DNA from: a virus
Reading direction: 5' to 3' (one strand)
Length of the DNA stretch: 64,000 bases
IMG/VR virus record: IMGVR_UViG_3300027708_000021
Positions 1 to 64,000 of this stretch are shown here, piece after piece; the first letter of the stretch is position 1; every line of letters starts with the position of its first letter. The position numbers and the translations under genes were made by a program. The notes beneath the pieces were generated by a model. It was not told the DNA's origin and ran no database searches. It saw only the letters and a list, made by a program, of their open reading frames with translations.

Positions 1-2
1 TT

Positions 3-185
3 GTAGCCAACGGAGTTAGTTACGCAGCAAAACCAGGTAGTACAGATGACTTAGTCATGGCGGCTTTGCTAGTTACCCGTATGATGATACTGTTACAAAC
101 ATATCACCCAGAAATGGACACGCAAATGCGAGATTTTGGGGAAAGTATCACTCCGCCGTTGCCCTTTATTTCAACAATGTATTAA
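3..185 (+). CDS. Terminase large subunit (gp17-like), C-terminal end, partial
   Basis: Frame 3 reads ...SYAAKPGSTDDLVMAALL..., the C-terminal nuclease DDLVM motif of T4-type terminases; open to the window start. Confidence 0.8.
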   Translation, partial: VANGVSYAAKPGSTDDLVMAALLVTRMMILLQTYHPEMDTQMRDFGESITPPLPFISTMY

Positions 186-197
186 ATTAAAAATAGC

Positions 198-203
198 TAA
201 ATA
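198..203 (+). promoter_or_regulatory. T4-like late promoter core TAAATA (representative; recurs at about 12111, 15704, 19038, 19952, 20630, 24492, 39702, 42844, 43364, 44912, 48212, 49840, 62888, and on the - strand at 44513)
   Basis: TAAATA/TAAGTA recurs just upstream of structural or late-type ORFs without a -35 box; similar to T4 TATAAATA. Confidence 0.7.
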
Positions 204-210
204 ATATACT

Positions 211-2514
211 ATGTCACAAAACAACGCTAACCAGAAGCTAAATGACTTGCTTATCAGCAAGAATTTCGACCCGCAGTCATTAAATAATCAGGGCAAACCA
301 GCCTCCTCTCCCGAAGAAGCAGATTTATTTTCTTTTGATTACAAAGGTGAATCAGGACAAGACTACGGCACCGTAGTCATCATGCTCAATGATGAAAATG
401 ACTTGAATGTTTACTTTGGCGATAATATTGGTAAAAGCATGGAAGGCAATGATAAAAAGGGATGGTTTGATTTCCTATATCAGCTCCGTATGTTTGCCAA
501 GAGAAATTTATTCAGTTTTACATTACAAAATTTAAACAAATTAAAATATAGTATGCAGGGTCAAGCGGCAATTAGTGAAGGATTGTTTGAATCATGGCAG
601 GGTAAAAAAGATTTATCTTGGAATGCCGATGCTACACAAGCTCGACTAATGATTAAACACAAACGCAATATAGGCGAAGGCGAAGCTCGTTTTCGTAATA
701 TACAATCGTTGTTTATTGAAACAGCTGACGGCGAAAGATTTAAATTGCCATTTACAAAATTATCTGCTGGCCGTGCTATGTTGGAACATGTACGACAAGG
801 CGGTAAACCTTATGACATTCGGGGTAATCATATTGTCACTATTCTTGAAGAAATGAATTTGTTGAGTCGTTTCCGCCGCGCTAATCAAGGTAAAATCTTT
901 GAAGGTGAAACACAACAATTAGTAGAACAAGCTACACATTATTACGAAACATTACAAAGTAATTTAAAGAGTTTAGGTACAAAAGTTGGATACACAAAAT
1001 ATTTTGAATCGTGGGATCCAGCGGCATTAACTGATGAAGATGTCATCATTGAAGATTTGCGTCATATGTTTGTAGAACAAAACATTGATTCAAGAATTGA
1101 ACAAGCATTACCGTTATTGGCAAAATTACAACAGGAATACAACATGAAAGAAGCTAACATATTTGAAAATTGGACAAACCTTATTCTCGAAGGTACATGG
1201 GCGATTCCCGATACTAAAGAAAAACAAACAGCTTTAGTAACATTGCTCAGTCAAGAATTGCCAGTTGGTGCCGATGCTACTAACGCAACAGAATTGTTAT
1301 ATGATTTGCTGGGCGATGATGAATTGTTTGACCGTTTAGAAGAATTAGCCGAGCAAGACGCCAATGCTGATGCTCGCGAAATTATTCTTAATCGTTTAGA
1401 AGAATTAAAAGATAATCCAGATATTGCACAAGTTATTGGCCACTTAAAGACTCCAACACCAGATAGTCAAGAACCAGTTGACGAATCTTTTGAAGATGAT
1501 GCTAGTCCAGTAGAGTCCGCTATTATTAATCGTATTATGATGGATCATCCACTTTTATTAGCTAAATTCGGTCCAGAAGCTGTTATGACTGCCGCTAGAG
1601 ACCAAGCTGAATGGGTTGGTGATGTTGATGAAATCGGCAGTAGTGATGTAAGCGGTTGGATTAAAAATGTTGTTAGAGATTTGGCAAGTACTACTCAAGA
1701 ATTAGACGAACTAAGTCCAGATACATTAAAGAGCTATGTTAAGAAAGCAAGTTCAGATCGTGCCATGCGTAACTTTGACCAAGGTGTAGACATGGGCGTT
1801 TCATATGGCGCCCGCGAACCAAAATTTGATAAAGAAAATGATCATAAAGACACATTACGCCGTCGAGGCATTCACAAAGCTGTAGATCGTTTAGAAGAAG
1901 GCGACATGAAAGACTGGTTATGGAACGAAGCCGAACGCTTAGACAAAGATGCTTTTATTAGTAATGCCGACGAATACGGTATGACCCCAGAAGAAGCCGC
2001 CGAGTGGTGGGATAGTATCAATGGAGAAATTGAAGAAGGCATCACCGGTGCCTTAGCTGGCGGCGCTTTGGGTGGCTACGCAACTAAATCAGTTAAAGGA
2101 ACAATGCTTGGAGCTAAATTAGGTAGTAAAGCACAAGATTATTTTACCAAAAAAGATAAAAAAATAGACGAAACTGATCACAGTAGTATCGTTGACCAGA
2201 TGACTAAAACACAAGCCGAAATTGAAAAAATTGTTCGTTCGGGTGGTCGTGTAGCAATGAATGATCCGTTAACTAGAAAGTTAAAAATGCTCAAAAACAA
2301 ATTACATAAATCTAAAGAAGTTAATGAAAACACAGCGTTAACTGGCCCATATGGGCATTCCGGTAAACTAGCACCAGTGGAAGGCACTGACGAAGATATG
2401 ATGGCTAGAATCAAATTCTTAGCCGGCATTAGAGAAAATGATACTACTACAGATGGGCAGGAAGATTCAAATTTAACCGCTATGAAATCTGTCAGTTCTA
2501 TTTTCATTAGATAA
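211..2514 (+). CDS. Large acidic head/internal virion protein with many putative prohead-protease (hydrophobic-x-E) sites
   Basis: 767 aa; late promoter; modules bounded by LFE, ILE, VDE, LDE, LEE, IEE, IDE, VNE; glycine-zipper segment; C-terminal RIKFLAG motif. Confidence 0.6.
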   Translation: MSQNNANQKLNDLLISKNFDPQSLNNQGKPASSPEEADLFSFDYKGESGQDYGTVVIMLNDENDLNVYFGDNIGKSMEGNDKKGWFDFLYQLRMFAKRNLFSFTLQNLNKLKYSMQGQAAISEGLFESWQGKKDLSWNADATQARLMIKHKRNIGEGEARFRNIQSLFIETADGERFKLPFTKLSAGRAMLEHVRQGGKPYDIRGNHIVTILEEMNLLSRFRRANQGKIFEGETQQLVEQATHYYETLQSNLKSLGTKVGYTKYFESWDPAALTDEDVIIEDLRHMFVEQNIDSRIEQALPLLAKLQQEYNMKEANIFENWTNLILEGTWAIPDTKEKQTALVTLLSQELPVGADATNATELLYDLLGDDELFDRLEELAEQDANADAREIILNRLEELKDNPDIAQVIGHLKTPTPDSQEPVDESFEDDASPVESAIINRIMMDHPLLLAKFGPEAVMTAARDQAEWVGDVDEIGSSDVSGWIKNVVRDLASTTQELDELSPDTLKSYVKKASSDRAMRNFDQGVDMGVSYGAREPKFDKENDHKDTLRRRGIHKAVDRLEEGDMKDWLWNEAERLDKDAFISNADEYGMTPEEAAEWWDSINGEIEEGITGALAGGALGGYATKSVKGTMLGAKLGSKAQDYFTKKDKKIDETDHSSIVDQMTKTQAEIEKIVRSGGRVAMNDPLTRKLKMLKNKLHKSKEVNENTALTGPYGHSGKLAPVEGTDEDMMARIKFLAGIRENDTTTDGQEDSNLTAMKSVSSIFIR

Positions 2515-2576
2515 ATAAGTGTTAGAAAGCAGTAATCGGCAACATTAGTAAGGCAACTTAACCAGTTTAGTAGTAA

Positions 2577-2608
2577 ACACAGACAGTCCTGTGTATAATA
2601 AAGACTGT
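2577..2608 (+). promoter_or_regulatory. H-type RNA pseudoknot in the gp32 leader (putative autogenous translational operator)
   Basis: S1 ACACAG(2577-82)/CTGTGT(2589-94), L1 = A, S2 CAGTC(2584-88)/GACTG(2603-07), L2 ATAATAAA. Confidence 0.7.
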
Positions 2609-2671
2609 AGGCAACTTTAATCTAGTAACATAGATAGGCATCACATTTTATAACTTGAAAGGCAACTTAAA

Positions 2672-3664
2672 ATGGCATCATTATCAGAAATCAGAGCCCG
2701 CTTACAAGCGGCAGAAGGTAACAAACAGGGCGGCAACTCACAAGGCGATTCAGCGATTTATCCACATTGGTCAATCGACGAAGGTCAAAATGCTACACTC
2801 CGCTTCCTCCCAGACGGTAATACAAAAAACACATTCTTTTGGCAAGAGCGAGCAATGATTCGTTTACCATTTAATGGCGTTAAGGGAGAATTAGAATCCA
2901 AACAAGTACAAGTCCGTGTTCCATGCGTGGAAATGTGGGGCGAGACTTGTCCAATCTTGTCAGAAGTTCGTACATGGTTTAAAGATCCAGCATTAGAAGA
3001 CATGGGTCGTAAGTACTGGAAAAAGCGTGATTATATTTTCCAAGGCTTTGTTCGTGAGAATCCATTAACCGATGACAAGGCTCCAGAAAATCCAATTCGT
3101 CGTTTTATTATTGGTCCACAAATTTTCACACTTATTAAAGGTGCGTTGATGGATCCAGAGTTGGAAGAATTGCCAACAGACTATCTCAAAGGTTTAGACT
3201 TCCGTATTAGCAAAGGTTCCAAAGGTGGCTTTGCTGACTATAGTGGTTCTAAATGGGCCCGTAAAGAATCAGCACTTACAGAAGCTGAACAAGCGGCTAT
3301 CGAAGCACATGGTTTGTATGACTTATCAACATTCTTGCCTAAAAAACCAGGCGATGTTGAACTCAAGGTTATCAAAGAAATGTTTGAAGCTTCGGTTGAT
3401 GGTCAGAGTTATGACACAGAGCGTTGGGGTCAATACTTCCGTCCAGCAGGTGTTAACGCACCCGCAGGTGGATCAGCACCAGCAACTCAAGTAGAGGATA
3501 CTCCTGCTCCGGCGGCCAAAGCAACACCGACTCCTGTGAGTAGTTTTGATGATGAAGATGATACTCCTGTAGCTAGTGCTCCTGTATCTACTTCAGCACC
3601 AGCGGCAACATCTGATAAAGCACAAGACATCCTTGCGATGATTCGTGCTCGTCAAAAAGCCTAA
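2672..3664 (+). CDS. Single-stranded DNA-binding protein (T4 gp32-like)
   Basis: ATLRFLPDG, CVEMWGETCPI, KYWKKR motifs; acidic/Pro-Ala C-terminal tail; precedes UvsX. Confidence 0.9.
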   Translation: MASLSEIRARLQAAEGNKQGGNSQGDSAIYPHWSIDEGQNATLRFLPDGNTKNTFFWQERAMIRLPFNGVKGELESKQVQVRVPCVEMWGETCPILSEVRTWFKDPALEDMGRKYWKKRDYIFQGFVRENPLTDDKAPENPIRRFIIGPQIFTLIKGALMDPELEELPTDYLKGLDFRISKGSKGGFADYSGSKWARKESALTEAEQAAIEAHGLYDLSTFLPKKPGDVELKVIKEMFEASVDGQSYDTERWGQYFRPAGVNAPAGGSAPATQVEDTPAPAAKATPTPVSSFDDEDDTPVASAPVSTSAPAATSDKAQDILAMIRARQKA

Positions 3665-3677
3665 GCATTAAGCCAAA

Positions 3678-3711
3678 ATAATAGCATAAGAGGCAACTTT
3701 TATGCTATTAT
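3678..3711 (+). terminator. 15-bp hairpin with GCAA tetraloop after gp32 (stabiliser/attenuator; no clear U-tract)
   Basis: ATAATAGCATAAGAG-GCAA-CTTTTATGCTATTAT. Confidence 0.6.
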
Positions 3712-3737
3712 ATCTACTATAACTCAAAGGAATAATA

Positions 3738-4796
3738 ATGGCAAAGCCATACGACTTCAGTAAATTCCGTAAGGACATTACAAAATCTATTGACGGAATG
3801 TCAATTGGATTCAACGATCCAACAGATTGGGTTAGTACAGGCAACTTTGCTTTGAACTATCTTATCTCTGGAGATTTTAATAAAGGTATTCCGCTAGGCA
3901 AAGTAACAGTATTTGCTGGCGAATCTGGCGCAGGTAAGTCATACATCTGCTCTGGAAATATTGTTAAGAACGCACAAGACCAGGGTATTTTTGTTGTATT
4001 AATTGATACAGAAAATGCTCTTGATGAATTATGGTTACACAACCTTGGCGTCGACACAAGCGAAAGTAAATTGCTCAAACTCAACATGGCTATGATTGAC
4101 GATGTAGCAAAAACTATTTCAACATTTATGCAGGACTACAAATCACTACCCGACGGTGAGCGTCCAAAAGTATTGTTTGTAGTTGACTCCTTGGGTATGT
4201 TATTAACGCCAACTGATGTCAATCAGTTTGAAGCTGGCGATATGAAAGGTGACATGGGTCGTAAACCTAAGGCACTTACAGCACTAGTTCGAAACTCAGT
4301 AAACTTTTTTGGTAGTTATAATGTTGGCATGGTATGTACTAACCATACCTACGCTAGTCAAGATATGTTTGACCCCGACGATAAAATCTCTGGCGGTCAA
4401 GGTTTTATTTATGCGTCAAGTATTGTTGTTGCTATGAAAAAAATGAAACTCAAAGAAGACGAGGATGGCAACAAGATTAGTGATGTTATGGGTATTCGTG
4501 CTGGTTGTAAAGTTATGAAAACCCGTTATGCTAAACCGTTTGAAGGAATGCAGATTAAGATTCCGTATGAAACAGGTATGAATCCGTATAGTGGTATGGT
4601 AGACTTAGCTGAAAAGCGTGGCTTACTTAAAAAAGAAGGCAACAGTTTGGCATTTGTCAGTAGCGATGGCGAAGTTATCAAACAATTCCGTAAAAAATGG
4701 GAAGCCAATGAAGATGGTTGTCTTGATAAAATTATGCTAGACTTCGGAAAACAGCAAGAAACAGTAAGTACTGATGACACACCAACGGAGGAATAA
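3738..4796 (+). CDS. uvsX: RecA-like recombinase UvsX
   Basis: Walker A GESGAGKS, IDTENALD, VVDSLGML, TNHTY, ISGG motifs. Confidence 0.92.
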   Translation: MAKPYDFSKFRKDITKSIDGMSIGFNDPTDWVSTGNFALNYLISGDFNKGIPLGKVTVFAGESGAGKSYICSGNIVKNAQDQGIFVVLIDTENALDELWLHNLGVDTSESKLLKLNMAMIDDVAKTISTFMQDYKSLPDGERPKVLFVVDSLGMLLTPTDVNQFEAGDMKGDMGRKPKALTALVRNSVNFFGSYNVGMVCTNHTYASQDMFDPDDKISGGQGFIYASSIVVAMKKMKLKEDEDGNKISDVMGIRAGCKVMKTRYAKPFEGMQIKIPYETGMNPYSGMVDLAEKRGLLKKEGNSLAFVSSDGEVIKQFRKKWEANEDGCLDKIMLDFGKQQETVSTDDTPTEE

Positions 4797-4798
4797 GA

Positions 4799-5056
4799 AT
4801 GTCAGTAGATTTAGCAAGAGAAATTTATAACGAACTAAAGCGTTTTGTAAACACAGTAGACAAAGACGAAGCTGCTGAAACACTGGTAGCAGTTTTAATC
4901 GACAACGACATCGATGCTGATGATATCAAAGACACTTTTAAGACCGAAACAGAAGTTAAACGGGCACTTACAAGCTACCTAAAAGATCATCAAGATGACG
5001 AAGAGGAAGACGACGAAGAAGACTTTGAATACGATGACGAGGAAGACGACTATTAA
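4799..5056 (+). CDS. Hypothetical protein, acidic C-terminus
   Basis: 85 aa ORF with RBS, in the operon between uvsX and uvsY. Confidence 0.7.
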   Translation: MSVDLAREIYNELKRFVNTVDKDEAAETLVAVLIDNDIDADDIKDTFKTETEVKRALTSYLKDHQDDEEEDDEEDFEYDDEEDDY

Positions 5057-5508
5057 TGTGGTATAGCCGTGTAACAGCCGACTTGAGTGCAATCCCAGAT
5101 TTTATTGCACACTACGAAACTGAACTCGAACATGCTAAAATGGAATGCCGAGTAGGTGGTATGGTTGAAAAGAACATTACCAACTTACCTGGTATTACCG
5201 AACATAGATTTAATCAACTTCAAGAAATTGAAGCTGTTTTAAATTATCTTAACATTCAACTTAGAAAAATTCGTCGTAAACATTTTCAAAAATATCTCGA
5301 AGGATATGCTCGTGCTTTAACTAGTCGTGATGCGGAAAAATATGTTGATGGAGAAGATGAAGTTATTGATTTTGAAACATTAATCAATGAAGTGGCCTTA
5401 TTACGCAATCGCTACTTAGGTATTATGAAAGCAATGGAATCTAAAAACTTTATGCTAGGGCATATTGTTAGACTTAGAGCCGCCGGAATGGAAGATATAC
5501 AGGTATAA
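5056..5508 (+). CDS. uvsY: Recombination mediator UvsY-like
   Basis: 150 aa helical protein, Y..AL.SRDAEKYVDGEDEV pattern; synteny with uvsX/uvsW. Confidence 0.7.
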   Translation: MWYSRVTADLSAIPDFIAHYETELEHAKMECRVGGMVEKNITNLPGITEHRFNQLQEIEAVLNYLNIQLRKIRRKHFQKYLEGYARALTSRDAEKYVDGEDEVIDFETLINEVALLRNRYLGIMKAMESKNFMLGHIVRLRAAGMEDIQV

Positions 5509-5509
5509 C

Positions 5510-6262
5510 ATGTTTAAAAACGCAGACGAATCGCATCAACATAGTTTACAAATTCTTAATCAGTTAGGAAACTATGAAGATTTTATGTTATCAATTAAAA
5601 ATCTTGCCGATATAGGATGTGGATCTGGTAAAGATTTAGAATGGTGGGCCACCCGTACAGCTAGTGATGATCGAGCTACCCCACTTAATATCTCGTGTCA
5701 AGGTATAGATATTATGGATAGTTTAGCAGTGGCTAAAAAATATCCTAATATTACATACCAACGAGCAGACTTTGAAACTACACTGCATACGCCTCCGGAT
5801 AAATTTGATGTACTTTGGTGTCATGATACTTTTCAATATGCCGTTAATCCAATTCAAACATTAATTAATTGGAGAACTATCACTAGCAATGGTGCTATGT
5901 TAGCCTTAGCTGTTCCGCAAACTACTAATGTACGTCACAAAGATTTAGATTTTAGTCAGAAAGATGGCTGCTATTATCACCATACTATAGTCAGTCTTAT
6001 TCATATGTTGGCCTTAACAGGGTGGGATTGTCGTGCTGGATTCTTTAAAGTAGATCCAATTGATAACTGGATTTATGCTGTAGTATATAAAAGCAATCAA
6101 GAGCCTAGAGATCTTAAAACTACTCGCTGGTATGATTTGGCTGACGCAAAATTATTGCCTGATTCTGCCGAAAAATCAGTTATGGCCCGGGGCTTTTTAC
6201 ACCAACGAGATTTAGTATTGCCCTGGTTGGATAAGAGTTTACAGTGGCTCGGAGCCCAATGA
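5510..6262 (+). CDS. Class I SAM-dependent methyltransferase
   Basis: LADIGCGSG motif I, GID, ADF, FDVLWCHD. Confidence 0.8.
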   Translation: MFKNADESHQHSLQILNQLGNYEDFMLSIKNLADIGCGSGKDLEWWATRTASDDRATPLNISCQGIDIMDSLAVAKKYPNITYQRADFETTLHTPPDKFDVLWCHDTFQYAVNPIQTLINWRTITSNGAMLALAVPQTTNVRHKDLDFSQKDGCYYHHTIVSLIHMLALTGWDCRAGFFKVDPIDNWIYAVVYKSNQEPRDLKTTRWYDLADAKLLPDSAEKSVMARGFLHQRDLVLPWLDKSLQWLGAQ

Positions 6263-6281
6263 TAAGTTAGTACTCACTTAC

Positions 6282-6309
6282 AAACCCCTAAACACAGGGG
6301 TTTTATTTT
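6282..6309 (+). terminator. Intrinsic terminator
   Basis: AAACCCCT-loop-AGGGGTTTT-ATTTT. Confidence 0.7.
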
Positions 6310-6311
6310 GG

Positions 6312-6340
6312 TTGACAACAAATTTATATTTTGCTATACT
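6312..6340 (+). promoter_or_regulatory. Sigma70-type early promoter
   Basis: TTGACA-17-TATACT. Confidence 0.8.
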
Positions 6341-6368
6341 CGTATTATAGTAACAAAAATAATTAAAC

Positions 6369-6539
6369 ATGAACGAAATTTATAACGTAACTTATTCAGC
6401 GTATCACCCAGGTAGTACTGAAGTGATTAGTGAAGGCACTATGCCAATTCATGCTACTTCATTTTATCTAGCCGAACAAACTGTTAAGGTTATGTTTTCG
6501 GGCGCAGAAGTTATTATTCGCTATACAAATAAACAGTAG
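6369..6539 (+). CDS. Small hypothetical protein (56 aa, not in ORF track)
   Basis: MNEIYNVTYSAYHPG...; directly downstream of a promoter. Confidence 0.6.
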   Translation: MNEIYNVTYSAYHPGSTEVISEGTMPIHATSFYLAEQTVKVMFSGAEVIIRYTNKQ

Positions 6540-6568
6540 TTGACAATTAAATCGTTATACCATATAAT
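6540..6568 (+). promoter_or_regulatory. Sigma70-type early promoter
   Basis: TTGACA-17-TATAAT, followed by AGGAGC RBS. Confidence 0.85.
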
Positions 6569-6602
6569 AGTATTATTAACAATATAGTTAAGGAGCTAAA
6601 AG

Positions 6603-7628
6603 ATGTCTACAATTTTAATTAAAAATGGTGTATATCGTAATCAACCTGTAAACAATGTTTCATTTACATTAGTTAAAGGTTATCAAACTGGAGCCAAAGG
6701 AGGCTATGTGACTGTAAAATCTGAAGGCTTTTTTGGTGAAGAATACGACGATGTTCGTATTAAAGTAAGTTCAATTGAAGACTTAGAGTTTGTAACTGAA
6801 TCTGTTCCTGTTGGTGAATTTGTTGCGCCAATTGTAACCAAACCTGCTACAGAATCGGATGATGAAGTTATGGATCGTATTGAACAACGATTTGAAATTT
6901 TACATCAAATGACTCGTGCTACAATTTCAGGAGATGTCCGAGCTATGATTGTAGTTGGCCCTCCAGGAGTAGGTAAGTCATACGGTGTAGAATTTGAACT
7001 TGAGAAGTCAGGATTATTTGACAAAATCTCAGGTAAAAAAATTAAGTATGAAGTAGTCAAAGGGGCGATGACTCCAATTGGTTTATACTGTACTTTATAT
7101 CGCCACAGTGACGCTAACAACGTTTTGGTATTTGACGATTGTGACTCTGTGTTCCAAGATGAATTGGCGCTAAACATTCTTAAAGCCGCATTGGACTCTG
7201 GCAAGAAGCGTAAAATTCACTGGAATTCAGATAGTGCTATGTTGCGCCGCGAGGGTGTTCCAGATATGTTTGACTTCAAAGGTGGTTGTATTTTTATTAC
7301 CAACTTAAAGTTTGACAATCTTAAATCTAAGAAAATGCAGGACCATTTAGAAGCATTACAAAGTCGTTGTCACTTTTTGGACTTGACATTGAATACAATG
7401 CGTGACAAGTTTTTGCGTATTAAACAAATTTTCCGCCAAGGTCAGTTGTTTAAGGATTATGATTTTAGTCCAGAGCAAGGTGAAGAAATCCTAGCATTTA
7501 TGGATACCAATAAAGATAAATTGCGTGAAATGTCCTTGCGTATGGCTCTTAAATTGGCAGACTTAACCAAAGTATCGCAAGAAAATTGGAAGGCTTTGGC
7601 GGCTAGTACTTGTATGAAGAATAGCTAA
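6603..7628 (+). CDS. P-loop/AAA+-like ATPase
   Basis: Walker A GPPGVGKS, Walker B VLVFDDCD, FITN sensor, ALQSRC Arg finger. Confidence 0.8.
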   Translation: MSTILIKNGVYRNQPVNNVSFTLVKGYQTGAKGGYVTVKSEGFFGEEYDDVRIKVSSIEDLEFVTESVPVGEFVAPIVTKPATESDDEVMDRIEQRFEILHQMTRATISGDVRAMIVVGPPGVGKSYGVEFELEKSGLFDKISGKKIKYEVVKGAMTPIGLYCTLYRHSDANNVLVFDDCDSVFQDELALNILKAALDSGKKRKIHWNSDSAMLRREGVPDMFDFKGGCIFITNLKFDNLKSKKMQDHLEALQSRCHFLDLTLNTMRDKFLRIKQIFRQGQLFKDYDFSPEQGEEILAFMDTNKDKLREMSLRMALKLADLTKVSQENWKALAASTCMKNS

Positions 7629-7634
7629 AAATTT

Positions 7635-7730
7635 TACTTACTTTATAACTCAAGGTAAGTACAAGGTAGCTCCTGGGCTAGGAAACTAGCCCGTTTTATC
7701 AGGCACCCATAAAACGGTGCCTGTTTTTTT
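7635..7730 (+). terminator. Structured 3' UTR: two hairpins plus a terminator whose loop can form a pseudoknot
   Basis: TACTTACTTT/AAGGTAAGTA; GGGCTAG-GAAA-CTAGCCC; CAGGCACC/GGTGCCTG + T7. Confidence 0.7.
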
Positions 7731-7766
7731 GCTCTTTGCATACTAAGTATGCTATAATAAGTGATA

Positions 7767-9224
7767 ATGCGAACAGCTATAATAACAATCCGTGATGAGG
7801 TTAATATCAAAATAGAAGGTCTGGAATTGGATGCCAGACGGAAACTAGTAAACACATTTAAGTATGATGTGCCTGGTGCTAGATATTTGCCCGCAGTTAG
7901 ACTGGGACGATGGGACGGCAAAGTTTCCTATTTTCAATTGGGTGGGTCAACTTATGTAAACTTACTTCCTGAAATTATTCCTATACTGGATAGTTATAAC
8001 TATGATATTGAGCTCAATGATCTTCGTGATTATTCTACTAATTTTGATTTTGAACGAGTAACCGAAGAAACCTTTAGTCATATTAATTGGGGCAAAGATC
8101 ATCCTATGGAGGGCCAGCCAATTAAATTGCGCGACTATCAAGTTGAAATTATCAATAACTTTTTAGAAAATCCGCAAAGCATACAGGAAATCGCCACAGG
8201 CGCAGGTAAAACAATTATGACCGCGGCACTAAGTCAACGATGCGAAGCTCACGGCAGGACCATTGTAATTGTACCTAATAAAAGTTTAGTAACACAAACA
8301 GAAAAAGATTATCGTGGCTTAGGTTTAGATGTTGGAGTTTACTTTGGAGATAGAAAAGAGTGGGGCAAGAAACATACTATTTGTACTTGGCAATCTCTAA
8401 ACATACTTCTTAAAAATACTAAAAATGGAGCAGATGTTACAATACATGACTTTATCGAAGATGTGGTTTGTATTATGGTCGACGAAGTACATATGGCCAA
8501 AGCTGATGCTTTAAAAACATTACTCACAGGAGTAATGAGTCGAATTCCTATTCGCTGGGGTCTAACTGGAACTGTGCCTAAAGAGCCATATGAGTTTCAG
8601 GCATTGAAGTGTAGTTTAGGCCCGGTTATCAATCAACTATCAGCCAGTGAACTTCAAGATCGCGGAGTACTAGCACAATGTCATGTTAATATTGTACAAT
8701 TAATTGACCATGCTGAGTTTTCTAATTATCAATCTGAACTTAAATTTTTACTAGAAGAACCCGATAGACTTGATACCATAGCACAATTAGTTGACAAAGT
8801 TAATGCCACAGGCAATACATTGGTATTAGTGGATCGTGTAGCAGCAGGACACGCTATTGTAGAAAGACTAGGAGACAAAGCAGTATTTGTCAGCGGAGCA
8901 ACTAAAGGAACTAAACGAGATGAAGAATACGCAGAAGTGGCAACAGCTACTGGAAAAGTTATTGTTGCTACTTATGGTGTCGCTGCTGTGGGGATTAACA
9001 TACCTCGTATTTTCAATCTTGTTCTTGTGGAGCCAGGCAAAAGTTTCGTCCGTGTCATACAAAGTATTGGTCGTGGCATCAGGAAAGCTGAGGATAAAGA
9101 CTTCGTCCAAATCTGGGACGTGACTAGCACTTGTAAATTTGCCAAAAGACACCTAACCAAACGCAAACAGTTCTACAAAGAAGCAAACTACCCATTTACT
9201 CAAGAAAAATTAGAGTGGAAATAG
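7767..9224 (+). CDS. uvsW: SF2 DNA helicase UvsW
   Basis: LRDYQ, ATGAGKT, DEVH, GLTGT, QSIGRGIR; N-terminal WDGK motif. Confidence 0.9.
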   Translation: MRTAIITIRDEVNIKIEGLELDARRKLVNTFKYDVPGARYLPAVRLGRWDGKVSYFQLGGSTYVNLLPEIIPILDSYNYDIELNDLRDYSTNFDFERVTEETFSHINWGKDHPMEGQPIKLRDYQVEIINNFLENPQSIQEIATGAGKTIMTAALSQRCEAHGRTIVIVPNKSLVTQTEKDYRGLGLDVGVYFGDRKEWGKKHTICTWQSLNILLKNTKNGADVTIHDFIEDVVCIMVDEVHMAKADALKTLLTGVMSRIPIRWGLTGTVPKEPYEFQALKCSLGPVINQLSASELQDRGVLAQCHVNIVQLIDHAEFSNYQSELKFLLEEPDRLDTIAQLVDKVNATGNTLVLVDRVAAGHAIVERLGDKAVFVSGATKGTKRDEEYAEVATATGKVIVATYGVAAVGINIPRIFNLVLVEPGKSFVRVIQSIGRGIRKAEDKDFVQIWDVTSTCKFAKRHLTKRKQFYKEANYPFTQEKLEWK

Positions 9225-9252
9225 TTGACAAACCCAAATATGATGTTACAAT
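9225..9252 (+). promoter_or_regulatory. Sigma70-type promoter, probably giving a leaderless mRNA
   Basis: TTGACA-16-TACAAT, then 6 nt to ATG 9259. Confidence 0.7.
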
Positions 9253-9258
9253 AATACT

Positions 9259-9759
9259 ATGCGAATATTAACTTTAGACAACGAACCATACGACTTAGAT
9301 CATCTTCCCGAAGAAATAGATGATATGCGATTTAGTATTTTAGATAACTCCAATCCACAAGATCCAGATTATCACTACATTCCATTAATCTTTTTAGAAA
9401 GTTTTAATGCTCCTGCGTTAGTGTTAAAAATTGGTGAACATAAAGTTCGTATGCCTGTTGATTGGCAACTATTAATCGGTGAACCAGACTTTGGTGACTT
9501 AGAAGTTATACCATTATCAGCACTTAATGATCGCGGGTTTAAAGCATTTCAGTTTAATCCAATCACAAGTTTTAGACCAAGTTTTCTTGATGTAGAAATT
9601 TTAGATGTGTATCAGGATGTAGCGTGGTATGCCCCTAAACTTAAAAACGGACAGATGTTATGTGTTCCTTTAAGTGACGGCAAAGAACCGGAATGTGTAT
9701 ATTTTGTCAAAGATATCAGTCGTACTTGCGAAGTAGTAGATTATAATAAGGCATTTTAA
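9259..9759 (+). CDS. Hypothetical protein (beta-rich)
   Basis: 166 aa ORF at the head of the replication-accessory operon. Confidence 0.75.
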   Translation: MRILTLDNEPYDLDHLPEEIDDMRFSILDNSNPQDPDYHYIPLIFLESFNAPALVLKIGEHKVRMPVDWQLLIGEPDFGDLEVIPLSALNDRGFKAFQFNPITSFRPSFLDVEILDVYQDVAWYAPKLKNGQMLCVPLSDGKEPECVYFVKDISRTCEVVDYNKAF

Positions 9760-9762
9760 TTC

Positions 9763-10209
9763 ATGGACAAATTAAGCATCAGCAACGAAATGACACAGTT
9801 TGATCGTAAGAATCGAGACTTTTACGACAGCTTGACTGACGAAGAGCGTAAAAAGTTTTCTACATTTCTAATGATTAGATATGGTAGTAGTGTAAGTGGT
9901 GGCAGAGATTTACAGGAATTTTATCTTATTTCTGCTAACGAAAGACTTAATAAGAATTTCTTCTCCTTACACAAGCATCCTAAACTACAATGGCTAATGG
10001 CAACAACTGTAAGTCCTGGTATGGGAACATTTAGGCATAATTGGATAGCAACAAAGAAAAAAGAACCCAGCTCAAGTAGTATTAAAAAACAAATAGCGGA
10101 ATGGTACCCACAATTAAAAAACGATGAAGTAGAGCTAATGGCAAGAATTAATACTAAAAAAGAGATAGACGCACATATGAAACAATTAGGACAGGAGAGT
10201 AAAAAATGA
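9763..10209 (+). CDS. Clamp-loader small subunit (gp62-like)
   Basis: E+KKF..FLMIRY.S, N...N, H..LQW pattern typical of T4-like clamp loader A subunits. Confidence 0.6.
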   Translation: MDKLSISNEMTQFDRKNRDFYDSLTDEERKKFSTFLMIRYGSSVSGGRDLQEFYLISANERLNKNFFSLHKHPKLQWLMATTVSPGMGTFRHNWIATKKKEPSSSSIKKQIAEWYPQLKNDEVELMARINTKKEIDAHMKQLGQESKK

Positions 10210-10442
10210 TTTGGTTTTTTTCAAAACAATCTAACCCAGCAGAGCCAGATTTCAATCAAGTAGAATATATTGATACAGACGGCACAGTATATAGATATAA
10301 GCCGGTAAAACATATTACAGCCAACGAAGTCGCTAGGCTTTTACCGTTGTTTTTAAATCCCAATACTACAGCAGCAGATTCAATTGCTTACATTAAAAAA
10401 GAAAATTTAGAACGAAACTTTGTTATTAACCCAGAAGAATGA
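10206..10442 (+). CDS. Hypothetical protein
   Basis: 78 aa, translationally coupled (ATGA overlaps). Confidence 0.6.
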   Translation: MIWFFSKQSNPAEPDFNQVEYIDTDGTVYRYKPVKHITANEVARLLPLFLNPNTTAADSIAYIKKENLERNFVINPEE

Positions 10443-11113
10443 GTTATACTTGCCAGTATTGTAAGAAGAATTTTATCAAAGAATCTTCTTTGACTGTGCA
10501 TTCTTGCGAGCCCAGGAGGCGTAGACAAGAAAAAGATGAAGCTGGAGTTAGATTAGGATTTAATTCTTATATAAAATTTTACGAATTAACCCAAGGATCA
10601 GCTAAGTTAAAAACCTATGATGATTTTTGTGAAAGTCCTTACTACAAAGCCTTTGTAAAATTTGGCAGATATTGTGTAAACACAAAAGTTATTAATCCGG
10701 CTCGCTTTACAGAATGGGTACTAAAGCAAAATAAAAAATTAGACTACTGGTGTAGTGATAAACTCTATGAAGAATATTTATTATTCTATCTTAAAGTAGA
10801 ACGAATGGAAGATGCGTTGGCCCGTGGTATAGAACACGCACTAACATGGGCCGAAGAAAAGGAAGCGCCGTCGCAAGATTATCTGCGTTATGGTAATCAC
10901 AATGTTATAACAAGTTCTATAGTCAACGGCCGTATTAGTCCGTGGATATTATATAATTGTGAATCGGGGCAGAGATTTTTATCTGAAATGAGTACAGAAC
11001 ATCAAGCAATGGTGTGGACATATATAGATCCTGATGTATGGACAAAAAAATTAAAAGACGATCCAGCTAATCGTATTGAAGCACAAGAATTATTACAAAA
11101 GGCAGGATGGTAA
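10439..11113 (+). CDS. Zn-finger protein (N-terminal C2H2/C2HC-like)
   Basis: YTCQYCKKNFIKESSLTVHSC. Confidence 0.75.
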   Translation: MSYTCQYCKKNFIKESSLTVHSCEPRRRRQEKDEAGVRLGFNSYIKFYELTQGSAKLKTYDDFCESPYYKAFVKFGRYCVNTKVINPARFTEWVLKQNKKLDYWCSDKLYEEYLLFYLKVERMEDALARGIEHALTWAEEKEAPSQDYLRYGNHNVITSSIVNGRISPWILYNCESGQRFLSEMSTEHQAMVWTYIDPDVWTKKLKDDPANRIEAQELLQKAGW

Positions 11114-11700
11114 TGTCAGCAGATATTGATATCGATTTGGCCGATAGAGAACAAGTATTAAAACTTATTCAGGCTATACCCGCACGACAATTACATCAAG
11201 GGCAAGTTCGCAAGCATAATTCGGGTGTTTATGTTACTGACATTCCTTATGATCCAATTAACCAATGTGCGGCTATTACATACGAAGAAGCAGAACAACG
11301 CAATTATTTTAAAATTGATTTATTAAATATGTCAGTTTATCAACTAATTAAAAATCCAGAACACTATGAAGAAATATTAAAGAAAGAGCCACCTTGGAAA
11401 AGACTGTGGACTGATATTGAGTGGACTAAACAACTAGCCCATATAGGTAACTATACTGATTTATTAATAAAAATGAAGCCCGATTCAATTCCAAGGATGG
11501 CGGCCTTTATTGCTATTATTAGACCAGGCAAAGCGCATTTACAAAATTGTACTTGGGAAACTGTATTTGAATCTGTATGGGATGGCAACGACACTAAGGG
11601 GTTTATTTTTAAACATTCGCATTCAATAAGTTATGCGGCTTTAGTAGCCTTGCATATGAATTTATTGGACGAAATCAGTCCATTCGCCGAACTAAAGTAA
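11107..11700 (+). CDS. Miniature DnaE (Pol III alpha)-like nucleotidyltransferase
   Basis: ADIDID (PDIDID), KHNSGVYV (HAAGVVI), FKIDLL (KFDFL), IIRPG (LYRPG), FKHSHSISYA (FNKSHSAAYA) in only 197 aa. Confidence 0.8.
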   Translation: MVMSADIDIDLADREQVLKLIQAIPARQLHQGQVRKHNSGVYVTDIPYDPINQCAAITYEEAEQRNYFKIDLLNMSVYQLIKNPEHYEEILKKEPPWKRLWTDIEWTKQLAHIGNYTDLLIKMKPDSIPRMAAFIAIIRPGKAHLQNCTWETVFESVWDGNDTKGFIFKHSHSISYAALVALHMNLLDEISPFAELK

Positions 11701-12052
11701 TACTCTTACGCTTGGATTTTTTTCGGGCCATTTCTGCTAAACTACAAACTGGGCCGTGTAAAACTTCGAGGTCTTTGTTAATAAAAGTACGCAAATAAAT
11801 TCTAAATGGGTCCCAATCTTGTTTTAAAAAGATATTAATAGGGATGGATCTGTTACTTTCCCACCACCAAGTATTGGCTAATTCTAAGAATAGTTTTTTT
11901 GCTTCTAAATCAGTTATACTTCCGAAGTCATAGATAGTAGTAATGACATCATCGCGATTTTGTATAATCCCTACATATTCTTGGGAGGCATAGACACACA
12001 GCGTTATAAACGGGTATTTGTCGGTTAATTTTGTGAAGATTTCTGCGTTCAT
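11675..12052 (-). CDS. Hypothetical protein
   Basis: 125 aa; TAAATA on the - strand at about 12076-81; divergent from 12123. Confidence 0.7.
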   Translation of the reverse strand: MNAEIFTKLTDKYPFITLCVYASQEYVGIIQNRDDVITTIYDFGSITDLEAKKLFLELANTWWWESNRSIPINIFLKQDWDPFRIYLRTFINKDLEVLHGPVCSLAEMARKKSKRKSITLVRRMD

Positions 12053-12122
12053 CTATTAATAGTTATCATTTGGAATATTTATGGTTTAAAAATATCTCGT
12101 TAAATATCGGTAAATATTGTGT

Positions 12123-13271
12123 ATGTATTCAACCACCGCTTACCTTTATCAGCAACGAACACAGGTACTCTTGATAGATTCAAGCGGGCAATTCTTCACA
12201 GCAAGGTACGACCCAGTGTACGCTAAACGACTAACCCTAAATTTAGGAGTAGATAATGTCCTCCTGTTTTCCTTTGTCAATCAGGACGAAAAGCCCGTTA
12301 ATGTAAACGGTAGCACCTTTACATTCCGGATCACAAACACAGCAGGAACCGTGCTATTATTACAAGCACCTATGACGATTCTTAACGCAGCAACCGGCCA
12401 AGTTAAAGTTTCCATTCCTGCGGAAGATACCTTAGAATTAATTGCTCAGCCGGCAAGTTATTCTATCAGCGTACAAAGTGGTATATTAAATCAAGCAGTA
12501 TTTACTAATGCCCAGGCTGGTGCCCGTGCCCCGATTGATTTGGTAAATTCAGTATTTCCACGATTTGTACCAAGTGTTCCACTTACAATTCCTACTACCA
12601 GCCTAAGCTCACAGACAAGTTTTGACGGAGCAGGATACGAACAATATCCGGGGTGGGCTGGTAACTGGTATTACGGGGGTAATGGTAGTTGGTATAATAA
12701 CAACTATCAAAATACAGAATTCTATTCAAGTTTTATTGAGCCAAAAAATTATATCACAACAATTCAAATGGATTTGATTGGATACACTGGAACAATTAAG
12801 GCTCAGTTCGCTCAAAACTACGAAAGTATTTGGTACAACATTACAGAATCAACAACCTACTACAACGAAACAAGAACAATTTATATGAATGTAGCTGGTT
12901 GGTACCCATTGTTAAGACTATGTTTTAACAACAGTCTTTTCTCCACTCCAAATCCCCCAGGTGTGCCTGCGTCTGCTTATGCGGTATGTAACGAAGGAGT
13001 GCTTACTGATGTCGTTATACAAAATGGCGGATACGGTTATTTGGCTCCGCCACAAGTTGATATTGTAGGCAACGGTGCTGGCGCCAGAGTTACTTCTGTA
13101 ATCGATGTTAACGGAACTGTCACTGGTTTTAATATTATTAATGGCGGATCTGGATATTGGCCAATACCTTCGGGCGGTGTTAATCCAGCAGCTTATCCGG
13201 TCCCGCCAGCCCAGCAAGGCGCTTTCCCGATCATTTCAACTGGCTATATTACCAATATACTCTACCGTTAA
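12123..13271 (+). CDS. Virion structural protein (baseplate/BppU-like Ig-fold N-terminus, GGxGY repeats)
   Basis: Late promoter; VIQNGGYGYLAPPQVDI and INGGSGY repeats typical of baseplate/tail proteins. Confidence 0.6.
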   Translation: MYSTTAYLYQQRTQVLLIDSSGQFFTARYDPVYAKRLTLNLGVDNVLLFSFVNQDEKPVNVNGSTFTFRITNTAGTVLLLQAPMTILNAATGQVKVSIPAEDTLELIAQPASYSISVQSGILNQAVFTNAQAGARAPIDLVNSVFPRFVPSVPLTIPTTSLSSQTSFDGAGYEQYPGWAGNWYYGGNGSWYNNNYQNTEFYSSFIEPKNYITTIQMDLIGYTGTIKAQFAQNYESIWYNITESTTYYNETRTIYMNVAGWYPLLRLCFNNSLFSTPNPPGVPASAYAVCNEGVLTDVVIQNGGYGYLAPPQVDIVGNGAGARVTSVIDVNGTVTGFNIINGGSGYWPIPSGGVNPAAYPVPPAQQGAFPIISTGYITNILYR

Positions 13272-13309
13272 TTGTTGATTTTAGTGTTTTAATCTGCTAT
13301 AATTGTAGC

Positions 13310-14290
13310 ATGATTGATGTGATTTCTTTTCTTCCTAGTAAACGAAAACATACTAGCTCGGGCTGGATATCATTTAACGCACCTTGTTGTATTCATAGAG
13401 GCAATACTCAAGACAAACGACAGCGCGGCGGACTCAAACCTAACGCTGAAAACGGTTGGAGTTATCATTGTTTTAATTGTGGTTATACTGCTAGTTTTAT
13501 TTTAGGTCGTAGCTTATCATTCAAAGCTCGAACACTATTAAAGTGGTTGGGTGTAGATCAGCAGAGTATTGAACAAATTAATATCGAAAGTCTACGACAT
13601 CGAACTATGAATGGTTTGATAGAAAATCAAAAAACTAAGATTAAAGCAGTCGAATTTGAAGAGCGAGATTTGCCAGCTGATTTGGAACTTATAAACCTTG
13701 ACAATCCTGACCATTTCCCGTATATTGAATACTTAGAAGGTAGATGTATTGATTGTGTGAGCTATCCATATATGGTAAGTCCGCAAGCTGAGGGAAGATC
13801 AAGCAAACGCATTGTAATACCATTTACACACAAAGGTGTAATAGTAGGAAATACTTCTAGATTTATCGATGGCAGACAACCTAAATTTATATCAGACACA
13901 CAACAAGGTTATGTATTTGGAGTCGATTTACAGAAAGATAGTTGGGAACATCTAATCGTAGTAGAAGGAGTATTTGACGCACTTGCTATTAATGGCCTGG
14001 CGGTATTACATAATGATATTAACGATACACAAGTCCAGGTAATTAAAAGTTTAGGAAAGAATATAACAGTGGTGCCAGACCAGGACCAAGCTGGAATAGC
14101 ATTAGTAAATAAGGCAATAGAATTAGGATGGGGTGTTAGTATCCCCGAATGGCCTGGCGGTGTCAAAGACGTAAATGATGCTGTAATTCGTATGGGCAAG
14201 GTTGCAACTTTACTAACTATATTAAATGCCAGAGAAACTAACAAATACAAAATTGAAATAAAAAGGAAGCAACTTGTTAAAAGACTATAG
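13310..14290 (+). CDS. DNA primase (gp61-like)
   Basis: Zn ribbon (PCC...HCFNC), TOPRIM VVEGVFDAL, PDQDQAG, KDVND; sigma70 promoter 13275-13303. Confidence 0.9.
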   Translation: MIDVISFLPSKRKHTSSGWISFNAPCCIHRGNTQDKRQRGGLKPNAENGWSYHCFNCGYTASFILGRSLSFKARTLLKWLGVDQQSIEQINIESLRHRTMNGLIENQKTKIKAVEFEERDLPADLELINLDNPDHFPYIEYLEGRCIDCVSYPYMVSPQAEGRSSKRIVIPFTHKGVIVGNTSRFIDGRQPKFISDTQQGYVFGVDLQKDSWEHLIVVEGVFDALAINGLAVLHNDINDTQVQVIKSLGKNITVVPDQDQAGIALVNKAIELGWGVSIPEWPGGVKDVNDAVIRMGKVATLLTILNARETNKYKIEIKRKQLVKRL

Positions 14291-15677
14291 TATTGAAGTA
14301 CAAAAATTATTTTTAGAAATGATGCTCAGCGATGCTGAATCATTTGTTCGTGTTCAAAATATCTACAACCCAGAAAACTTTGATCGTAGTTTACGAACGA
14401 CCGCAGATTTTATTAAAACTCACTACGAAGAACACGGTTCACTTCCTGTATTAGCGCAGATTAATGCGGCGACAGGATCTAAATTAGAAGCCCTACCAGA
14501 TTTGCCAGATGGTAATTTAGATTGGTTCATGGAAGAGTTTGAAGGTTTTACTAAAAAAGAAGAACTAAGTAGAGCAATTCTCAAGTCATATGATATGCTA
14601 GACAAGGGAGAGTTTGCGCCAGTAGAAAAATTAATCAAAGATGCGGTACAGATTAGTTTGTTAAAAGACATGGGCACAGATTATTTTGCCGATCCCAGGG
14701 GTCGAAATGACAAGTATTTTAATAGTGGTGGGCAAGTAAGTACAGGCTGGCCAAGTTTAGATAGAATATTATATGGTGGATTCAGTCGCGGAGAACTTAA
14801 TATTTTTGCTGGGGGCTCGGGCTCGGGAAAATCTTTAGTTATGATGAATATTGCTATTAGCTGGTTGGAACAAGGACTAAGCGGAGCATATATAAGTTTA
14901 GAACTTAGTGAAGAACTAGTTGGATTGCGTACTGATGCTATGCTGTCCAGTATGTCAACTAAAGACATTCGTAAAGATTTAGAAACAGCTGAATTAAAAA
15001 TTAAAATGTTTGGCAAAAAAGCTGGACAATATCGAGTAAAATCATTGCCAGCACAAAGTAACATTAATGATGTGCGTTCATATTTAAAAGAAGTACAAGT
15101 ACAAACAGGAATTAAAGTTGATTTTATTATGGTTGATTATTTAGATTTATTAATGCCAGCTAGCGTTAAAGTTAACCCAAATGATCAGTTTATTAAAGAC
15201 AAGTATGTGGCGGAAGAATTGCGTAACTTAGCGCAAGAATTGGGGATATTATTGGTTACCGCATCGCAGTTAAATCGCGGAGCAGTTGAAGAGATTGAAT
15301 TCGATCATAGTCATATTGCTGGTGGTATTTCTAAGATTAATACCGCAGATAATGTATTTGGTATCTTTACAAGTCGTGCTATGAAAGAGCGTGGACGCTA
15401 TCAATTACAATGTATGAAAACTCGTACAAGTAACGGGACAGGGCAAAAGGTAGAATTAGACTATAATGTTGAAACCATGCGTATTACTGATTTACCTGAA
15501 GATGCTGCTCCTGTAAATTCATTCAAAAAATCTAACATTTACGACAGTATAAAAACACAAAGTAAGGTTAGTAGTGGTGAAACTATTGACGCTGGTACGG
15601 GTGAAATTGGAAAAATTACGGCAGAAGTACAAAGTAGCAAATTAAAGGCATTATTGGGGCAAATTAAACAGAATTAA
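14274..15677 (+). CDS. Replicative helicase (gp41/DnaB-like)
   Basis: GGSGSGKS, SLELSE, VDYLDL, TASQLNR, KTR motifs. Confidence 0.92.
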   Translation: MLKDYSIEVQKLFLEMMLSDAESFVRVQNIYNPENFDRSLRTTADFIKTHYEEHGSLPVLAQINAATGSKLEALPDLPDGNLDWFMEEFEGFTKKEELSRAILKSYDMLDKGEFAPVEKLIKDAVQISLLKDMGTDYFADPRGRNDKYFNSGGQVSTGWPSLDRILYGGFSRGELNIFAGGSGSGKSLVMMNIAISWLEQGLSGAYISLELSEELVGLRTDAMLSSMSTKDIRKDLETAELKIKMFGKKAGQYRVKSLPAQSNINDVRSYLKEVQVQTGIKVDFIMVDYLDLLMPASVKVNPNDQFIKDKYVAEELRNLAQELGILLVTASQLNRGAVEEIEFDHSHIAGGISKINTADNVFGIFTSRAMKERGRYQLQCMKTRTSNGTGQKVELDYNVETMRITDLPEDAAPVNSFKKSNIYDSIKTQSKVSSGETIDAGTGEIGKITAEVQSSKLKALLGQIKQN

Positions 15678-15729
15678 AAGCCAGACTATAATTTAAATTG
15701 TAATAAATAATAAAAAGGTTCTGGCAATT

Positions 15730-15978
15730 ATGCAAAAGAAAACCCGCAGTTTATTAGAAGAATTAGATAGTATGTATATCGAGCGTGATCAGCGTCATGT
15801 TATCGAAAATCGTGCCTCTAATATCATTTCTTCAGCTATTCGTTTATTGGAACAAATTGACGAAAACTATCCACCAGAGCAAGCAGAGAACCTTACCCGT
15901 AAATTAATTAATGCGATTAAACTCCGTAATCCAGAAAAATTTACTCGCACAGTAAGGAAGACCGATGCAAATTCATGA
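15730..15978 (+). CDS. Hypothetical late protein
   Basis: 82 aa after TAAATA 15704. Confidence 0.7.
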   Translation: MQKKTRSLLEELDSMYIERDQRHVIENRASNIISSAIRLLEQIDENYPPEQAENLTRKLINAIKLRNPEKFTRTVRKTDANS

Positions 15979-17062
15979 AATAACTAAGCGCCAGCGTATA
16001 GACGAAGGTTTATTGGGTGATGTAAAAAATGCTATTACTAGAAAAGCTACGGCTGTTTATAAAGATAAAACACAAGCTATTAAAGACAAAGTAGCGGCTG
16101 TAAAAAACATTCCAACCCAAGCTAAACAAGACTATCTTGGCGGTGTAAAAGCTGCTAAAAGATCAGGCGAAGATAATAATCTAATGGCAAGAATGGCTGG
16201 TGTTGGTAACATTTTTACCAAAGCAGGCGACCGCTGGCAGGAAAAACAATGGGATAAAACACAGGATACAAGAAATAGTCAAGCCGCTGATGCGGCTAAA
16301 ATCTTGGCTAGAAAAGGTTTTAAAGTTGATACTACAACTCCGGCCGCCAGAGCACAAACTCCTACTAGAGTTAAACAACAAAAACTTGCTCAACTACAAC
16401 AGGCATTTGATCAAGAATTTGAACTTATGCCAAATGCGGCTCAAATGCATGCTCAGCAACAAGCAGCAAAAGCAGAAAAAGCAGCAAAAGCCTATGCTCC
16501 AAAAACACAACAAAATATAGCGGCACAAAATAAACAAATGAGTCCACAGTCAGGAATTAAAGAAGCACAAGTTGATCCAAATAAACTGGCCACTATGAAA
16601 GCAAGGGCGAAAGCTCCTGGTGTTACCCAACCAAACAATGACACAACAAAAAAAGATATCGCTACTGAATTTCCAGGCTGGATAAGGCAAAAAATACCAG
16701 GATTGGATAAAGCCCCGCCTGAAGTTACAACAAAATTAAACGGCATTTTTTCACAAATGAAAATACAAGCAGGAAAAAATCCTAAAGCAGTTGATCAAGC
16801 ATTTCAACAATATGCTGATTTAGCATTATCTTCTGTAGCGCCGGCTCAAGATCAGCAAAGACAGCAAGGGCAACAAGCTCAAGGTGGAGCAGATCCTAGC
16901 GCAGGATATGCCCGCAATGGTATTGCCAACTCCATAGGATTAGACTCATCGGCTGTTGCTGCTCTCCAACAGCGTATTATACAAAATAAAGAACCACTTA
17001 GATCCACAGATACTGGTTCTCCTACTGTAAATAAATTAATACAGGCGCTGTTAAAGAAATGA
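15965..17062 (+). CDS. Putative internal head protein, Gln/Ala-rich
   Basis: N-terminus MQIHEI...IDEG; low complexity. Confidence 0.55.
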   Translation: MQIHEITKRQRIDEGLLGDVKNAITRKATAVYKDKTQAIKDKVAAVKNIPTQAKQDYLGGVKAAKRSGEDNNLMARMAGVGNIFTKAGDRWQEKQWDKTQDTRNSQAADAAKILARKGFKVDTTTPAARAQTPTRVKQQKLAQLQQAFDQEFELMPNAAQMHAQQQAAKAEKAAKAYAPKTQQNIAAQNKQMSPQSGIKEAQVDPNKLATMKARAKAPGVTQPNNDTTKKDIATEFPGWIRQKIPGLDKAPPEVTTKLNGIFSQMKIQAGKNPKAVDQAFQQYADLALSSVAPAQDQQRQQGQQAQGGADPSAGYARNGIANSIGLDSSAVAALQQRIIQNKEPLRSTDTGSPTVNKLIQALLKK

Positions 17063-19008
17063 GCTTACTTAAAGAAGGCGGCAATGTTTTCAAGAACGAT
17101 GATAAACAAGCTCTGACCCAAAGAATCAATCAAACTGATGTAGCTATTACAGTTGATTGGTTAGAACAATTAACTGACCTCGATTTGCGCGGCGAGATAG
17201 ATCCTGATACTGGCTATCCAGAACGCTGGTTAGGGAGCTCAGGTAAGAAATCTACATCGGGAGATCTTGATTTAGCTGTCAATGCTAACGAAATCACCCA
17301 GCAACAATTAGTAGCAGAGCTGACCCAATGGTGTAATAGTCATAAATTAGATCCAAAAGAATATGTTAAGAACGCAGGCGGCCAAGTACACTTTAAAACG
17401 CCAATAGGCGGTAATCCAGACAAAGGCTATGTACAGACAGATTTTATGTTTATGAAAGATATGGGCGTAGGTCAGTTCTTTTTACAAGCATCACCTAATT
17501 CAAAATTTTCAGGTCAAGATAGAGCAGTGGTAGTAAATTCACTAGCTAAAGCATTTGGTTATAAATTAGACATGCGTCGTGGTATTATCGATCGTGCTAA
17601 TGAAGAAGTAGTTGAAACGGATCCTGACAAGATCGCTAAATTATTACTCAGTCCCGGAGCGACAAAGAAAGATCTTACCTCCGTGGAAAACATTGTCCAG
17701 GCATTAGAAAAAGACCCTAAAAAAGATGAAAAATTAGCAGATGCTAGAACACATTTCCAAAAAGTTGGCGTCCCATTTTTTGAAAATACAAGCACAGAAC
17801 TTTATACAGAAGTACATTTTTTAGCTCGCTTGCGTGATCGTATTGTTAATCAAGGCATGGAAAAATTAATCGAAAATACAGAAGTACAAGGTGGCAAAGC
17901 CAAAGGCATCGAACACATCGAAGATTTAGTATTTAGAAAAGGAACCGCAGGTATTAAGGAAGCACTTGCGGTCATTGAACATCTTAAAGATAACACAAAA
18001 TCATCTGTTACAGTTAAGTGGGATGGCAAACCTGCGGTAGTGTTTGGGCGCGAACCTAATGGAACTTTTGTGCTAACCGATGTAGCCGGGTTTGGTGCTG
18101 TAGGCTATAATGGTATGTTTACTAGTCCAAAACAAATCACACAACATTTAGCTAATCGCGATAACGAAGCAAAAGCCCAAGGCAAGTCAGCTAATCGGGT
18201 GGCTCAGCTAGCCCCCATATATCAAACATTATGGCCCATGCTTGAAGCCGCAACTCCGAAAGATTTTAAAGGTTATATCCAGGGCGATTTGTTGTATATT
18301 GCAACTCCTCCAGAAGTATCAGGCGCTTTTGTATTCAAACCTAATACAGTGGAGTATAATATTCCAGCTAGTTCTAAATTAGGCGAAGAAATTGCCGAAA
18401 GCCATGTGGGGATCGCTATACACACTTATTATAAAGAACAAGGCGCTGGTAAAGAACCATTAAGCAAGGTTGATCTAAATACAGTTCCAGGTTTGTTATT
18501 AATTGAACCTATAGCCCCGCAAGAAAATGTTAAGCCTACAGATAGTAGTTTAGTTAAGCAATTGAAGAGTTTGGTAAGCAGTAGCGGAACAGCTATTAAT
18601 ACTCTGTTTAGCCCTGCTGAATTACGCCAATTACAAATTAGTGATTTACCAAGACTATGCGTTGACTATATTAATAGTTTAGTCAAAGATGATTCTGTAG
18701 CAGACTTTGATCCCAATACATTGTTACCAGGATTTGGCAAATGGTTACAGTCTAAAGTGACTCCCCGCAAATACAACAACATTGTGGAATACTTACAAAG
18801 TCCTCGTAGTAACATGGACGGTATGAGTGCGGCGTTTACAGCCTTTGTATTGCTACACAATATCAAGATGGATATGCTACAGCAGCTAGACCGTCAACAC
18901 CCTGGGCAAGAAGGCTGGGTAATCGCTCACCCAGGTGGAATTACTAAATTTGTTAATAGATTTGGCTTTTCCCGGGCAAATGCGGCCCAGAATGCCCCAC
19001 AATCCTAA
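17059..19008 (+). CDS. Fusion of a Pol-beta-type nucleotidyltransferase and a KxDG (RNA-ligase-like/DUF6267-like) domain
   Basis: LGSSGKKSTSGDLDLAV...VQTDFM; HIEDLVF...TVKWDGKPAVVFG...YIQGDLLY...QEGWV...KFVNR. Confidence 0.65.
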   Translation: MSLLKEGGNVFKNDDKQALTQRINQTDVAITVDWLEQLTDLDLRGEIDPDTGYPERWLGSSGKKSTSGDLDLAVNANEITQQQLVAELTQWCNSHKLDPKEYVKNAGGQVHFKTPIGGNPDKGYVQTDFMFMKDMGVGQFFLQASPNSKFSGQDRAVVVNSLAKAFGYKLDMRRGIIDRANEEVVETDPDKIAKLLLSPGATKKDLTSVENIVQALEKDPKKDEKLADARTHFQKVGVPFFENTSTELYTEVHFLARLRDRIVNQGMEKLIENTEVQGGKAKGIEHIEDLVFRKGTAGIKEALAVIEHLKDNTKSSVTVKWDGKPAVVFGREPNGTFVLTDVAGFGAVGYNGMFTSPKQITQHLANRDNEAKAQGKSANRVAQLAPIYQTLWPMLEAATPKDFKGYIQGDLLYIATPPEVSGAFVFKPNTVEYNIPASSKLGEEIAESHVGIAIHTYYKEQGAGKEPLSKVDLNTVPGLLLIEPIAPQENVKPTDSSLVKQLKSLVSSSGTAINTLFSPAELRQLQISDLPRLCVDYINSLVKDDSVADFDPNTLLPGFGKWLQSKVTPRKYNNIVEYLQSPRSNMDGMSAAFTAFVLLHNIKMDMLQQLDRQHPGQEGWVIAHPGGITKFVNRFGFSRANAAQNAPQS

Positions 19009-19084
19009 TCCAACTCCTTAATTTTTTACCAAAAGACTAAATACACGTAGGACCTTTGAGTCCACATATAAAAGGAGAATTAAA

Positions 19085-19525
19085 ATGGCATCAATTCCAT
19101 TAGTATCAGGTGGTTCACAACCAGTATTCGCTATTGACACAAACAATGGCCCACAATTAGCAGCAAACGTAACCTACACACCAGTAGGCACACCAACAAA
19201 CTTCATGGGCCCAGCTCTTGACTTTTTTGGTATTGACTTAGGTGCTGATCCTTCAGCGCAAGCAGGTGTTAACGGCGCAATCCAGTATGTTTTGCAAAAT
19301 ATTCAGCAAACAAGTACTGTAGCAATTTATCAAGTTGCCGCAACTGCTAACGTTACAAACATGAGTATTGCTCTGTATCCAGTTGGTGCTTACACCGCGG
19401 CTACACTCCAAGCATCTATCCGCACATTGGGTGCTAACGTTGGTGGCACAGGTTACGACGCTACTGGCGCAACTGTAACAAATGTTGGTTTCCGTTTGGC
19501 TTCTACAGCTACAACAGCAAGCTAA
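19085..19525 (+). CDS. Virion structural protein (head decoration-like)
   Basis: Late promoter, strong RBS, Ala/Thr/Gly-rich, own terminator. Confidence 0.55.
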   Translation: MASIPLVSGGSQPVFAIDTNNGPQLAANVTYTPVGTPTNFMGPALDFFGIDLGADPSAQAGVNGAIQYVLQNIQQTSTVAIYQVAATANVTNMSIALYPVGAYTAATLQASIRTLGANVGGTGYDATGATVTNVGFRLASTATTAS

Positions 19526-19552
19526 TTTTAAAGTTTACTTTAAAATATCAAG

Positions 19553-19578
19553 AAAGCACCGCAAGGTGCTTTTTTGTT
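19553..19578 (+). terminator. Intrinsic terminator
   Basis: AAAGCACC-GCAA-GGTGCTTTTTT. Confidence 0.85.
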
Positions 19579-19675
19579 GACTGGATTTTCTAAACATAAG
19601 TAAACATGCTCGTGTAGCAATCTTGTCCTGCATAGGGCGGGACTTGAACGACACACACATACACAGGAGAAAAAC

Positions 19676-19903
19676 ATGAGCAAAACACCTTACGAGATCC
19701 GTCTCGAACTTCTCAAAATGGCTAACGAGATTCTCGCAACGCCAGTCTTCCAAACACGCCAAGCATTAAGCGAAGAATACCATTCCAAGCTAAACGATGC
19801 TAATCGTGGTACGCTTCCTTATCCAACCATGCCAGACTTTCCGTCCAGCACGGATATTGTTAGCAAGGCAGAAGAACTTAAAAAGTTTATAGACCAAGCG
19901 TAA
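19676..19903 (+). CDS. Phage hypothetical protein (KTPYEIRLELL type)
   Basis: 75 aa, RBS AGGAG, own terminator. Confidence 0.75.
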   Translation: MSKTPYEIRLELLKMANEILATPVFQTRQALSEEYHSKLNDANRGTLPYPTMPDFPSSTDIVSKAEELKKFIDQA

Positions 19904-19905
19904 TT

Positions 19906-19930
19906 AAAAAGCCCCGAAAGGGGCTTTTTT
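19906..19930 (+). terminator. Intrinsic (bidirectional-type) terminator
   Basis: AAAAAGCCCC-GAAA-GGGGCTTTTTT. Confidence 0.88.
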
Positions 19931-19967
19931 GTTGGGCTGCTGATTATAGGTTAAATATACCTATATT

Positions 19968-20222
19968 ATGACAATCAATAAAATTACCGAAGTTACCATA
20001 TTTGAAAGCCCCGATGGCGGTCGCACAGTTTACGCTCGACACCCTGGGAGTAGTACAAGAGAATTATATAGTCGCGATCCCAAATTAGTTGAAGAAGAAA
20101 ATGAATTAAAACAACAAGAGCGTTGGCAATATATTTTAGCGGCTAGAAAAAACAATTCAGCAATAGACAACCTTTGCGAACAAGCGGAAATTTTATATGA
20201 ATTGTCCAAAAAGGCATTGTGA
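19968..20222 (+). CDS. Hypothetical protein (IFESPDGGRTVYAR type)
   Basis: 84 aa after a late promoter. Confidence 0.7.
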   Translation: MTINKITEVTIFESPDGGRTVYARHPGSSTRELYSRDPKLVEEENELKQQERWQYILAARKNNSAIDNLCEQAEILYELSKKAL

Positions 20223-20629
20223 AATTTATTTGTAAAACCTTCTTTGATATTACAGCCACAGGTGTAACAGGGCATTATAAATCTTCCCGAGTACCATTTC
20301 GAGATTTAAATGGTACTAATATCGAAAATGAAATATCATGGAATCGTGCTAGAAATCAACAGAGAAATTGGGAGACTATAACTCAACTAATAAGTCTACG
20401 AACACAAATTTCAGAATTACAAAATCCTAAAAAAGATAAAAATACATGGAGTTTTGAATTTGAATCTGAGACTCCATATGCGTTTGGCTCCCAAGAGAAC
20501 CCTACAGAATTGTTATTATCTGACTCAGCAGGTGTTCCAATGCTAGTAGGATTAGGAAATATTAAAAATTTAGCACCATTATTAGTTGTGTCGGGCACTG
20601 ATCAAAATATATGGTTTGACATATTATAA
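20219..20629 (+). CDS. Hypothetical protein
   Basis: 136 aa, GTG start overlapping the previous stop. Confidence 0.7.
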   Translation: MKFICKTFFDITATGVTGHYKSSRVPFRDLNGTNIENEISWNRARNQQRNWETITQLISLRTQISELQNPKKDKNTWSFEFESETPYAFGSQENPTELLLSDSAGVPMLVGLGNIKNLAPLLVVSGTDQNIWFDIL

Positions 20630-20659
20630 TAAATATATGATACTAAAATAGGATAGAAT

Positions 20660-20926
20660 ATGAGCGTCGAAGCCACTGAAATTGAAAAAAAGAGTCTAGA
20701 AGCTCATGTGGAGCTCTGCGCCGAACGCTACAATGCGTTGGAAGATAAAATGACAGCCATGGGTGAGAACATCTCACATCTTTGTGTCATGGTCCAGGAT
20801 GTTAAAGCTAGTGTGAGTAAATTAAATGAAAAAAATACAGATAGACTTATCAGTTGGGGCATTGGTATTATTGGTTGTTTAGGTGCTTCAACTGTCTACC
20901 TTATAACACACTACGTTCTCAAATGA
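20660..20926 (+). CDS. Coiled-coil protein with a C-terminal TM helix (holin/XhlA-like architecture)
   Basis: LEAHVELCAERY coiled coil followed by a hydrophobic helix. Confidence 0.55.
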   Translation: MSVEATEIEKKSLEAHVELCAERYNALEDKMTAMGENISHLCVMVQDVKASVSKLNEKNTDRLISWGIGIIGCLGASTVYLITHYVLK

Positions 20927-21423
20927 TTGACAATACCCAGGAACTCACCAAATTATTTCGTAAAGAATTTCCAGATTTATCTGCTAATCTCATATGGAAA
21001 AATGATGCCGGCGAATACGAAGTATTTGAACGTTATGTAATATCTCCAGAAAAACATGGATATCGAGTATATTGTTCAGCTACAGATGTAGGGTTCTTTA
21101 GTACTACAAAAACAGCATTAAGCTGGTGTATAGCTGACAAATACACATATTATAATTTAGCCCGGGATATACTGACATTAGACAATAAATTAAGCTCATT
21201 AGTTTCAGATATATCCACAAGAGCCAACCTAGCAGACCGTAGTAAACAGCCCTTATTTCGTGAAACTATAGAAACCAAGCTAGAAACCAAGATTATACAC
21301 AAAAAACAGGTGGAGCAGGAATTAACCAAATGCGTCAATTATGCTAAATACTGTCAACAACGAGGATTTAATAATGAAACTGTTCGAACTGGCCGCACCC
21401 AAGCCATCAAAGCAAGCCGCTAA
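20923..21423 (+). CDS. Hypothetical protein
   Basis: ATG overlaps the previous TGA. Confidence 0.65.
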   Translation: MIDNTQELTKLFRKEFPDLSANLIWKNDAGEYEVFERYVISPEKHGYRVYCSATDVGFFSTTKTALSWCIADKYTYYNLARDILTLDNKLSSLVSDISTRANLADRSKQPLFRETIETKLETKIIHKKQVEQELTKCVNYAKYCQQRGFNNETVRTGRTQAIKASR

Positions 21424-22333
21424 GGTATTTGAGAGTTATTTCGGTGACTCTATTAATGTAGACGTTATGTCCGCAAAACAAGCCCGTATGATGTTAAACA
21501 AAGTACGCAAGCTGGTAAACGAACATCGTCAAACATCAGCTTTTCATCACAGCGAAAAGAACCCAGCTTATTTGAAGTTGATGATGATGGAAAGAGTATT
21601 AACTACTAAAGTTAATGAAACTCCTACTGTGGCTGTTGGTTCAACTGCTGGCGCTGACCAAAATCAAAAAGATTCCACATCCGGTATGCCTCCAACTAAT
21701 CCTACTGTAGCTGCCGGCGATGCTGCCAAGAAACAACAACAGCAAGCCCAAGTCAATACCATTAGTGATCCTAAACTTAAATCTGCTATGCAAAAAGCTA
21801 CGCAAGGTCAATCACTAAATCCAGCTGATCAACAATTGGTTGCTCAAGCTGCTCTACAAACAGAAAGCAAACAATTGAGACATAGTTTATATAAGATTCT
21901 TCGTGAATCAGAAGTACAACAAGCACAAGTTGTATTAGCCGCACAGGACATGGTAGACAATGTTCAAAAAATGAGCGAAGAAATTTCAAGTATGCAGTTT
22001 AAAGATTTGCCAGCACTATGCGATCAAATCAAAAATCAAATTGGTGTTGACCAAGCAATGCAGTTCAACACAGATGCGACTGCCGCTCTTGCTGGACTGT
22101 TACAGAACCTACAAGGGGCTAGACAACAATTAGACCAAGCTCTTGGTGTTGTTACTGGTCAAGCTGCTCCTAGTATTCCTGGCCAAGAAGAAATGGATGC
22201 TGACCTAGGTGCTGAGATGGGTGCCGATGTTGGTGCTGATTTAGGTGTCGAGATGGGCGCCGAAGAACTTCCACCAGAAGAACCAGAAGCTCCTGAAATG
22301 GGTGGCGCAGGCTTAGGTCGCGCTAAACGCTAA
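21374..22333 (+). CDS. Putative prohead core/scaffold-type protein
   Basis: MKLFEL start, internal VNE/LRE sites, coiled coil, acidic Gly/Pro tail. Confidence 0.5.
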   Translation: MKLFELAAPKPSKQAAKVFESYFGDSINVDVMSAKQARMMLNKVRKLVNEHRQTSAFHHSEKNPAYLKLMMMERVLTTKVNETPTVAVGSTAGADQNQKDSTSGMPPTNPTVAAGDAAKKQQQQAQVNTISDPKLKSAMQKATQGQSLNPADQQLVAQAALQTESKQLRHSLYKILRESEVQQAQVVLAAQDMVDNVQKMSEEISSMQFKDLPALCDQIKNQIGVDQAMQFNTDATAALAGLLQNLQGARQQLDQALGVVTGQAAPSIPGQEEMDADLGAEMGADVGADLGVEMGAEELPPEEPEAPEMGGAGLGRAKR

Positions 22334-22687
22334 ATGTTAATCTTTGAAGTAGAAAATCCAGAAACCGTCGACTCCGGTAAGCTCATGTCATTGACTCAAT
22401 TCCTTGCCGGCCGTGCCGGAGACACTGATTCAAAGAAACAAATTTCCACACAGGCATTTATTGATTTAGCACAAAGTCTCGGAGTTAATGTTACTACCGA
22501 TACATTGGGTGATTTAATTGCCAAAGATCCTCTGAAGAATGTACTACTCCCATACGAACCAAATTCAGGGGTAGTTAAATTTAAAGGCAATGACGAGCCC
22601 GGTGAACAGCCAATGGACACTGATCAAGCAGAAAAAGTAGTAAGTTCAAACGCCAAAGCCGCTATGAAACGCGGATTATCTAAATAA
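22334..22687 (+). CDS. Hypothetical head-associated protein
   Basis: MLIFEV start; in operon with the previous gene. Confidence 0.6.
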   Translation: MLIFEVENPETVDSGKLMSLTQFLAGRAGDTDSKKQISTQAFIDLAQSLGVNVTTDTLGDLIAKDPLKNVLLPYEPNSGVVKFKGNDEPGEQPMDTDQAEKVVSSNAKAAMKRGLSK

Positions 22688-22705
22688 ATCAATGCTATAC
22701 AGTAG

Positions 22706-22734
22706 TTGACAAACAATTCGAAACTAAGTACAAT
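22706..22734 (+). promoter_or_regulatory. Sigma70-type promoter
   Basis: TTGACA-17-TACAAT. Confidence 0.75.
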
Positions 22735-22763
22735 TAAGTTAGTATCATAAAAGGAGAGTCAAA

Positions 22764-23048
22764 ATGAAAAAGATTCTAGTAATAGTATTATTAGCATTAT
22801 CAACCACTTCGATGGCGCACGGGTATCACGGCGGATATTATTATAATAATAATCAGTGGGTAGGCCCTGCGGTAGCTGGAGTAGTAATCGGCGGTTTGGC
22901 CGCAAGAGCATATTACACACCTCCTCCAGTTTATGTTCAGCAACCGCAGGTAATTTACATTCAGCAATCTATTCCTCCTGGATATGTTCAACAACAGATT
23001 TTAGATGCTAATTGTAATTGTTATCGTACAGTACTGGTACCACAATAA
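22764..23048 (+). CDS. Small exported Pro/Val/Tyr-rich protein
   Basis: Signal peptide, glycine-zipper-like helix, PPPVYV repeats. Confidence 0.65.
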   Translation: MKKILVIVLLALSTTSMAHGYHGGYYYNNNQWVGPAVAGVVIGGLAARAYYTPPPVYVQQPQVIYIQQSIPPGYVQQQILDANCNCYRTVLVPQ

Positions 23049-23422
23049 TGGCTTACTCAGATAAGGTAATCGATCACTATGAAAATCCAAGAAATGTTGG
23101 TAAGATGGATGCCACTGATAGCAGTATCGGCACCGGTGTTGTCGGTGCACCTGCTTGCGGTGATGTCATGCGTTTACAAATAAAGGTAGAAGATGGAATT
23201 ATTACGGACGCCAAGTTCAAAACGTATGGCTGTGGGTCGGCGATCGCTTCGAGCTCACTTGTCACGGAGTGGGTCAAGGGCAAAACGCTGGAGCAGGCTG
23301 GATCAATTAAGAATGCTGAAATTGCAGAGGAACTCTGTCTCCCGCCGGTTAAGATTCATTGTTCAATCCTTGCGGAAGACGCTATTAAGGCGGCAATAGA
23401 AGATTACATAAAAAAACAATGA
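23048..23422 (+). CDS. iscU: Fe-S cluster scaffold IscU
   Basis: MAYSDKVIDHYENPRNVG, GAPACGD, GCGSAIASSS, LPPVKIHC. Confidence 0.95.
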   Translation: MAYSDKVIDHYENPRNVGKMDATDSSIGTGVVGAPACGDVMRLQIKVEDGIITDAKFKTYGCGSAIASSSLVTEWVKGKTLEQAGSIKNAEIAEELCLPPVKIHCSILAEDAIKAAIEDYIKKQ

Positions 23423-23739
23423 TTACTGTTACAGATACAGCCGCTAAAAAAATTAAAACCAATATAGAAAAACGAGGCAAAGGCATTGCCGTCCGTATAG
23501 GTGTTAGAACCACCGGATGTTCGGGCCTTGCTTATATAATGGAATATGTAGACGAGCTTACTATCGATGATATTTTGCTTTCAGATAATGGCGCTGTAAT
23601 TGTAGTGGATCCAAAATCTTTACCTATGGTAGCTGGTATCACCGTAGATTATGTTAGACAAGGTCTTAACGAAGGTTTTGAATTTATCAACCCATTGGAA
23701 AAAGACCGTTGCGGATGCGGCGAGTCCTTTCGGATATAA
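23419..23739 (+). CDS. iscA: Fe-S cluster carrier IscA
   Basis: TTGCSGLAY and CGCGESF. Confidence 0.93.
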   Translation: MITVTDTAAKKIKTNIEKRGKGIAVRIGVRTTGCSGLAYIMEYVDELTIDDILLSDNGAVIVVDPKSLPMVAGITVDYVRQGLNEGFEFINPLEKDRCGCGESFRI

Positions 23740-23780
23740 CAAGGTTGACAACCTCATAGTAGGTTGCTATACTAGATACA

Positions 23781-24494
23781 ATGTACAATCCAAAATTTGC
23801 GTATCACGAATTATCCCGCACAAGCGAAGAAGGTCGCCGCTTATATCTTACTCCAGATGGTAAAAAGGTTCCTAGTGTAACTACAATTCTTAGTGCCACT
23901 GAACCAAAAGAGAAAAAAGAAGCACTACAAAACTGGCGCAAGCGAGTTGGTGTAGACAAAGCTCAAGCAATTACTACAGAAGCCGCTAATCGTGGTACAC
24001 GCATGCACACGTACCTAGAGCGTTATATTAAAGAAGGCGCCATGCCAGATAAAGGCTCAAACCCGTTTGGATGGGCAAGCCACGCTATGGCCGAAACTGT
24101 TATCCGAGATGGTCTTAAAAATGTTGATGAATTGTGGGGGGTAGAAATTCCATTATTTTTTCCTAGTTTATATGCGGGTACCACCGATGGGTGTGGCATT
24201 CACATGGGCGACGAAAGTATTATTGATTATAAACAAACTAATAAACCTAAAAAAGCTGAATGGATTCAAGATTATTATCTTCAGCTGGTAGCATACGCAT
24301 TAGCGCATAATGAGGTTTACAAAACTAACATTCGCAAAGGCGTAGTGTTGATGTGTGTTAAACCTGAAACTGACTTAATGGGCAATTTGATTACAGACCC
24401 GCAATATCAAGAATTTACACTAGAACCCAGCGATTTTGACTACTGGGAGCAAGAGTGGTGGAAACGATTGGAGCTCTACTACACGATTAGCTAA
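23781..24494 (+). CDS. PD-(D/E)XK exonuclease
   Basis: VPSVTTIL, RGTRMH, E..L, YAGTTD, IIDYKQ, QLVAYALA; promoter 23745-23773. Confidence 0.85.
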   Translation: MYNPKFAYHELSRTSEEGRRLYLTPDGKKVPSVTTILSATEPKEKKEALQNWRKRVGVDKAQAITTEAANRGTRMHTYLERYIKEGAMPDKGSNPFGWASHAMAETVIRDGLKNVDELWGVEIPLFFPSLYAGTTDGCGIHMGDESIIDYKQTNKPKKAEWIQDYYLQLVAYALAHNEVYKTNIRKGVVLMCVKPETDLMGNLITDPQYQEFTLEPSDFDYWEQEWWKRLELYYTIS

Positions 24495-24520
24495 ATACTG
24501 TATAATAAGGAATACAGTAA

Positions 24521-26107
24521 ATGGCTATTGTCCAAATCTCACAGATTACTAACCGCTTAGGTTTAAACACAGATTTACCCCAATTAGCGGGTGCTGAATT
24601 AGGCTGGTCCACTGATACTCGTCAGCTTTACATCGGTAACGGTACTTTAGAGCAAGGCGCTCCTGTTATCGGAAATACTGAAATTTTAACAGAATTTTCA
24701 GATATTTTAAATTTGGCAACGGCATATACCTATAAAGGGACGGCTGCAGGATATACTGTACAAACAGGTCCAGCACCTGGAACTCCAATTACATTAAGTT
24801 TACAGAATTGGCTCGATCAGTTTGCTACAGTAAAAGATTTTGGTGCTAAAGGCGATGGCCTAACCGATGATACTGACGCAATTAATCGTGCGTTAAATCA
24901 GTTATATTGCCAACAAAATAATGTGCAAATTCGCCGTTCATTATTTTTTCCAGCTGGAAAATATATTGTAAGCGATACTATCGATATTCCTCCATATGCT
25001 ACACTATATGGTGAAGGCCCAGAAAATTCTATTATACAAATGATCGATGGCGGTGCTGGAACTTGTGTAGCACAAACAGCAGATAGCTTGCAACAAACTG
25101 GTGTTAACATAGGTAGTGGCGGAGCAACTCCTCCCACCGACATTAATATTATTAACATGGCTTTTCAGAGTTTAGATGATTCAAAAAATATATTTTTAGT
25201 TGAATCAGCTACCAATTGCGAATTTCAAGGTGTAAGTTTTATAGGTCCTGGGACTACTAGTAGTTTAATCAATGACGCTTTAAACACTAGTGGAGTGCTA
25301 GTTGGCAGTTCTATGTTAACTACTAATAATATTTTACTCAACGGCTGTAGATTTAATGGTACCACTTATGGGGTCAGCTCTAACGACCAAATGAAAGGTG
25401 TAACCATTGCTAATTCTAATTTTAATATTTTATTCGAAGGGGTAGCATTAGGCACTGGAATTCTTATTGGCAGTGGCCCAACCGGAACCCGCATTACAAA
25501 TAATGTATTTGACAACATATACGATGCTGGTATTACTTTTGGGAACATTAGCCTTAATGCTACTGGTTATAATATTTTCTACGATGTTGGTAATCAGTTC
25601 AACGGAGTCGCAAACCCGTACTCGCCAGTAATTATATTTGACGGCAACAATAATGCTAGTATTGGTGATATGTTTGAGCGTACAGATGCTTATGCTGAAA
25701 TTCATCCAAGAGTTGATTTAAACGGGACACAAAGCATTGCTTCTACTAACGGTAGTCAATTACAATTAGGCGCTTATACTAGACAATCAGGAATAACCAC
25801 TACACTATTAGATAACCAATCGTCGGCTCAGACAATCTTTACAGTAAGTCCTTTGACTTCTCGGGCGTTTGTTGTTAACTATACAATAATTCGTACCGAA
25901 GGTTATCGCACTGGTAGTTTAATTGTAACATCCATGGGGACTTCGACTACGGTTCAATACATGGATGATTATGTTGAAAGTGAAATTACTGGTATTAATT
26001 TGAGTGTGATCCAAATTGCCGAAGGCGATGTTATGTCAATTCAATATACTTCAACATCGACAGGCGAGGCGGCCCAGATGCGTTATTCTATTTCTTATCT
26101 TAATTAA
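24521..26107 (+). CDS. Tail/baseplate protein with Mtd_N-like N-terminus and pectate-lyase-like beta-helix
   Basis: LPQLAGAELGWSTDTRQLYIGNG; VKDFGAKGDGLTDDTDAINRA; FFPAGKY. Confidence 0.8.
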   Translation: MAIVQISQITNRLGLNTDLPQLAGAELGWSTDTRQLYIGNGTLEQGAPVIGNTEILTEFSDILNLATAYTYKGTAAGYTVQTGPAPGTPITLSLQNWLDQFATVKDFGAKGDGLTDDTDAINRALNQLYCQQNNVQIRRSLFFPAGKYIVSDTIDIPPYATLYGEGPENSIIQMIDGGAGTCVAQTADSLQQTGVNIGSGGATPPTDINIINMAFQSLDDSKNIFLVESATNCEFQGVSFIGPGTTSSLINDALNTSGVLVGSSMLTTNNILLNGCRFNGTTYGVSSNDQMKGVTIANSNFNILFEGVALGTGILIGSGPTGTRITNNVFDNIYDAGITFGNISLNATGYNIFYDVGNQFNGVANPYSPVIIFDGNNNASIGDMFERTDAYAEIHPRVDLNGTQSIASTNGSQLQLGAYTRQSGITTTLLDNQSSAQTIFTVSPLTSRAFVVNYTIIRTEGYRTGSLIVTSMGTSTTVQYMDDYVESEITGINLSVIQIAEGDVMSIQYTSTSTGEAAQMRYSISYLN

Positions 26108-26517
26108 TGTGGCAAAAAAACTTTGTCGATAGGTTAGAAGCCTGGGCAGAACTACGCACTCAAGCTCAGGAACTATCTTTGGAAGAAGCTCTCCAACTTG
26201 TCAATAGTTGGTGGCACCAATCTCCATGGCAACCGTATTACTTACATTGGGATGATCAGCCAAAATGGCCGGATCCATGGCAACTTTTGAATGATAATGT
26301 CTATTGTGATCTTGCTCGCGGGCTCGGAATACTATATACTGTAAGTATGTTGAACCATAAAGATTTGACATCGTATGAGCTGGTTTTGACTGAGGATGGC
26401 CGTAATTTAGTCTTGATTAACAAAGTAAAATATACACTTAATTGGGACGATATAGTCTTAGTAAATACTCCACTAGTTGGTAAAGCAAAAAAACGATTTA
26501 TCAACGCTACCATATAA
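26107..26517 (+). CDS. Transglutaminase-like cysteine peptidase-like protein
   Basis: LVNSWW...WPDPWQLL...YCDLARGLG resembles the BTLCP core. Confidence 0.45.
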   Translation: MWQKNFVDRLEAWAELRTQAQELSLEEALQLVNSWWHQSPWQPYYLHWDDQPKWPDPWQLLNDNVYCDLARGLGILYTVSMLNHKDLTSYELVLTEDGRNLVLINKVKYTLNWDDIVLVNTPLVGKAKKRFINATI

Positions 26518-26558
26518 TAGAAGTATAAGTAGTAAACAAATAATAAAACGAGAGTTAG

Positions 26559-28877
26559 ATGACGCAAATTACAGTAGTTAAAAGAAGCGGCGCAAAAGAG
26601 CCACTACACATTGACAAGTGGCAGGCACAGGTTGCTAAAGTATGTCAAGGTATTGCTGATGTAAGTCAGTCAATGATTGAAATCAAAGCACAATTACATT
26701 TTTATGATGGTATCACAACAAAAGAAATTGACGGAATTACTTTACGAGCTATTGTAGATCTTATTGATATTGAAAGTAATCCAGACATTGGTCATACTAA
26801 CTATCAATTTGTGGCAGGCAAACAACGATTAAGCATGTTGCGTAAAGATGTATATGGTTCCTACGAACCTCCACATTTATACGAAATTGTAAAAAGGAAT
26901 GTAGCTACTGGCCTTTATACTCCAGAACTTCTTGAATGGTACACAGAAGACGACTGGAACAAGATGAATGATATGCTCGACCACGAGAAAGACGAAGGAT
27001 ACAGTTATGCAGCTATTGAACAACTTATTGAAAAATATTTGGTACGAAACCGAGCTACAAAAGAAATTTATGAAACTCCGCAAATTAGATACATTATTGC
27101 GGCAGCTACAGTCTTTCATAAAGAAGAGCCGAATAGCGCAAGAATGCGTTACATTAAAGAATATTATACAGCGGCATCCGATGGTTTGTTTACTCTTGCT
27201 ACACCTGTCTTGGCTGGGCTTGGCACTCTTACTAAACAGTTTTCTAGTTGTGTGCTTATCCGCAGTGACGACAATCTGGATAGCATATTTGCTTCTGGAG
27301 AGATGATGGCCAAGTATGCCGCTAAAAGAGCCGGCATAGGTTTAGAAATAGGTCGGTTACGACCATTAGGCAGTCCTATCCGTGGCGGTGAAGTTATGCA
27401 TACTGGCATGGTACCTTTCCTTAAAAAATGGTTTGGTGATTTAAGAAGTTGTTCGCAAGGAGGAATTCGCAATGCTTCTGCTACTGTGTTTTATCCAATT
27501 TGGCACTATCAGTTTGACGATCTTATTGTACTCAAGAACAATCAAGGAACTGATGAAACCCGTGTAAGATTTATGGACTATGGTGTTGTAATGTCTGCTT
27601 TCTTTTGGAGACGTTTTAAGAATAAAGAAAATATTACATTCTTTGATCCTAATGAGGTACCTGACTTATACGAAGCATTTTATCAAAATACAGAACTATT
27701 CGAAGAGCTGTACGTGAAATATGAAAAGCGTAAGGACTTACGCAAAAAAATAATGAACGCCGAAGATGTATTCAAAGGCGGCATATTAAAAGAGCGCACT
27801 GACACAGGCCGTATCTATCTTGTGTTTATTGACAATGTTCAGAGTCAAGGTCCGTTTGATCCTGAATTCCATACCATTTACCAGAGTAACCTTTGTTGTG
27901 AAATACTTCTTCCTACTAAATCCTTTAAACGTCTGGATGACAGCGATGGTCGTATCGCTCTTTGTACGTTGGGCTCCATCAATTGGGGAGCTTTCCGTAA
28001 TCCAGAAGACATGCGGCGTGCTTGTCGTATACTCCAGCGTAGCCTGTGTAATATTTTGGACTACCAAGATTTTCTTTCCATTCAGTCACAGTTAAGCAAT
28101 GATGAAATACAGCCCTTAGGCATTGGCATCACTAACTTAGCCTACTGGCATGCCAAACGTAGTTTGAAGTATGGCGAGAAAGATGCTCTTGCTGAAGTTA
28201 AATCTTGGATGGAACATCAAGCCTACTACTTAACAGAAGCCACAGTGGAACTTGCTAAAGAACGCGGTCCTTGCTTACATTCAGATAAAACACGCTATGG
28301 GCAAGGTACATTCCCTTGGGAACTTCGTGCCAAGGCAGTCAACGAGTTAGCTGATTTTACTCCTGAACTCGACTGGGAAACCCTTCGTGTCAATATGAAA
28401 GAGTACGGAGTACGCAATGGGACATTAATGGCTGTAGCCCCAGTAGAATCAAGTAGTGTTGTTATTAATAGTACAAATGGAATTGAATTGCCAATGAGTT
28501 TAATTACTGTTAAAGAAAGTAAAGCAGGAAGTTTAATTCAAGTAGCGCCCGAGTATAATAAATTAAAGAATAAATATCAATTGATGTGGGAACAGAAGGA
28601 TTGCGATGGTTATCTTAAGACTGCCAGTGTATTAGCCGCTTATGTAGACCAGAGTATCTCAACTAACACTTTCTATAATCCTGCTCACTTTCCAGATAGA
28701 AAAGTACCAACTACATTAATTGCTAAAAATTTAATGTCAGCACATAGGTGGGGATTAAAAACTTTCTACTATAGTTTGATCAACAAACAAGGTAGTAAAG
28801 GTCAAGACGAAGTAGAAGAAAAATTAGAAGTGATAGATTTTGACGATCAAGAAGATTGTGAAGCTTGTAAATTATAG
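26559..28877 (+). CDS. nrdA: Class Ia ribonucleotide reductase alpha subunit with ATP cone
   Basis: VVKRSG ATP cone, QFSSC, SNLCCEI, KTFYY, C-terminal CEAC. Confidence 0.96.
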   Translation: MTQITVVKRSGAKEPLHIDKWQAQVAKVCQGIADVSQSMIEIKAQLHFYDGITTKEIDGITLRAIVDLIDIESNPDIGHTNYQFVAGKQRLSMLRKDVYGSYEPPHLYEIVKRNVATGLYTPELLEWYTEDDWNKMNDMLDHEKDEGYSYAAIEQLIEKYLVRNRATKEIYETPQIRYIIAAATVFHKEEPNSARMRYIKEYYTAASDGLFTLATPVLAGLGTLTKQFSSCVLIRSDDNLDSIFASGEMMAKYAAKRAGIGLEIGRLRPLGSPIRGGEVMHTGMVPFLKKWFGDLRSCSQGGIRNASATVFYPIWHYQFDDLIVLKNNQGTDETRVRFMDYGVVMSAFFWRRFKNKENITFFDPNEVPDLYEAFYQNTELFEELYVKYEKRKDLRKKIMNAEDVFKGGILKERTDTGRIYLVFIDNVQSQGPFDPEFHTIYQSNLCCEILLPTKSFKRLDDSDGRIALCTLGSINWGAFRNPEDMRRACRILQRSLCNILDYQDFLSIQSQLSNDEIQPLGIGITNLAYWHAKRSLKYGEKDALAEVKSWMEHQAYYLTEATVELAKERGPCLHSDKTRYGQGTFPWELRAKAVNELADFTPELDWETLRVNMKEYGVRNGTLMAVAPVESSSVVINSTNGIELPMSLITVKESKAGSLIQVAPEYNKLKNKYQLMWEQKDCDGYLKTASVLAAYVDQSISTNTFYNPAHFPDRKVPTTLIAKNLMSAHRWGLKTFYYSLINKQGSKGQDEVEEKLEVIDFDDQEDCEACKL

Positions 28878-28886
28878 AAAGAAAAA

Positions 28887-29498
28887 ATGAAAAAAATATT
28901 ATTAGTATTAGTTGGGGTAGTAGTATTGGCGCTAGCAGCATACGCCTTATATACAAAATTTAGTATTTCCGATAAAGCACAATCAAAGTCTACATCTGGA
29001 TTAACAGTATGTGATGGTAAGTATGCCCTATGCGCCGCATCAACTTGTAAGGTTACAGGCAAGATGATTACTGGTAATAATGGCACTCCTTATCCCGAGG
29101 TAGAATGTCGTTGCCCTATTCTCGAAGGTCGTGCTATTGCTGATACCAAAGCTGGTAACATGGCAGGTAGTTGTACGCCAACAGATAGTCAACATGTATG
29201 GAGTTTATTTGCTCCTAAGTTATACTATCCACAGGAAGCTAGTAACTTTAGTAACAAGCCAAAAGACATGAAAGCCACAGTTCAAAAATGTGATGCAAGT
29301 TTGAATCTAGGTGACAAAGCCAGTAACTGTTTCAGTTGGAATTGTAAGATCGGTGCCGATGGTATAGCTATATGTTCATGCCCTACAGGACAAGTGGCCG
29401 CCGCTACTACATTCTTAACCGAAGCTGGGCAAGGTAATCCAGATGCTTGTAGTCAGTACCCTGTAAGTTTACCGATACAAAACCCACCAGGTAATTAA
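28887..29498 (+). CDS. Exported/membrane-anchored Cys-rich protein
   Basis: N-terminal hydrophobic helix; 12 Cys in 203 aa. Confidence 0.75.
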   Translation: MKKILLVLVGVVVLALAAYALYTKFSISDKAQSKSTSGLTVCDGKYALCAASTCKVTGKMITGNNGTPYPEVECRCPILEGRAIADTKAGNMAGSCTPTDSQHVWSLFAPKLYYPQEASNFSNKPKDMKATVQKCDASLNLGDKASNCFSWNCKIGADGIAICSCPTGQVAAATTFLTEAGQGNPDACSQYPVSLPIQNPPGN

Positions 29499-29509
29499 AG
29501 GAAAATAAA

Positions 29510-29875
29510 ATGAAATTCAAATTACTTATTGTGCTGGCTTTTTTAATCCCAGCATTTGGATTTGCACAGTCTACACAAAACAACGGTAAGGCCGCTGTAA
29601 AAGATAATGGCAATACTAGCCTCCGGGGCTCGTATGGCAATACTGATCTACAAGGTTCGTATGGCAATACTGATATCAAAGGATCCTATGGTAATACTGA
29701 TCTACAAGGATCATACGGTAATACCGATATCAAGGGCTCGTATGGTAACACCAATCTACAAGGCTCGTACGGTAATACCAGTAATACTGTCAGCATTGGC
29801 GGTAATGGAAACAACGGCAACGCACCAACAAAAATAATAATCAATCTTACCATAGAGATGCCGACCGCAAAATAA
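29510..29875 (+). CDS. Exported protein with 9-aa GNT(D)(L/I)(Q/K)GSY repeats
   Basis: Signal peptide followed by six tandem repeats. Confidence 0.75.
   Translation: MKFKLLIVLAFLIPAFGFAQSTQNNGKAAVKDNGNTSLRGSYGNTDLQGSYGNTDIKGSYGNTDLQGSYGNTDIKGSYGNTNLQGSYGNTSNTVSIGGNGNNGNAPTKIIINLTIEMPTAK
29609..29779 (+). repeat. 27-bp coding tandem repeat, 6 copies plus a partial
   Basis: GGYAAYACYRRY-type units at 29609, 29636, 29663, 29690, 29717, 29744; differences mostly synonymous. Confidence 0.9.
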
Positions 29876-29892
29876 AATTAAAGGAAAATAAA

Positions 29893-30972
29893 ATGATTAA
29901 AAATATATTAGCAGTAATGATACTCGGTATCACAGTAATAAGTGGTGCTCGAGCAGAAGATGCGCCAACAACTTTGTTAAGCTCGGGGACCATAAGCCCT
30001 TATCAAGCTCATCGTAACGGACTATTCATGGCAGCAGATTTTCTTGCGGCAGTTCCCGGCAATACACGATTTGAACTAAGCACCCAACCGTGGATGGATA
30101 CTTCAAACAACACCGTTGTTATCGCAAAGATGCCATTTGTAAGCGGTACCAAATATGCTAAAGATTACGCAAAAGAAGGTAGTGTGTTTGCTATTACCGA
30201 AGATAGTCGGTATCGTTATTTTGTAGGTAATGGATTACCCAACACCGCAATGGGCGACTTTCCTGTACAACCTGGCACTCCTGCCTACAAGTTTTATCAA
30301 GAAGCTCCAGGCGGACATGATTTTAGAACAGGTATTCCTGGTCATGATTATTCAAGTGCCGCGGCAATTGGTATCAGCCCTTATGAGTTGAATATTCAAC
30401 TACCTAAAATTCCCAAGCTAAGTGCTACGCCTAATCCCATAGCCGCATTGCCAATTGGCGTTACACTTACTGGCACAGTATGGCACGCTGAGATTGCCAA
30501 CGCCAGTGCCACAGCATGGTATCCACCTGCTTCAATCTTGCCAATTGACCAATGCTGGGGACATCCTTATGCTCAACAATATCACTTACATGGTTATAGC
30601 TGGAAGTGTTTTCCCAACCAAGGAACCGAAGGCCACTCACCCTTGTTTGGCTATGCTCTAGACGGATTTGGTGTCTATGGTCCCAGAGGCGATGACAGCA
30701 AAATGGTTACCAATGCTCAACTGGACGAATGTCATGGACACACCCATCCAGTACAGTGGGATGGCAAGATGCAGAATATCTATCACTATCACTTGAACCG
30801 TGAATTTCCATATGCCATTGGTTGTTTTAGAGGCGAAGTCAACTATGATCAAGCCCTGGGGTCGGCCGACATGAACGCACACAAAAAACCTCATGGAGTA
30901 CCAAGCAAGAATGGACACGAGAATCACGGGCCAAAAGGTATTATTGCGATTCCGATTGGATCATTCCAATGA
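29893..30972 (+). CDS. Exported YHYH-domain protein
   Basis: Signal peptide; DQCWGHP...QYHLH, GYALDGFGVYG, LDECHGH, YHYHL..FPY.IGC. Confidence 0.85.
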   Translation: MIKNILAVMILGITVISGARAEDAPTTLLSSGTISPYQAHRNGLFMAADFLAAVPGNTRFELSTQPWMDTSNNTVVIAKMPFVSGTKYAKDYAKEGSVFAITEDSRYRYFVGNGLPNTAMGDFPVQPGTPAYKFYQEAPGGHDFRTGIPGHDYSSAAAIGISPYELNIQLPKIPKLSATPNPIAALPIGVTLTGTVWHAEIANASATAWYPPASILPIDQCWGHPYAQQYHLHGYSWKCFPNQGTEGHSPLFGYALDGFGVYGPRGDDSKMVTNAQLDECHGHTHPVQWDGKMQNIYHYHLNREFPYAIGCFRGEVNYDQALGSADMNAHKKPHGVPSKNGHENHGPKGIIAIPIGSFQ

Positions 30973-31238
30973 AAATATCCTCAAAGGAAGATATAACTGA
31001 TATAGAATTTGTTACCAACGAAGGACAGGTTCTTAAAAGTTTAGATCAACATTTAAGAGAGTGGTTGATAATAAGAAATCTTAATCCAGATTTTTATATT
31101 GAAGACGAAGCAAAAGAAATAATACTAGCCTCATTACAAGATGAGAATTTTGAGTCAGCGTATATTGACGAAGAAGAAGGATTAGTAATAGAATTTAAAG
31201 AAGACGATGAGCCAACAACAATACAACCTAACAACTAA
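30969..31238 (+). CDS. Hypothetical acidic protein
   Basis: 89 aa, coupled to the previous gene. Confidence 0.55.
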   Translation: MKISSKEDITDIEFVTNEGQVLKSLDQHLREWLIIRNLNPDFYIEDEAKEIILASLQDENFESAYIDEEEGLVIEFKEDDEPTTIQPNN

Positions 31239-32307
31239 AACAGATTATCTTAATCGTAAGATGTTCTTGGACCCAGCAGGGCCTGTAACTATCCAACGAT
31301 TTGAAGAAGTCAAATACAATAAAATTGTAAAATTTGAACAAGAAGCCCGCGGATTCTTTTGGGTGCCCGAGGAAATTTCGCTAACCAAAGATGCTAACGA
31401 TTTTAAAGAATCTAGTGATACGGTACGACATATCTTTACCAGTAATTTGCTTAGACAAACTGCTCTTGATAGTTTACAAGGTCGCGGTCCAACACAGGTA
31501 TTTACACCTGTAGTGTCTATACCCGAACTAGAAGCACTAATGTATAACTGGGGATTCTTTGAAACAAATATACACAGTCGTAGTTATAGCCATATTATAC
31601 GCAACATCTATAATGTACCTAAAGACATTTTTAATACTATCCATGATACACAAGAAATTGTTGGTATGGCTTCTTCAATTGGAAAATATTATGATAGATT
31701 ACATATGACCAATTGTCGAAAAGAATTATTAGGAAAGGTTGATGAGCAAGAACATATCAATGCTATTTGGCTAGCACTCAATGCCAGTTATGGATTAGAA
31801 GCTTTCCGCTTTATGGTATCATTTGCTACAAGTTTAGCCATGGTTGAGAATCGCATCTTTATTGGTAACGGCAATATTATTAGTTTAATTTTACAGGATG
31901 AAATACTACATAAGGATTGGACAGCTTGGCTAATCAATCAAGTAGTCAAAGAGGATCCTCGATTTGCACAAGCTAAAGTAGAGTGTGAGCAAGAAGTATA
32001 TGCTATGTACTTAGATGTCATACGGGAAGAAAAACAATGGGCTGATTATCTATTTCAAAAAGGCCCAGTGATTGGTCTTAATGCGGCAATACTTAAAGAT
32101 TTTGTTGACTACACAGCCGTTGGTGCTCTTAAAGAAATTGGTATTAAATATCAGTCTCCTGCTCCTAAGACAACGCCTATTCCATGGTTTAATAAACATG
32201 TCAATGTAAGTAATAAACAAACAGCACTCCAAGAATCAGAATCGACTAACTATGTTATTGGTGTGATGAGTGATGTGCTGGATTACGACCAGTTACCAAA
32301 TTTATAA
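31207..32307 (+). CDS. nrdB: Class Ia ribonucleotide reductase beta subunit
   Basis: FFWVPEE, LDSLQGR, ETNIHSRSY, EAFRF, DEILH, QESESTNY. Confidence 0.95.
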   Translation: MSQQQYNLTTKTDYLNRKMFLDPAGPVTIQRFEEVKYNKIVKFEQEARGFFWVPEEISLTKDANDFKESSDTVRHIFTSNLLRQTALDSLQGRGPTQVFTPVVSIPELEALMYNWGFFETNIHSRSYSHIIRNIYNVPKDIFNTIHDTQEIVGMASSIGKYYDRLHMTNCRKELLGKVDEQEHINAIWLALNASYGLEAFRFMVSFATSLAMVENRIFIGNGNIISLILQDEILHKDWTAWLINQVVKEDPRFAQAKVECEQEVYAMYLDVIREEKQWADYLFQKGPVIGLNAAILKDFVDYTAVGALKEIGIKYQSPAPKTTPIPWFNKHVNVSNKQTALQESESTNYVIGVMSDVLDYDQLPNL

Positions 32308-32323
32308 TAATAAGGAGAATAAT

Positions 32324-32548
32324 ATGAAAGCCATTGTATGGTCAAAAAACGCCTGCCCTTTTTGCGTTCAAGCAAAAGCATTACTAGAATCAAAAGGTAT
32401 TGAATTCGAAGAACGCAATGTTCAAGAAGATTGGACAAAAGAGCAGTTGTTAGAAGCGGTTCCTGCCGCAAGAACTTTACCACAGATCTTCTTGGACGAT
32501 AACTATATTGGCGGGTTTACAGAACTTCGCAAACATTTCCAAGGATAA
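32324..32548 (+). CDS. Glutaredoxin
   Basis: CPFC, TLPQIF, IGGF. Confidence 0.92.
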   Translation: MKAIVWSKNACPFCVQAKALLESKGIEFEERNVQEDWTKEQLLEAVPAARTLPQIFLDDNYIGGFTELRKHFQG

Positions 32549-32549
32549 T

Positions 32550-32852
32550 ATGATAGTAGAAAAAGACAAGGTTTACACATTTAAATTAACTAACGCAGAT
32601 GAAATCGTTGCCAAAGTAGTAGATATCACGGACGATACCTATGTAGTTTCACAGCCTTTAAGTGCTGTGCCTACAGAAAAAGGTATCCAATTAATATATA
32701 CTGTGTTTACAGGCGATCCTAAGGAAAATGCTACTATAAATAAAACAGCAGTAGCAATGATTTGTTCAACTCGTGAAGAAGTTGGCGATCATTATCTCGA
32801 AGCTACAACAGGTCTCAAGCCAGTCCGCAAGCCTTCGATCATAATGGGATAA
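32550..32852 (+). CDS. Hypothetical protein (Sm/LSm-like pattern)
   Basis: FKLTNADEIVAKV... Confidence 0.6.
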   Translation: MIVEKDKVYTFKLTNADEIVAKVVDITDDTYVVSQPLSAVPTEKGIQLIYTVFTGDPKENATINKTAVAMICSTREEVGDHYLEATTGLKPVRKPSIIMG

Positions 32853-32853
32853 A

Positions 32854-33135
32854 ATGGGCAGACAAATAGTTCGTGTGGGCGATATAAATAGTGGCGGCGG
32901 AAAAGTAATATCCGGCGACTCTACTGTACGACTGAACGGGCTAGACGTTGCTGTAGAAGGATCGCCAGTAACTCCGCATCCGCACCCTAAAGGTGCTGTC
33001 CAGCACGACCATGCTCATTGTGTGGCCTCCGAACAAACTATTACAGTCCAAGGTAAACGAATAATATTTGTAGGAGATGTTGACACATGTGGTCATAGCC
33101 GCATTCAAGGCAGTCCTAATGTAGGAGGAAGTTAA
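32854..33135 (+). CDS. PAAR-like spike tip protein
   Basis: VRVGD..SGGG, VTPH, H, GDVDTCGH, GSPNV. Confidence 0.85.
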   Translation: MGRQIVRVGDINSGGGKVISGDSTVRLNGLDVAVEGSPVTPHPHPKGAVQHDHAHCVASEQTITVQGKRIIFVGDVDTCGHSRIQGSPNVGGS

Positions 33136-33136
33136 T

Positions 33137-34105
33137 ATGGCCAGCGTCCTAACTCCCTTTCAAATTACGGCCACTGCTAATTTATTGTACAATCAAGGAT
33201 TGAGTGTTAATGCTGTATTTGTATCAAATATAGAAACCTACGAAAATCTTCCATATGTATCGGCATTAAAACAAGCTATAACAACTTCTACAACAGCAAA
33301 TTTATCAGCAAATACATTAAGTCAATTATACACGCTTGGCACAAATACTTGCCCAGCACTTAGCGATAGCATTCCGTCAACTAGCACAACACAGCCTGCT
33401 AATACATTGTTTACAACTTTATTATCGCAAACAGCCAATTCGTACATTTCATCTAACACAGGAAAAGATGTCACAGTATTTTGTCAAGGATTTAGTGCGC
33501 TTTCTGGATATAATGGCGTAACAAATAATTTTATTAATTCAGCTGTCAACAGTCAGACATATTTGGGCGGTATTTTTCCAGGCAACAATAGTTTAGTGTC
33601 GGGTGGTATTACAGATGTCAATACCTGCACTGCTCTGTGGGGTAGCGATTTAAAAGCATTAGGTGGCCTAATTAATTTAAGTAATTTGGCTGAACTTGGA
33701 ACACCACTGGCACTTATTAAACAACTAGCATCTATTGGTGGTATTACACCTGATTTATCAATAGCATTTGCTAATGCGGGTGTTAATCAAGATACTGTAG
33801 TGAAATTTATTTCTGCTAACCTAACAGCAACAGATGTTGATCAAAAAGCAATGTATAATGCTATGACTCAAATTACTGGAACAGTATTAACTCAGGTATT
33901 AACATTATTAGGAGTTACAACTCCTAATATTAACACCATGGCCGATTTATTAAATCCATATAAAATATTTCCTAATAGTTTTCAATCATTAACAGTGACA
34001 GGCGTGAACGGAGTAACTCAAAATATCTATATTGATTCTGCTGGAACAGTTAATTCTACTGTAAAACAATTTTTGCCTAAAGTGGCACTAAACACATTAT
34101 CATGA
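33137..34105 (+). CDS. Putative baseplate/tail structural protein
   Basis: Ser/Thr/Asn-rich; follows the PAAR gene. Confidence 0.55.
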   Translation: MASVLTPFQITATANLLYNQGLSVNAVFVSNIETYENLPYVSALKQAITTSTTANLSANTLSQLYTLGTNTCPALSDSIPSTSTTQPANTLFTTLLSQTANSYISSNTGKDVTVFCQGFSALSGYNGVTNNFINSAVNSQTYLGGIFPGNNSLVSGGITDVNTCTALWGSDLKALGGLINLSNLAELGTPLALIKQLASIGGITPDLSIAFANAGVNQDTVVKFISANLTATDVDQKAMYNAMTQITGTVLTQVLTLLGVTTPNINTMADLLNPYKIFPNSFQSLTVTGVNGVTQNIYIDSAGTVNSTVKQFLPKVALNTLS

Positions 34106-35055
34106 CAGCCTTAGATAGATTAAGCCAAATTATTCCCCCAGATATAGCCTTAGCTAATAAAGCACTATCTGTATCTATGTTACAGATTACTGGCATAGCA
34201 TCTATGAAACTTCCAGCGTTTGCTAATACAGTATCTAATGTTCAAACAACATATGGATTACCGTTAATTACCAATGCTACTTCAGCAGTACCACCTAATT
34301 CAGCTAATGCTATTATTAATAAACTTGGTGTTGGCACTAGTAACAATGGTACTATTACTATTGCTGATGCCATGGGAACAATAGCTGGTGTTGTGTCAGC
34401 CAATGCTCTAGCTAACACCATTGAAATTACAAGCACTATGAATTTAAGTAATTTAGCTAATATCTATATCAATATGACTGCCACAGCCAATGGAAGTTAT
34501 GGAGATATTACTTCGGGGCCTATTGTTATTCCGTCCGGCCCTGCTAACGGCACGTATGACAATCTCAATGCCGCATTTAATGGACAAGAAATTTCAGGTA
34601 ACATAGGCGGTATTGGACTTATTCCAGCAACAACATCAAATGTTATCCCAACTATTGTATCCACTTATCCAAGCCAAACAGCTAATTTAAATTCTAATTG
34701 GTCTAATATGGCCGCACAAATAAATCTTGAAAAATCAATACAAGCAAGTGCCGATATTGTTTTTGCAAATTTAATGCCAAATAGTACATCGTCGATTTAT
34801 AGTTTTGTATTCTCACTACCAACATACGGCCAAGATACGACTGTTGGTGGTACCTCTCAATTTCTTGAAGCAGTAGCAGATAAAACTACTATTGGTGGAG
34901 AAGCAATTATTGCCACACTAAGACAAGGGCAGTCTAACATCAGTTCATCGGCGATTAAGCCAAGTATAAATGTACCAGCCAATCCAAATCCACCCCCTGC
35001 CCAAGCAACTTTGTTACCGGCACAACCCCCATATCCGCCACCAACTACAACATAG
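34102..35055 (+). CDS. Putative baseplate/tail structural protein
   Basis: Ser/Thr/Ala-rich, Pro-rich tail; coupled to the previous gene. Confidence 0.55.
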   Translation: MTALDRLSQIIPPDIALANKALSVSMLQITGIASMKLPAFANTVSNVQTTYGLPLITNATSAVPPNSANAIINKLGVGTSNNGTITIADAMGTIAGVVSANALANTIEITSTMNLSNLANIYINMTATANGSYGDITSGPIVIPSGPANGTYDNLNAAFNGQEISGNIGGIGLIPATTSNVIPTIVSTYPSQTANLNSNWSNMAAQINLEKSIQASADIVFANLMPNSTSSIYSFVFSLPTYGQDTTVGGTSQFLEAVADKTTIGGEAIIATLRQGQSNISSSAIKPSINVPANPNPPPAQATLLPAQPPYPPPTTT

Positions 35056-35063
35056 AAAAACTT

Positions 35064-35117
35064 TGTTGTGAAAATACAACATCAATAGTTGACGAAAAAT
35101 TTGAATGATCATACAAT
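35064..35117 (+). promoter_or_regulatory. Palindromic operator TGTTGT-N6-ACAACA plus a sigma70 promoter
   Basis: Palindrome 35064-81; TTGACG-17-TACAAT. Confidence 0.65.
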
Positions 35118-35123
35118 GTATGA

Positions 35124-35651
35124 ATGTCAAATAAAACTCTAACTATCATAGCTTGCATACTTCTTGGGTTAATCCTACTTCGAGCTGAAATACGCATGGA
35201 TAAGATAGAAGACAAATTAGACGATGTAATTCAAACTAAGTTCGTAGTTAAACATACACCTAAAGATGTTGAATGTTTAACAAAAAATATTTACTACGAA
35301 GCTGGAGTAGAAAATCGTACTGGCAAATATGCCGTAGCTCATGTAACCCTTAATCGTGTAAAATCTGGATACTGGGGCAATGATGTATGTAAAGTAGTCT
35401 ACGCTAAAAAACAATTTAGTTGGACTCTAAAAGCTAAATTGCCTACACCAAATAAAGATGTATGGGAAGAATCTAAAGCTATTGCTATAGAAGTTTTAAA
35501 AGGTGCCAGAGTTCGAGGCGTAGCCAACAGTTTATATTATCACGCAGATTATATCAAACAACCCTATTGGGTTGACACTACCGAATATGTTCTAACCATT
35601 GGTCGACATTTATTTTATAACCGTGCTAAAAACTCAGGAGTTTATATATGA
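35124..35651 (+). CDS. Cell wall hydrolase (SleB/Hydrolase_2)
   Basis: CLTKNIYYEAG, AVAHVTLNRV, QFSW, YYHA, IGRHLFY; N-terminal TM. Confidence 0.9.
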   Translation: MSNKTLTIIACILLGLILLRAEIRMDKIEDKLDDVIQTKFVVKHTPKDVECLTKNIYYEAGVENRTGKYAVAHVTLNRVKSGYWGNDVCKVVYAKKQFSWTLKAKLPTPNKDVWEESKAIAIEVLKGARVRGVANSLYYHADYIKQPYWVDTTEYVLTIGRHLFYNRAKNSGVYI

Positions 35652-35854
35652 AATGGGCATTAATATTTTGGGCTACTAATCCCACAAATTTTACCGTACA
35701 TTCGGTTTACTTGGTACAAGATAATTGTTTGGCAAAACAAGCATATTACCAAGAAAAATTTACCAGTATGAAAGCTGAATGTAAACCGGCCAAAGAAGTC
35801 AAGCTAGGAGCCCCTACAACTATTACAGTTAAACAGGTTACAGTACCCGGTTGA
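35648..35854 (+). CDS. Hypothetical protein
   Basis: 68 aa, coupled. Confidence 0.55.
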   Translation: MKWALIFWATNPTNFTVHSVYLVQDNCLAKQAYYQEKFTSMKAECKPAKEVKLGAPTTITVKQVTVPG

Positions 35855-35879
35855 CAATTAATTCCAATTTCGCTATAAT
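35851..35879 (+). promoter_or_regulatory. Sigma70-type early promoter
   Basis: TTGACA-17-TATAAT, leader TATAGTTAATAAAAGGAGC. Confidence 0.85.
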
Positions 35880-35909
35880 ACTTGTATAGTTAATAAAAGG
35901 AGCAATATT

Positions 35910-36287
35910 ATGATGTTCGTTATTCGTACACAGTTTATGGAAAATTACGGTGCCCATGATTGGGACGGTAAAGGCGAGTGCCCGCAGTATTGGAAATTTA
36001 AAGGCGGTAGCGAATACAAAATCACAGGCGTAGACGTTACTGCCGATCCACAAGACTATATTAATCTTGCCAATGTTGAATTTAGCTGTGAAGGCGCTCG
36101 CGAATACATCTTAGGCTACTCATTTGAGTCAGACGACTATTTGTCTGATTTTGAGAAATCACAGTTAGAGTATGACGGTCATATTGCTTATCCTGAGCCA
36201 TACTTGAGCTGGGATGAAATGGAAGCTCAAGTAATGAGCACTAGCACTGAAATGGTGTTTAACCGTGAAGCTAAGGAATTGGCATAA
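35910..36287 (+). CDS. Phage early hypothetical protein (ENYGAHDWDG..CPQYWKFKGG)
   Basis: 125 aa with RBS. Confidence 0.75.
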   Translation: MMFVIRTQFMENYGAHDWDGKGECPQYWKFKGGSEYKITGVDVTADPQDYINLANVEFSCEGAREYILGYSFESDDYLSDFEKSQLEYDGHIAYPEPYLSWDEMEAQVMSTSTEMVFNREAKELA

Positions 36288-36487
36288 TGGAAAAGAAAAG
36301 ACAAATGAGTCGCGATAAATTTACTAATATCGTACGACAGACATTAAGTCGTAAAGATATTATGACGTTTGTATCAGGACTACACGACATCCAGATGGAC
36401 ATGATTGAGACTACAGTAATGGCTAAAGAGCGTCAGGGTTTTCCTGAAGCTAATATGGTAATAAAACATATCATGGAGAAGAAATGA
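36287..36487 (+). CDS. Hypothetical protein
   Basis: 66 aa, coupled. Confidence 0.6.
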   Translation: MEKKRQMSRDKFTNIVRQTLSRKDIMTFVSGLHDIQMDMIETTVMAKERQGFPEANMVIKHIMEKK

Positions 36488-36771
36488 ACTTTTCATTTAT
36501 CGGTTGGTGTAAGGAAGAAAACCACGATAAAGTATGGGGAGCCATTGAACTCAGTACCGCTAGATATGTTACATTTTGGGGTCGTCGTGGAAAAAAATTA
36601 CAAACTAAATCGCTGGTTGTAAGCTCTTATGAATTAAGAAAATTAATCAATCAAAAAACAGCTAAAGGATATATTAGTGTTGACAAAAATAATTTAGATC
36701 GAGTATATCCTGAGTTTGAAAAAGATTTAGAGCAAACTGCCATGTGGTCAATGCTAAAAGGAACAATATGA
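36484..36771 (+). CDS. WGR-domain-like protein
   Basis: HDKVW...FWGRRG...KTAKGY. Confidence 0.7.
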   Translation: MNFSFIGWCKEENHDKVWGAIELSTARYVTFWGRRGKKLQTKSLVVSSYELRKLINQKTAKGYISVDKNNLDRVYPEFEKDLEQTAMWSMLKGTI

Positions 36772-36938
36772 AACAAGGATCCTTTCGTCATTGGTGTACT
36801 GAAAAATGGTACGAACATCAAGATGAAATGTTGTCTTATGGGCAAAAATCAGATATAACAAATAGCGCAGAATATTTTAACAAATATAAATTTTGGTTAA
36901 AGCGGGAATATAAACATCAAGAAGGACAAAGTAAATAA
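36768..36938 (+). CDS. Hypothetical protein
   Basis: 56 aa, coupled. Confidence 0.6.
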   Translation: MKQGSFRHWCTEKWYEHQDEMLSYGQKSDITNSAEYFNKYKFWLKREYKHQEGQSK

Positions 36939-36939
36939 T

Positions 36940-38325
36940 ATGAGTATGACCCCAGACTTTGAGTCTAAACAATTTGAAGGAATTAAATTGGCGGCAGACT
37001 GGATCCGTGACCTAAAAAGCAGCGATAGCCGTTTACACAAAGAATCAGTTATTGAAAAAGCATTAATGGCAGCCAAACTTGGCTCAACCAATGCCCAATG
37101 TTTCTTGTTTAATTGTTATCAAGCATACAATCCTTACTATGTGTTTGGAGTAAAGAAAGTACCCGAAACAGAAGGCTTGGCTCATATGCCTAATCCGTGG
37201 CCTAAGTTCTGGGCCATGCTAGAAGGTCTACGCACTCGCAGTCTTACTGGGCATAATGCTAAGACAGCAATTGAGTTTATGAGTGAACAATTTGATAGTG
37301 AAGAATGGAATAATTTATGTCGTCCTGTATTAATCAAAGACCTACGATGTGGCATTACTGAGCGCACACTTAATAAAGTATTAGGCAAAACTGAATGGGC
37401 TATTCCGGTATTTGAATGCCAACTTGCTACTGATTCTAATAAACATTTAGGCAAAATGAAAGGCGTTAAACGTCTTGAACAAAAATTAGATGGCGTTCGT
37501 GTGCTAGCAATCGTAACTAAATTTAATGTTAATTTATACAGTCGCAACGGAAAACCATTTGAAAACTTTCCACACATTATCAAATCGTTGGAAGATAATA
37601 GGAATAAATTTGCTAAACTTTTTTCTAAATATAAATCAGGTTTTGTATTAGACGGAGAAGTTATTGGCGCAAGTTTTCAAGCATTAATGAAACAAGCCCA
37701 GCGTAAATCTAATGTAGAAACTAGTGACATGGTTTATTCTGTGTTTGATATTATTCCATTAGATGACTTTGAACGCGGGTTTTGGAACGCTCAACAACAC
37801 AAGCGTCTAGATATCTTAGAAGAATACCGTAGTGTGTTTGAAGATAATACAGACTGTATTCGTATTATGGATGGCATTGAAGTTGACCTTAGTATCAGCG
37901 AAGGGCATGATATTTTACGCCGTTATGCCAATGACGCAGTTGTGGCTGGGTTCGAAGGCATCATGATTAAAGATGTTGATGCCCCGTACGAATGTAAGCG
38001 CAGTACTTTCTGGATGAAATGGAAACCGGTAATTACCGTAGACTTGAATATTGTTGGCTACGAGGAAGGTACAGGCCGTAATGCTGGCAGACTTGGCGCA
38101 TTTATTTGTGAAGGTGTGGATGATGATAGAAACATTAGGGTCAATGTTGGTAGTGGGCTTAGTGATGACGATAGGGTTAGTTATTGGGACAATGCTGATC
38201 AGCTTATCGGTGATGTCGTTGAAGTGGCTGCTGATGCGGTTACACAAAATCAAGACGGTACCTACAGTTTAAGGTTCCCACGGTTTGTTCGATTCCGTGG
38301 ATTTGAACCAGGTGAAAAATTATAA
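36940..38325 (+). CDS. ATP-dependent DNA ligase (gp30-like)
   Basis: EQKLDGVR, SRNGK, LDGE, FDII, EGIMIK, KWK, SLRFPRF. Confidence 0.95.
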   Translation: MSMTPDFESKQFEGIKLAADWIRDLKSSDSRLHKESVIEKALMAAKLGSTNAQCFLFNCYQAYNPYYVFGVKKVPETEGLAHMPNPWPKFWAMLEGLRTRSLTGHNAKTAIEFMSEQFDSEEWNNLCRPVLIKDLRCGITERTLNKVLGKTEWAIPVFECQLATDSNKHLGKMKGVKRLEQKLDGVRVLAIVTKFNVNLYSRNGKPFENFPHIIKSLEDNRNKFAKLFSKYKSGFVLDGEVIGASFQALMKQAQRKSNVETSDMVYSVFDIIPLDDFERGFWNAQQHKRLDILEEYRSVFEDNTDCIRIMDGIEVDLSISEGHDILRRYANDAVVAGFEGIMIKDVDAPYECKRSTFWMKWKPVITVDLNIVGYEEGTGRNAGRLGAFICEGVDDDRNIRVNVGSGLSDDDRVSYWDNADQLIGDVVEVAADAVTQNQDGTYSLRFPRFVRFRGFEPGEKL

Positions 38326-38337
38326 AAGGAAAATAAA

Positions 38338-38505
38338 ATGGCTGTCAAATCTTGGTACTTAACTATTGTAGAAACCGGAACAAACAAAAAAATACTGGAC
38401 AAAATGTTCTTCACCGCTCCCGAAATGAATAAATTTATTAAGGCAGAGGAACTAGTAGAAAAATATCCAAAGCCACAATATTATATGGTTAAGGAAAATT
38501 ACTGA
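38338..38505 (+). CDS. Small hypothetical protein (55 aa)
   Basis: RBS AAGGA; MAVKSWYLTIVE... Confidence 0.6.
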   Translation: MAVKSWYLTIVETGTNKKILDKMFFTAPEMNKFIKAEELVEKYPKPQYYMVKENY

Positions 38506-38753
38506 TGAAAATAAAACGCAGAAAATTTAATATTTTTGAACAAATGGAATTGGCTTACGCTGATTCAACAACCTCTGGGCCAGTAGAAGAATATATTCTA
38601 ACCCCTGATGAATTTTATGAATTCACACTAGATGCTAAAAATCGGCCAGGTACTAGTTTTCGAAAAGTATCTGGGCGACCTAATGATACACTAGGTGGAG
38701 ATTGGTATTTTCGCGGCGCATTAGTAAGTGCAAACGGCAAAATAAAAAGTTGA
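38505..38753 (+). CDS. Hypothetical protein
   Basis: 82 aa, coupled. Confidence 0.6.
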   Translation: MKIKRRKFNIFEQMELAYADSTTSGPVEEYILTPDEFYEFTLDAKNRPGTSFRKVSGRPNDTLGGDWYFRGALVSANGKIKS

Positions 38754-38905
38754 TTTAATGCCTTGACGATTGTATAATATGTAATCGTTAGGGAGAATTT
38801 AATGGAACTGATATGGATAATGGAAGCGTTGCTTACTACAGCAGCAGCCTTTTTGCTGATTTACATAGTAGTGTGGTTTACTTCTCGATTTAACAAGGAC
38901 GAATA

Positions 38906-39097
38906 ATGATGCCCAGAATTGAAGTCGCAGGACAATGTGGATGCGGCCGTAGCCCGACTGGTAAGTGTTGCGGTTGGCATGCCCTTACCGAAGAAGCATA
39001 TAAAGCTAAAAAAGATGAATACGACTTAGCTGAATATCAAAAACAGGCAGCCGCTATTTGGTCTGATAGTTGTACTAGCGGAAGATCTGAACTTTGA
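38906..39097 (+). CDS. CDGSH-like Fe-S/metal-binding small protein
   Basis: CGCGRSPTGKCCGWH versus canonical CxCxxSxxxPxCDGxH. Confidence 0.55.
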   Translation: MMPRIEVAGQCGCGRSPTGKCCGWHALTEEAYKAKKDEYDLAEYQKQAAAIWSDSCTSGRSEL

Positions 39098-39315
39098 ATC
39101 CAATTAAATTATTAACTCAAACTGTTGACAGCCTTTGGTTATGGACTTACGGGTTGGTTGCCGGGTGGGGTCTTACTGTTACTTTGATTGTAGTAGCACT
39201 AATTTTTCTTTTGATCCGCACTATTAATCTCCAAAAAAGGATTAATACTTTAGAATCACGATTAGTTCATGCCGAACGCGACTATAATATTACACTTAGT
39301 AAATGGCAGAAGTAA
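39094..39315 (+). CDS. Small membrane protein
   Basis: One TM helix and a coiled coil; TTG start. Confidence 0.55.
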   Translation: MNPIKLLTQTVDSLWLWTYGLVAGWGLTVTLIVVALIFLLIRTINLQKRINTLESRLVHAERDYNITLSKWQK

Positions 39316-39704
39316 ACCCAACTCACGAAGAACTTATCAAACATCTTCGCGGTGTACAACGCATTGTAATCAATTCAACATACGGCGGATTTAGTCTTAG
39401 TCGAACGGGCGAATTGCTTTATTTAGAACTTGCCGGTATTGCTTATACATTGGAACCTCAAAAAGACCGAGATACCCAAATTCGGTTAGGTGATAAAATT
39501 ATAGCTAATGGTGTGGAATTTTCTAACCGCAGTATTGCTAGAAATGATCCAGCATTAGTCACTACAGTTTGCCGTTTAGGTAGCAAAGCCAACGGTGATT
39601 ATGCTAAACTTAAGGTTGTAGAAATCCCCGCAGATGTAGACTGGTATATTGAAGAATACGATGGTAAAGAATGGGTAGCAGAAAAACATAGAACTTGGCA
39701 CTAA
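39303..39704 (+). CDS. Phage hypothetical protein
   Basis: IVIN..YGGFSLS...RNDPAL...KVVEIP.DVDWYIEEYDG.EWVAEKHRTW. Confidence 0.75.
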   Translation: MAEVNPTHEELIKHLRGVQRIVINSTYGGFSLSRTGELLYLELAGIAYTLEPQKDRDTQIRLGDKIIANGVEFSNRSIARNDPALVTTVCRLGSKANGDYAKLKVVEIPADVDWYIEEYDGKEWVAEKHRTWH

Positions 39705-39711
39705 ATATTAT

Positions 39712-41391
39712 ATGATCTTTGGATACTTAACACTCATTACAGCCCTGATAATTTCATTATCATCAGCGGTTTACTCTATACTTGGCTTAACAGCTATTTT
39801 TGCCGCGGCTTTTTGGCCTATTGTAGTACTCGGCGGCAGTTTAGAAATCGGAAAAATTATTTCCACACTTTGGTTACACAAATATTGGGATAAAGCTGAA
39901 CTACAATATAAAGTTTATCTGTCCTTGGCTGTGGCTATCCTTATGGTATTAACCAGTATGGGTGTCTTTGGATTCTTATCTAAAGCCCACTTAGACCAAG
40001 CCGTTCCGAGTGGAGATATACAAGCCCAAGTTCAAATATTTGATGACAAGATTCAAACACAAAAAGACAATATTAAAACAGCTCGTGCGGCCCTAACACA
40101 GATGGATACGGCTGTGGACCAAACTATGGGCCGTAGTCAAGATGAAAAAGGCGCCGACAAGGCAGTGGCTATTCGTCGTAGCCAAGCTCGCGAACGCACA
40201 GCATTACAAAATGATATTACCAAAGCACAAACAGAGATTACAAAACTACAAGAGCAACGAGCTCCTATTGCTAGTCAAGCTCGACAAGTAGAAGCCGAAG
40301 TTGGTCCTATTAAATATATTGCCGCACTGATCTACGGTGACAACCCTGATGCTAATATTTTAGAAAAATCAGTGCGATGGGTTATTATTCTTATTGTTAT
40401 TGTGTTTGATCCATTAGCACTTACACTATTACTAGCCGCTACTAAAACTTTTGAATGGGAACGAGGCATTAATATTTTTGAACCTAAAACTAAAAAAGAA
40501 GATAACAAAGAATTGAAAGAAGAAGAATCTATAAAATCTTGGTTCGATCGTGCCAAAGATCGAGCCCGCTTTTGGGACAAACAAGAAAAATCTAAGCCTA
40601 CTGATGTCATAGATGAAAGTCAATTTTGGATAAGAGAGGTAGAAGATGTCGAGCCTGTAGTAGATCAGCATACAGATATATCTCCCGAAGAGTATCATCG
40701 TGCTATGGGATTATTTGATACTGGTCCGAGTGACACTAAAGACACTTACCTACCTATGGACCCTAGTGCTCCGGGTTGGATGTTTACTAAGCCTAGCCCA
40801 GTACCTCTTACAACCGAAAAACCGGTTGAGGAAGTAACACTTGTCGAAGAACCGGTTGAAGAAGAAATAATTGTTGAAGAACCAACAGACATTGAACCGT
40901 ATGGTAGCGATTTAGAAAAACATGCTATGCGAGTTTGGAAATCACAAAATCCAGATAGTACATATAAACAATATCTAGATGATTTAAGAAATAGCATGAT
41001 AACCGAATTACCTTGGAAACATTCCGACCACTTAGAAACACTTACTTTAAGTGACGGCGAAATAGCACATTTAAAAGCAATGAATTTACAAGCTGATAAC
41101 GAACCAAATACTGGCGAAGTTCAGGGGTTTGGTATAGAATTTCCTAAGTCAACTAAAAAAGGAGATATGTTTTTAAGAGTTGATAACTTACCAAGTCAGC
41201 TATACAAATACAATGGTGTACAGTGGATAAAAGTAAATAAAAATTTAAGTGATAGTTACATTTACGATGATGCTTATATCGACCATCTTATTGAAAAAAT
41301 TGGATCAGGTGAATATGATCCTGACTTATTAAGCGATATCGAGCGTGAACGTATTTCTGAGAAACTTAAAAATTCTATTGACTTAGGCTAA
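39712..41391 (+). CDS. Polytopic membrane protein with coiled coil and acidic cytoplasmic tail
   Basis: Three N-terminal TM helices, GFLSKAH, EAEVGPIKYIA, VFDPLA; late promoter. Confidence 0.75.
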   Translation: MIFGYLTLITALIISLSSAVYSILGLTAIFAAAFWPIVVLGGSLEIGKIISTLWLHKYWDKAELQYKVYLSLAVAILMVLTSMGVFGFLSKAHLDQAVPSGDIQAQVQIFDDKIQTQKDNIKTARAALTQMDTAVDQTMGRSQDEKGADKAVAIRRSQARERTALQNDITKAQTEITKLQEQRAPIASQARQVEAEVGPIKYIAALIYGDNPDANILEKSVRWVIILIVIVFDPLALTLLLAATKTFEWERGINIFEPKTKKEDNKELKEEESIKSWFDRAKDRARFWDKQEKSKPTDVIDESQFWIREVEDVEPVVDQHTDISPEEYHRAMGLFDTGPSDTKDTYLPMDPSAPGWMFTKPSPVPLTTEKPVEEVTLVEEPVEEEIIVEEPTDIEPYGSDLEKHAMRVWKSQNPDSTYKQYLDDLRNSMITELPWKHSDHLETLTLSDGEIAHLKAMNLQADNEPNTGEVQGFGIEFPKSTKKGDMFLRVDNLPSQLYKYNGVQWIKVNKNLSDSYIYDDAYIDHLIEKIGSGEYDPDLLSDIERERISEKLKNSIDLG

Positions 41392-41392
41392 C

Positions 41393-42583
41393 ATGGCAGA
41401 AAAAATTGAACATTGTTCTTTTTGTGCTAAACATAAAAGTTCTGTTAATAGATTAATAGTCGGGCACGAAGTCGCAATATGTAGCGAATGTGTAGAATTA
41501 TGCGATAAATTAATAAAAAATAAAAAAAATAACACTAAACAATCGCCCGCAGTAGATATTCCCGATCCTCGAGACATCAAAGAATATCTTGATGAATATG
41601 TAGTAGGGCAGGAAGAAGCCAAAATAGTTTTGGCTGTTGCTATTACGAATCATTATAAACGAATAAGCAGTCCTGAAAACGAAGTAGTCAAATCAAACAT
41701 ACTCATGATTGGGCCTACAGGTACTGGTAAAACATTATTAGCTAAAACCGTGGCAGAATATTTAAATGTTCCGTTTGCTGTGGCCGACGCTACTACATTA
41801 ACGGAAGCAGGGTATGTTGGCGACGACGTTGATTCTGTTATAACTCGATTATATCAAAATGCCGATAATGATGTAGAACGCACACAAAGAGGAATTATAT
41901 TTCTAGATGAAATTGATAAGATTGCTCGCAAAAGCGAAAGTGCTACAGTAAGCCGAGATGTTTCGGGTGAAGGTGTACAACAGGCTCTACTTAAATTAGT
42001 CGAAGGTACTAAAGTTAAAATAAATCCTATAGGTGGCAGAAAATCTGATGCTAGTATAGAAATCGACACTACAAATATATTATTCATAGCAGGCGGAGCA
42101 TTTGTCGGCCTTGAAAAGATTGTTAAAAATCGAATACAAGGAACAGCTATGGGGTTTGGTGCCCAACTTACTACAGAAGTAATAATAGATTATGAAATAG
42201 TATCACCCGATGATTTAGTCAAGTATGGTATGATTCCTGAATTTATAGGACGCTTTAGTTCATCAGTAAGTCTACATGGATTAACTAAAAAACAACTTAT
42301 TAGCATTTTAACCGAAGTTAAACATAACTTTGTAGAACAATATCAATGGTTGTTTAACCAAGATGGAGTAGAACTGTCATTCGAAGACGAATCGTTAAAT
42401 CTTATAGCCGAACGCACACTTAAAACTAAGACTGGGGCTCGTGGGCTACACTCTGAATTAGAACGTATATTATTACCCCATATGTACGATTTGCCACGCT
42501 ATCGCAAGCAAAGTATCTCAACAGTCGCAATCACTTCAAAACTAGTAAATACTCCTACAACACTCGCACAGGAGAATGAATGA
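41393..42583 (+). CDS. clpX: ATP-dependent Clp protease ATPase subunit ClpX
   Basis: [44 protein letters not shown] loop, TGARGL. Confidence 0.95.
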
Positions 42584-42801
42584 GTTTTTACGGCAATAGC
42601 GTACTAGTTAAAGATGGCAATGTAGAAAAGGCCCTCAGAAAGTTCAAGAAAAAAGTACAGGAATCTGGCTTGCTCGATGAACTTCGCGCCCGCGAAACTT
42701 ACGAAAAGCCTACTACCAAACGCAAGCGCATGAAGGGAGCAGCCAAAGCCCGTTGGCGTAAAAAACTCCGCGACCAGAAACTTCCAAAAAAGATGTATTA
42801 A
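42580..42801 (+). CDS. rpsU: Ribosomal protein bS21
   Basis: [29 protein letters not shown]...AA..R. Confidence 0.9.
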
Positions 42802-42853
42802 TTTCTCCAAATTATATTTGTATATAATGATTTTGTAGTATAATAAATACTAG

Positions 42854-42903
42854 TACGAATGCCGCAGTTTGGGTTCGTATATGTCACTTGCTAAACAAAG
42901 GAG
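42854..42903 (+). promoter_or_regulatory. ROSE-like RNA thermometer leader of hsp20
   Basis: Upstream hairpin TACGAA/TTCGTA; CTTGCT (42887-92) opposite SD AAGGAG (42898-903). Confidence 0.6.
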
Positions 42904-42908
42904 AAAAA

Positions 42909-43355
42909 ATGACAAAAATCACAACCATGGATCTTAATCCATTCTATCGCAATGCTATCGGCATTGATAATCTGTTTAATCGCATTGTTAATCAAATCGA
43001 TCATCATGGCAACGACGCAACACATTACCCGCCCTATAACATCATTAAAACTGGTGAAGAAGCTTTTGAAGTACAGATAGCTATCGCAGGGTTTAATGAA
43101 GGGGAAGTTAATGTTGAAGTTCGCGATAATAATTTAATTGTATCGGGCGAAAAGTTAGACAAAGAATTACCAGACGGTCACGAATATACCCACAAAGGCA
43201 TTAGTGCCCGTAATTTTTTGCGTACTTTTAGTTTAGCCGATTATGTTGAAGTAATTAGTGCTATGTCTAAAAACGGTATTTTAAGTGTTCAACTAGAACG
43301 CAAAGTTCCGGAAACAATGAAGCCAAAGACTATTGCTATTACTTACGAATCGTAA
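42909..43355 (+). CDS. Small heat shock protein Hsp20 (IbpA-like)
   Basis: YPPYNI, AIAGF, HKGISARNF.RTF.LA, NGILSV. Confidence 0.93.
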   Translation: MTKITTMDLNPFYRNAIGIDNLFNRIVNQIDHHGNDATHYPPYNIIKTGEEAFEVQIAIAGFNEGEVNVEVRDNNLIVSGEKLDKELPDGHEYTHKGISARNFLRTFSLADYVEVISAMSKNGILSVQLERKVPETMKPKTIAITYES

Positions 43356-43412
43356 TACAATAGTAAATACAGTACGGGGGCATACTGCCCCCTGCTTACA
43401 AAAGGATCGAGA

Positions 43413-43721
43413 ATGTCACAAGCAGATGTAGTATCACAAATACACGTTAATAACGAACTCACAGAGCCACCGATGTTTAAAGTTATCTATCTAAACGATA
43501 ATGGAACTACTATGGAATTTGTTATTGAGACTCTAATGAATTTCTTTGATTACAATACCGATACTGCGGTAAAAATTACACAAGACATCCACGAAGCAGG
43601 ATCAGCAGTGGTAGCAGTATTGCCATATGAGATTGCTGAACAAAAAGGAATCGAAGTCACATTATGTGCCCGTTCAGTGAACATGCCTTTACAAGTTAAA
43701 CTAGAACCCGAGACAGTTTAA
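43413..43721 (+). CDS. clpS: N-degron adaptor ClpS
   Basis: PPMFKVIYLNDNGTTMEFVI...IHEAGSAVV...EIAEQK...PLQVKLE. Confidence 0.9.
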   Translation: MSQADVVSQIHVNNELTEPPMFKVIYLNDNGTTMEFVIETLMNFFDYNTDTAVKITQDIHEAGSAVVAVLPYEIAEQKGIEVTLCARSVNMPLQVKLEPETV

Positions 43722-44506
43722 ATAGTTATAGTAATTCTTTTTGGATAGTAAGCAGCTTGTGCGTAAGGAGTGTCTCCTCTACCGCGAGGATTGCTTACAT
43801 ATCTAACTCCATCAATCACTGTGTCAACAGGTCTGTGATAGTGACCAAAACACCAAGTATTGATTTTAGATTCTAAGTCTTCTCTTAACGCACTTCTCAT
43901 ATGGCTGTTGCCCATGGAGTTATAGCGCCATGTATGGATCAATTCTAGATCGTGTTGTATAATTTCTGGATGCGGTACAGTATGGGTAACCATAACAATA
44001 GCTTTGACATCATTGTGGGTTTGTAATTTTTGAACTCCATTGACCATATAACCAACGTCATTATATCCTACGCCGATTATATTTGTAGCCGCTGCTTCTG
44101 TTATCTTTTGTGCATCCATTACCCATTGAATCGACTGATCTAATTCCATATTAGGATCTAAATCATAACTCCACCAACCATTGGTTCCTAAAATAGCAAC
44201 GCCATTGATAATAACTACATTGTCCTGTAGATAAACAACGTTACTCATAGGTTTAATTAGTTCATGTAGTTCAACATAACTTTGTCCTAACTCCTCAGCA
44301 TAGTCCTTATGCTCATCATTGCCATCTATGTAAAAGACCCCTTGATAGACCTCACTCAGGCGCTCTAAAGTATCAATTACTAGTGCTCGGTCTCTAGCTA
44401 TATCACCAGCTACAATACAATAAGGTGCTGTTGGTTGACCCTCCCAATCAAACGAAGGCCAAGTTTCTCTATGGATGTCGGAAATTAAATCAAAGTTGAA
44501 TATCAT
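43718..44506 (-). CDS. Calcineurin-like metallophosphoesterase
   Basis: SDIH, AGD, DGNDEH, THTVP, FGHYH, SNPRG; - strand TAAATA 6 nt upstream. Confidence 0.85.
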   Translation of the reverse strand: MIFNFDLISDIHRETWPSFDWEGQPTAPYCIVAGDIARDRALVIDTLERLSEVYQGVFYIDGNDEHKDYAEELGQSYVELHELIKPMSNVVYLQDNVVIINGVAILGTNGWWSYDLDPNMELDQSIQWVMDAQKITEAAATNIIGVGYNDVGYMVNGVQKLQTHNDVKAIVMVTHTVPHPEIIQHDLELIHTWRYNSMGNSHMRSALREDLESKINTWCFGHYHRPVDTVIDGVRYVSNPRGRGDTPYAQAAYYPKRITITI

Positions 44507-44526
44507 GATAATTATTTAACAGGAGA

Positions 44527-44886
44527 TTGAAATTGAATATTATTTTTGGTACCAACGAAGCAAAACAGTTAAGCGACAAATACATAGTTCTTGAGCTAGA
44601 TACGGTAACGATTCGGGGTAGCACTCCTGTTCCGGTGTATTGTCTAGTAGAAAATATGCCATTAGATGAACTACCAAAAGCTGAAAAATTTAAAGAATTA
44701 CACGCAGATTTAATAGAGAACTATCGTGAGCGTAATTGGGATTTTTGCCTACAAGCTCTTGAACATCTAACAGGCTTCTGGGGTAAACAAGTTGATTCTT
44801 TCTATGAGATATTAAACGCTCGTATCAATGGGTATAAGGAAAATGAACCCGACGAATCTTGGACTCCGGTAGTACCAAAAAACTAG
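44527..44886 (+). CDS. Protein resembling only the C-terminal tail of class III adenylate/guanylate cyclases
   Basis: LELDTVTIRGSTPVPVY...YRERNWD...FYEIL..RI..Y....PDESW.PV. Confidence 0.5.
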   Translation: MKLNIIFGTNEAKQLSDKYIVLELDTVTIRGSTPVPVYCLVENMPLDELPKAEKFKELHADLIENYRERNWDFCLQALEHLTGFWGKQVDSFYEILNARINGYKENEPDESWTPVVPKN

Positions 44887-44947
44887 TACTTAACTACCAA
44901 TAACTTTTCATTAAATACTATTATAATAAAAATAATAGGGAAGAAGC

Positions 44948-45385
44948 ATGGATCCAGTAGCCGGAGCAAAGGCAGCGGCCAGCACACTAAAAGGAGCACA
45001 AACTGCAGGTAAAGAATTAGGATCTGTGGTGGCCTCACAACAGTCTGACATGGAAGCTTCTGTACAGCAACAACATAAGGCCCGTATTCAAACCAAACTA
45101 GCACAAGACCGTCGTGCTGCCATGTTGGAAGTTCGTGCTGTAGAAAAATATGAACAACAAAAGGCACACGATAGAGAGATAGAAAAACTCAAACAAGATA
45201 CCATACGCAAGTATGGAAAAGATGCCTGGGTAGAAGTAGAAGCCCTAAAAGCAAAACTACAAAAAGAAAAAGAAGCAGAAGACAAACTAATAGATAAAGA
45301 CCGAGATCGTCAAATTCAAGTTTTTTGGTGGTGTTGTACCGCGGCTGCTCTAGTTACATATTTTTTTAAATTGTACAAACTATGA
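44948..45385 (+). CDS. Coiled-coil protein with C-terminal TM helix
   Basis: 145 aa after a late promoter. Confidence 0.7.
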   Translation: MDPVAGAKAAASTLKGAQTAGKELGSVVASQQSDMEASVQQQHKARIQTKLAQDRRAAMLEVRAVEKYEQQKAHDREIEKLKQDTIRKYGKDAWVEVEALKAKLQKEKEAEDKLIDKDRDRQIQVFWWCCTAAALVTYFFKLYKL

Positions 45386-45608
45386 AAATACAACCTTTAG
45401 TTTTTATAGCCATATTAATTGCTCTATTAGCGATGATGGTACTAGAATCTGATACTATGCGATCACCTCATCGAGTTACTGCAGTACGATAACAATTTTT
45501 AGTAAAGGAATCATATATGAAATTAGCGCCGATAGTTTTTACCCTAGTTCTTGTAGGGTCTCTAGTTATTACAGCGTTAGAAACTCTAGCTAAAATATCG
45601 TAAACACA

Positions 45609-45791
45609 ATGGCCTCATCCAAAGACTCCGATCGTCCTGTACGCCCACTTTGTATAGTACCTAAATGTGGTCAAGTATGTCAAGAATATGCTAAACCTGG
45701 TATGTTTGGTGGAGATGCCATGTATTTAAAAACTTGTTCAAGACATAATATGGAAGATTTTGCAAGTGCTAATAATAAAATACCAAAATAA
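45609..45791 (+). CDS. Small Cys/His protein
   Basis: C..PKC...C...CSRH. Confidence 0.5.
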   Translation: MASSKDSDRPVRPLCIVPKCGQVCQEYAKPGMFGGDAMYLKTCSRHNMEDFASANNKIPK

Positions 45792-45825
45792 ACTATTGGT
45801 GTTCAATTATTAACTAAGTAACTAT

Positions 45826-46386
45826 ATGAATATTCAATGGGTTTTAGCTAATGATCTTGTGTTAGATCCTACGGCCGACATTATGCGTATGAAGCGCGGC
45901 GGAGCTTTTTGGGGCTCCTGGAAAACATGGCGAGCATACAATACTGATAATGTTATATGTCATGACATGACCAAAGCCCAAGAGTTAATCAAACGAGCCT
46001 TTCAAGCTACTTGTAACTTTTATATTCCAAATTCAGCATACACTGCATTAAATCGTCCCCAGGGTGTAAGATTATACGAAGGTGATTTTATGGGACACGA
46101 TGTTGATAATCAAGATGAATTAGTAGCAATGAATCTAGCGGCCAGCATTTGTGATGTGGTATTGTTGCTTGGGTTTGATTGGACTGAAAAAGAAAAGAAA
46201 GCGGACAAATTTGAAGAAGTTAAAGCAAGGAATTATCGCGGACTAGTTACTCAAGCAATCAAATCAACTCCCCATGTACAATGGATACTCGTTGATCATC
46301 CAGGCGCACTTCGTGAAGAATTAGCCGAATTATCAAATATCGGCAACGATACTTTTGATAATGTATTAAAAATCCTAAATGATTGA
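45826..46386 (+). CDS. Hypothetical protein (Maf/MptE-like LLGFD motif)
   Basis: AMNLAA...VVLLLGFD. Confidence 0.55.
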   Translation: MNIQWVLANDLVLDPTADIMRMKRGGAFWGSWKTWRAYNTDNVICHDMTKAQELIKRAFQATCNFYIPNSAYTALNRPQGVRLYEGDFMGHDVDNQDELVAMNLAASICDVVLLLGFDWTEKEKKADKFEEVKARNYRGLVTQAIKSTPHVQWILVDHPGALREELAELSNIGNDTFDNVLKILND

Positions 46387-46417
46387 CAATTAATTCATGT
46401 TATAGTATTATAGTAAC

Positions 46418-47446
46418 ATGACGACTAAGACTATTCCCCGAATTGGCTTTGCTTGTAAATGGATTGATACTCCTGAGCAAGTAAATGGCATTAAACCTAA
46501 AGACGATGCCAAAAAATATAATACAGGTACTACCACCATAACTTGGTTAAATAGACAGTCGAGGGAAGTGGCAGAACAAAAATTATGGGATTTAATGGTA
46601 GGCAATATCGAGGCAACAAGATTATTGGTGGAGCGAGTCAGTGAGCTACCACCAAATCTTCGTATGGTTCGTCTTAGTAGTGACATCCTGCCTGGCTATA
46701 CTCACGACGATTATTCTGCCTATTGGATGGACCTTAGTGTTGTTTCATACGCAGAAAAAGAATTTGCAAGAATTGGTGCTCTTGCTCGTTTACACGATGT
46801 TAGACTTAGTTTTCATCCTGGTCAGTTTACTGTGCTGGCAAGCAGTAATCCAGGAATAGTAGAAAGATCAATCGAGGAGTTTGAATATCATGCTGATATG
46901 GCAAAATGGATGGGTTATGGCGTTACCTTCCAAGATTTTAAAATCAATGTCCACATATCAGGTAGAGCCGGTCCCGAAGGTATTCGCTCTGCCTACAAAA
47001 GACTTACCCCCGAAGCAAGAAACTGTATTACAATCGAAAACGAGGAAATAACACATGGGCTCGAACATACTCTTATGCTTTCTGATATTATTCCTACTGT
47101 CTTGGACATTCATCATCACTGGGTCCGCGAGGGCGAGTACATACACCCCCGAAGCGATGATTGTAAAAGAGTTGTTGACAGTTGGCGCGGCATTAGGCCT
47201 ACTCTTCATTATGCTCTTAGTCGCGAAGATTACCTTGTCGGACATGATGCGGCCTGTCCCCCCGACCATAAAACACTTCTCGAATCCGGGCATAGTAAAC
47301 AAAAACTAAGAGCGCACTCTGACTTCTATTGGAATAATGCTGCTAACGAGTGGGCATTAAGTTTTTTAGACGACTTTGATATCATGTGTGAAAGCAAAGG
47401 TAAGAACTTAGCCAGTCGAGCATTGTATGAACAATGGAAAAAGTAG
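46418..47446 (+). CDS. uvsE: UV DNA damage endonuclease UvsE
   Basis: RIGFAC, RLSSD, SFHPGQF, INVH, TIENEE, LDIHHH, HSD, MCESKGK; promoter 46383-46411. Confidence 0.93.
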   Translation: MTTKTIPRIGFACKWIDTPEQVNGIKPKDDAKKYNTGTTTITWLNRQSREVAEQKLWDLMVGNIEATRLLVERVSELPPNLRMVRLSSDILPGYTHDDYSAYWMDLSVVSYAEKEFARIGALARLHDVRLSFHPGQFTVLASSNPGIVERSIEEFEYHADMAKWMGYGVTFQDFKINVHISGRAGPEGIRSAYKRLTPEARNCITIENEEITHGLEHTLMLSDIIPTVLDIHHHWVREGEYIHPRSDDCKRVVDSWRGIRPTLHYALSREDYLVGHDAACPPDHKTLLESGHSKQKLRAHSDFYWNNAANEWALSFLDDFDIMCESKGKNLASRALYEQWKK

Positions 47447-47652
47447 ATACTTGGCCTCCCCCTAATTGGACTGAGGTTGTAGTAACCTGGGACGAGATAT
47501 TACAGGGTGGATATTACCATCCAATGATCAATTGGGTAAATGAACAACCAGGCGGTAGATATCATCTACATGGATATAAGAGTACAGAAGGATTTGCTTT
47601 TAGATTTGAAAATCCACGAGATGCAACATATTTTAAATTGAAATGGAAATAG
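47434..47652 (+). CDS. Small protein, FxF...DA..F.LKW family
   Basis: GFAFRFENPRDATYFKLKW. Confidence 0.7.
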   Translation: MEKVDTWPPPNWTEVVVTWDEILQGGYYHPMINWVNEQPGGRYHLHGYKSTEGFAFRFENPRDATYFKLKWK

Positions 47653-47653
47653 T

Positions 47654-47944
47654 ATGGAATGGATTACAGTAAGTTGGCAATATATTAAATCGGACTGGAA
47701 AAGTAATAAGGTAAGATTTTGTGCCGAAGTATTTGCGTGGGCTTGCTCTGTGATAAGCGCCATTATATTTGCGGCCACGGTACCTGACATTCCAGTAGTG
47801 CCACTCTATAGTATTTTTATTGCCGGGTGTTGTGCCAGTGGGTGGGCTTGTTGGACAAGGCGGAGTTTTGGCCTGATGGCTAACTCCGTGTTCCTAGTCA
47901 CAATTGATAGCATCGGATTAATCCGATACTTTTTACAGCATTAA
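47654..47944 (+). CDS. Small three-TM membrane protein
   Basis: Hydrophobic helices; DSIGLIR C-terminal motif. Confidence 0.7.
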   Translation: MEWITVSWQYIKSDWKSNKVRFCAEVFAWACSVISAIIFAATVPDIPVVPLYSIFIAGCCASGWACWTRRSFGLMANSVFLVTIDSIGLIRYFLQH

Positions 47945-48135
47945 GCCTTAGTAGCTCGTGGTTTACGAGGCGCTTTTGATTTTGCCGTGGTAGTTTTTTT
48001 TGCAGTTGGCTTCCTAGTAGGTTTTGCCGCTGGGAATGGTAAAGCTGGTTCGCCAACTGGAGCTTCTACTTTATAAGGCACTTCCGTTGTTTCTGCTGAC
48101 TTAGAGCCAAGTAATTTTCTGAGTAATGATAACAT
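47941..48135 (-). CDS. Small basic protein with Lys/Ala/Pro-rich tail
   Basis: RBS AAGGAG and TAAATA on the - strand; VPYKVE...AKPTRKPTAKKTTTAKSKAPRK. Confidence 0.65.
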   Translation of the reverse strand: MLSLLRKLLGSKSAETTEVPYKVEAPVGEPALPFPAAKPTRKPTAKKTTTAKSKAPRKPRATKA

Positions 48136-48196
48136 AATAAATCTCCTTGTAAACTATTTAGTTCTGTAACCTATGTAATAAAACTTTAATTTTATA

Positions 48197-48217
48197 TTGT
48201 GCGCCACAACATAAATA
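48197..48217 (+). promoter_or_regulatory. PhaR-like palindromic operator abutting a late promoter
   Basis: TTGTGCGCCACAACA immediately followed by TAAATA. Confidence 0.45.
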
Positions 48218-48264
48218 CTCAGTAGAAACCATGATATGGTTCTATATCTAAAAGGAGTCACAAA

Positions 48265-48405
48265 ATGACAAAATTATTAAAGGAACTTACGCAGTTCTTT
48301 CTAACACAACCGAATGCTTTGGAACAGTTTATTAATTCTAAAGAACCAAAGTCCCACGCCGAAGTTGAGTATTGGACAAAGTATTTTGAATTAAGAGGAT
48401 TTTAA
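48265..48405 (+). CDS. Small protein (46 aa), DUF3563-like
   Basis: RBS AAGGAG; LEQFINSKEPKSHAEVEYWTKYFE. Confidence 0.55.
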   Translation: MTKLLKELTQFFLTQPNALEQFINSKEPKSHAEVEYWTKYFELRGF

Positions 48406-48406
48406 T

Positions 48407-48523
48407 ATGAAAAAGATTATTAACTCAATTTATGATTTTTTATGTGATTGCGGCAAAGCCAAGTATGCGGCTAATTTAGCCCGTAACGGCAAAATTAAAG
48501 AAGCACAGGCCTGCTACAAATAA
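48407..48523 (+). CDS. Small protein (38 aa)
   Basis: RBS GAGGA; MKKIINSIYDFLCDCGKAKYAANLARNG. Confidence 0.55.
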   Translation: MKKIINSIYDFLCDCGKAKYAANLARNGKIKEAQACYK

Positions 48524-48524
48524 G

Positions 48525-49079
48525 ATGTTAGCTACCCGTTTTCTCCCTATGCAGGATTTCCATTTATATGGAGACTGGCTACGGGAGAAATCTCCAGAAA
48601 CTTTAGCTACCTATTTTGGTATCGCTACAAGCTCTACATTTATTAATAGTTTAATAGATGGTATTTTAAGCAATCCAGAAGAACATTATTTTTTAATAGC
48701 TACCAAAGGCAACAAATGGGTAGGAGTTATCCATATGGCTCGTATATCCGAAAAGGATATGGAGTTTGGTATTATGGTAGCAGAAGACGAACGCAATCAA
48801 GGTATTGCCGACCAGCTTATAGAAGAAGCTATCACTTGGATTCGCAATCGCGGATTTAATACACTATATCTACATTGTTTGAACCGTAATGCGGTTATGA
48901 AACATTTAGCCAATAAGCATGGGTTAATAGTACACGAAGATCACGGCGATGCTGAAGTAGTAACTCATATACCGCCGCCAAGTATGCTTACATACGCCCA
49001 AGAAGCTGTCACAGCTAATAAGAACATATTCTTTTTAAATTTACAGAATCTTTGGGCACCTTATGCTGATTTGGGCTAA
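48525..49079 (+). CDS. GNAT acetyltransferase
   Basis: MEFGIMVAEDERNQGIADQL; N..MKHLA.KHG. Confidence 0.85.
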   Translation: MLATRFLPMQDFHLYGDWLREKSPETLATYFGIATSSTFINSLIDGILSNPEEHYFLIATKGNKWVGVIHMARISEKDMEFGIMVAEDERNQGIADQLIEEAITWIRNRGFNTLYLHCLNRNAVMKHLANKHGLIVHEDHGDAEVVTHIPPPSMLTYAQEAVTANKNIFFLNLQNLWAPYADLG

Positions 49080-49083
49080 GTAA

Positions 49084-49791
49084 ATGATGTATATTATCTT
49101 ATCAACCCTGGTGATGGTTCAACTCACTATAGCTTGTGTTACCCTTTATCTACATCGCAGTCAAGCCCACAGAGGAGTTACATTTCATCCTGTGTTAGCA
49201 CACTTTATGCGTTTTTGGCTTTGGCTAACAACTGGCATGATTACCGAAGAATGGGTAGCAGTCCATCGTAAGCATCATCAAAAGTCGGATCAACCTGGCG
49301 ACCCACATAGCCCCCAGATCTATGGTATATGGCGTGTGTTGTTTGGTGGTGCGTTACTTTATAAACAAGCCGCTAAGGATCGCATAATGATCGCACAGTT
49401 GAGCACTGGCACACCAGAAGATTGGATTGAACGCCACTTGTACAAAAAGTATAATACACTAGGTATCATGCTCATGCTGATCATTGATCTATGCCTATTT
49501 GGCCTATGGGGCTGGATAGTTTGGGGTGTACAGATGCTTTGGATACCATTTTGGGCGGCCGGAGTTATCAATGGGTTATCGCATTGGTGGGGTTATCGTA
49601 ATGTCGATACCAAGGACACCAGTCGCAACCTATGGCCCGTAGCCATATGGATCGGCGGCGAAGAGTTACACAACGGACATCATGCAGATGGTGCCAATCC
49701 TAAATTTAGCCAACGGTGGTGGGAATTTGATATTGGATGGTTCTATATAACTATTTTAAAATCTCTGGGTCTGGCAAAGTTGCGTCAATAA
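49084..49791 (+). CDS. Delta-9-type fatty acid desaturase (DesA-like)
   Basis: His boxes HRSQAH, HRKHH, HNGHH; DPHSP; EFDIGW. Confidence 0.93.
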   Translation: MMYIILSTLVMVQLTIACVTLYLHRSQAHRGVTFHPVLAHFMRFWLWLTTGMITEEWVAVHRKHHQKSDQPGDPHSPQIYGIWRVLFGGALLYKQAAKDRIMIAQLSTGTPEDWIERHLYKKYNTLGIMLMLIIDLCLFGLWGWIVWGVQMLWIPFWAAGVINGLSHWWGYRNVDTKDTSRNLWPVAIWIGGEELHNGHHADGANPKFSQRWWEFDIGWFYITILKSLGLAKLRQ

Positions 49792-49814
49792 AATCTGCCA
49801 AAAAGGTTGTAAAA

Positions 49815-49908
49815 AATGTGCGGTCGCAATATAATTATATAAATACAGTAGAGAACAGTTAGTGCCGAATTGGTCGGGCTAGCGATGTAACTCGCTTAAT
49901 TATAGGAG
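49815..49908 (+). promoter_or_regulatory. PhaR-like operator, late promoter and ROSE-like leader of the phasin-like gene
   Basis: TGTGCGGTCGCAATAT; TAAATA 49840; CTCGCT (49891-96) opposite AGGAG (49904-08). Confidence 0.5.
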
Positions 49909-49915
49909 ATTTACC

Positions 49916-50179
49916 ATGAAACAATTCGATTTTGAAACAATCAAAGAAGCATTAAACCCAGTCAAATTTATTGATCAAGCTGAAAAAAATACACAGGCTA
50001 TTTTGTGCTATGTAGAACCAAAAGAACTCAGCAAGACTTTGGTTGCTTTTACAAGTGACGTTAGTGATTTTGCCCGTGCTCAAATGGCAACATTTCAATC
50101 TATCGTTGAGATTGCTAAAACACAAACTGAAGAATTTACAAAGAGTTTCGAAAAAGTAACTTCAAAAACTAGTAAGTAA
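49916..50179 (+). CDS. Phasin-like (PhaP-like) small helical protein
   Basis: 87 aa amphipathic helix (ELSKTLVAF...DFARAQ...) with phasin-like size and composition; context. Confidence 0.5.
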   Translation: MKQFDFETIKEALNPVKFIDQAEKNTQAILCYVEPKELSKTLVAFTSDVSDFARAQMATFQSIVEIAKTQTEEFTKSFEKVTSKTSK

Positions 50180-50231
50180 TTACTAACATATCCTATCCGC
50201 CTTCATAGAAGCGCACCGCATAGGATCTTCG

Positions 50232-50257
50232 GCCCCTAGTAATAGGGGCTTTCTTTT
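50232..50257 (+). terminator. Intrinsic terminator
   Basis: GCCCCTA-GTAA-TAGGGGC-TTTCTTTT. Confidence 0.8.
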
Positions 50258-50343
50258 GGCTAAATTTTGGCTATAATATGATTGACTTTAATTCCCAGAT
50301 CAGTTATACTGTTTTATAGTACAACACAACTAAGAGGTTAATT

Positions 50344-51060
50344 ATGAAACAACGCATTTTAGTCTTAGCAATGAGCGGTATCCTAGTGAGTTTGGTAGGT
50401 TGTAGTTCGGCTCCGTCCAAATTAAGCAGCGGGGCAGGTATTGAACCTAGCTCTACTGCAACTACTCCCATAGCAGATCAACGCCTAGCAGTAAATGATT
50501 ATAAGAAACAAGGAGTTAAAATTATTTACAGTCTAAGTGGACAGATGGAAGCTATCGAAGTTACTGGGTATGCGCCAACATGGGGCGGTTCACACAATTC
50601 AGCCCGCGAAGCATTCCGTGTAGCTGAATTAGAAGCCAAAAAATCGCTCAACGATTTCATCAATAAAGAAACTATTGCTAGTAAAGTATCTGTTGTTATG
50701 ATTTCAGAAAACTTGGAACACGCACAGGATAATAACAACAATAATTTTTCTTCCAATAAATCTAGCAAGACCGGAAATACAGGCACAGCAGATGACTTGG
50801 TAGCTGCAGATGACGACCCTAGTGTTAAAGCAGCTGCATCTGGCAATACCGAAGAAAACACAGCGACGCGAAATGCCGCTATGAAGATTGCTAGCAAAAT
50901 GAAGACTACTATTATTAATACTAACCAGGGTATCTTATCTGGATTGTACATGAAAGAAGGAACAGTAATCGATGAAGGCAAGGCTGTAAAGGTTGTTATG
51001 CGCTGGGATACAAAACATAATGATATCCGCCTACAAATCGGCCGTATGATGGCAATGTAA
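50344..51060 (+). CDS. Lipoprotein (LPP20-like)
   Basis: Lipobox LVGC; A.R.AEL.AK..L; promoter 50282-50310. Confidence 0.7.
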   Translation: MKQRILVLAMSGILVSLVGCSSAPSKLSSGAGIEPSSTATTPIADQRLAVNDYKKQGVKIIYSLSGQMEAIEVTGYAPTWGGSHNSAREAFRVAELEAKKSLNDFINKETIASKVSVVMISENLEHAQDNNNNNFSSNKSSKTGNTGTADDLVAADDDPSVKAAASGNTEENTATRNAAMKIASKMKTTIINTNQGILSGLYMKEGTVIDEGKAVKVVMRWDTKHNDIRLQIGRMMAM

Positions 51061-52133
51061 TGCGACGCTTACTAGCTATAGTCTTGGTCTTGCTGGCAAC
51101 AGTAAGCCAAGCCCAGGTTATAACTGGAGCCATGCTGTTACAGATTCCTGTTAGCTCAATACTAACAGCAGGATATTGGTTATTTTCTGGCGGTGAAAAA
51201 GTCTACTACATCGAAGTCTTAGGAGTAGGTAAGTCTTACGAAGAGTCTAGACTAAATGGTTTTAGATTGGCTGTAGAGCAAGCAGTAGGTTCTATTATAG
51301 CATCTGAGACCGAAGTAGTCGATAGACGCATAAAGAGAGACGACATCATATCCTATGCTTCTGGCTATATATCTAAGTATGAAATACTTTGGCAAGCCAA
51401 GGATAATGTCATCGGCCATAAGACCCAGATGAAAGTTTGGATCAAGCGTAGTATTATCGCCAATAGATTATTACACGAAAGTCGAGTAGCCGGAAATTTA
51501 GATGGCGCCAAGGCCAGTGTTAATCTAGCATCTATCCAATATGAACGGCAACAGGGCGATAGGCTAGCAGGGGTAGTACTCGATGACTTTTATCGTAGGG
51601 GTATGAACATCGAACTAAAGCCTGCCCAAGTACAATTTGATAATAATCGAAACGGCGTATTAACCATTCCGTTTCGTTTAAGTTGGAATCGGGATTACTT
51701 AAATTCGCTAATCGAAGCCTACAAGGTCACAGCCCAAGATATTATCCCAAGTCAATGCTTTACAAACTGTATTCGTAATACTTCTGTGGTAGATATCCAA
51801 GGACACAAGATGGGTTTTTCGGACACGGTCAAGACCAACGCATTGATCCAGACTATGATATTGTCCGAACCTCAAGTTGAGCTTACTGTTTTTACTCAAC
51901 AGGATCAAGTTATGCACAAACAATGCTTTCGATGGGCGGCTTTGGACCATATAGATGATTATAATCAATCTACATATTTTGTGGATGTTTCGAAAACTAA
52001 CACAGCCAATGTTCGGGTAAATGCTGGTTATTTTATGGACTCCGCTATCCAACTTAAAACTACCCCAAACACTTTGGAGCAGGCCAGTAAAACTCAGCTG
52101 AAATTAGTGCCAAAAAGCCAATGTTCAGCTTAA
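51060..52133 (+). CDS. Exported protein (LPP20/FlgT_N-like N-terminal domain)
   Basis: Signal peptide; G.GKSYEESR.NGFRLAVEQAVG.II.SET. Confidence 0.6.
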   Translation: MRRLLAIVLVLLATVSQAQVITGAMLLQIPVSSILTAGYWLFSGGEKVYYIEVLGVGKSYEESRLNGFRLAVEQAVGSIIASETEVVDRRIKRDDIISYASGYISKYEILWQAKDNVIGHKTQMKVWIKRSIIANRLLHESRVAGNLDGAKASVNLASIQYERQQGDRLAGVVLDDFYRRGMNIELKPAQVQFDNNRNGVLTIPFRLSWNRDYLNSLIEAYKVTAQDIIPSQCFTNCIRNTSVVDIQGHKMGFSDTVKTNALIQTMILSEPQVELTVFTQQDQVMHKQCFRWAALDHIDDYNQSTYFVDVSKTNTANVRVNAGYFMDSAIQLKTTPNTLEQASKTQLKLVPKSQCSA

Positions 52134-52224
52134 TCAAACAGTAACATATCTACTCATAAATACTTGTTGTTATTCAATATCTGTAGTACAATAATATACA
52201 TAGTTAATTAAAAGTAGAGAGAAC

Positions 52225-52803
52225 ATGCCCTTAGCCCCTACCTCAGAAATCGATCAACGCGACACTTCGCAGATATTGCAAGACTCGGGTATCTTTGTAT
52301 TGATGAGCGATGTTTCAGATGAAAGCATTAAACCAATAGTTGAGTGGATACTACTAGAAAACCATGTAACCCAGAAGAAGAAAAAGGAACTGTTATTAAT
52401 AGTATGTTCCGAAGGTGGTTCTGTAGAAGATGCGTTTGCTCTTATAGATATAATAGCGGCTAGCAGTATCCCAGTTAAAACAGTGGGACTAGGTGTTATC
52501 GCCTCTGCAGGCTTGATGATATTCTTAGCAGGGCACAAAGGTCGCAGAATGTTAACACCTAATACTAGTATAATGAGTCATCAGTACTCAGGTAGTTCAG
52601 ACGGCAAGCATCATGAACTGATTAGTATAGCCAAAGAATTTACACTGATCCAACAGCGTATGTTGAATCATTATATCAAGACCACTGGCATGACCAGAGC
52701 CACTGTAATGAAAAAGTTATTACCAACTTCTGATGTTTATCTATCTGCTGAAGAAGCTCTTAAACTGGGTATCTGCGACATTGTATCCGACTTCAAAAAA
52801 TAA
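52225..52803 (+). CDS. Divergent ClpP-like serine protease
   Basis: SEGGSV, IASAG (Ser), MSHQ (His), SDVYLSAEEA (Asp). Confidence 0.85.
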   Translation: MPLAPTSEIDQRDTSQILQDSGIFVLMSDVSDESIKPIVEWILLENHVTQKKKKELLLIVCSEGGSVEDAFALIDIIAASSIPVKTVGLGVIASAGLMIFLAGHKGRRMLTPNTSIMSHQYSGSSDGKHHELISIAKEFTLIQQRMLNHYIKTTGMTRATVMKKLLPTSDVYLSAEEALKLGICDIVSDFKK

Positions 52804-52866
52804 TCAAAACTCTTGCTTTAAAAACAATTCTGTAGTATAATAACATATAAACATAAAAGGAAAGAT

Positions 52867-53472
52867 ATGCCAAGTTTAATTCCAATGGTTGTGGAGCAAA
52901 CAGCCAAGGGCGAACGCAGTTACGACATTTATAGTAGACTGTTAAAGGATCGTATTGTCATGTTGGACACAGATGTCAACGAACACTCTTCTAGTTTGGT
53001 AGTAGCCCAGATGCTATTTCTAGAAGCTGAAGATCCAGACACAGATATCCTTTTCTATATTAATAGTCCAGGTGGTGTAGTAACTGCTGGTATGGCTATC
53101 TATGATACTATGAACTTTATCAAGTGTGATGTAAGTACCATCGTCATGGGACAGGCTTGCTCCATGGGTAGTTGTCTAGCACAAGCAGGAGCAGCGGGCA
53201 AGCGATTAATCCTGCCCAATGCCCGTCATATGATACATCAACCCTCTGGTGGTGCTCGTGGGCAAGCAACGGATATCCAAATCCAAGCTCAAGAGATATT
53301 AAAGATGAAAAAGTATTTGACTGAAATTTATGTCAAGCACAATACCAGGGGCAAGACCTTTGAAGAGCTGACCAACGACATGGAACGGGATAACTTTATG
53401 AGTGCCCAAGAAGCTGTGGACTATGGGCTAGCGGATCGCATAATCACCAACAGATCAGAAGCCGTTGTATAA
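52867..53472 (+). CDS. clpP: ATP-dependent Clp protease proteolytic subunit ClpP
   Basis: IPMVVEQ...[33 protein letters not shown]. Confidence 0.96.
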
Positions 53473-53511
53473 AAACAACAGGTTGACAGGTAATTCATTT
53501 AATCGTATAAT
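53464..53511 (+). promoter_or_regulatory. GTTGT-N6-ACAAC palindrome plus a sigma70 promoter
   Basis: Palindrome 53464-79; TTGACA-17-TATAAT. Confidence 0.75.
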
Positions 53512-53540
53512 AGTTCTATAGTAAACAAAAAGGAGCAAAA

Positions 53541-53942
53541 ATGAAATTATTTACATACGCAGGTGTTAGTCGTTTGAATGGTGAACTGAAATTGCGTTTT
53601 ACTACATCAGATGCACGTTTCTTACACTTAGTTAAGGTTGGTCATACAGATGTTGAAATGATTAAACTGACTAAACCCCAGGACAAAGATTCTGCTATTA
53701 AAGAATTGCTGGTTCGCAACTTTGACAATGGACGCACAGAAATTACTAATTTGTTGGTTGGTAAGGCCCGTGGTGCTACTGTTAAAAAGAATACAGTAGT
53801 AATTAAAGTTCCACCCAAGGCTATCCAACAACTTACTGGCAAGCAGATTGAAGTAACGGAAGTGATGACTACAGCACAAGCTCGTAAGGTTCGCGATGCT
53901 TGGAACAAGGCTCATGCTCATTTGAGCTATGATGGTGAATAA
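53541..53942 (+). CDS. Early hypothetical protein
   Basis: 133 aa, RBS AAGGAG. Confidence 0.75.
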   Translation: MKLFTYAGVSRLNGELKLRFTTSDARFLHLVKVGHTDVEMIKLTKPQDKDSAIKELLVRNFDNGRTEITNLLVGKARGATVKKNTVVIKVPPKAIQQLTGKQIEVTEVMTTAQARKVRDAWNKAHAHLSYDGE

Positions 53943-54177
53943 CTTGTTTAAAGAATTAAAGGTAGCGGCGTTTATCGCTGGGTACGGACAACTGTACGAA
54001 GATATCGTTGGCCGTAACCTAGCCCATGTACCAATCAGTCAACTGGAAGAGACTAGACTGCAGATAAAGAGTCTAGGATATAGGACAAGGATCCGCTTTC
54101 GTGGCCCTAGGATTGGTACAGACAATCGTCATACCCTTAAACGGCACGCTAGGGCTTTTACTGTATATTTGAAGTAG
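53929..54177 (+). CDS. Hypothetical protein
   Basis: 82 aa; RIRFRGPR motif. Confidence 0.65.
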   Translation: MMVNNLFKELKVAAFIAGYGQLYEDIVGRNLAHVPISQLEETRLQIKSLGYRTRIRFRGPRIGTDNRHTLKRHARAFTVYLK

Positions 54178-54298
54178 ACCGCTCCCTAAAACATCCAAGT
54201 TTGGTTGGATGCCCATCGTGGTCACATGGGGTTACTATCCAAGACCCTAGACTTGGAACCAAGCACTAGGACACCAAGGCCCCGCAAGGGGCTTTGTT
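54178..54298 (+). ncRNA. Candidate structured RNA (three hairpins, one pseudoknot) ending in a terminator
   Basis: CATCCAA/TTGGATG; CCCAT/ATGGG; TCCAAG/CTTGGA with loop CCTAG pairing to CTAGG; AAGGCCCC-GCAA-GGGGCTTT. Confidence 0.45.
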
Positions 54299-54357
54299 GT
54301 AGTTGACAATAAATGCGTTTGATACTATACTACAGTTTTACAACTATAAAGGTTTAT

Positions 54358-54864
54358 ATGGAATACTCAGTTCTTGATATTAGACACTATAGTAATGATG
54401 GGTTGGTTAAATTGTGCAATGTCCGACGGGGAGCAAATAGTCGTTGGCTGTTTACAAGTATTAATGAAGAGCTAATGTACAGCACACATAGGTCCTGGGT
54501 ATATTTTATTGTAGTAGCTGATAAGATATACAAGATTGGCGAAACAGGCAATCCCTTGGGTATTTGTAAAACTCACAGTGATCAACCCATTGGCGGTACT
54601 CGTTGTCGCATGGGAAGACTGGCCAATCATCAAGGATTCCCGGACACTGATGTCTCTATCAGATTGGCACTCACTGAAGCAGTTGATAATAATCAAGTGA
54701 GTATCTGGGCACGAAAATGTGATATAGTAATGAAACAAATACAAATAGGTAATGGTACTCATAAATTACAAACTGCATTTCACAAAGATTTGGAAATGAA
54801 GTACCTAGATTATATCTACGATTATACCGGACAATACCCTGAATTAAACAAAGGTCGTAAATGA
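54358..54864 (+). CDS. GIY-YIG-like nuclease-fold protein
   Basis: WVYFI...YKIGET...R...H...LE..Y...PELN; promoter 54303-54331. Confidence 0.55.
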   Translation: MEYSVLDIRHYSNDGLVKLCNVRRGANSRWLFTSINEELMYSTHRSWVYFIVVADKIYKIGETGNPLGICKTHSDQPIGGTRCRMGRLANHQGFPDTDVSIRLALTEAVDNNQVSIWARKCDIVMKQIQIGNGTHKLQTAFHKDLEMKYLDYIYDYTGQYPELNKGRK

Positions 54865-54892
54865 CCCCGGGGCCCAATTTTACTAGAGAAAC

Positions 54893-54906
54893 CAGCGCGA
54901 AGCGCA
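54893..54906 (+). repeat. 14-bp inverted repeat, left copy (GCGC-GAA-GCGC mini-hairpin)
   Basis: CAGCGCGAAGCGCA; exact reverse complement at 59549-59562. Confidence 0.8.
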
Positions 54907-54925
54907 GCACGTTAGAAAGTCTACA

Positions 54926-56084
54926 ATGATAGAAGATAGTGATTCACCAGAAGTATTACAAGGTCGTACTAGGAGAATAGTCTTGGCCGTAATGATCATG
55001 ACTGTACCTGCTATATTAGTCTACATCGTGTACAAGCTGTTAGACACAGTTATCACCAACATAGTGAGAGTATTGATATAATGAAAGATGATTGGAAATT
55101 TCAAGCAGGATTAACAGACAGTGATGGCAATAAGAAAACTCCCGAAGAACCCATAGGCGCCGTCTGGGATACTGTGACCAACATATGGATGTTTGTAGTA
55201 GCAGGCTTCCTATTTTACCTAGTGGGCGCAGTGATATGGATGATGATTCAAGGTGTATATAACATACTAACAGGCCAATAATCATGAAAACATACGAACA
55301 CCTAGACAGTCTCAATCAACCCATAGACATTGGACAACCCATAGCATTTACTAGCAGCTATCTCAAAGGTGTTAAAGTAGGCATAGTTCGCCAGCTGACT
55401 AAGCAAAGAGTACGAATCAACTTCAAGTACACATATCGCGACCGGCTGGGTGAAGAGCACCCTGCTAGCTATGACACCTTAATAGATCCCCAGCGTACCG
55501 TACAGTTGGGTGAACAATTAAGCCCTACACTGACCATGTTCCTGCTTAAAAATGGTCTCTAGCAAACTAGTCAAACTGGCAGTGGAGCAGTGGTTTGGTG
55601 ATGCTTGGGTATGGCATGTACTCCGTGGGGGACAGAACTGGGGTATAATCCCTGGAGTGAATGAATACATGGATATTACCATTGACAACAAAGAAATAAG
55701 GATATATCCCATAAAGACTAACCGTGAACTGGCTATTAGACTAGCTGTATGGGATTATACCACACTTGACAGAGATGATATGTATGTACGCACTGAAGAA
55801 GACATACAGATGATACCCATACTGTTGGCGAAGTTCTTCGGATGACTCGACTGACTATACCACAAACTACTAATAGAGTAGACCTAGCTGAATACTGTAG
55901 TCGTACAATCAGTAGGCGTATGTATTGGCTGCACAATCAAGTTGGGGGCGAAGGCTGGCGTATATACAGTGAACTACGACCCATCAACCCTGTGGACACT
56001 TGGAAACGACAGATGACTACATGGTATTTAGATGTAGACTGCGAGCAACAGGCCTTGCTAATAAGACTACGCTACGGTGCCTAA
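54926..56084 (+). CDS. Run of five small early ORFs (54926-55081, 55081-55281, 55284-55562, 55552-55845, 55842-56084), two with TM helices
   Basis: Tightly packed, overlapping start/stop codons. Confidence 0.6.
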
Positions 56085-56099
56085 TATAAGCCACTGTAG

Positions 56100-56598
56100 T
56101 CCCTCCGGTCTATATGCATAGAGATAAAAAAAATTTTTGTGCAAATTTTTTGAAACCCTGATTTTAAAGGCACCGAAAGTTCTAGACCTGGGGGGTATGG
56201 TGGGTAATATAATAGGCGATTTTGACGCGGTTTTATCTGACGCCTTTTCCCAGTTTAGTATTTGTATTGTAGCTTAATAGACCTACCGGGGGTACCCGAA
56301 GTTTCTAGACCCCCCACCCCTTACCATACTATAGCCTGACAGGACCTGGAGCTATATAGGAGCTTGAATAGGGCCCTAAATTAGGGGCTGTTTTAGGGGC
56401 TGTTTTTACCCCCTGCACACCGTTGTATGTACGCTACAGACCCAGCCTAGACCGGTTGACATAAGGGCTGAAAGATGTTATAATAAGAGTAGGCGTGGCG
56501 TATTGGCCGCCTAGGCAGATACCATTATGTATCCTTTTGGTTGACATATAATGCCTTTGAGCTTATACTATGTATATAGTAAACAATAAGGAGCACAA
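56100..56598. other. About 500-bp non-coding region with A-tracts, direct/inverted repeats and two tandem sigma70 promoters
   Basis: GGCACCGAAAGTTCTAGACC / GGTACCCGAAGTTTCTAGACC; TTAGGGGCTGTTTT x2; TTGACA-17-TATAAT 56456, TTGACA-17-TATACT 56541. Confidence 0.65.
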
Positions 56599-57329
56599 AT
56601 GATTTCTATTAACTTATCCATTAAGGAAGCCCGTATGTTACATCAGGCTCTAGGGCAAGAGATTAGCAAGGGTTCTAGTACATTCTTAACAGGCCGTGAC
56701 ATACTAAGCCTTAGCCGCATACAAGGTGACTTGGCCTTACAGGTTGCTTGTGTTGAAGCCACTAACAACATGGGAGTAAAATAATGGATGTCAACGCAGA
56801 GATCGTACGCATGAAACGCCAAGGGTATGACATTGTAGACATCTACATCTATGTCAAAGACTATGTCAGTCCAGAAGCATTCGCACACTTATATGAGGCA
56901 CTATAATATGACCCCACAAGTAACCGCATTACCAGGCATGACTCCCTTGGGTTTACCTGAAGATCCACAAGAGCGTTTCATCGCTTATACCCTAGAGTTC
57001 TACGGTGTCAACGGCATATACAAGTATGACTTTACCCGTGAGGAAGTCATCAAGGCCATTGAAATGTACAAAGACTTAGAGGACACACAGTTCCTAGGCG
57101 ATACTGCCGACCGTGAGTTTGTCCGTGATATAGTATTCCACAATAGGGGTGAATAATGAAACTAGCTACTGCCATTAAACAGATCCAAAAAGAAGCGGCA
57201 TTCATAGGCTGGACCGCCCCGGACATTGTTAGAGATATCGCTAAACATGGCCGCATGTTATACAGTGAGCGTACCATGCAAGCATATCGTGTGATCCAGG
57301 ACAAGTTCCCTTTAAAGGAGCAGGTATGA
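56599..57329 (+). CDS. Run of small early ORFs (56599-56784, 56784-56906, 56908-57156, 57156-57329)
   Basis: RBSs and overlapping stop/start codons after promoter 56541. Confidence 0.6.
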
Positions 57330-57600
57330 CCAGCTGGTTAACCATGGCCGCTGTCCTGGGCATCACAGCGGGCGCAGCAGTTTATCACATGACCCAGCAT
57401 GGAACTACTGAGTATAAACCCACAATGACCCGGGCTGTTACTATCACAGGCAAAGGTCAATTCAAATGCCAGACAGGGTGCTAACATGACAGAAATAAAC
57501 CTCGCTTATTACTACCTACAAGACAGCCTAGTCACCATCATACTGTTTGGTATATTTGGCATGCTGGCCATGATATTAATAGCCCTAGCTTGGTTCATCC

Positions 57601-58554
57601 ATGAATAAGTTCCTTGTAATACTAGCCCTAGTCTGGTCCACGTCAGCGGCTGCATTAACCCTCGACGAGGTCCCGGACTTTCAACCCGCAACTATCGCCA
57701 CCGCCCCGCCTGCTCAGTTATTAGGCGATGTACAGATCGAATGGTACACTACCAATAGAAACCTGGCGGATTACCTGCCCATCGTGACTACATTTGACGG
57801 TCGGGGCCGGTTACTAGCCTCATGGACTCCGCACAAAGACGGGGTGAAAAACCGCCCCACATTCATATTCCTACACGGCGGACATGGAGTAGGTGCCATG
57901 GATATCGCTAGTGCACAGTGGGCCCGCAAAGAACTCGGTGCCAATGTATTAGTATTAGACAGCTACTGGAGTAGGGGCAAGCTGGAAAATTGGAAGACAT
58001 GGAATGAATACGGTGCCAACATGCGAGCCCTAGATGCTATCGCAGCCGGTCGATTCGTCATCAGTCAAGGTGTAGATCCCGGTAGTATATACCTACAGGG
58101 CAACAGCCAAGGTGGATGGACTGTACTACGCACTATGACTAGTACACCCTTTCTTAATCAATATAATACTATGTTTCGGGCTGGTATAGCCCTATATCCA
58201 AATTGTGTTACTGGTTACTGGACTAGTTATAAACCACCATTAGGACCTTACAATGGACCAGTGGCTGTATTCACTGCTGGTCGGGACACAGCTACACCTA
58301 TACATGAATGCGACCGGGATATATTCACTCAAGCTACATTATGGAAACATTATCCCACGGCTACCCATGCGTTTGATGCTGTATTCAAAGGTATGTTAAA
58401 AGACCCACCCAGAAATGGACATGGTGAGTGTTCACAGGCACTTAATATATATAATAGATTTGCTATATGCAGAGATAATGAAGTTACAGATGACATGCGT
58501 AATCGGGTCAAAGACTTGGTTAGACAGCTAACTCCTTATAGCTCTATACAATAA
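57601..58554 (+). CDS. Exported alpha/beta hydrolase (dienelactone-hydrolase-like)
   Basis: Signal peptide; HGGHG, GNSQGG nucleophile, GRD, THAFD. Confidence 0.85.
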   Translation: MNKFLVILALVWSTSAAALTLDEVPDFQPATIATAPPAQLLGDVQIEWYTTNRNLADYLPIVTTFDGRGRLLASWTPHKDGVKNRPTFIFLHGGHGVGAMDIASAQWARKELGANVLVLDSYWSRGKLENWKTWNEYGANMRALDAIAAGRFVISQGVDPGSIYLQGNSQGGWTVLRTMTSTPFLNQYNTMFRAGIALYPNCVTGYWTSYKPPLGPYNGPVAVFTAGRDTATPIHECDRDIFTQATLWKHYPTATHAFDAVFKGMLKDPPRNGHGECSQALNIYNRFAICRDNEVTDDMRNRVKDLVRQLTPYSSIQ

Positions 58555-59046
58555 CTTATAAGTAGAACCCCTGCAGTGCAAGGTCGGCGCCCTGATATCA
58601 CCGGGCGGAAAGGGTAGTCTAGGGTGGATATACCCAGCTATACAAGGGTATACAAGGGTATACAAGGGTATACGACAGTATATAAGGATACTATATACGG
58701 AAGACGAGACGGTGATACAAGGTGATAACGGGCGATGTATAGTCCATATTTCAACCATCTCACCCCGAGGACTGAAGGTTTTGACACTTTCTTCTCACCG
58801 CACTCCGAACCGAAAAGATTCAATCTTTTCTCTAATAACTAACTCACTATACATATACTTTTCTTTATTATTTCGAATAATATCCAACATTTTCCTACCT
58901 TTTCTTACTTTTCCTTACATATCCGTGATTTAATCGACTTTATTATATCTCCGGGCGAGAATAGTAGACTACCGACCCCAAAATGATTGAATCTTTTTGA
59001 ATAATATGTTATAATAACTAGTACAACTAACTCAAAAGGACTCATC
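58555..59046. other. Candidate replication origin
   Basis: Non-coding; phased repeats, paired palindromes AAAAGATTCAATCTTTT / GATTGAATCTTTT, pyrimidine/AT-rich tract, apparent GC-skew switch. Confidence 0.5.
58629..58740. repeat. 10-bp-period tandem repeats (iteron-like)
   Basis: TATACAAGGG x3 exact (58639-68) plus three degenerate flanking units; GGTGATA-type x3 at 58711-40. Confidence 0.8.
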
Positions 59047-59213
59047 GTGGACATAGCTAGAGCCATAGCCATACAGTTCGATATACTAAATGCTGTTTAC
59101 TTGCTCATAGGCGTCATTGTCATCGGCGCCATTGTTATCGTTGGTAGCGTGTATCTTTATGGGGAATATCAAGAGTACAAGCGCGAGCATATTAATACTA
59201 AAAAGGATTGGCT

Positions 59214-59531
59214 ATGACTAAGACTCGAGTCAGCGTCGCTCGTAGACTCTACGCTAGCCATGTTAACTATGGTGACGATGCGTTATATCGTGATGAACTG
59301 GCACGTATACTAGGTGAAATTGTCCATGTAGCTGGGCCTATTCTTCACGGGGCTGACTATCCTGTATTTGCTCAAGGAGCTCACTGGCGTTTTATGTTAG
59401 GTGTACCCCGAGATGTACAAGAGCATTACATAGAGTTTGATCAGGAGGCAGATGCTGTATTTTATATGTTGAAATATGGTGGTGAGATCGTTCCGGAGTT
59501 AGAGGAAGTAGAAATGGCATGGGCGAAATAG
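59214..59531 (+). CDS. Small protein, FxF...DA..F.LKY family
   Basis: YIEFDQEADAVFYMLKYG. Confidence 0.65.
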   Translation: MTKTRVSVARRLYASHVNYGDDALYRDELARILGEIVHVAGPILHGADYPVFAQGAHWRFMLGVPRDVQEHYIEFDQEADAVFYMLKYGGEIVPELEEVEMAWAK

Positions 59532-59548
59532 TGTTCGGGTTTTGCACG

Positions 59549-59562
59549 TGCGCTTCGCGCTG
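59549..59562 (-). repeat. 14-bp inverted repeat, right copy
   Basis: TGCGCTTCGCGCTG. Confidence 0.8.
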
Positions 59563-59592
59563 TTCTCGGGTTCTATAAGGCCACGCCGGGTT

Positions 59593-59820
59593 ATGTCAAA
59601 TACCGTTGTCGTCCCTGTGAATACTGCTACAGAAGCATATGATATAGTCATGGAGTTAAAAGGGCTAGGATTAGCGGCTAATAAGGATTTTACATGGAGT
59701 TTTCGGCCCAGGCAGGAGGATTACTTTAGCTATGAGGAAATAGAAACTGAGCCTCCTTCAGTTACTTTTACATTCGTTAACGAGAGTATGGCCAGCTTCG
59801 TAAGGTTAAAATTTCAATGA
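59593..59820 (+). CDS. Small protein, same family
   Basis: VTFTFVNESMASFVRLKFQ. Confidence 0.65.
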   Translation: MSNTVVVPVNTATEAYDIVMELKGLGLAANKDFTWSFRPRQEDYFSYEEIETEPPSVTFTFVNESMASFVRLKFQ

Positions 59821-60038
59821 TTAGAGTTAATGTATTATCGGACCCTTTTAATCGTGCTTATTGGGCGGCTAAACGGGAATTACCAGTAGAACCGTTAGAA
59901 TTACCCCGTCAATATGGTGGTCGTTGGCGTGAAAAGTTCCGGTGTAGGGTTGAGCAGGGTAACTGGTTGACTAATCAAGTTTACTATGTGTTTGATAGGG
60001 ATGAGGATTACACTTGGTTTATGTTAAAATACAGTTAA
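59817..60038 (+). CDS. Small protein, same family
   Basis: YYVFDRDEDYTWFMLKYS. Confidence 0.7.
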   Translation: MIRVNVLSDPFNRAYWAAKRELPVEPLELPRQYGGRWREKFRCRVEQGNWLTNQVYYVFDRDEDYTWFMLKYS

Positions 60039-60227
60039 ATGAACGAAATAGAGAAAAGATTCGTAGCTAGTGTACGTGCTCCTGAGGTGAAGCCGTATCA
60101 AGGATGGTCGCCTTGTATCGTATGGTGCGACAATCATTTAAAGGATGGCTGGTGGTTTATTGGGGATGGAGTATTTGAATTTGTCCGTGAGCAGGATTAT
60201 TTAATGTTTATGTTGCGTTGGAATTAA
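60039..60227 (+). CDS. Small protein, same family
   Basis: WC...W...VFEFVREQDYLMFMLRWN. Confidence 0.7.
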   Translation: MNEIEKRFVASVRAPEVKPYQGWSPCIVWCDNHLKDGWWFIGDGVFEFVREQDYLMFMLRWN

Positions 60228-61484
60228 ATGACAACAGTTATATTTAAATTCGAGGATTTTATTCGATTATTTACGTTTAATCGGGGAATTTCTTACGAGG
60301 ATTTTTCGAATAAATTAAGTATTTTAAATATATCTGATCGTTCAGGTGAATTTGTTGTTCGTAGTGATATAAATACGTTTATTAGTCGTGTGGCCCGTAG
60401 GGACGATAGGGCAGAAAGATTAGAATTATATAAAAGGAATTTATATCGTATGCTGGTATTAGAGCCCGAAGTGGCATTAAAGACGTGGTTTAAAAGATAT
60501 GGGGAATTACCCCACGAATTAAATTATTATTTTGATATTCCCACTACATCAATTAGAACAGCGGATACATTCCAGGGCATAAAGAATTCTAAATATGGGC
60601 GTGTATGTAAGAATATTAATTTCGATAAGTTTTATAATACACGGAAATTATACGCAAATGACAGCGAATATACCTTTGGATTATTACGTGCCATGTTCGA
60701 GGATTTTAAAATAAGAAATAGTCTAGCAGGGCCAGCGTTCTTTGATCATATATGTCAATTAGATGGCGATTATAATCAATTCTGGACTGACTTTATGATT
60801 GGAGCTAACCGTGCTAGTATCTTTAATCCAGCGACTTATCGTGGAATATTAGATGAATTATTTGAAGGAGATACTATATTTGCTCCAGTAATGGGTTGGA
60901 ATGCTTATCAGTTTGGCTTTTATAGCAGCACTAAATTTAAACATTTTATTAGTACAGATGTAATTCCTGATGTAGTTGACAATGGTCGTTTATTACACGA
61001 ATCATATCAAGCATATAGGGATCAAAGTATATTTGAATTACAGGATAAAACAATTGATTTATATTGCTGTCCTAGTGAGGAATTACAGAAAAGATTTAAT
61101 TTTGTAGACAAGTATCGAGACAAGGTGGATGCTGTATTATTCAGCCCGCCCTATTATGATTTAGAAATATACGACAGTCCCAATCAAAGTTTAACTAATT
61201 ATCCCGATTATGCGGATTGGTTACGGGGTTATTGGGAAGAAACAATCGAAATATGTGAGCAAGTATTAAAAAAGAATGGCCGTTTGGGATTTATTATTTC
61301 GAATTATCGCAATAAAGATAAAAAAGATGTTACAATTAGTGAAGATATGATGAAAATTGTTAGCGATCATTTAACTAATATTGGCAGATATAAGGTACAA
61401 TGGAGTGCTATAAGCACAGGTCGTCAAGCGGCTAAAATGCGGGGCGGTAATTTTGAAGATTTATGGTTATTTGAGAAAAAATGA
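60228..61484 (+). CDS. Amino (N4C/N6A) DNA methyltransferase-like protein
   Basis: FAPVMGW (variant motif I) and FSPPYYDLEIY (motif IV). Confidence 0.75.
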   Translation: MTTVIFKFEDFIRLFTFNRGISYEDFSNKLSILNISDRSGEFVVRSDINTFISRVARRDDRAERLELYKRNLYRMLVLEPEVALKTWFKRYGELPHELNYYFDIPTTSIRTADTFQGIKNSKYGRVCKNINFDKFYNTRKLYANDSEYTFGLLRAMFEDFKIRNSLAGPAFFDHICQLDGDYNQFWTDFMIGANRASIFNPATYRGILDELFEGDTIFAPVMGWNAYQFGFYSSTKFKHFISTDVIPDVVDNGRLLHESYQAYRDQSIFELQDKTIDLYCCPSEELQKRFNFVDKYRDKVDAVLFSPPYYDLEIYDSPNQSLTNYPDYADWLRGYWEETIEICEQVLKKNGRLGFIISNYRNKDKKDVTISEDMMKIVSDHLTNIGRYKVQWSAISTGRQAAKMRGGNFEDLWLFEKK

Positions 61485-62425
61485 GTAAAAAGATTCGTAC
61501 AGTAAATGACAATTTAGAACTAGTTACCATTGATGATATTGTTAATCATAAATTAATTTCTGACGAGGAATTAAATAAAGATTTAAATAATTTAAACCGA
61601 TACGATTGTCGAGAAAATGAAAACAATTTCGCGGGAAATAGATTTCTTTATCATTATCAATTTGCTAATTTATTACATTGTACTAGAGAGCGTTCAGGTA
61701 AGCCCAGGGAAACAATTTATGAAATGTGGGCTGACCCTGCGAAAAAGGCCTTTTTAATTGATCAGACTCGTAAAAGAAATAGGGGAGGTAAAGTCCCTGC
61801 TAATAATATATTTGAATGCTATAGAATTAATACTGGTAGCATTGTTATGTTTAAAAGTATTACAGCCAAATATCTATATAAGAAATATAATGCCACAGCC
61901 GTATTAGATCCCACAGCTGGTTGGGGCGGGCGTATGCTTGGGGCTTGGAGTTTAGGTATAGACTATGTGGGCATAGATACTAATATAGATATGAAGCCTG
62001 CTTATGATGGCATGATGGACTTTCTAGAAAACAAAGTAACATTTGGTAATGGTCTATTCGCAGTAGAAAATACAAGTAAATTAGAAATGATTTGGGATAG
62101 TTGTTTAACTGTGGATTATAGTAAAATCAATTATGACTTTGTATTAACTAGTCCGCCTTATATTAATATGGAATTATATAAGAATATGAAGCCCTGGGAA
62201 AATGATCGGGTCTTTTATGAGGACTTCTTTATTCCTTTATGGGCTAAATGTGTTAAGCATATTAAACAGGGCGGAACTGTTTGTTTTAATATTAGTCCTA
62301 AAATGTATGACGATGCTATTAAATATGGATTAACTCCCTGTGATACAGAAGAAGATCTATTACAACAATTAGGACAGGCCAAAGGTAAAAAGAAGCAGGA
62401 CAAGATATACATCTGGAACTGTTAA
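61481..62425 (+). CDS. Amino (N4C/N6A) DNA methyltransferase
   Basis: VLDPTAGWGGR (motif I), TSPPYINMELY (motif IV). Confidence 0.85.
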   Translation: MSKKIRTVNDNLELVTIDDIVNHKLISDEELNKDLNNLNRYDCRENENNFAGNRFLYHYQFANLLHCTRERSGKPRETIYEMWADPAKKAFLIDQTRKRNRGGKVPANNIFECYRINTGSIVMFKSITAKYLYKKYNATAVLDPTAGWGGRMLGAWSLGIDYVGIDTNIDMKPAYDGMMDFLENKVTFGNGLFAVENTSKLEMIWDSCLTVDYSKINYDFVLTSPPYINMELYKNMKPWENDRVFYEDFFIPLWAKCVKHIKQGGTVCFNISPKMYDDAIKYGLTPCDTEEDLLQQLGQAKGKKKQDKIYIWNC

Positions 62426-62431
62426 TATTCT

Positions 62432-62878
62432 ATGAAATTAAAAACAAATTTCCTCTCAGCAGAAGAATGTGCTTTATTAATACAATTTTACAAAGATAAT
62501 CAGGATAAGATTCTTGAATATAAGGGAACCTTTCCCTTGGGATTATTTGAATTTCCGCAATTCCAGCCTCTTTTAAATAAAATTGACACGCAAGTTAGAA
62601 AAGATTTTAAAGATGATATGTATTTGGACAATAGTCAAATAGTAAAATGGCCAATTAATTCTTGTACATTGGATCATGTTGATCATGGAGATAAATGTGT
62701 TTTTATATGCTATCTTAATGACGACTATTCGGGGGGCGAAACTGTGATTATTGATAAAAAGAAAAGTATTGTTCCAAAAAAAGGCAATATGTTATATTTC
62801 GATAATAGTAAACTTTTACACAGAGTTAATACAGTTGGCGGGAATGATAGATATGTTCTTGCTGGTTGGTATGCTTGA
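62432..62878 (+). CDS. 2OG-Fe(II) oxygenase
   Basis: HVD, YLNDDYSGGET, H.V..V..G.RY. Confidence 0.88.
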   Translation: MKLKTNFLSAEECALLIQFYKDNQDKILEYKGTFPLGLFEFPQFQPLLNKIDTQVRKDFKDDMYLDNSQIVKWPINSCTLDHVDHGDKCVFICYLNDDYSGGETVIIDKKKSIVPKKGNMLYFDNSKLLHRVNTVGGNDRYVLAGWYA

Positions 62879-62900
62879 CTAAATTGCTAAATATATAACC

Positions 62901-63377
62901 ATGCGTACTTTGAGAGAATATATTGATTTAGTTGCCGAAGCAGACAAAAAGTTAGATCCTGAGATTTATGGGGAAGAATTACCAATTGCTACAGTTAAAC
63001 GAATTATACAGAACATAATGTCTACTGTAGATCCTACAGCGCCGCTTAAGATTAAAAGAAGTCCAGAGGGATATTATATAGTTGAATCTCCAAAATTGAA
63101 TATGGCCTTTGGTATTACCGCAGATGGTGGAGAGATCTCAGCTAACATTGAACGAGCATACAGCAGCTACAAAGGTGCTAATGTAGTTACTGACATACTA
63201 AAACAATGCTTCGCGGCAATGGAAAAGAAATTTGGAAAACCAACGGCATTTGTCATTTCCCCCAGAGAAGATCGTGGACACGGAGTTTGGCAACACGTCG
63301 CACAGAAACTTGGCGCAAAGTACGGGGGCGGCACATATCAAGGCGATACATCTAATGCTGTTAGCCACCCGGCATAA
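62901..63377 (+). CDS. Putative internal head protein with capsid-targeting-like N-terminus
   Basis: Late promoter; MRTLREYIDLVAE resembles T4 internal protein leaders. Confidence 0.55.
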   Translation: MRTLREYIDLVAEADKKLDPEIYGEELPIATVKRIIQNIMSTVDPTAPLKIKRSPEGYYIVESPKLNMAFGITADGGEISANIERAYSSYKGANVVTDILKQCFAAMEKKFGKPTAFVISPREDRGHGVWQHVAQKLGAKYGGGTYQGDTSNAVSHPA

Positions 63378-63418
63378 GTATCGAGAGAATAAATTATGAA
63401 AATATTTGGAATTGCTAA

Positions 63419-64000
63419 TTAATAATTAGGATATTTCTTCTGCCATTCAGCTTTCTTGGCTTCATAATCATTTAAAAAATCAATAGCGGTATTTCTTAAA
63501 TACCAAGCTAATTGGGTGTAATTAGATATATGCGTATCAAATATAGCTGGATCAATTTTTAATGGCACGTTAGTATATTTGTTTTTTTCAATAAATTCTT
63601 TATTGGCTTGTCCGGCAAAGTCTTTTAAAAATGCTTGTATATTAATTAAGTAATATTGGTCACAATCAAATATAATTTCATGATCCGTATATCCACTAGG
63701 TAATCCTGGCTTGTACGTGCTTGCTAATTGTTTAGCTCGTTCTCCGCCCCAATCTTCGCGATCTTCTGCCACTTGTTGGCTACCGATATCCTTGATCTTT
63801 GGACTCCAGAAACTTTTGGCCCCAGCAGGTGGCAGGAAAATATTTGATGCGCCAAACGGGCCGCGATTGCTAGTAGGTTTAATCATTTTGGTGAATACTG
63901 GATACTCGATTCCAAGGTGGTCTAGTATCTCAGTTTGAGCATAGCCTGTTTGCCCGCTTTTGACGCCACCTTTGATTGTATTAGTAACTTTAGCCAATAC
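63419..64000 (-). CDS. Hypothetical protein, partial (runs off the window)
   Basis: Open frame of at least 192 aa; FWSPKIKD...HEIIFDCDQYYLI. Confidence 0.6.
   Translation of the reverse strand, partial: VLAKVTNTIKGGVKSGQTGYAQTEILDHLGIEYPVFTKMIKPTSNRGPFGASNIFLPPAGAKSFWSPKIKDIGSQQVAEDREDWGGERAKQLASTYKPGLPSGYTDHEIIFDCDQYYLINIQAFLKDFAGQANKEFIEKNKYTNVPLKIDPAIFDTHISNYTQLAWYLRNTAIDFLNDYEAKKAEWQKKYPNY

Follow-up and report, generated by a model that had tools for sequence, protein, structure and literature searches.

Does a phage that lyses its host take notice of the carbon that the host has stored? This question is raised by a locus of a giant, uncultured T4-like phage from water, where two neighbouring conserved transcription units each open with a palindrome. 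PhaR is a bacterial repressor and the sensor of PHB carbon-storage granules, and a preliminary description of this DNA had taken the palindromes for PhaR-like boxes. Here we ask how far these palindromes, which we call box 1 and box 2, resemble the operators of PhaR, what the genes behind them encode, and whether control by a host PhaR is the best reading of the arrangement. 'The window' denotes the whole stretch of DNA that was analysed, which is 64 kb long.

Organization of the two transcription units

In unit 1, two micro-ORFs, a gene for a GNAT acetyltransferase and a gene for a DesA-family desaturase are closely packed into one operon. Unit 2 consists of a single gene for an 87-residue helical-hairpin protein (p87), with its own promoter, leader and strong terminator. 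The coordinates of all features are listed in Table 1.

Table 1. Features of the two transcription units (positions in the window).
Feature	Position	Strand	Remarks
Box 1, PhaR-operator-like dyad	48195-48213	.	5-3-5 dyad at 48197-48209, arms 48197-48201 and 48205-48209; core TGCGCCACA
T4-late-type core ATAAATAC, unit 1	48211-48218	+	box 1 directly upstream
Unit 1 leader, AGTAGAAACC text as 5' hairpin, then Shine-Dalgarno site	48219-48264	+	
Micro-ORF, 46 residues, no family	48265-48405	+	homologues in L009, L034, L043, L052
Micro-ORF, 38 residues, Cys-containing, no family	48407-48523	+	homologues at many loci, 41-62% identity
GNAT acetyltransferase	48525-49079	+	PF00583, E = 3.1e-13, 50.4 bits (cut-off 20.7)
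DesA-family membrane fatty-acid desaturase, short form	49084-49791	+	NF049918, PF00487
Sigma-70-like promoter TTGTAA-17-TATAAT, p87 gene	49807-49835	+	10/12 matches; box 2 in spacer
Box 2, dyad 14-mer	49817-49830	.	4-bp arms, 2-nt centre; inside promoter spacer
T4-late-type core TATAAATAC, exact, unit 2	49838-49846	+	ATAAATAC at 49839-49846
ROSE-like 5' leader: hairpin, then CUCGCU facing Shine-Dalgarno site	49856-49921	+	
p87, conserved helical hairpin, 87 residues	49916-50179	+	no Pfam family; AF2 model
Conserved long hairpin, then intrinsic terminator	50190-50260	+	stem 50231-50250 plus T-run

The preliminary description had seen two units, each headed by a dyad upstream of a late core and continued by similar text. 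Both observations hold here and in related phage contigs: the arrangement is conserved, and the text AGTAGA is common to the two units (as CAGTAGA at 48220 and 49846) and kept in the relatives. An excess of CAGTAGA over the whole window was discarded as a signal because the copies lie mostly in coding sequence; matches to TGCTCAACAAYATAA in relatives were discarded likewise, being coding sequence.

A T4-type late promoter has its core shortly before the gene and does not need a −35 element. The core TATAAATA is exact at 49838, while the copy at 48210 starts with C and agrees in seven of eight positions. As a bare word, ATAAATAC is found five times in the window with six copies expected, and the words of the dyads are not over-represented within the window either; the significance of dyads and cores lies in their position and conservation. 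TAAATAC occurs 14 times on the plus strand and five times on the minus strand. Nine of the 14 plus-strand copies are located 27–77 nt ahead of plus-strand gene starts, and the word also precedes a tail-fibre-like gene at 24521. In the gap upstream of unit 1, the plus strand showed no sigma-70-like promoter. The one of the p87 gene is conserved in L001 and L082–L087 (L and G numbers designate related phage sequences). The leader of unit 1 folds with −10.2 kcal/mol (z −1.9), and its text is kept in relatives.

The GNAT assignment of the preliminary description is genuine, with a PF00583 score well above the gathering score, and the protein passed no NCBIfam equivalog. A GNAT gene also usually adjoins homologues of the 38-residue micro-ORF. 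The likeness of the 46-residue micro-ORF to DUF3563 (PF12086), proposed earlier, had to be dropped: the ORF gave no match at E <= 1, and a six-frame search of five relatives gave none at E <= 10.

Conservation of the boxes in related phages

The earlier reading had been made to depend on the presence of the dyads in relatives, and both are conserved. Box 1 has orthologues upstream of the micro-ORF operon in five related loci (L001, L002, L003, L006 and L009), and the 14-mer of box 2 is found in identical form at the p87 gene of G001, G004 and G005. At the position orthologous to box 2, L009, L002, L003, L196 and L197 carry a canonical box with a 3-nt spacer. The canonical core TGCRNYGCA, to which neither box of this window conforms, is present in orthologous boxes of L002, L003, L009, L084, L196 and L197, and at the p87 promoter canonical boxes persist even in relatives whose protein is only 33% identical.

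At the micro-ORF operon, boxes with a 4-nt spacer are the prevailing type in many lineages; at p87, they prevail in at least six. Some are perfect 14-bp palindromes. Boxes of the two spacings substitute for each other at orthologous positions. In this phage each promoter has one box; L082–L084 have two. Both box-plus-core arrangements are found again ahead of the orthologous genes in relatives with otherwise divergent intergenic DNA. Box and core are separated by a variable distance (about 9 to 17 nt), which is more in keeping with a repressor acting by occlusion than with a fixed element of the promoter.

Comparison with bacterial PhaR operators

The PhaR consensus TGCRNYGCA has been established by footprinting, and DNA binding is abolished in vitro by PHB (PMC6201568). 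The consensus was confirmed by EMSA with mutated sites (PMC12542648), and the positions of the sites around −35 and −10 agree (PMC12849132). In all of the published footprint and EMSA consensus sites, the spacer is 3 nt long (PMC6201568, PMC12849132, PMC12542648). We examined about 59 bacterial phasin promoters (30 from Burkholderiales, 21 from Legionella, eight others). They have the same published box architecture around −35 and −10, the GCA half-site is invariant, and a box with a 4-nt spacer was found in none of the three sets. Four unpublished genomes contribute to no claim, the 30 loci analysed having been taken from others.

Measured against these sites, the two boxes of the window deviate in different ways. 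Box 1, with the core TGCGCCACA, has the right spacing of 3 nt but an A in place of the invariant G, giving an ACA half-site where the bacterial promoters all have GCA. The preliminary description had rightly stated that this dyad departs from the consensus; the ACA is kept in the orthologue from L002. Box 2 had been taken as the good PhaR match; against this stands its core (TGCGGTCGCA, the sole TGCRNNYGCA of the window) with a 4-nt spacer, a spacing present in none of the bacterial phasin promoters examined.

A weight matrix was trained exclusively on 24 bacterial phasin-promoter boxes, the lowest of which scores 18.5 bits. When the window was scanned with this matrix, box 1 (48195) ranked top at 18.3 bits, with the runner-up at 8.2 bits. 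Box 2 is not scorable by a matrix of fixed spacing. Over related phage loci totalling 894 kb, the matrix detected 25 sites of at least 15 bits (2.8 in shuffled sequences) and 16 of at least 17 bits (0.9 in shuffled sequences). The high-scoring sites in relatives precede homologues of p87, the micro-ORF/GNAT operon and a phage isocitrate lyase gene, which is absent from the window. Canonical boxes of the relatives with a 3-nt spacer reach 20–25 bits, flanks included, as high as real bacterial sites.

Two further kinds of candidate were rejected. The canonical cores at 29031 and 58572 of the window have GC-rich or coding flanks, and 3.8 such cores are expected by chance. A degenerate published 17-mer, allowing up to three mismatches, has no discriminating power (53 matches, 72 expected).

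Across this phage group, the cores and flanks of the boxes agree with an operator that phasin promoters in Beta- and Gammaproteobacteria carry twice and that is the one footprinted by PhaR in the literature. For the window itself, the designation 'PhaR-like' can be kept in part: the matrix rank of box 1 and the canonical orthologues speak for it, the ACA half-site and the 4-nt spacer against it. The 4-nt boxes, common in the phage group and unseen at bacterial phasin promoters, are a hint of a binder with other preferences. A gene for PhaR (PF07879) was not found in five relatives, one of them a complete 344-kb genome, so any PhaR would be that of the host. PhaC genes were not found in five relatives either.

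The desaturase

The desaturase with His boxes, as named in the preliminary description, is real: its score with FA_desaturase (PF00487) is 52.8 bits, and the three His boxes (HxxxxH, HxxHH, HxxHH) can be read in the translation. It resembles the DesA family (NF049918) with 396.7 bits, just below the cut-off of 400, over positions 9–240 of the 385 in the profile. In contrast to the bacterial enzymes of about 385–395 residues, that of the phage has 235 residues and is devoid of the C-terminal third. Its nearest bacterial homologues yielded no host assignment, being only 57–62% identical and scattered over Legionellaceae, Alcaligenaceae and others. In Legionella, a DesA homologue adjoins the genes phaB-phaB-phaR-phasin-phaC; the bacterial DesA genes examined are without a PhaR-type box of their own. 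The order desaturase then p87 is syntenic in every relative examined.

p87 and its leader

About 590 metagenomic homologues of p87 were found. The family, represented by 16 clusters, is confined to phage contigs. A helical hairpin was predicted by AF2 with pLDDT 84 in a second model (60 in the first), and fold searches with this protein (Foldseek against PDB, ESM Atlas shape search) returned only generic helical hairpins. A sequence search of PDB returned nothing. No bacterial relatives were detected by a pattern scan of one genome per species, a search of 204 Legionellales genomes gave only noise, and a second protein search with a wider p87 alignment added nothing.

p87 had been described as phasin-like. 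It does not match Phasin_2 (PF09361, gathering score 24.9 bits), and the best result within the family was one of 25 members at 16.6 bits (E = 0.009). Weak Phasin_2 matches in one relative contig and in P0124 are in different registers and were treated as noise. The p87 profile scored 15.4 against 14 mixed Phasin_2 domains and 15.5 in the reversed control. An hhalign comparison with 17 small Legionella phasins aligned residues 1–40 (P = 0.001, probability 21%) with a score of 23.5; the reversed control reached 11.3, and shuffled sequences 17.8 at most. By protein-language-model features, every one of the nearest named clusters is a PHA family, with low scores (0.82–0.83).

Like Phasin_2 proteins and the phasins of about 96 residues encoded next to phaR in Legionella, p87 is small and all-helical (helix, loop, long helix). 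Its N-terminus further aligns weakly with the Legionella phasins, over 38 columns that take in a Tyr-x-x-Pro-x-Glu turn, and it has the same kind of promoter box. It differs from Phasin_2 in failing the Pfam model, in a C-terminal half that is not alignable and in the restriction of its family to phages. What is left of the earlier claim is the weak N-terminal likeness, and p87 is possibly a distant phasin-like protein.

The leader of unit 2 matches the ROSE_3 model (RF02523) over its full length and is correctly placed on the Shine-Dalgarno site and the AUG, although the score (24.1 bits, E = 0.17) is below the gathering score of 43. As in ROSE_3 thermometers, a hairpin is followed by a U/C-GCU stretch which pairs with the Shine-Dalgarno site; unlike there, the gene is not a heat-shock gene. 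In 12 relatives, the Shine-Dalgarno site and the sequence facing it are invariant and hairpin 1 has two compensatory pairs. The same type of ROSE-like leader is found at a phage gene for an IbpA-like small heat-shock protein. The terminator region of unit 2 (−25 kcal/mol, z −2.8) is kept in relatives.

Proposed control by host PhaR and alternatives

Circuits in which PhaR (PhbF/AniA) represses phaP are described for the PHB-storing proteobacteria Bradyrhizobium diazoefficiens (PMC6201568), Ralstonia eutropha (PMC12849132) and Sinorhizobium meliloti (PMC12542648). The phage locus has in common with them a TGC...GCA palindrome in AT-rich flanks on or beside the promoter of a gene for a small helical protein and, in relatives of this phage, the exact consensus core. 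However, the boxes are carried by a lytic-type giant phage in whose relatives phaR was not found, each promoter has a single box here and not the customary two that flank −35 and −10, a T4-late-type core serves as the partner promoter, and the half-site and spacer deviations of this window are unseen in bacterial sites.

Under the proposed mechanism, free host PhaR would occupy the boxes and block the adjoining promoter. PHB granules in the host would draw PhaR off and release the units, and in carbon-rich hosts the phage would make the desaturase/GNAT set and p87, together with isocitrate lyase in the relatives. That host PhaR ties both units to the PHB store in this manner is, from the sequence comparisons, an even bet. 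As both boxes are off-consensus here, control in this window may be weaker or differently tuned. The preliminary description had further supposed that the phage remodels granules and membrane lipids; this, like a dependence of expression on PHA, is inference. The wider proposal is that a widespread freshwater giant T4-like lineage reads PHB through the PhaR of its hosts, with a phasin-like coat, the DesA/GNAT operon and the isocitrate lyase of the relatives as output and variant operators (4-nt spacer, ACA half-site) setting different thresholds; its chances we put somewhat below even.

The dominance of 4-nt boxes in many lineages, set against their absence from bona fide phasin promoters, may also mean that the dyads are operators of another regulator, encoded by phage or host, which would recognize TGTGC half-sites at 3- or 4-nt spacing and govern a phage-timed metabolic regulon, the likeness to PhaR sites being partial convergence. 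The ACA in box 1 and its L002 orthologue points the same way, as does the interchange of the two spacings, unusual for a rigid dimer. We nevertheless consider such a regulator rather unlikely: the canonical boxes of the relatives equal real bacterial sites even in their flanks, neither a PhaR-like gene (in five relatives) nor a candidate phage regulator was found, and desaturase, isocitrate lyase and a weakly phasin-like protein fit the theme of a carbon store. It is quite improbable that the boxes have no present role, as remnants of a captured phasin promoter or as structural GC-rich hairpins. Boxes at three gene sets have survived the divergence of intergenic DNA and of protein (33% identity), which argues for selection; the letters TGC and GCA themselves are retained rather than any pairing sequence, and a box upstream of the likely transcript start would be outside the RNA. 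These points outweigh the N-terminal likeness of p87 to small phasins, the resemblance of the sigma-70-like promoter plus box to a phasin promoter, and the co-variation of the arms across lineages, as would be seen in a hairpin.

A separate matter is the role of p87, whatever binds the boxes. The chance is close to even that p87 is not a granule protein but a helical protein, abundant and temperature-gated, with another function (for example chaperone-like, nucleoid or virion-associated). The leader type common to p87 and the IbpA-like gene favours such a role, and so do the missing Phasin_2 match, a profile that compares with general Phasin_2 domains no better than its reversed control, and the generic fold matches. 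The weak match to Legionella phasins, the PHA families among the nearest language-model clusters and the phasin-type boxes at the promoter argue for a granule protein.

Control of phage genes through host sensors has a parallel in cyanophages, whose auxiliary genes carry PhoB pho boxes (before pstS and phoA) and NtcA sites. In both cases a site for a host transcription factor before phage metabolic genes would let expression follow host nutrition, but the sensor proposed here would report a stored carbon polymer instead of phosphate or nitrogen and would be a repressor titrated away by granules. If control by PhaR is true, a lytic phage would sense a polymer kept in store, not a nutrient in solution, and would deploy lipid- and acetyl-CoA-handling genes in well-fed cells only, a new input among the phage metabolic genes under host nutrient sensors. 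A box beside TAAATAC would then serve as a simple sequence marker in the search for such genes and could help to trace the hosts of a phage group that is abundant in freshwater. Phage promoters with PhaR sites were not reported in the literature searched; genes for PHA synthesis are known to be carried by phages (PMC12013262).

Two transcription units behind conserved dyads

All sequence elements quoted in the preliminary description are present in place, and the two enzymes it named were confirmed: the GNAT belongs to PF00583 (50.4 bits) and the His-box desaturase, with three His boxes, to PF00487. Against the NCBIfam DesA family the desaturase scores 396.7 bits (cut-off 400), the match extending over the N-terminal two thirds of the profile. 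Unit 1, located behind the dyad termed box 1, is a tight operon (46-aa ORF, 38-aa ORF, GNAT, desaturase) with intergenic gaps of 1–4 nt. Unit 2, behind box 2, consists only of the gene for an 87-aa protein (p87), which is preceded by a structured leader. The p87 stop codon and the terminator are separated by a long imperfect hairpin (50190–50228), which is kept in the related contigs L083, L086 and L087.

The public phage collection contained no close relative of the window at the DNA level. With the desaturase gene as query, 80 related viral contigs were recovered, the longest measuring 344 kb; the local arrangement UvdE – small ORFs – GNAT – desaturase – lipoprotein – ClpP is common to nine of them. 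Diverged p87 homologues were detected by a family HMM directly downstream of the desaturase gene in all syntenic relatives, and distant contigs with p87 homologues at 33–42% protein identity keep the order desaturase – p87 – lipoprotein – ClpP. In seven viral contigs the p87 upstream region has retained promoter, box, ATAA(A/G)TA core, leader and terminator. A TGC...GCA dyad adjoins the core at every p87-homologue promoter examined and likewise at the micro-ORF operon promoters of relatives, where the text behind the dyad (TAAATAC, then CAGTAGAAACC) is nearly invariant. The dyads are conserved upstream of both sets of orthologous genes; together with their associated elements they are real and operator-like. 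Box and core are ~9 to 17 nt apart, and such variable spacing is more in keeping with an operator than with a promoter element of fixed position.

Features of the window and of related loci
Feature	Position	Remarks
64-aa ORF	47941–48135	− strand; divergent from box 1; basic Pro/Ala/Lys-rich tail
Box 1	48197–48209	dyad of unit 1
Unit 2 promoter, sigma-70-like	49807–49835	TTGTAA-17-TATAAT; box 2 within spacer
Box 2	49817–49830	dyad of unit 2
Unit 2 core	49838	exact TATAAATA
p87 gene	49916–50179
Unit 2 3' end	50190–50260	hairpin and intrinsic terminator
238-aa protein gene	50344–51060	lipoprotein-type signal peptide; sigma-70-like promoter TTGACT-17-TATACT at 50282–50310
ClpP-type gene, divergent	52225–52803	98 bits
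ClpP-type gene, canonical, neighbouring	52867–53472	312 bits
Second ROSE_3-like leader	42853–42914	22.4 bits, sub-threshold; directly 5' of IbpA-like gene
IbpA-like small heat-shock gene	42888–43355	114.5 bits to IbpA model
ClpS	43413–43721	3' of IbpA-like gene
Other TAAATAC cores	19038, 24492, 42844, 43364, 44912, 52157	29–68 nt 5' of + strand genes
Isocitrate lyase box, L197	779–797	18.6 bits
Isocitrate lyase box, L027	1436	15.4 bits
DesA desaturase adjoining phaB-phaB-phaR-phasin-phaC cluster, L106	3962–8692	also in about 20 other Legionella loci

The TAAATAC core

As a bare word, ATAAATAC is not over-represented in the window. TAAATAC occurs 14 times on the + strand and 5 times on the − strand, and 9 of the 14 + strand copies lie 27–77 nt upstream of gene starts; genes behind it include those for a tail-fibre-like protein, the IbpA-like small heat-shock protein, ClpS and a ClpP-like protein. 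From this strand bias and position we conclude that TAAATAC is a real promoter class of the phage, and reading the core as T4-late-type is reasonable. The dyad is present at only two of the window's TAAATAC promoters. A 5' hairpin lies behind several of the six other cores; the dyad is absent from all six.

Comparison with bacterial PhaR sites

Bacterial loci reached by a desaturase search of bacterial genomes served as a phage-independent reference for sites of PhaR, the repressor that senses PHB granules. In Legionella, the genes that come after a DesA homologue are two phaB-like reductase genes, phaR, the gene for a ~96-aa phasin and convergent phaC; the DesA-family gene has no PhaR-type box of its own. 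The desaturase gene of Legionella impletisoli is preceded by a perfect 7-2-7 palindrome (L106, about 3790–3810), which differs in type from the PhaR box. The phaR–phasin spacer of 21 Legionella species contains two conserved boxes, one upstream of the −35 and one just downstream of the −10 element, and this layout recurs in Alcaligenaceae, Chromatiales and Piscinibacter; another 30 phasin promoters from Burkholderiales, with 51 boxes between them, show it too. Published PhaR sites (TGCRNYGCA plus flanks, from footprint, EMSA and in silico data) match these bacterial boxes (PMC6201568, PMC12542648, PMC12849132).

A 19-nt matrix derived from 24 bacterial sites has its top score in the window at box 1 (18.3 bits; runner-up 8.2 bits), near the weakest training site (18.5 bits). 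Applied to related phage loci totalling 894 kb, the matrix found 25 sites of at least 15 bits versus 2.8 in shuffles, and 16 of at least 17 bits versus 0.9; the sites precede p87 homologues and the micro-ORF operon, as well as a phage isocitrate lyase gene in other lineages. On about 600 kb of bacterial DNA, scores of at least 20 bits occurred only within or beside the phaR–phasin region. A degenerate published 17-mer with three mismatches was uninformative.

The proposal that the boxes are PhaR-like thus holds in part. Box 1 is operator-like, but carries ACA in place of the GCA present at every bacterial site, a variant shared with the orthologous box in L002, and box 2 has a 4-nt spacer. No 4-nt-spacer box was found among the bacterial phasin promoters examined (Legionella, Alcaligenaceae, Chromatiales, Piscinibacter, Burkholderiales). 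In the phage group such boxes are common and substitute for 3-nt boxes at orthologous positions, so that the binder would either tolerate both spacings or not be a standard PhaR. Five relatives (one complete, 344 kb) contain no PhaR or PhaC gene. Judged from sequence, the leading single candidate for binding the boxes is host PhaR, with a roughly even chance of being the right one, and a putative link of the phage boxes to PHB is coherent.

Isocitrate lyase often adjoins the desaturase in related phages (L197, 849–2108; L027, L008, L012, L013, L024, L039, L054, L055, L069), and in the isocitrate lyase promoter ATAAATAC is adjoined by a TGC-N3-GC(A/C) box; the gene is absent from the window. 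A lone canonical TGCAGTGCA with GC-rich flanks lies at 58572. The three tandem, non-coding 10-bp units just beyond it (58629–58670) are probably unrelated to the PhaR-box finding.

The 87-aa protein and its leader

Sequence searches with p87 against Pfam, PHROGs, NCBIfam and PDB gave no match, and no homologues were found in bacterial genomes. About 590 metagenomic homologues, all small and without annotation, form only 16 clusters at 50% identity. With a diverse alignment as input, AlphaFold predicts a confident helix–loop–long-helix hairpin (pLDDT 84), for which fold searches returned only generic helical hairpins. The suggested phasin likeness fared unevenly: against mixed Phasin_2 domains the p87 profile did not exceed the reversed control, whereas against small Legionella phasins it scored 23.5 over the first 40 residues (P = 0.001, probability 21%; reversed control 11.3; 40 column shuffles, mean 11.3, maximum 17.8). 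By language-model features the nearest named clusters are three PHA families, with scores that the tool itself grades as leads only. Taking profile, fold and language-model results together, we grade p87 as possibly phasin-like.

ROSE_3 matches, full-length and correctly placed albeit sub-threshold, were obtained for the p87 leader and for that of the IbpA-like gene. In the p87 leader, anti-SD and SD are invariant across 12 relatives.

Genome setting

Nearly all genes of the window are on the + strand, and G+C is 35–46%. Phage functions include ribonucleotide reductase, DnaB-type and other helicases, DNA ligase, tail-fibre-like and virion proteins, and UvdE. The lipoprotein-type gene and the next gene, both without known family, are kept downstream of p87 in relatives. 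The 64-aa ORF has no Pfam family and has homologues in L001, L003, L006, L009 and L063 (43–57% identity). It shares its control region with the box 1 unit and could be co-regulated with it.

Follow-up and report, generated by a model that had tools for sequence, protein, structure and literature searches.

The window, by which we mean the whole stretch of DNA that was analyzed, is 64,000 nucleotides long. It contains an early region that is a hotspot for gene gain and loss, in which nearly all genes are located on one strand and in which the 14-mer CAGCGCGAAGCGCA is found at positions 54893-54906 on the plus strand and, as its exact reverse complement, at 59549-59562. This pair had been reported in the first-pass annotation. 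Each copy is part of a longer element (A1 and B), and the following features were identified in and around the segment that the 2 elements delimit.

54275-54331, plus strand: terminator hairpin of canonical type (54275-54296) and early promoter TTGACA-17-TATACT (54303-54331)
54313-54864, plus strand: open reading frame of 183 amino acids, between the early promoter and A1, with a PHROG endonuclease match (E 1.3e-4)
54871-54919, plus strand: element copy A1, GGCCC-AATTTTAC-TAGAGAA-AC-[CAGCGCGAAGCGCA]-GCACGTTAGAAAG
54895-54905, plus strand: mini-hairpin GCGC-GAA-GCGC of A1, containing d(GCGAAGC)
54926-55562, plus strand: genes for proteins of 51, 66, and 92 amino acids, the last of which (55284-55562) is DUF7205-like
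56085-56598, no strand: noncoding block 1, with A/T tracts, conserved G/C repeats, and consensus promoters at 56456-56484 and 56541-56569
58555-59046, no strand: noncoding block 2, with 3 copies of ATACAAGGGT at 10-bp spacing (58640-58672)
59208-59531, plus strand: gene for a protein of 107 amino acids, the stop codon of which is located 18 nt before the 14-mer of B
59536-59582, minus strand: element copy B, GGCCTTATAGAACCCGAGAA-[CAGCGCGAAGCGCA]-CGTGCAAAACCCG as read on the minus strand
59550-59560, minus strand: mini-hairpin GCGC-GAA-GCGC of B, GCGCTTCGCGC on the plus strand

No third copy of the 14-mer was found in the 64-kb window at up to 1 mismatch, and GCGC-N3-GCGC hairpins were confined to this pair. 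Exact inverted pairs of 14-mers are commonplace per se, with 22 in the window, and the pair examined here was the sole GC-rich one (10/14 G+C), in line with the GC-richness first ascribed to it. It also accounted for 2 of the 4 all-G/C triloop hairpins with a 4-bp stem, and the 11-nt hairpin GCGCGAAGCGC gave 2 matches at up to 1 mismatch in the window, where 0.25 were expected. This hairpin has the GAA loop, the C-G closure, and the further flanking G-C pairs of the d(GCGAAGC) mini-hairpin. The bare 7-mer GCGAAGC was observed 6 times elsewhere compared to 3.75 expected, which is a chance frequency, and thus only the extended element is special. Folding of the element as DNA or as RNA predicted the 4-bp mini-hairpin and no other structure, with a fold energy of about -4.2 kcal/mol and z-scores of -0.9 to +0.4 under generic DNA and RNA energy models, no better than for shuffled sequences.

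The hairpins had been described as preceded by GAGAA, which is correct, and we noted that the likeness reaches further, over about 22 nt on the 5' side and the motif CACGT on the 3' side. The conserved unit is about 45 nt and hence longer than the 14-mer. It consists, in order, of a GC box, an A-rich arm, the GCGC-GAA-GCGC mini-hairpin, and CACGT, and can be written as GGCC-TATwGAAC-AGAGAA-(0-2 nt)-hairpin-CACGT. The A-type and B-type copies have about 36 to 38 nt in common in inverted orientation, with indels of 0 to 2 nt between the arm and the core and of 0 to 1 bp 3' of the core. The tetramers ACGT and TGCA, which are strongly avoided (observed/expected 0.35 and 0.31, respectively), are kept in the flanks. 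Altogether, the element occupies 3 sites, which are A1 on the plus strand ahead of the genes for the 51- and 92-amino acid proteins, A2 on the plus strand in some relatives, and B on the minus strand, giving 2 copies per contig, or 3 where A2 exists. The 3' flank is also common to A1 and A2, which points to a duplication.

The 14-mer of A1 is located 28 nt past the stop codon of the 183-amino acid reading frame, and 6 nt separate the end of the element from the start codon (ATG) of the gene for the 51-amino acid protein. The gene for the DUF7205-like protein directly follows A1 in most relatives. The 183-amino acid protein gave no Pfam match, and a VYF...YKIG motif seen by eye, together with the PHROG match, makes a GIY-YIG-like homing endonuclease possible. 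This reading frame was missing in lineages L016 and L019, in which the early promoter TTGACA-17-TATACT is located 34 nt upstream of the A1 core in a gene-free gap, while G001, G002, and L143 instead contained genes for HNH endonucleases. Homing-endonuclease-type genes of at least 2 kinds have settled next to A1, which is a constrained sequence. A1 forms part of the 5' UTR in L016 and L019, and is located within reading frames, 2 different ones, in G001 and L017/L143. Both copies are intergenic in the window, as had been stated, but A1 is not intergenic in those relatives where reading frames run through it, and neither a peptide nor a fold in the sense RNA explains its conservation. Coding of a peptide by the element was also rejected on the grounds that the frames differ or the start codon is missing between lineages.

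Conservation was studied in about 10 related lineages that were retrieved for comparison. DNA searches of a phage collection in near and distant modes found no relative, and protein-anchored scans with the 183- and 107-amino acid neighbors gave no matches. In more distant phages reached via the methyltransferase (54% to 64% identity), the whole early region was absent. Across 17 distinct copies from about 10 lineages, in which the flanking genes are only 50% to 88% identical, the 14-mer was invariant except for a single change outside the stem, and the block from ACTAGAGAA to TTAGAAAG in A1 was the same in 9 lineages but for one A/C site. Copy B was the conservation maximum within 300 nt on either side, with a mean pairwise identity of 1.0 in 5 lineages, compared to 0.5 to 0.87 for the neighboring genes, and the identity fell off directly beyond the edges of the element. 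That the copies are invariant in place while their neighbors diverge by 12% to 50% argues for selection, and the near letter-for-letter retention indicates that the element has some function. Co-conversion by the neighboring endonucleases was rejected as a cause of the invariance, because the identity collapses just outside the element and neither B nor A2 has an endonuclease neighbor.

The motif is not scattered but limited to this early region. Beyond the window, copies were counted on contigs of 152 kb and 99 kb from 2 relatives, each of which contained 2 copies, as does the window. Close relatives keep the motif at the same position and in the same orientation, with A1 and A2 on the plus strand to the left of the noncoding blocks and B on the minus strand to their right, so that both blocks are enclosed, as the first-pass annotation had proposed. 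All 5 lineages covered on both sides (the window, G002, L143/144, L146, and L148) keep at least 1 plus-strand copy on the left and at least 1 minus-strand copy on the right, and the lineages that lack the A1 hairpin (L143 and L155) have A2. The strict bracket of one copy on each side is loosened by the second plus-strand copy in some relatives. The spacing between inverted copies is 3.8 to 5.5 kb, and the enclosed segment has a single orientation in all contigs. Since A1 is located in a plus-strand unit and A2 in a minus-strand operon, but both are on the plus strand, the orientation is set by position rather than by local transcription. This favors a strand-polar signal that is linked to something moving out from the center. 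The statistical weight of this pattern is weak, as the 3 sites represent only about 3 independent insertion events, and a signal on divergent transcripts predicts the same polarity.

The G+C content inside the pair is 0.42 to 0.49, compared to 0.31 to 0.45 for most of the window (mean 0.39). Long stretches of block 1 are near-invariant in 7 lineages. Block 2 further contains an invariant 31-mer (58763-58793) and a promoter, TTGAAT-17-TATAAT (58987-59015), and its other stretches are conserved, although the iteron-like 10-mers are present in 3, 2, 2, about 0, and 0 copies among the relatives. An interpretation of the pair as signals for bidirectional replication is in agreement with the polarity, the conservation, and the rarity of the element, but with the repeats not being conserved the blocks are unsupported as the origin itself. 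A primase of the Toprim type is encoded at 13310-14290, adjoined by a DnaB-like helicase at 14274-15677, and no match to a RepB'-like primase of the archaeo-eukaryotic type was obtained among the reading frames scanned, which represent part of the genome.

In T4-type phages, the leading strands start, as far as is known, from R-loop transcripts at the origins, and the T4 primase requires only GTT or GCT; hairpin priming signals are not known in these phages. Our leading reading, held tentatively and with well under even confidence, is that the pair represents single-strand DNA initiation signals like ssiA and ssiB of RSF1010. We tentatively suggest, with the same low confidence, that origin-dependent replication in this clade of giant T4-like phages from freshwater is started via a pair of hairpin-type signals, one per displaced strand, read by a primase-helicase of the DnaG/gp61 type. 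The duplex would be opened from the central control region, made up of the 2 noncoding blocks, in which strong early promoters and A/T tracts are found, and an outward-moving 5'-to-3' helicase would displace the plus strand on the left and the minus strand on the right. It is on exactly these strands that the stable d(GCGAAGC)-type hairpin is found; for forks that move out from the center, the strand with the GAA hairpin would serve as the leading-strand template that is displaced. The hairpin and its 5' arm would be a loading or priming mark for the Toprim primase and the DnaB-like helicase, and one outward leading strand would be started per side, as ssiA and ssiB do for RepB'. The element, its conservation, its copy number, and its polarity by position are observed, and we infer that it acts as a single strand, that the blocks have an origin role, and which enzyme may read it. 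In our view, single-stranded DNA is the form on which the element would most likely act, and the variation of 0 to 2 nt between arm and hairpin would be easier to accommodate in single-strand recognition than in that of a rigid duplex.

In oriV of the IncQ plasmid RSF1010, it is the strand displaced as helicases move out from an opened center that is active (PMC8567376, PMC13037366). Its 2 homologous elements of about 40 nt are present once each on complementary strands and inverted, and consist of a short 5' arm, a hairpin that includes a mini-hairpin with a GAA triloop (CCGAAGG, compared to GCGAAGC in the phage), and a 3' flank that is conserved, a likeness in architecture (PMC8567376, PMC13037366). 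The phage element, with about 36 to 38 nt shared between inverted copies and 2 copies per contig (3 with A2), resembles them in this respect. However, ssiA and ssiB are close together in a compact oriV beside RepC-bound iterons, whereas the phage copies are located 3.8 to 5.5 kb apart around 2 putative-origin blocks, which are conserved and contain A/T tracts and promoters but only unconserved iteron-like repeats. Furthermore, the RSF1010 hairpin spans nucleotides 7 to 27, compared to a 4-bp stem here, and is read by the archaeo-eukaryotic-type RepB' primase, whereas the primase in the window is of the Toprim (DnaG/gp61) type. Both the stem of just 4 bp and the distance of the copies from the candidate center, about 0.5 to 3.7 kb and far wider than in oriV, count against a priming signal. 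A DnaG-type primase and stable mini-hairpins of the GCGAAAGC/GCGTTAGC type on SSB-coated single strands are known from the G4-type complementary-strand origins and G-sites of the phages G4, St-1, and alpha3 and the plasmids R1/R100 (PMC13037366). These signals span about 100 to 140 nt with several longer hairpins and serve a single-stranded genome or one side of a plasmid origin, unlike the phage element, in which a single hairpin of 4 bp is joined to a linear arm and the genome is large, double-stranded, and T4-like.

It is also possible, if improbable, that the element acts as RNA, as a polar signal on divergent early transcripts, whether an attenuator or terminator, a 3' stabilizer, or a factor site of the nut/put type. 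A rightward RNA from the promoter at 58987 and a leftward RNA, from the minus-strand operon or as antisense RNA from block 1, would then carry the same element, which in the RNA sense of outward transcripts reads ACGU-GCGCUUCGCGC-UG-UUCUCUGGUUCuAUAAGGCC, a small hairpin followed by a conserved U/C-rich arm with 7 to 10 U in 14 to 16 nt in all copies. Along the local direction of transcription, A2 and B each follow the stop codon of the preceding gene by 17 to 18 nt, and both are in this RNA polarity; moreover, signals for priming are much rarer than those for transcription. The geometry is also like that of lambda nutL/nutR around divergent promoters: lambda nut (boxA-boxB) and HK022 putL/putR are likewise inverted, hairpin-bearing pairs a few kb apart that flank an early control region, with one signal in a leader and the other just past a small early gene. 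However, the nut and put sites act as RNA on divergent pL and pR transcripts. In the phage, almost all genes share one strand, and transcription through A1 in the leftward direction is putative; no good leftward promoter was found, nor was a boxA or an N-like factor identified. A1, the most widespread copy, fits only as leftward antisense RNA and is perfectly retained in the window and L146, where no minus-strand gene exists.

The intrinsic terminators and PeSL cassettes of T4-type phages resemble the element in being intergenic stem-loops that accompany early promoters where small early genes form a hyperplastic region, with a U-rich tract after the hairpin on the appropriate strand. In contrast, the stem here has 4 bp (in B it extends to 8 bp only with a bulge and G-U pairs), the tail is interrupted, and about 45 nt of primary sequence are invariant including the loop, an invariance that terminators do not require. 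A scan of both strands for G+C-rich stems of at least 5 bp followed directly by at least 5 T in 8 listed neither copy, whereas the real terminators of this phage have stems of 8 to 9 bp and T runs, and the phage's own canonical terminator-promoter cassette is separate (54275-54331). Moreover, termination at A2 and B cannot be efficient, since the genes that follow them lack promoters of their own. Rfam 15 covariance models gave no match at E values up to 1 on either strand of 54000-60500, and RNAalifold detected no covariation in 7 A-type copies. A longer RNA stem around B was not supported, as one proposed pair never forms and two-sided changes are absent. Pairing between the A and B transcripts was rejected, because the copies retained in L143, A2 and B, do not differ in RNA polarity.

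We consider it unlikely that the element is a polar duplex-DNA site for a phage or host protein, such as a Tus/Ter-like barrier to forks or transcription, an insulator, or a loop anchor, with 2 inward- or outward-facing copies delimiting the early control domain. Such a site would be consistent with an asymmetric sequence of about 36 to 45 bp that is strongly conserved including the loop, with structure limited to 4 bp, with an orientation dictated by the side of the center, as for Ter sites, and with the retention of the pair in all fully covered lineages. The indels of 0 to 2 bp between arm and core and 0 to 1 bp past the core would however rotate sub-sites relative to each other, none of the small genes within the bracket could be assigned a DNA-binding product, and the internal palindrome with its GNA center would be left unexplained.

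A MITE- or REP-like mobile or duplicated cassette, or the terminal inverted repeats of an inserted module of 4 to 5 kb, is very unlikely. The copies would then be relics of insertion or duplication and their inverted layout historical, as the 3 insertion sites, the differing copy number, the 3' flank common to A1 and A2, the higher G+C content inside the bracket, and the homing endonucleases beside A1 in a hotspot of gene gain and loss might suggest. Yet each copy is invariant in place between neighbors that have diverged by 12% to 50%, no target-site duplication or flanking direct repeat was found outside the GGCC ends in the window and L143, and no transposase or recombinase was found among the reading frames examined. 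As for a Hin/Gin/Cin-type invertible segment, inverted sites are present, but no recombinase family was found among the bracket reading frames and the segment has one orientation in every contig. Scans of bacterial contigs with the core and CACGT yielded, among the matches listed, only single scattered chance matches in unrelated G+C-rich taxa and no multi-copy family, and an origin from host REP sequences was rejected.

In promoters of the N4 virion RNA polymerase, the recognized feature is also a DNA hairpin with a 3-nt G-N-A loop on one strand (PMC13037366). In contrast, the element is present just 2 to 3 times, transcription from copy B would run antisense into a conserved gene, and the window contains no gene for a giant virion RNA polymerase (the largest reading frame has 772 amino acids). 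Sigma-70, sigma-54, MotA-box, and T4 late-promoter identities were rejected by eye.

The choice of origin and the start of the second (retrograde) fork are poorly known in large T4-like phages other than T4, and uncultured giant phages offer no genetics. A short, invariant, and strand-polar signal that can be synthesized would make this question directly testable. If the pair does represent single-strand initiation signals, priming in the style of RSF1010 and G4 would take place in a large phage with double-stranded DNA, for which R-loop priming is the only kind known. Even if the element is instead an RNA signal or a polar protein site, it marks the boundaries of the early control domain in this phage clade.

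The 14-mer CAGCGCGAAGCGCA was located at positions 54893-54906 on the plus strand and had an exact reverse complement at 59549-59562, as the first-pass annotation had reported, with no further copies in the window at 1 mismatch or less. The 11-nt hairpin core matched twice, compared with 0.25 expected matches. The window contained 22 exact 14-mer inverted pairs, and the inverted match alone is therefore weak evidence. Among these 22 pairs, only the CAGCGCGAAGCGCA pair was G+C-rich, and its members made up 2 of the 4 all-G/C four-pair triloop hairpins in the 64 kb. The bare 7-mer GCGAAGC occurred at chance frequency and tracked the coding strand, so that only the extended element is special. 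The pair enclosed both long non-coding blocks, as had also been claimed:

54871-54919, plus strand: copy A1, with the 14-mer 28 nt past the stop codon of 54313-54864 and 19 nt upstream of the ATG at 54926
56085-56598: non-coding block 1
58555-59046: non-coding block 2
59536-59582, minus strand: copy B, with the 14-mer 18 nt past the stop codon of 59208-59531 and 30 nt upstream of the ATG at 59593

Nearly all genes in the window were located on the plus strand, and the encoded proteins included UvsX/RecA-like and UvsW-like proteins, a Toprim primase (13310-14290), a DnaB-like helicase (14274-15677), a ligase, a ribonucleotide reductase, ClpX and 2 ClpP proteins. Consensus or near-consensus sigma-70 promoters were identified across 53-59 kb at 53483, 54303, 56456, 56541 and 58987, and a canonical terminator at 54275. 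The distant protein relatives were T4-like cyanophages.

No DNA relatives were found in the phage collection, but a gapped-pattern search identified 2 IMG/VR contigs, G001 (151,910 nt) and G002 (98,528 nt), which were 68% to 90% identical to the window, as well as 4 short metagenome contigs. The completeness of the 152-kb relative was 43% according to CheckV, and the window phage is thus a giant T4-like phage. To avoid selection on the motif itself, a second set of relatives was gathered with the 92-amino-acid protein encoded at 55284-55562, for which 32 homologs with 60% to 100% identity were found. Their contigs were retrieved, and every locus from both sets (L numbers below) was scanned for the 14-mer at 2 mismatches or less. 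The contigs came from lake metagenomes and viromes.

The 14-mer was unchanged among 17 distinct copies, with the sole exception of L155, in which the first base, outside the stem, was changed from C to A. For copy B in 5 lineages, the mean pairwise identity was 1.0 over the core versus 0.5 to 0.87 in the adjoining genes, and in 9 copies of A1 a 38-nt block running from ACTAGAGAA to TTAGAAAG varied at a single site, while both sides diverged freely. The plus and minus copies shared about 36 to 38 nt, a longer similarity than the first-pass annotation had given, with the consensus GGCC, TATwGAAC, AGAGAA, 0-2 nt, the 14-mer, 0-1 nt and CACGT, followed by type-specific 3' flanks, GCACGTTAGAAAG or CGTGCAAAACCCG, which were themselves conserved. 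Neither RNA nor DNA folding of the two strands gave any structure beyond the four-pair stem, and there were no co-varying base pairs and no Rfam match for the element. Its flanks retained TGCA and ACGT, the 2 most avoided tetramers in the window. These palindromes were about three-fold under-represented window-wide (TGCA, 68 sites, observed/expected 0.31; ACGT, 44 sites, 0.35), which suggests avoidance of restriction enzymes.

The element occupied 3 sites. A1, on the plus strand, was located upstream of the gene for the 92-amino-acid protein, or, in the window and L146, upstream of an inserted gene of 51 codons, at a constant spacing (TAGAAAG-N6-7-ATG). A2, also on the plus strand, was located at the left edge of block 1 in G001, L143/144 and L155, 17 nt past the stop codon of a minus-strand gene for a fatty-acid hydroxylase. 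B, on the minus strand, always followed a gene for a protein of 105 to 107 amino acids. In 2 lineages the A1 hairpin was deleted; these had kept the ribosome-binding stretch and contained A2. All 5 lineages covered on both sides had at least 1 plus copy to the left of the blocks and a minus copy to the right:

Spacing of the plus and minus copies
Window: A1 and B, 4.66 kb apart
G002: A1 and B, 5.25 kb apart
L143/144: A2 and B, 3.83 kb apart
L146: A1 and B, 5.5 kb apart
L148: A1 and B, 4.77 kb apart

The G001 (152 kb) and G002 (99 kb) contigs contained no further copies. The motif is thus not scattered, its position and orientation are kept in relatives, and the original observation of an inverted pair is confirmed and considerably strengthened.

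Between an 80-codon gene and block 1, relatives had a minus-strand cassette that encoded the fatty-acid hydroxylase, a cupin resembling Asp/Arg beta-hydroxylases and a third protein, roughly 270 amino acids long. The window lacked this cassette.

Location of the minus-strand cassette
L143: 8781-10961, minus strand
L022: 6796-8959, minus strand
L021: 6589-8102, minus strand
L155: 1508-3573, minus strand
L148: 7687-8151, minus strand

Within block 1, about 60 nt at 56261-56321 (TTTGTATTGTAGCTTAATAGACCTACCGGGGGTACCCGAAGTTTCTAGACCCCCCACCCC), which held a GGGGGT...ACCCCC stem, were almost invariant in 6 lineages, and GACGCGGTTTTATCTGACGCCTTTTCC and an A8T5 tract upstream were likewise conserved. 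This stretch had no Rfam match; it may encode a small RNA or be a site for a protein. In block 2, the 10-bp "iterons" ATACAAGGGT (58640-58672) were present in 3 copies in the window and 2 in L143 and L146, with none recognizable in L148 and G002. The 31-mer CCCCGAGGACTGAAGGTTTTGACACTTTCTT (58763-58793) and several T/C-rich stretches were invariant in all 5 lineages. The G001 contig stopped inside block 2 (about window position 58700), just past the 10-bp repeats, which could be an assembly break at the repeats or a real end. The 317-amino-acid protein encoded at 57601-58554 had no Pfam match, but its N-terminus resembled a signal peptide and it contained the GxSxG-like motif GNSQGG. A beta-lactamase-family gene (PF00144) was found in its place, after a 57-codon gene, in L146 (5240-6148) and L147 (8678-9796), and the position therefore looks like a variable slot for secreted hydrolases.

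Both copies had been described as intergenic, which held for the window, but A1 was located within reading frames in G001, L017 and L143. In G001, A1 coded for the C-terminus of an HNH endonuclease. In L017 and L143 it was read in a different frame, as the end of a small membrane protein, and in the window it belonged to a coupled mini-ORF of 22 codons. In L016 and L019 it was part of a 5' UTR with a perfect TTGACA-17-TATAAT promoter 34 nt upstream. Because of this inconstant coding status, the invariance of A1 cannot be explained by a peptide or by RNA structure of the sense strand. A1 was located in a plus-strand unit and A2 in a minus-strand operon, although both were plus copies, and the orientation thus tracks position rather than local transcription.

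The mini-ORF was part of a chain of ATGA overlaps at 54862-54929, which joined the stop codon of the 183-codon gene to its start and its own stop codon to the ATG of the 51-codon gene. This mini-ORF was also present in L146, where it had an ATG of its own, and L016 and L019 had no start codon for it. The slot from the early promoter (54303-54331) to A1 was a hotspot for genes of homing-endonuclease type:

Window: 54313-54864, a 183-amino-acid ORF, unrelated to the HNH genes of relatives, with a weak PHROG endonuclease match and a GIY-YIG-like VYF...YKIG motif
L022: 5498-6004
L021: 5451-5984
L143: 7406-7861
L016 and L019: empty slot

Genes with a Pfam HNH domain were present in this slot in G001, G002 and L143/144; those of G001 and G002 were 42% identical, and their reading frames extended through A1.

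Pairing between the A and B transcripts fails in L143, where A2 and B share RNA polarity. A host REP origin was unsupported among the matches listed, and tests likewise gave no support to a transposon with the copies as its ends, to an invertible segment or to co-conversion by the endonucleases.

Our leading reading, possible but doubtful, is that the two copies mark sites of initiation on single-stranded DNA. Helicases moving outward 5' to 3' would displace the plus strand on the left and the minus strand on the right, which are the strands bearing the d(GCGAAGC)-type hairpin. Against this reading, the stem is tiny (four pairs), the copies are far from any center, and relatives have between 3 and no copies of the iteron-like repeats in block 2. 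T4-type origins are known to use R-loop primers and the primase in the window is of the Toprim type, which also count against such marks. The proposal in the first-pass annotation of a single-stranded replication signal survived its own refutation tests and is plausible but unproven; a reading based on transcription explains the data equally well. The latter, in which the hairpin and then a conserved U-rich arm would be present on both divergent transcripts, seems rather unlikely. A2 and B are each located 17 to 18 nt past a stop codon in that polarity, but A1 is just as well conserved in lineages with no apparent leftward gene or promoter, and terminator criteria were not satisfied at the sites. 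A Ter-type polar site for a protein on duplex DNA is unlikely; it is consistent with the polarity but poorly fits the spacing changes of 0 to 2 nt. A functionless relic is very improbable and at odds with the way each copy is conserved where it lies.

The initiation marks have a counterpart in the ssiA and ssiB signals of RSF1010, which are two 40-nt inverted repeats, one on each of the complementary strands, each with a primase-bound 5' arm and a hairpin that includes a GAA mini-hairpin, with synthesis starting 3' of the hairpin (PMC8567376, PMC13037366); hairpins of the d(GCGAAGC) type are unusually stable (PMC13037366). The element is likewise hairpin-centered, polar and present in inverted copies on complementary strands. 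However, the Toprim primase in the window is not of the cognate type, which places the element outside the RSF1010 family. These signals are the closest known kind to the element, and what remains is a hairpin-centered polar signal that would be read strand-specifically by something leaving the center in both directions.
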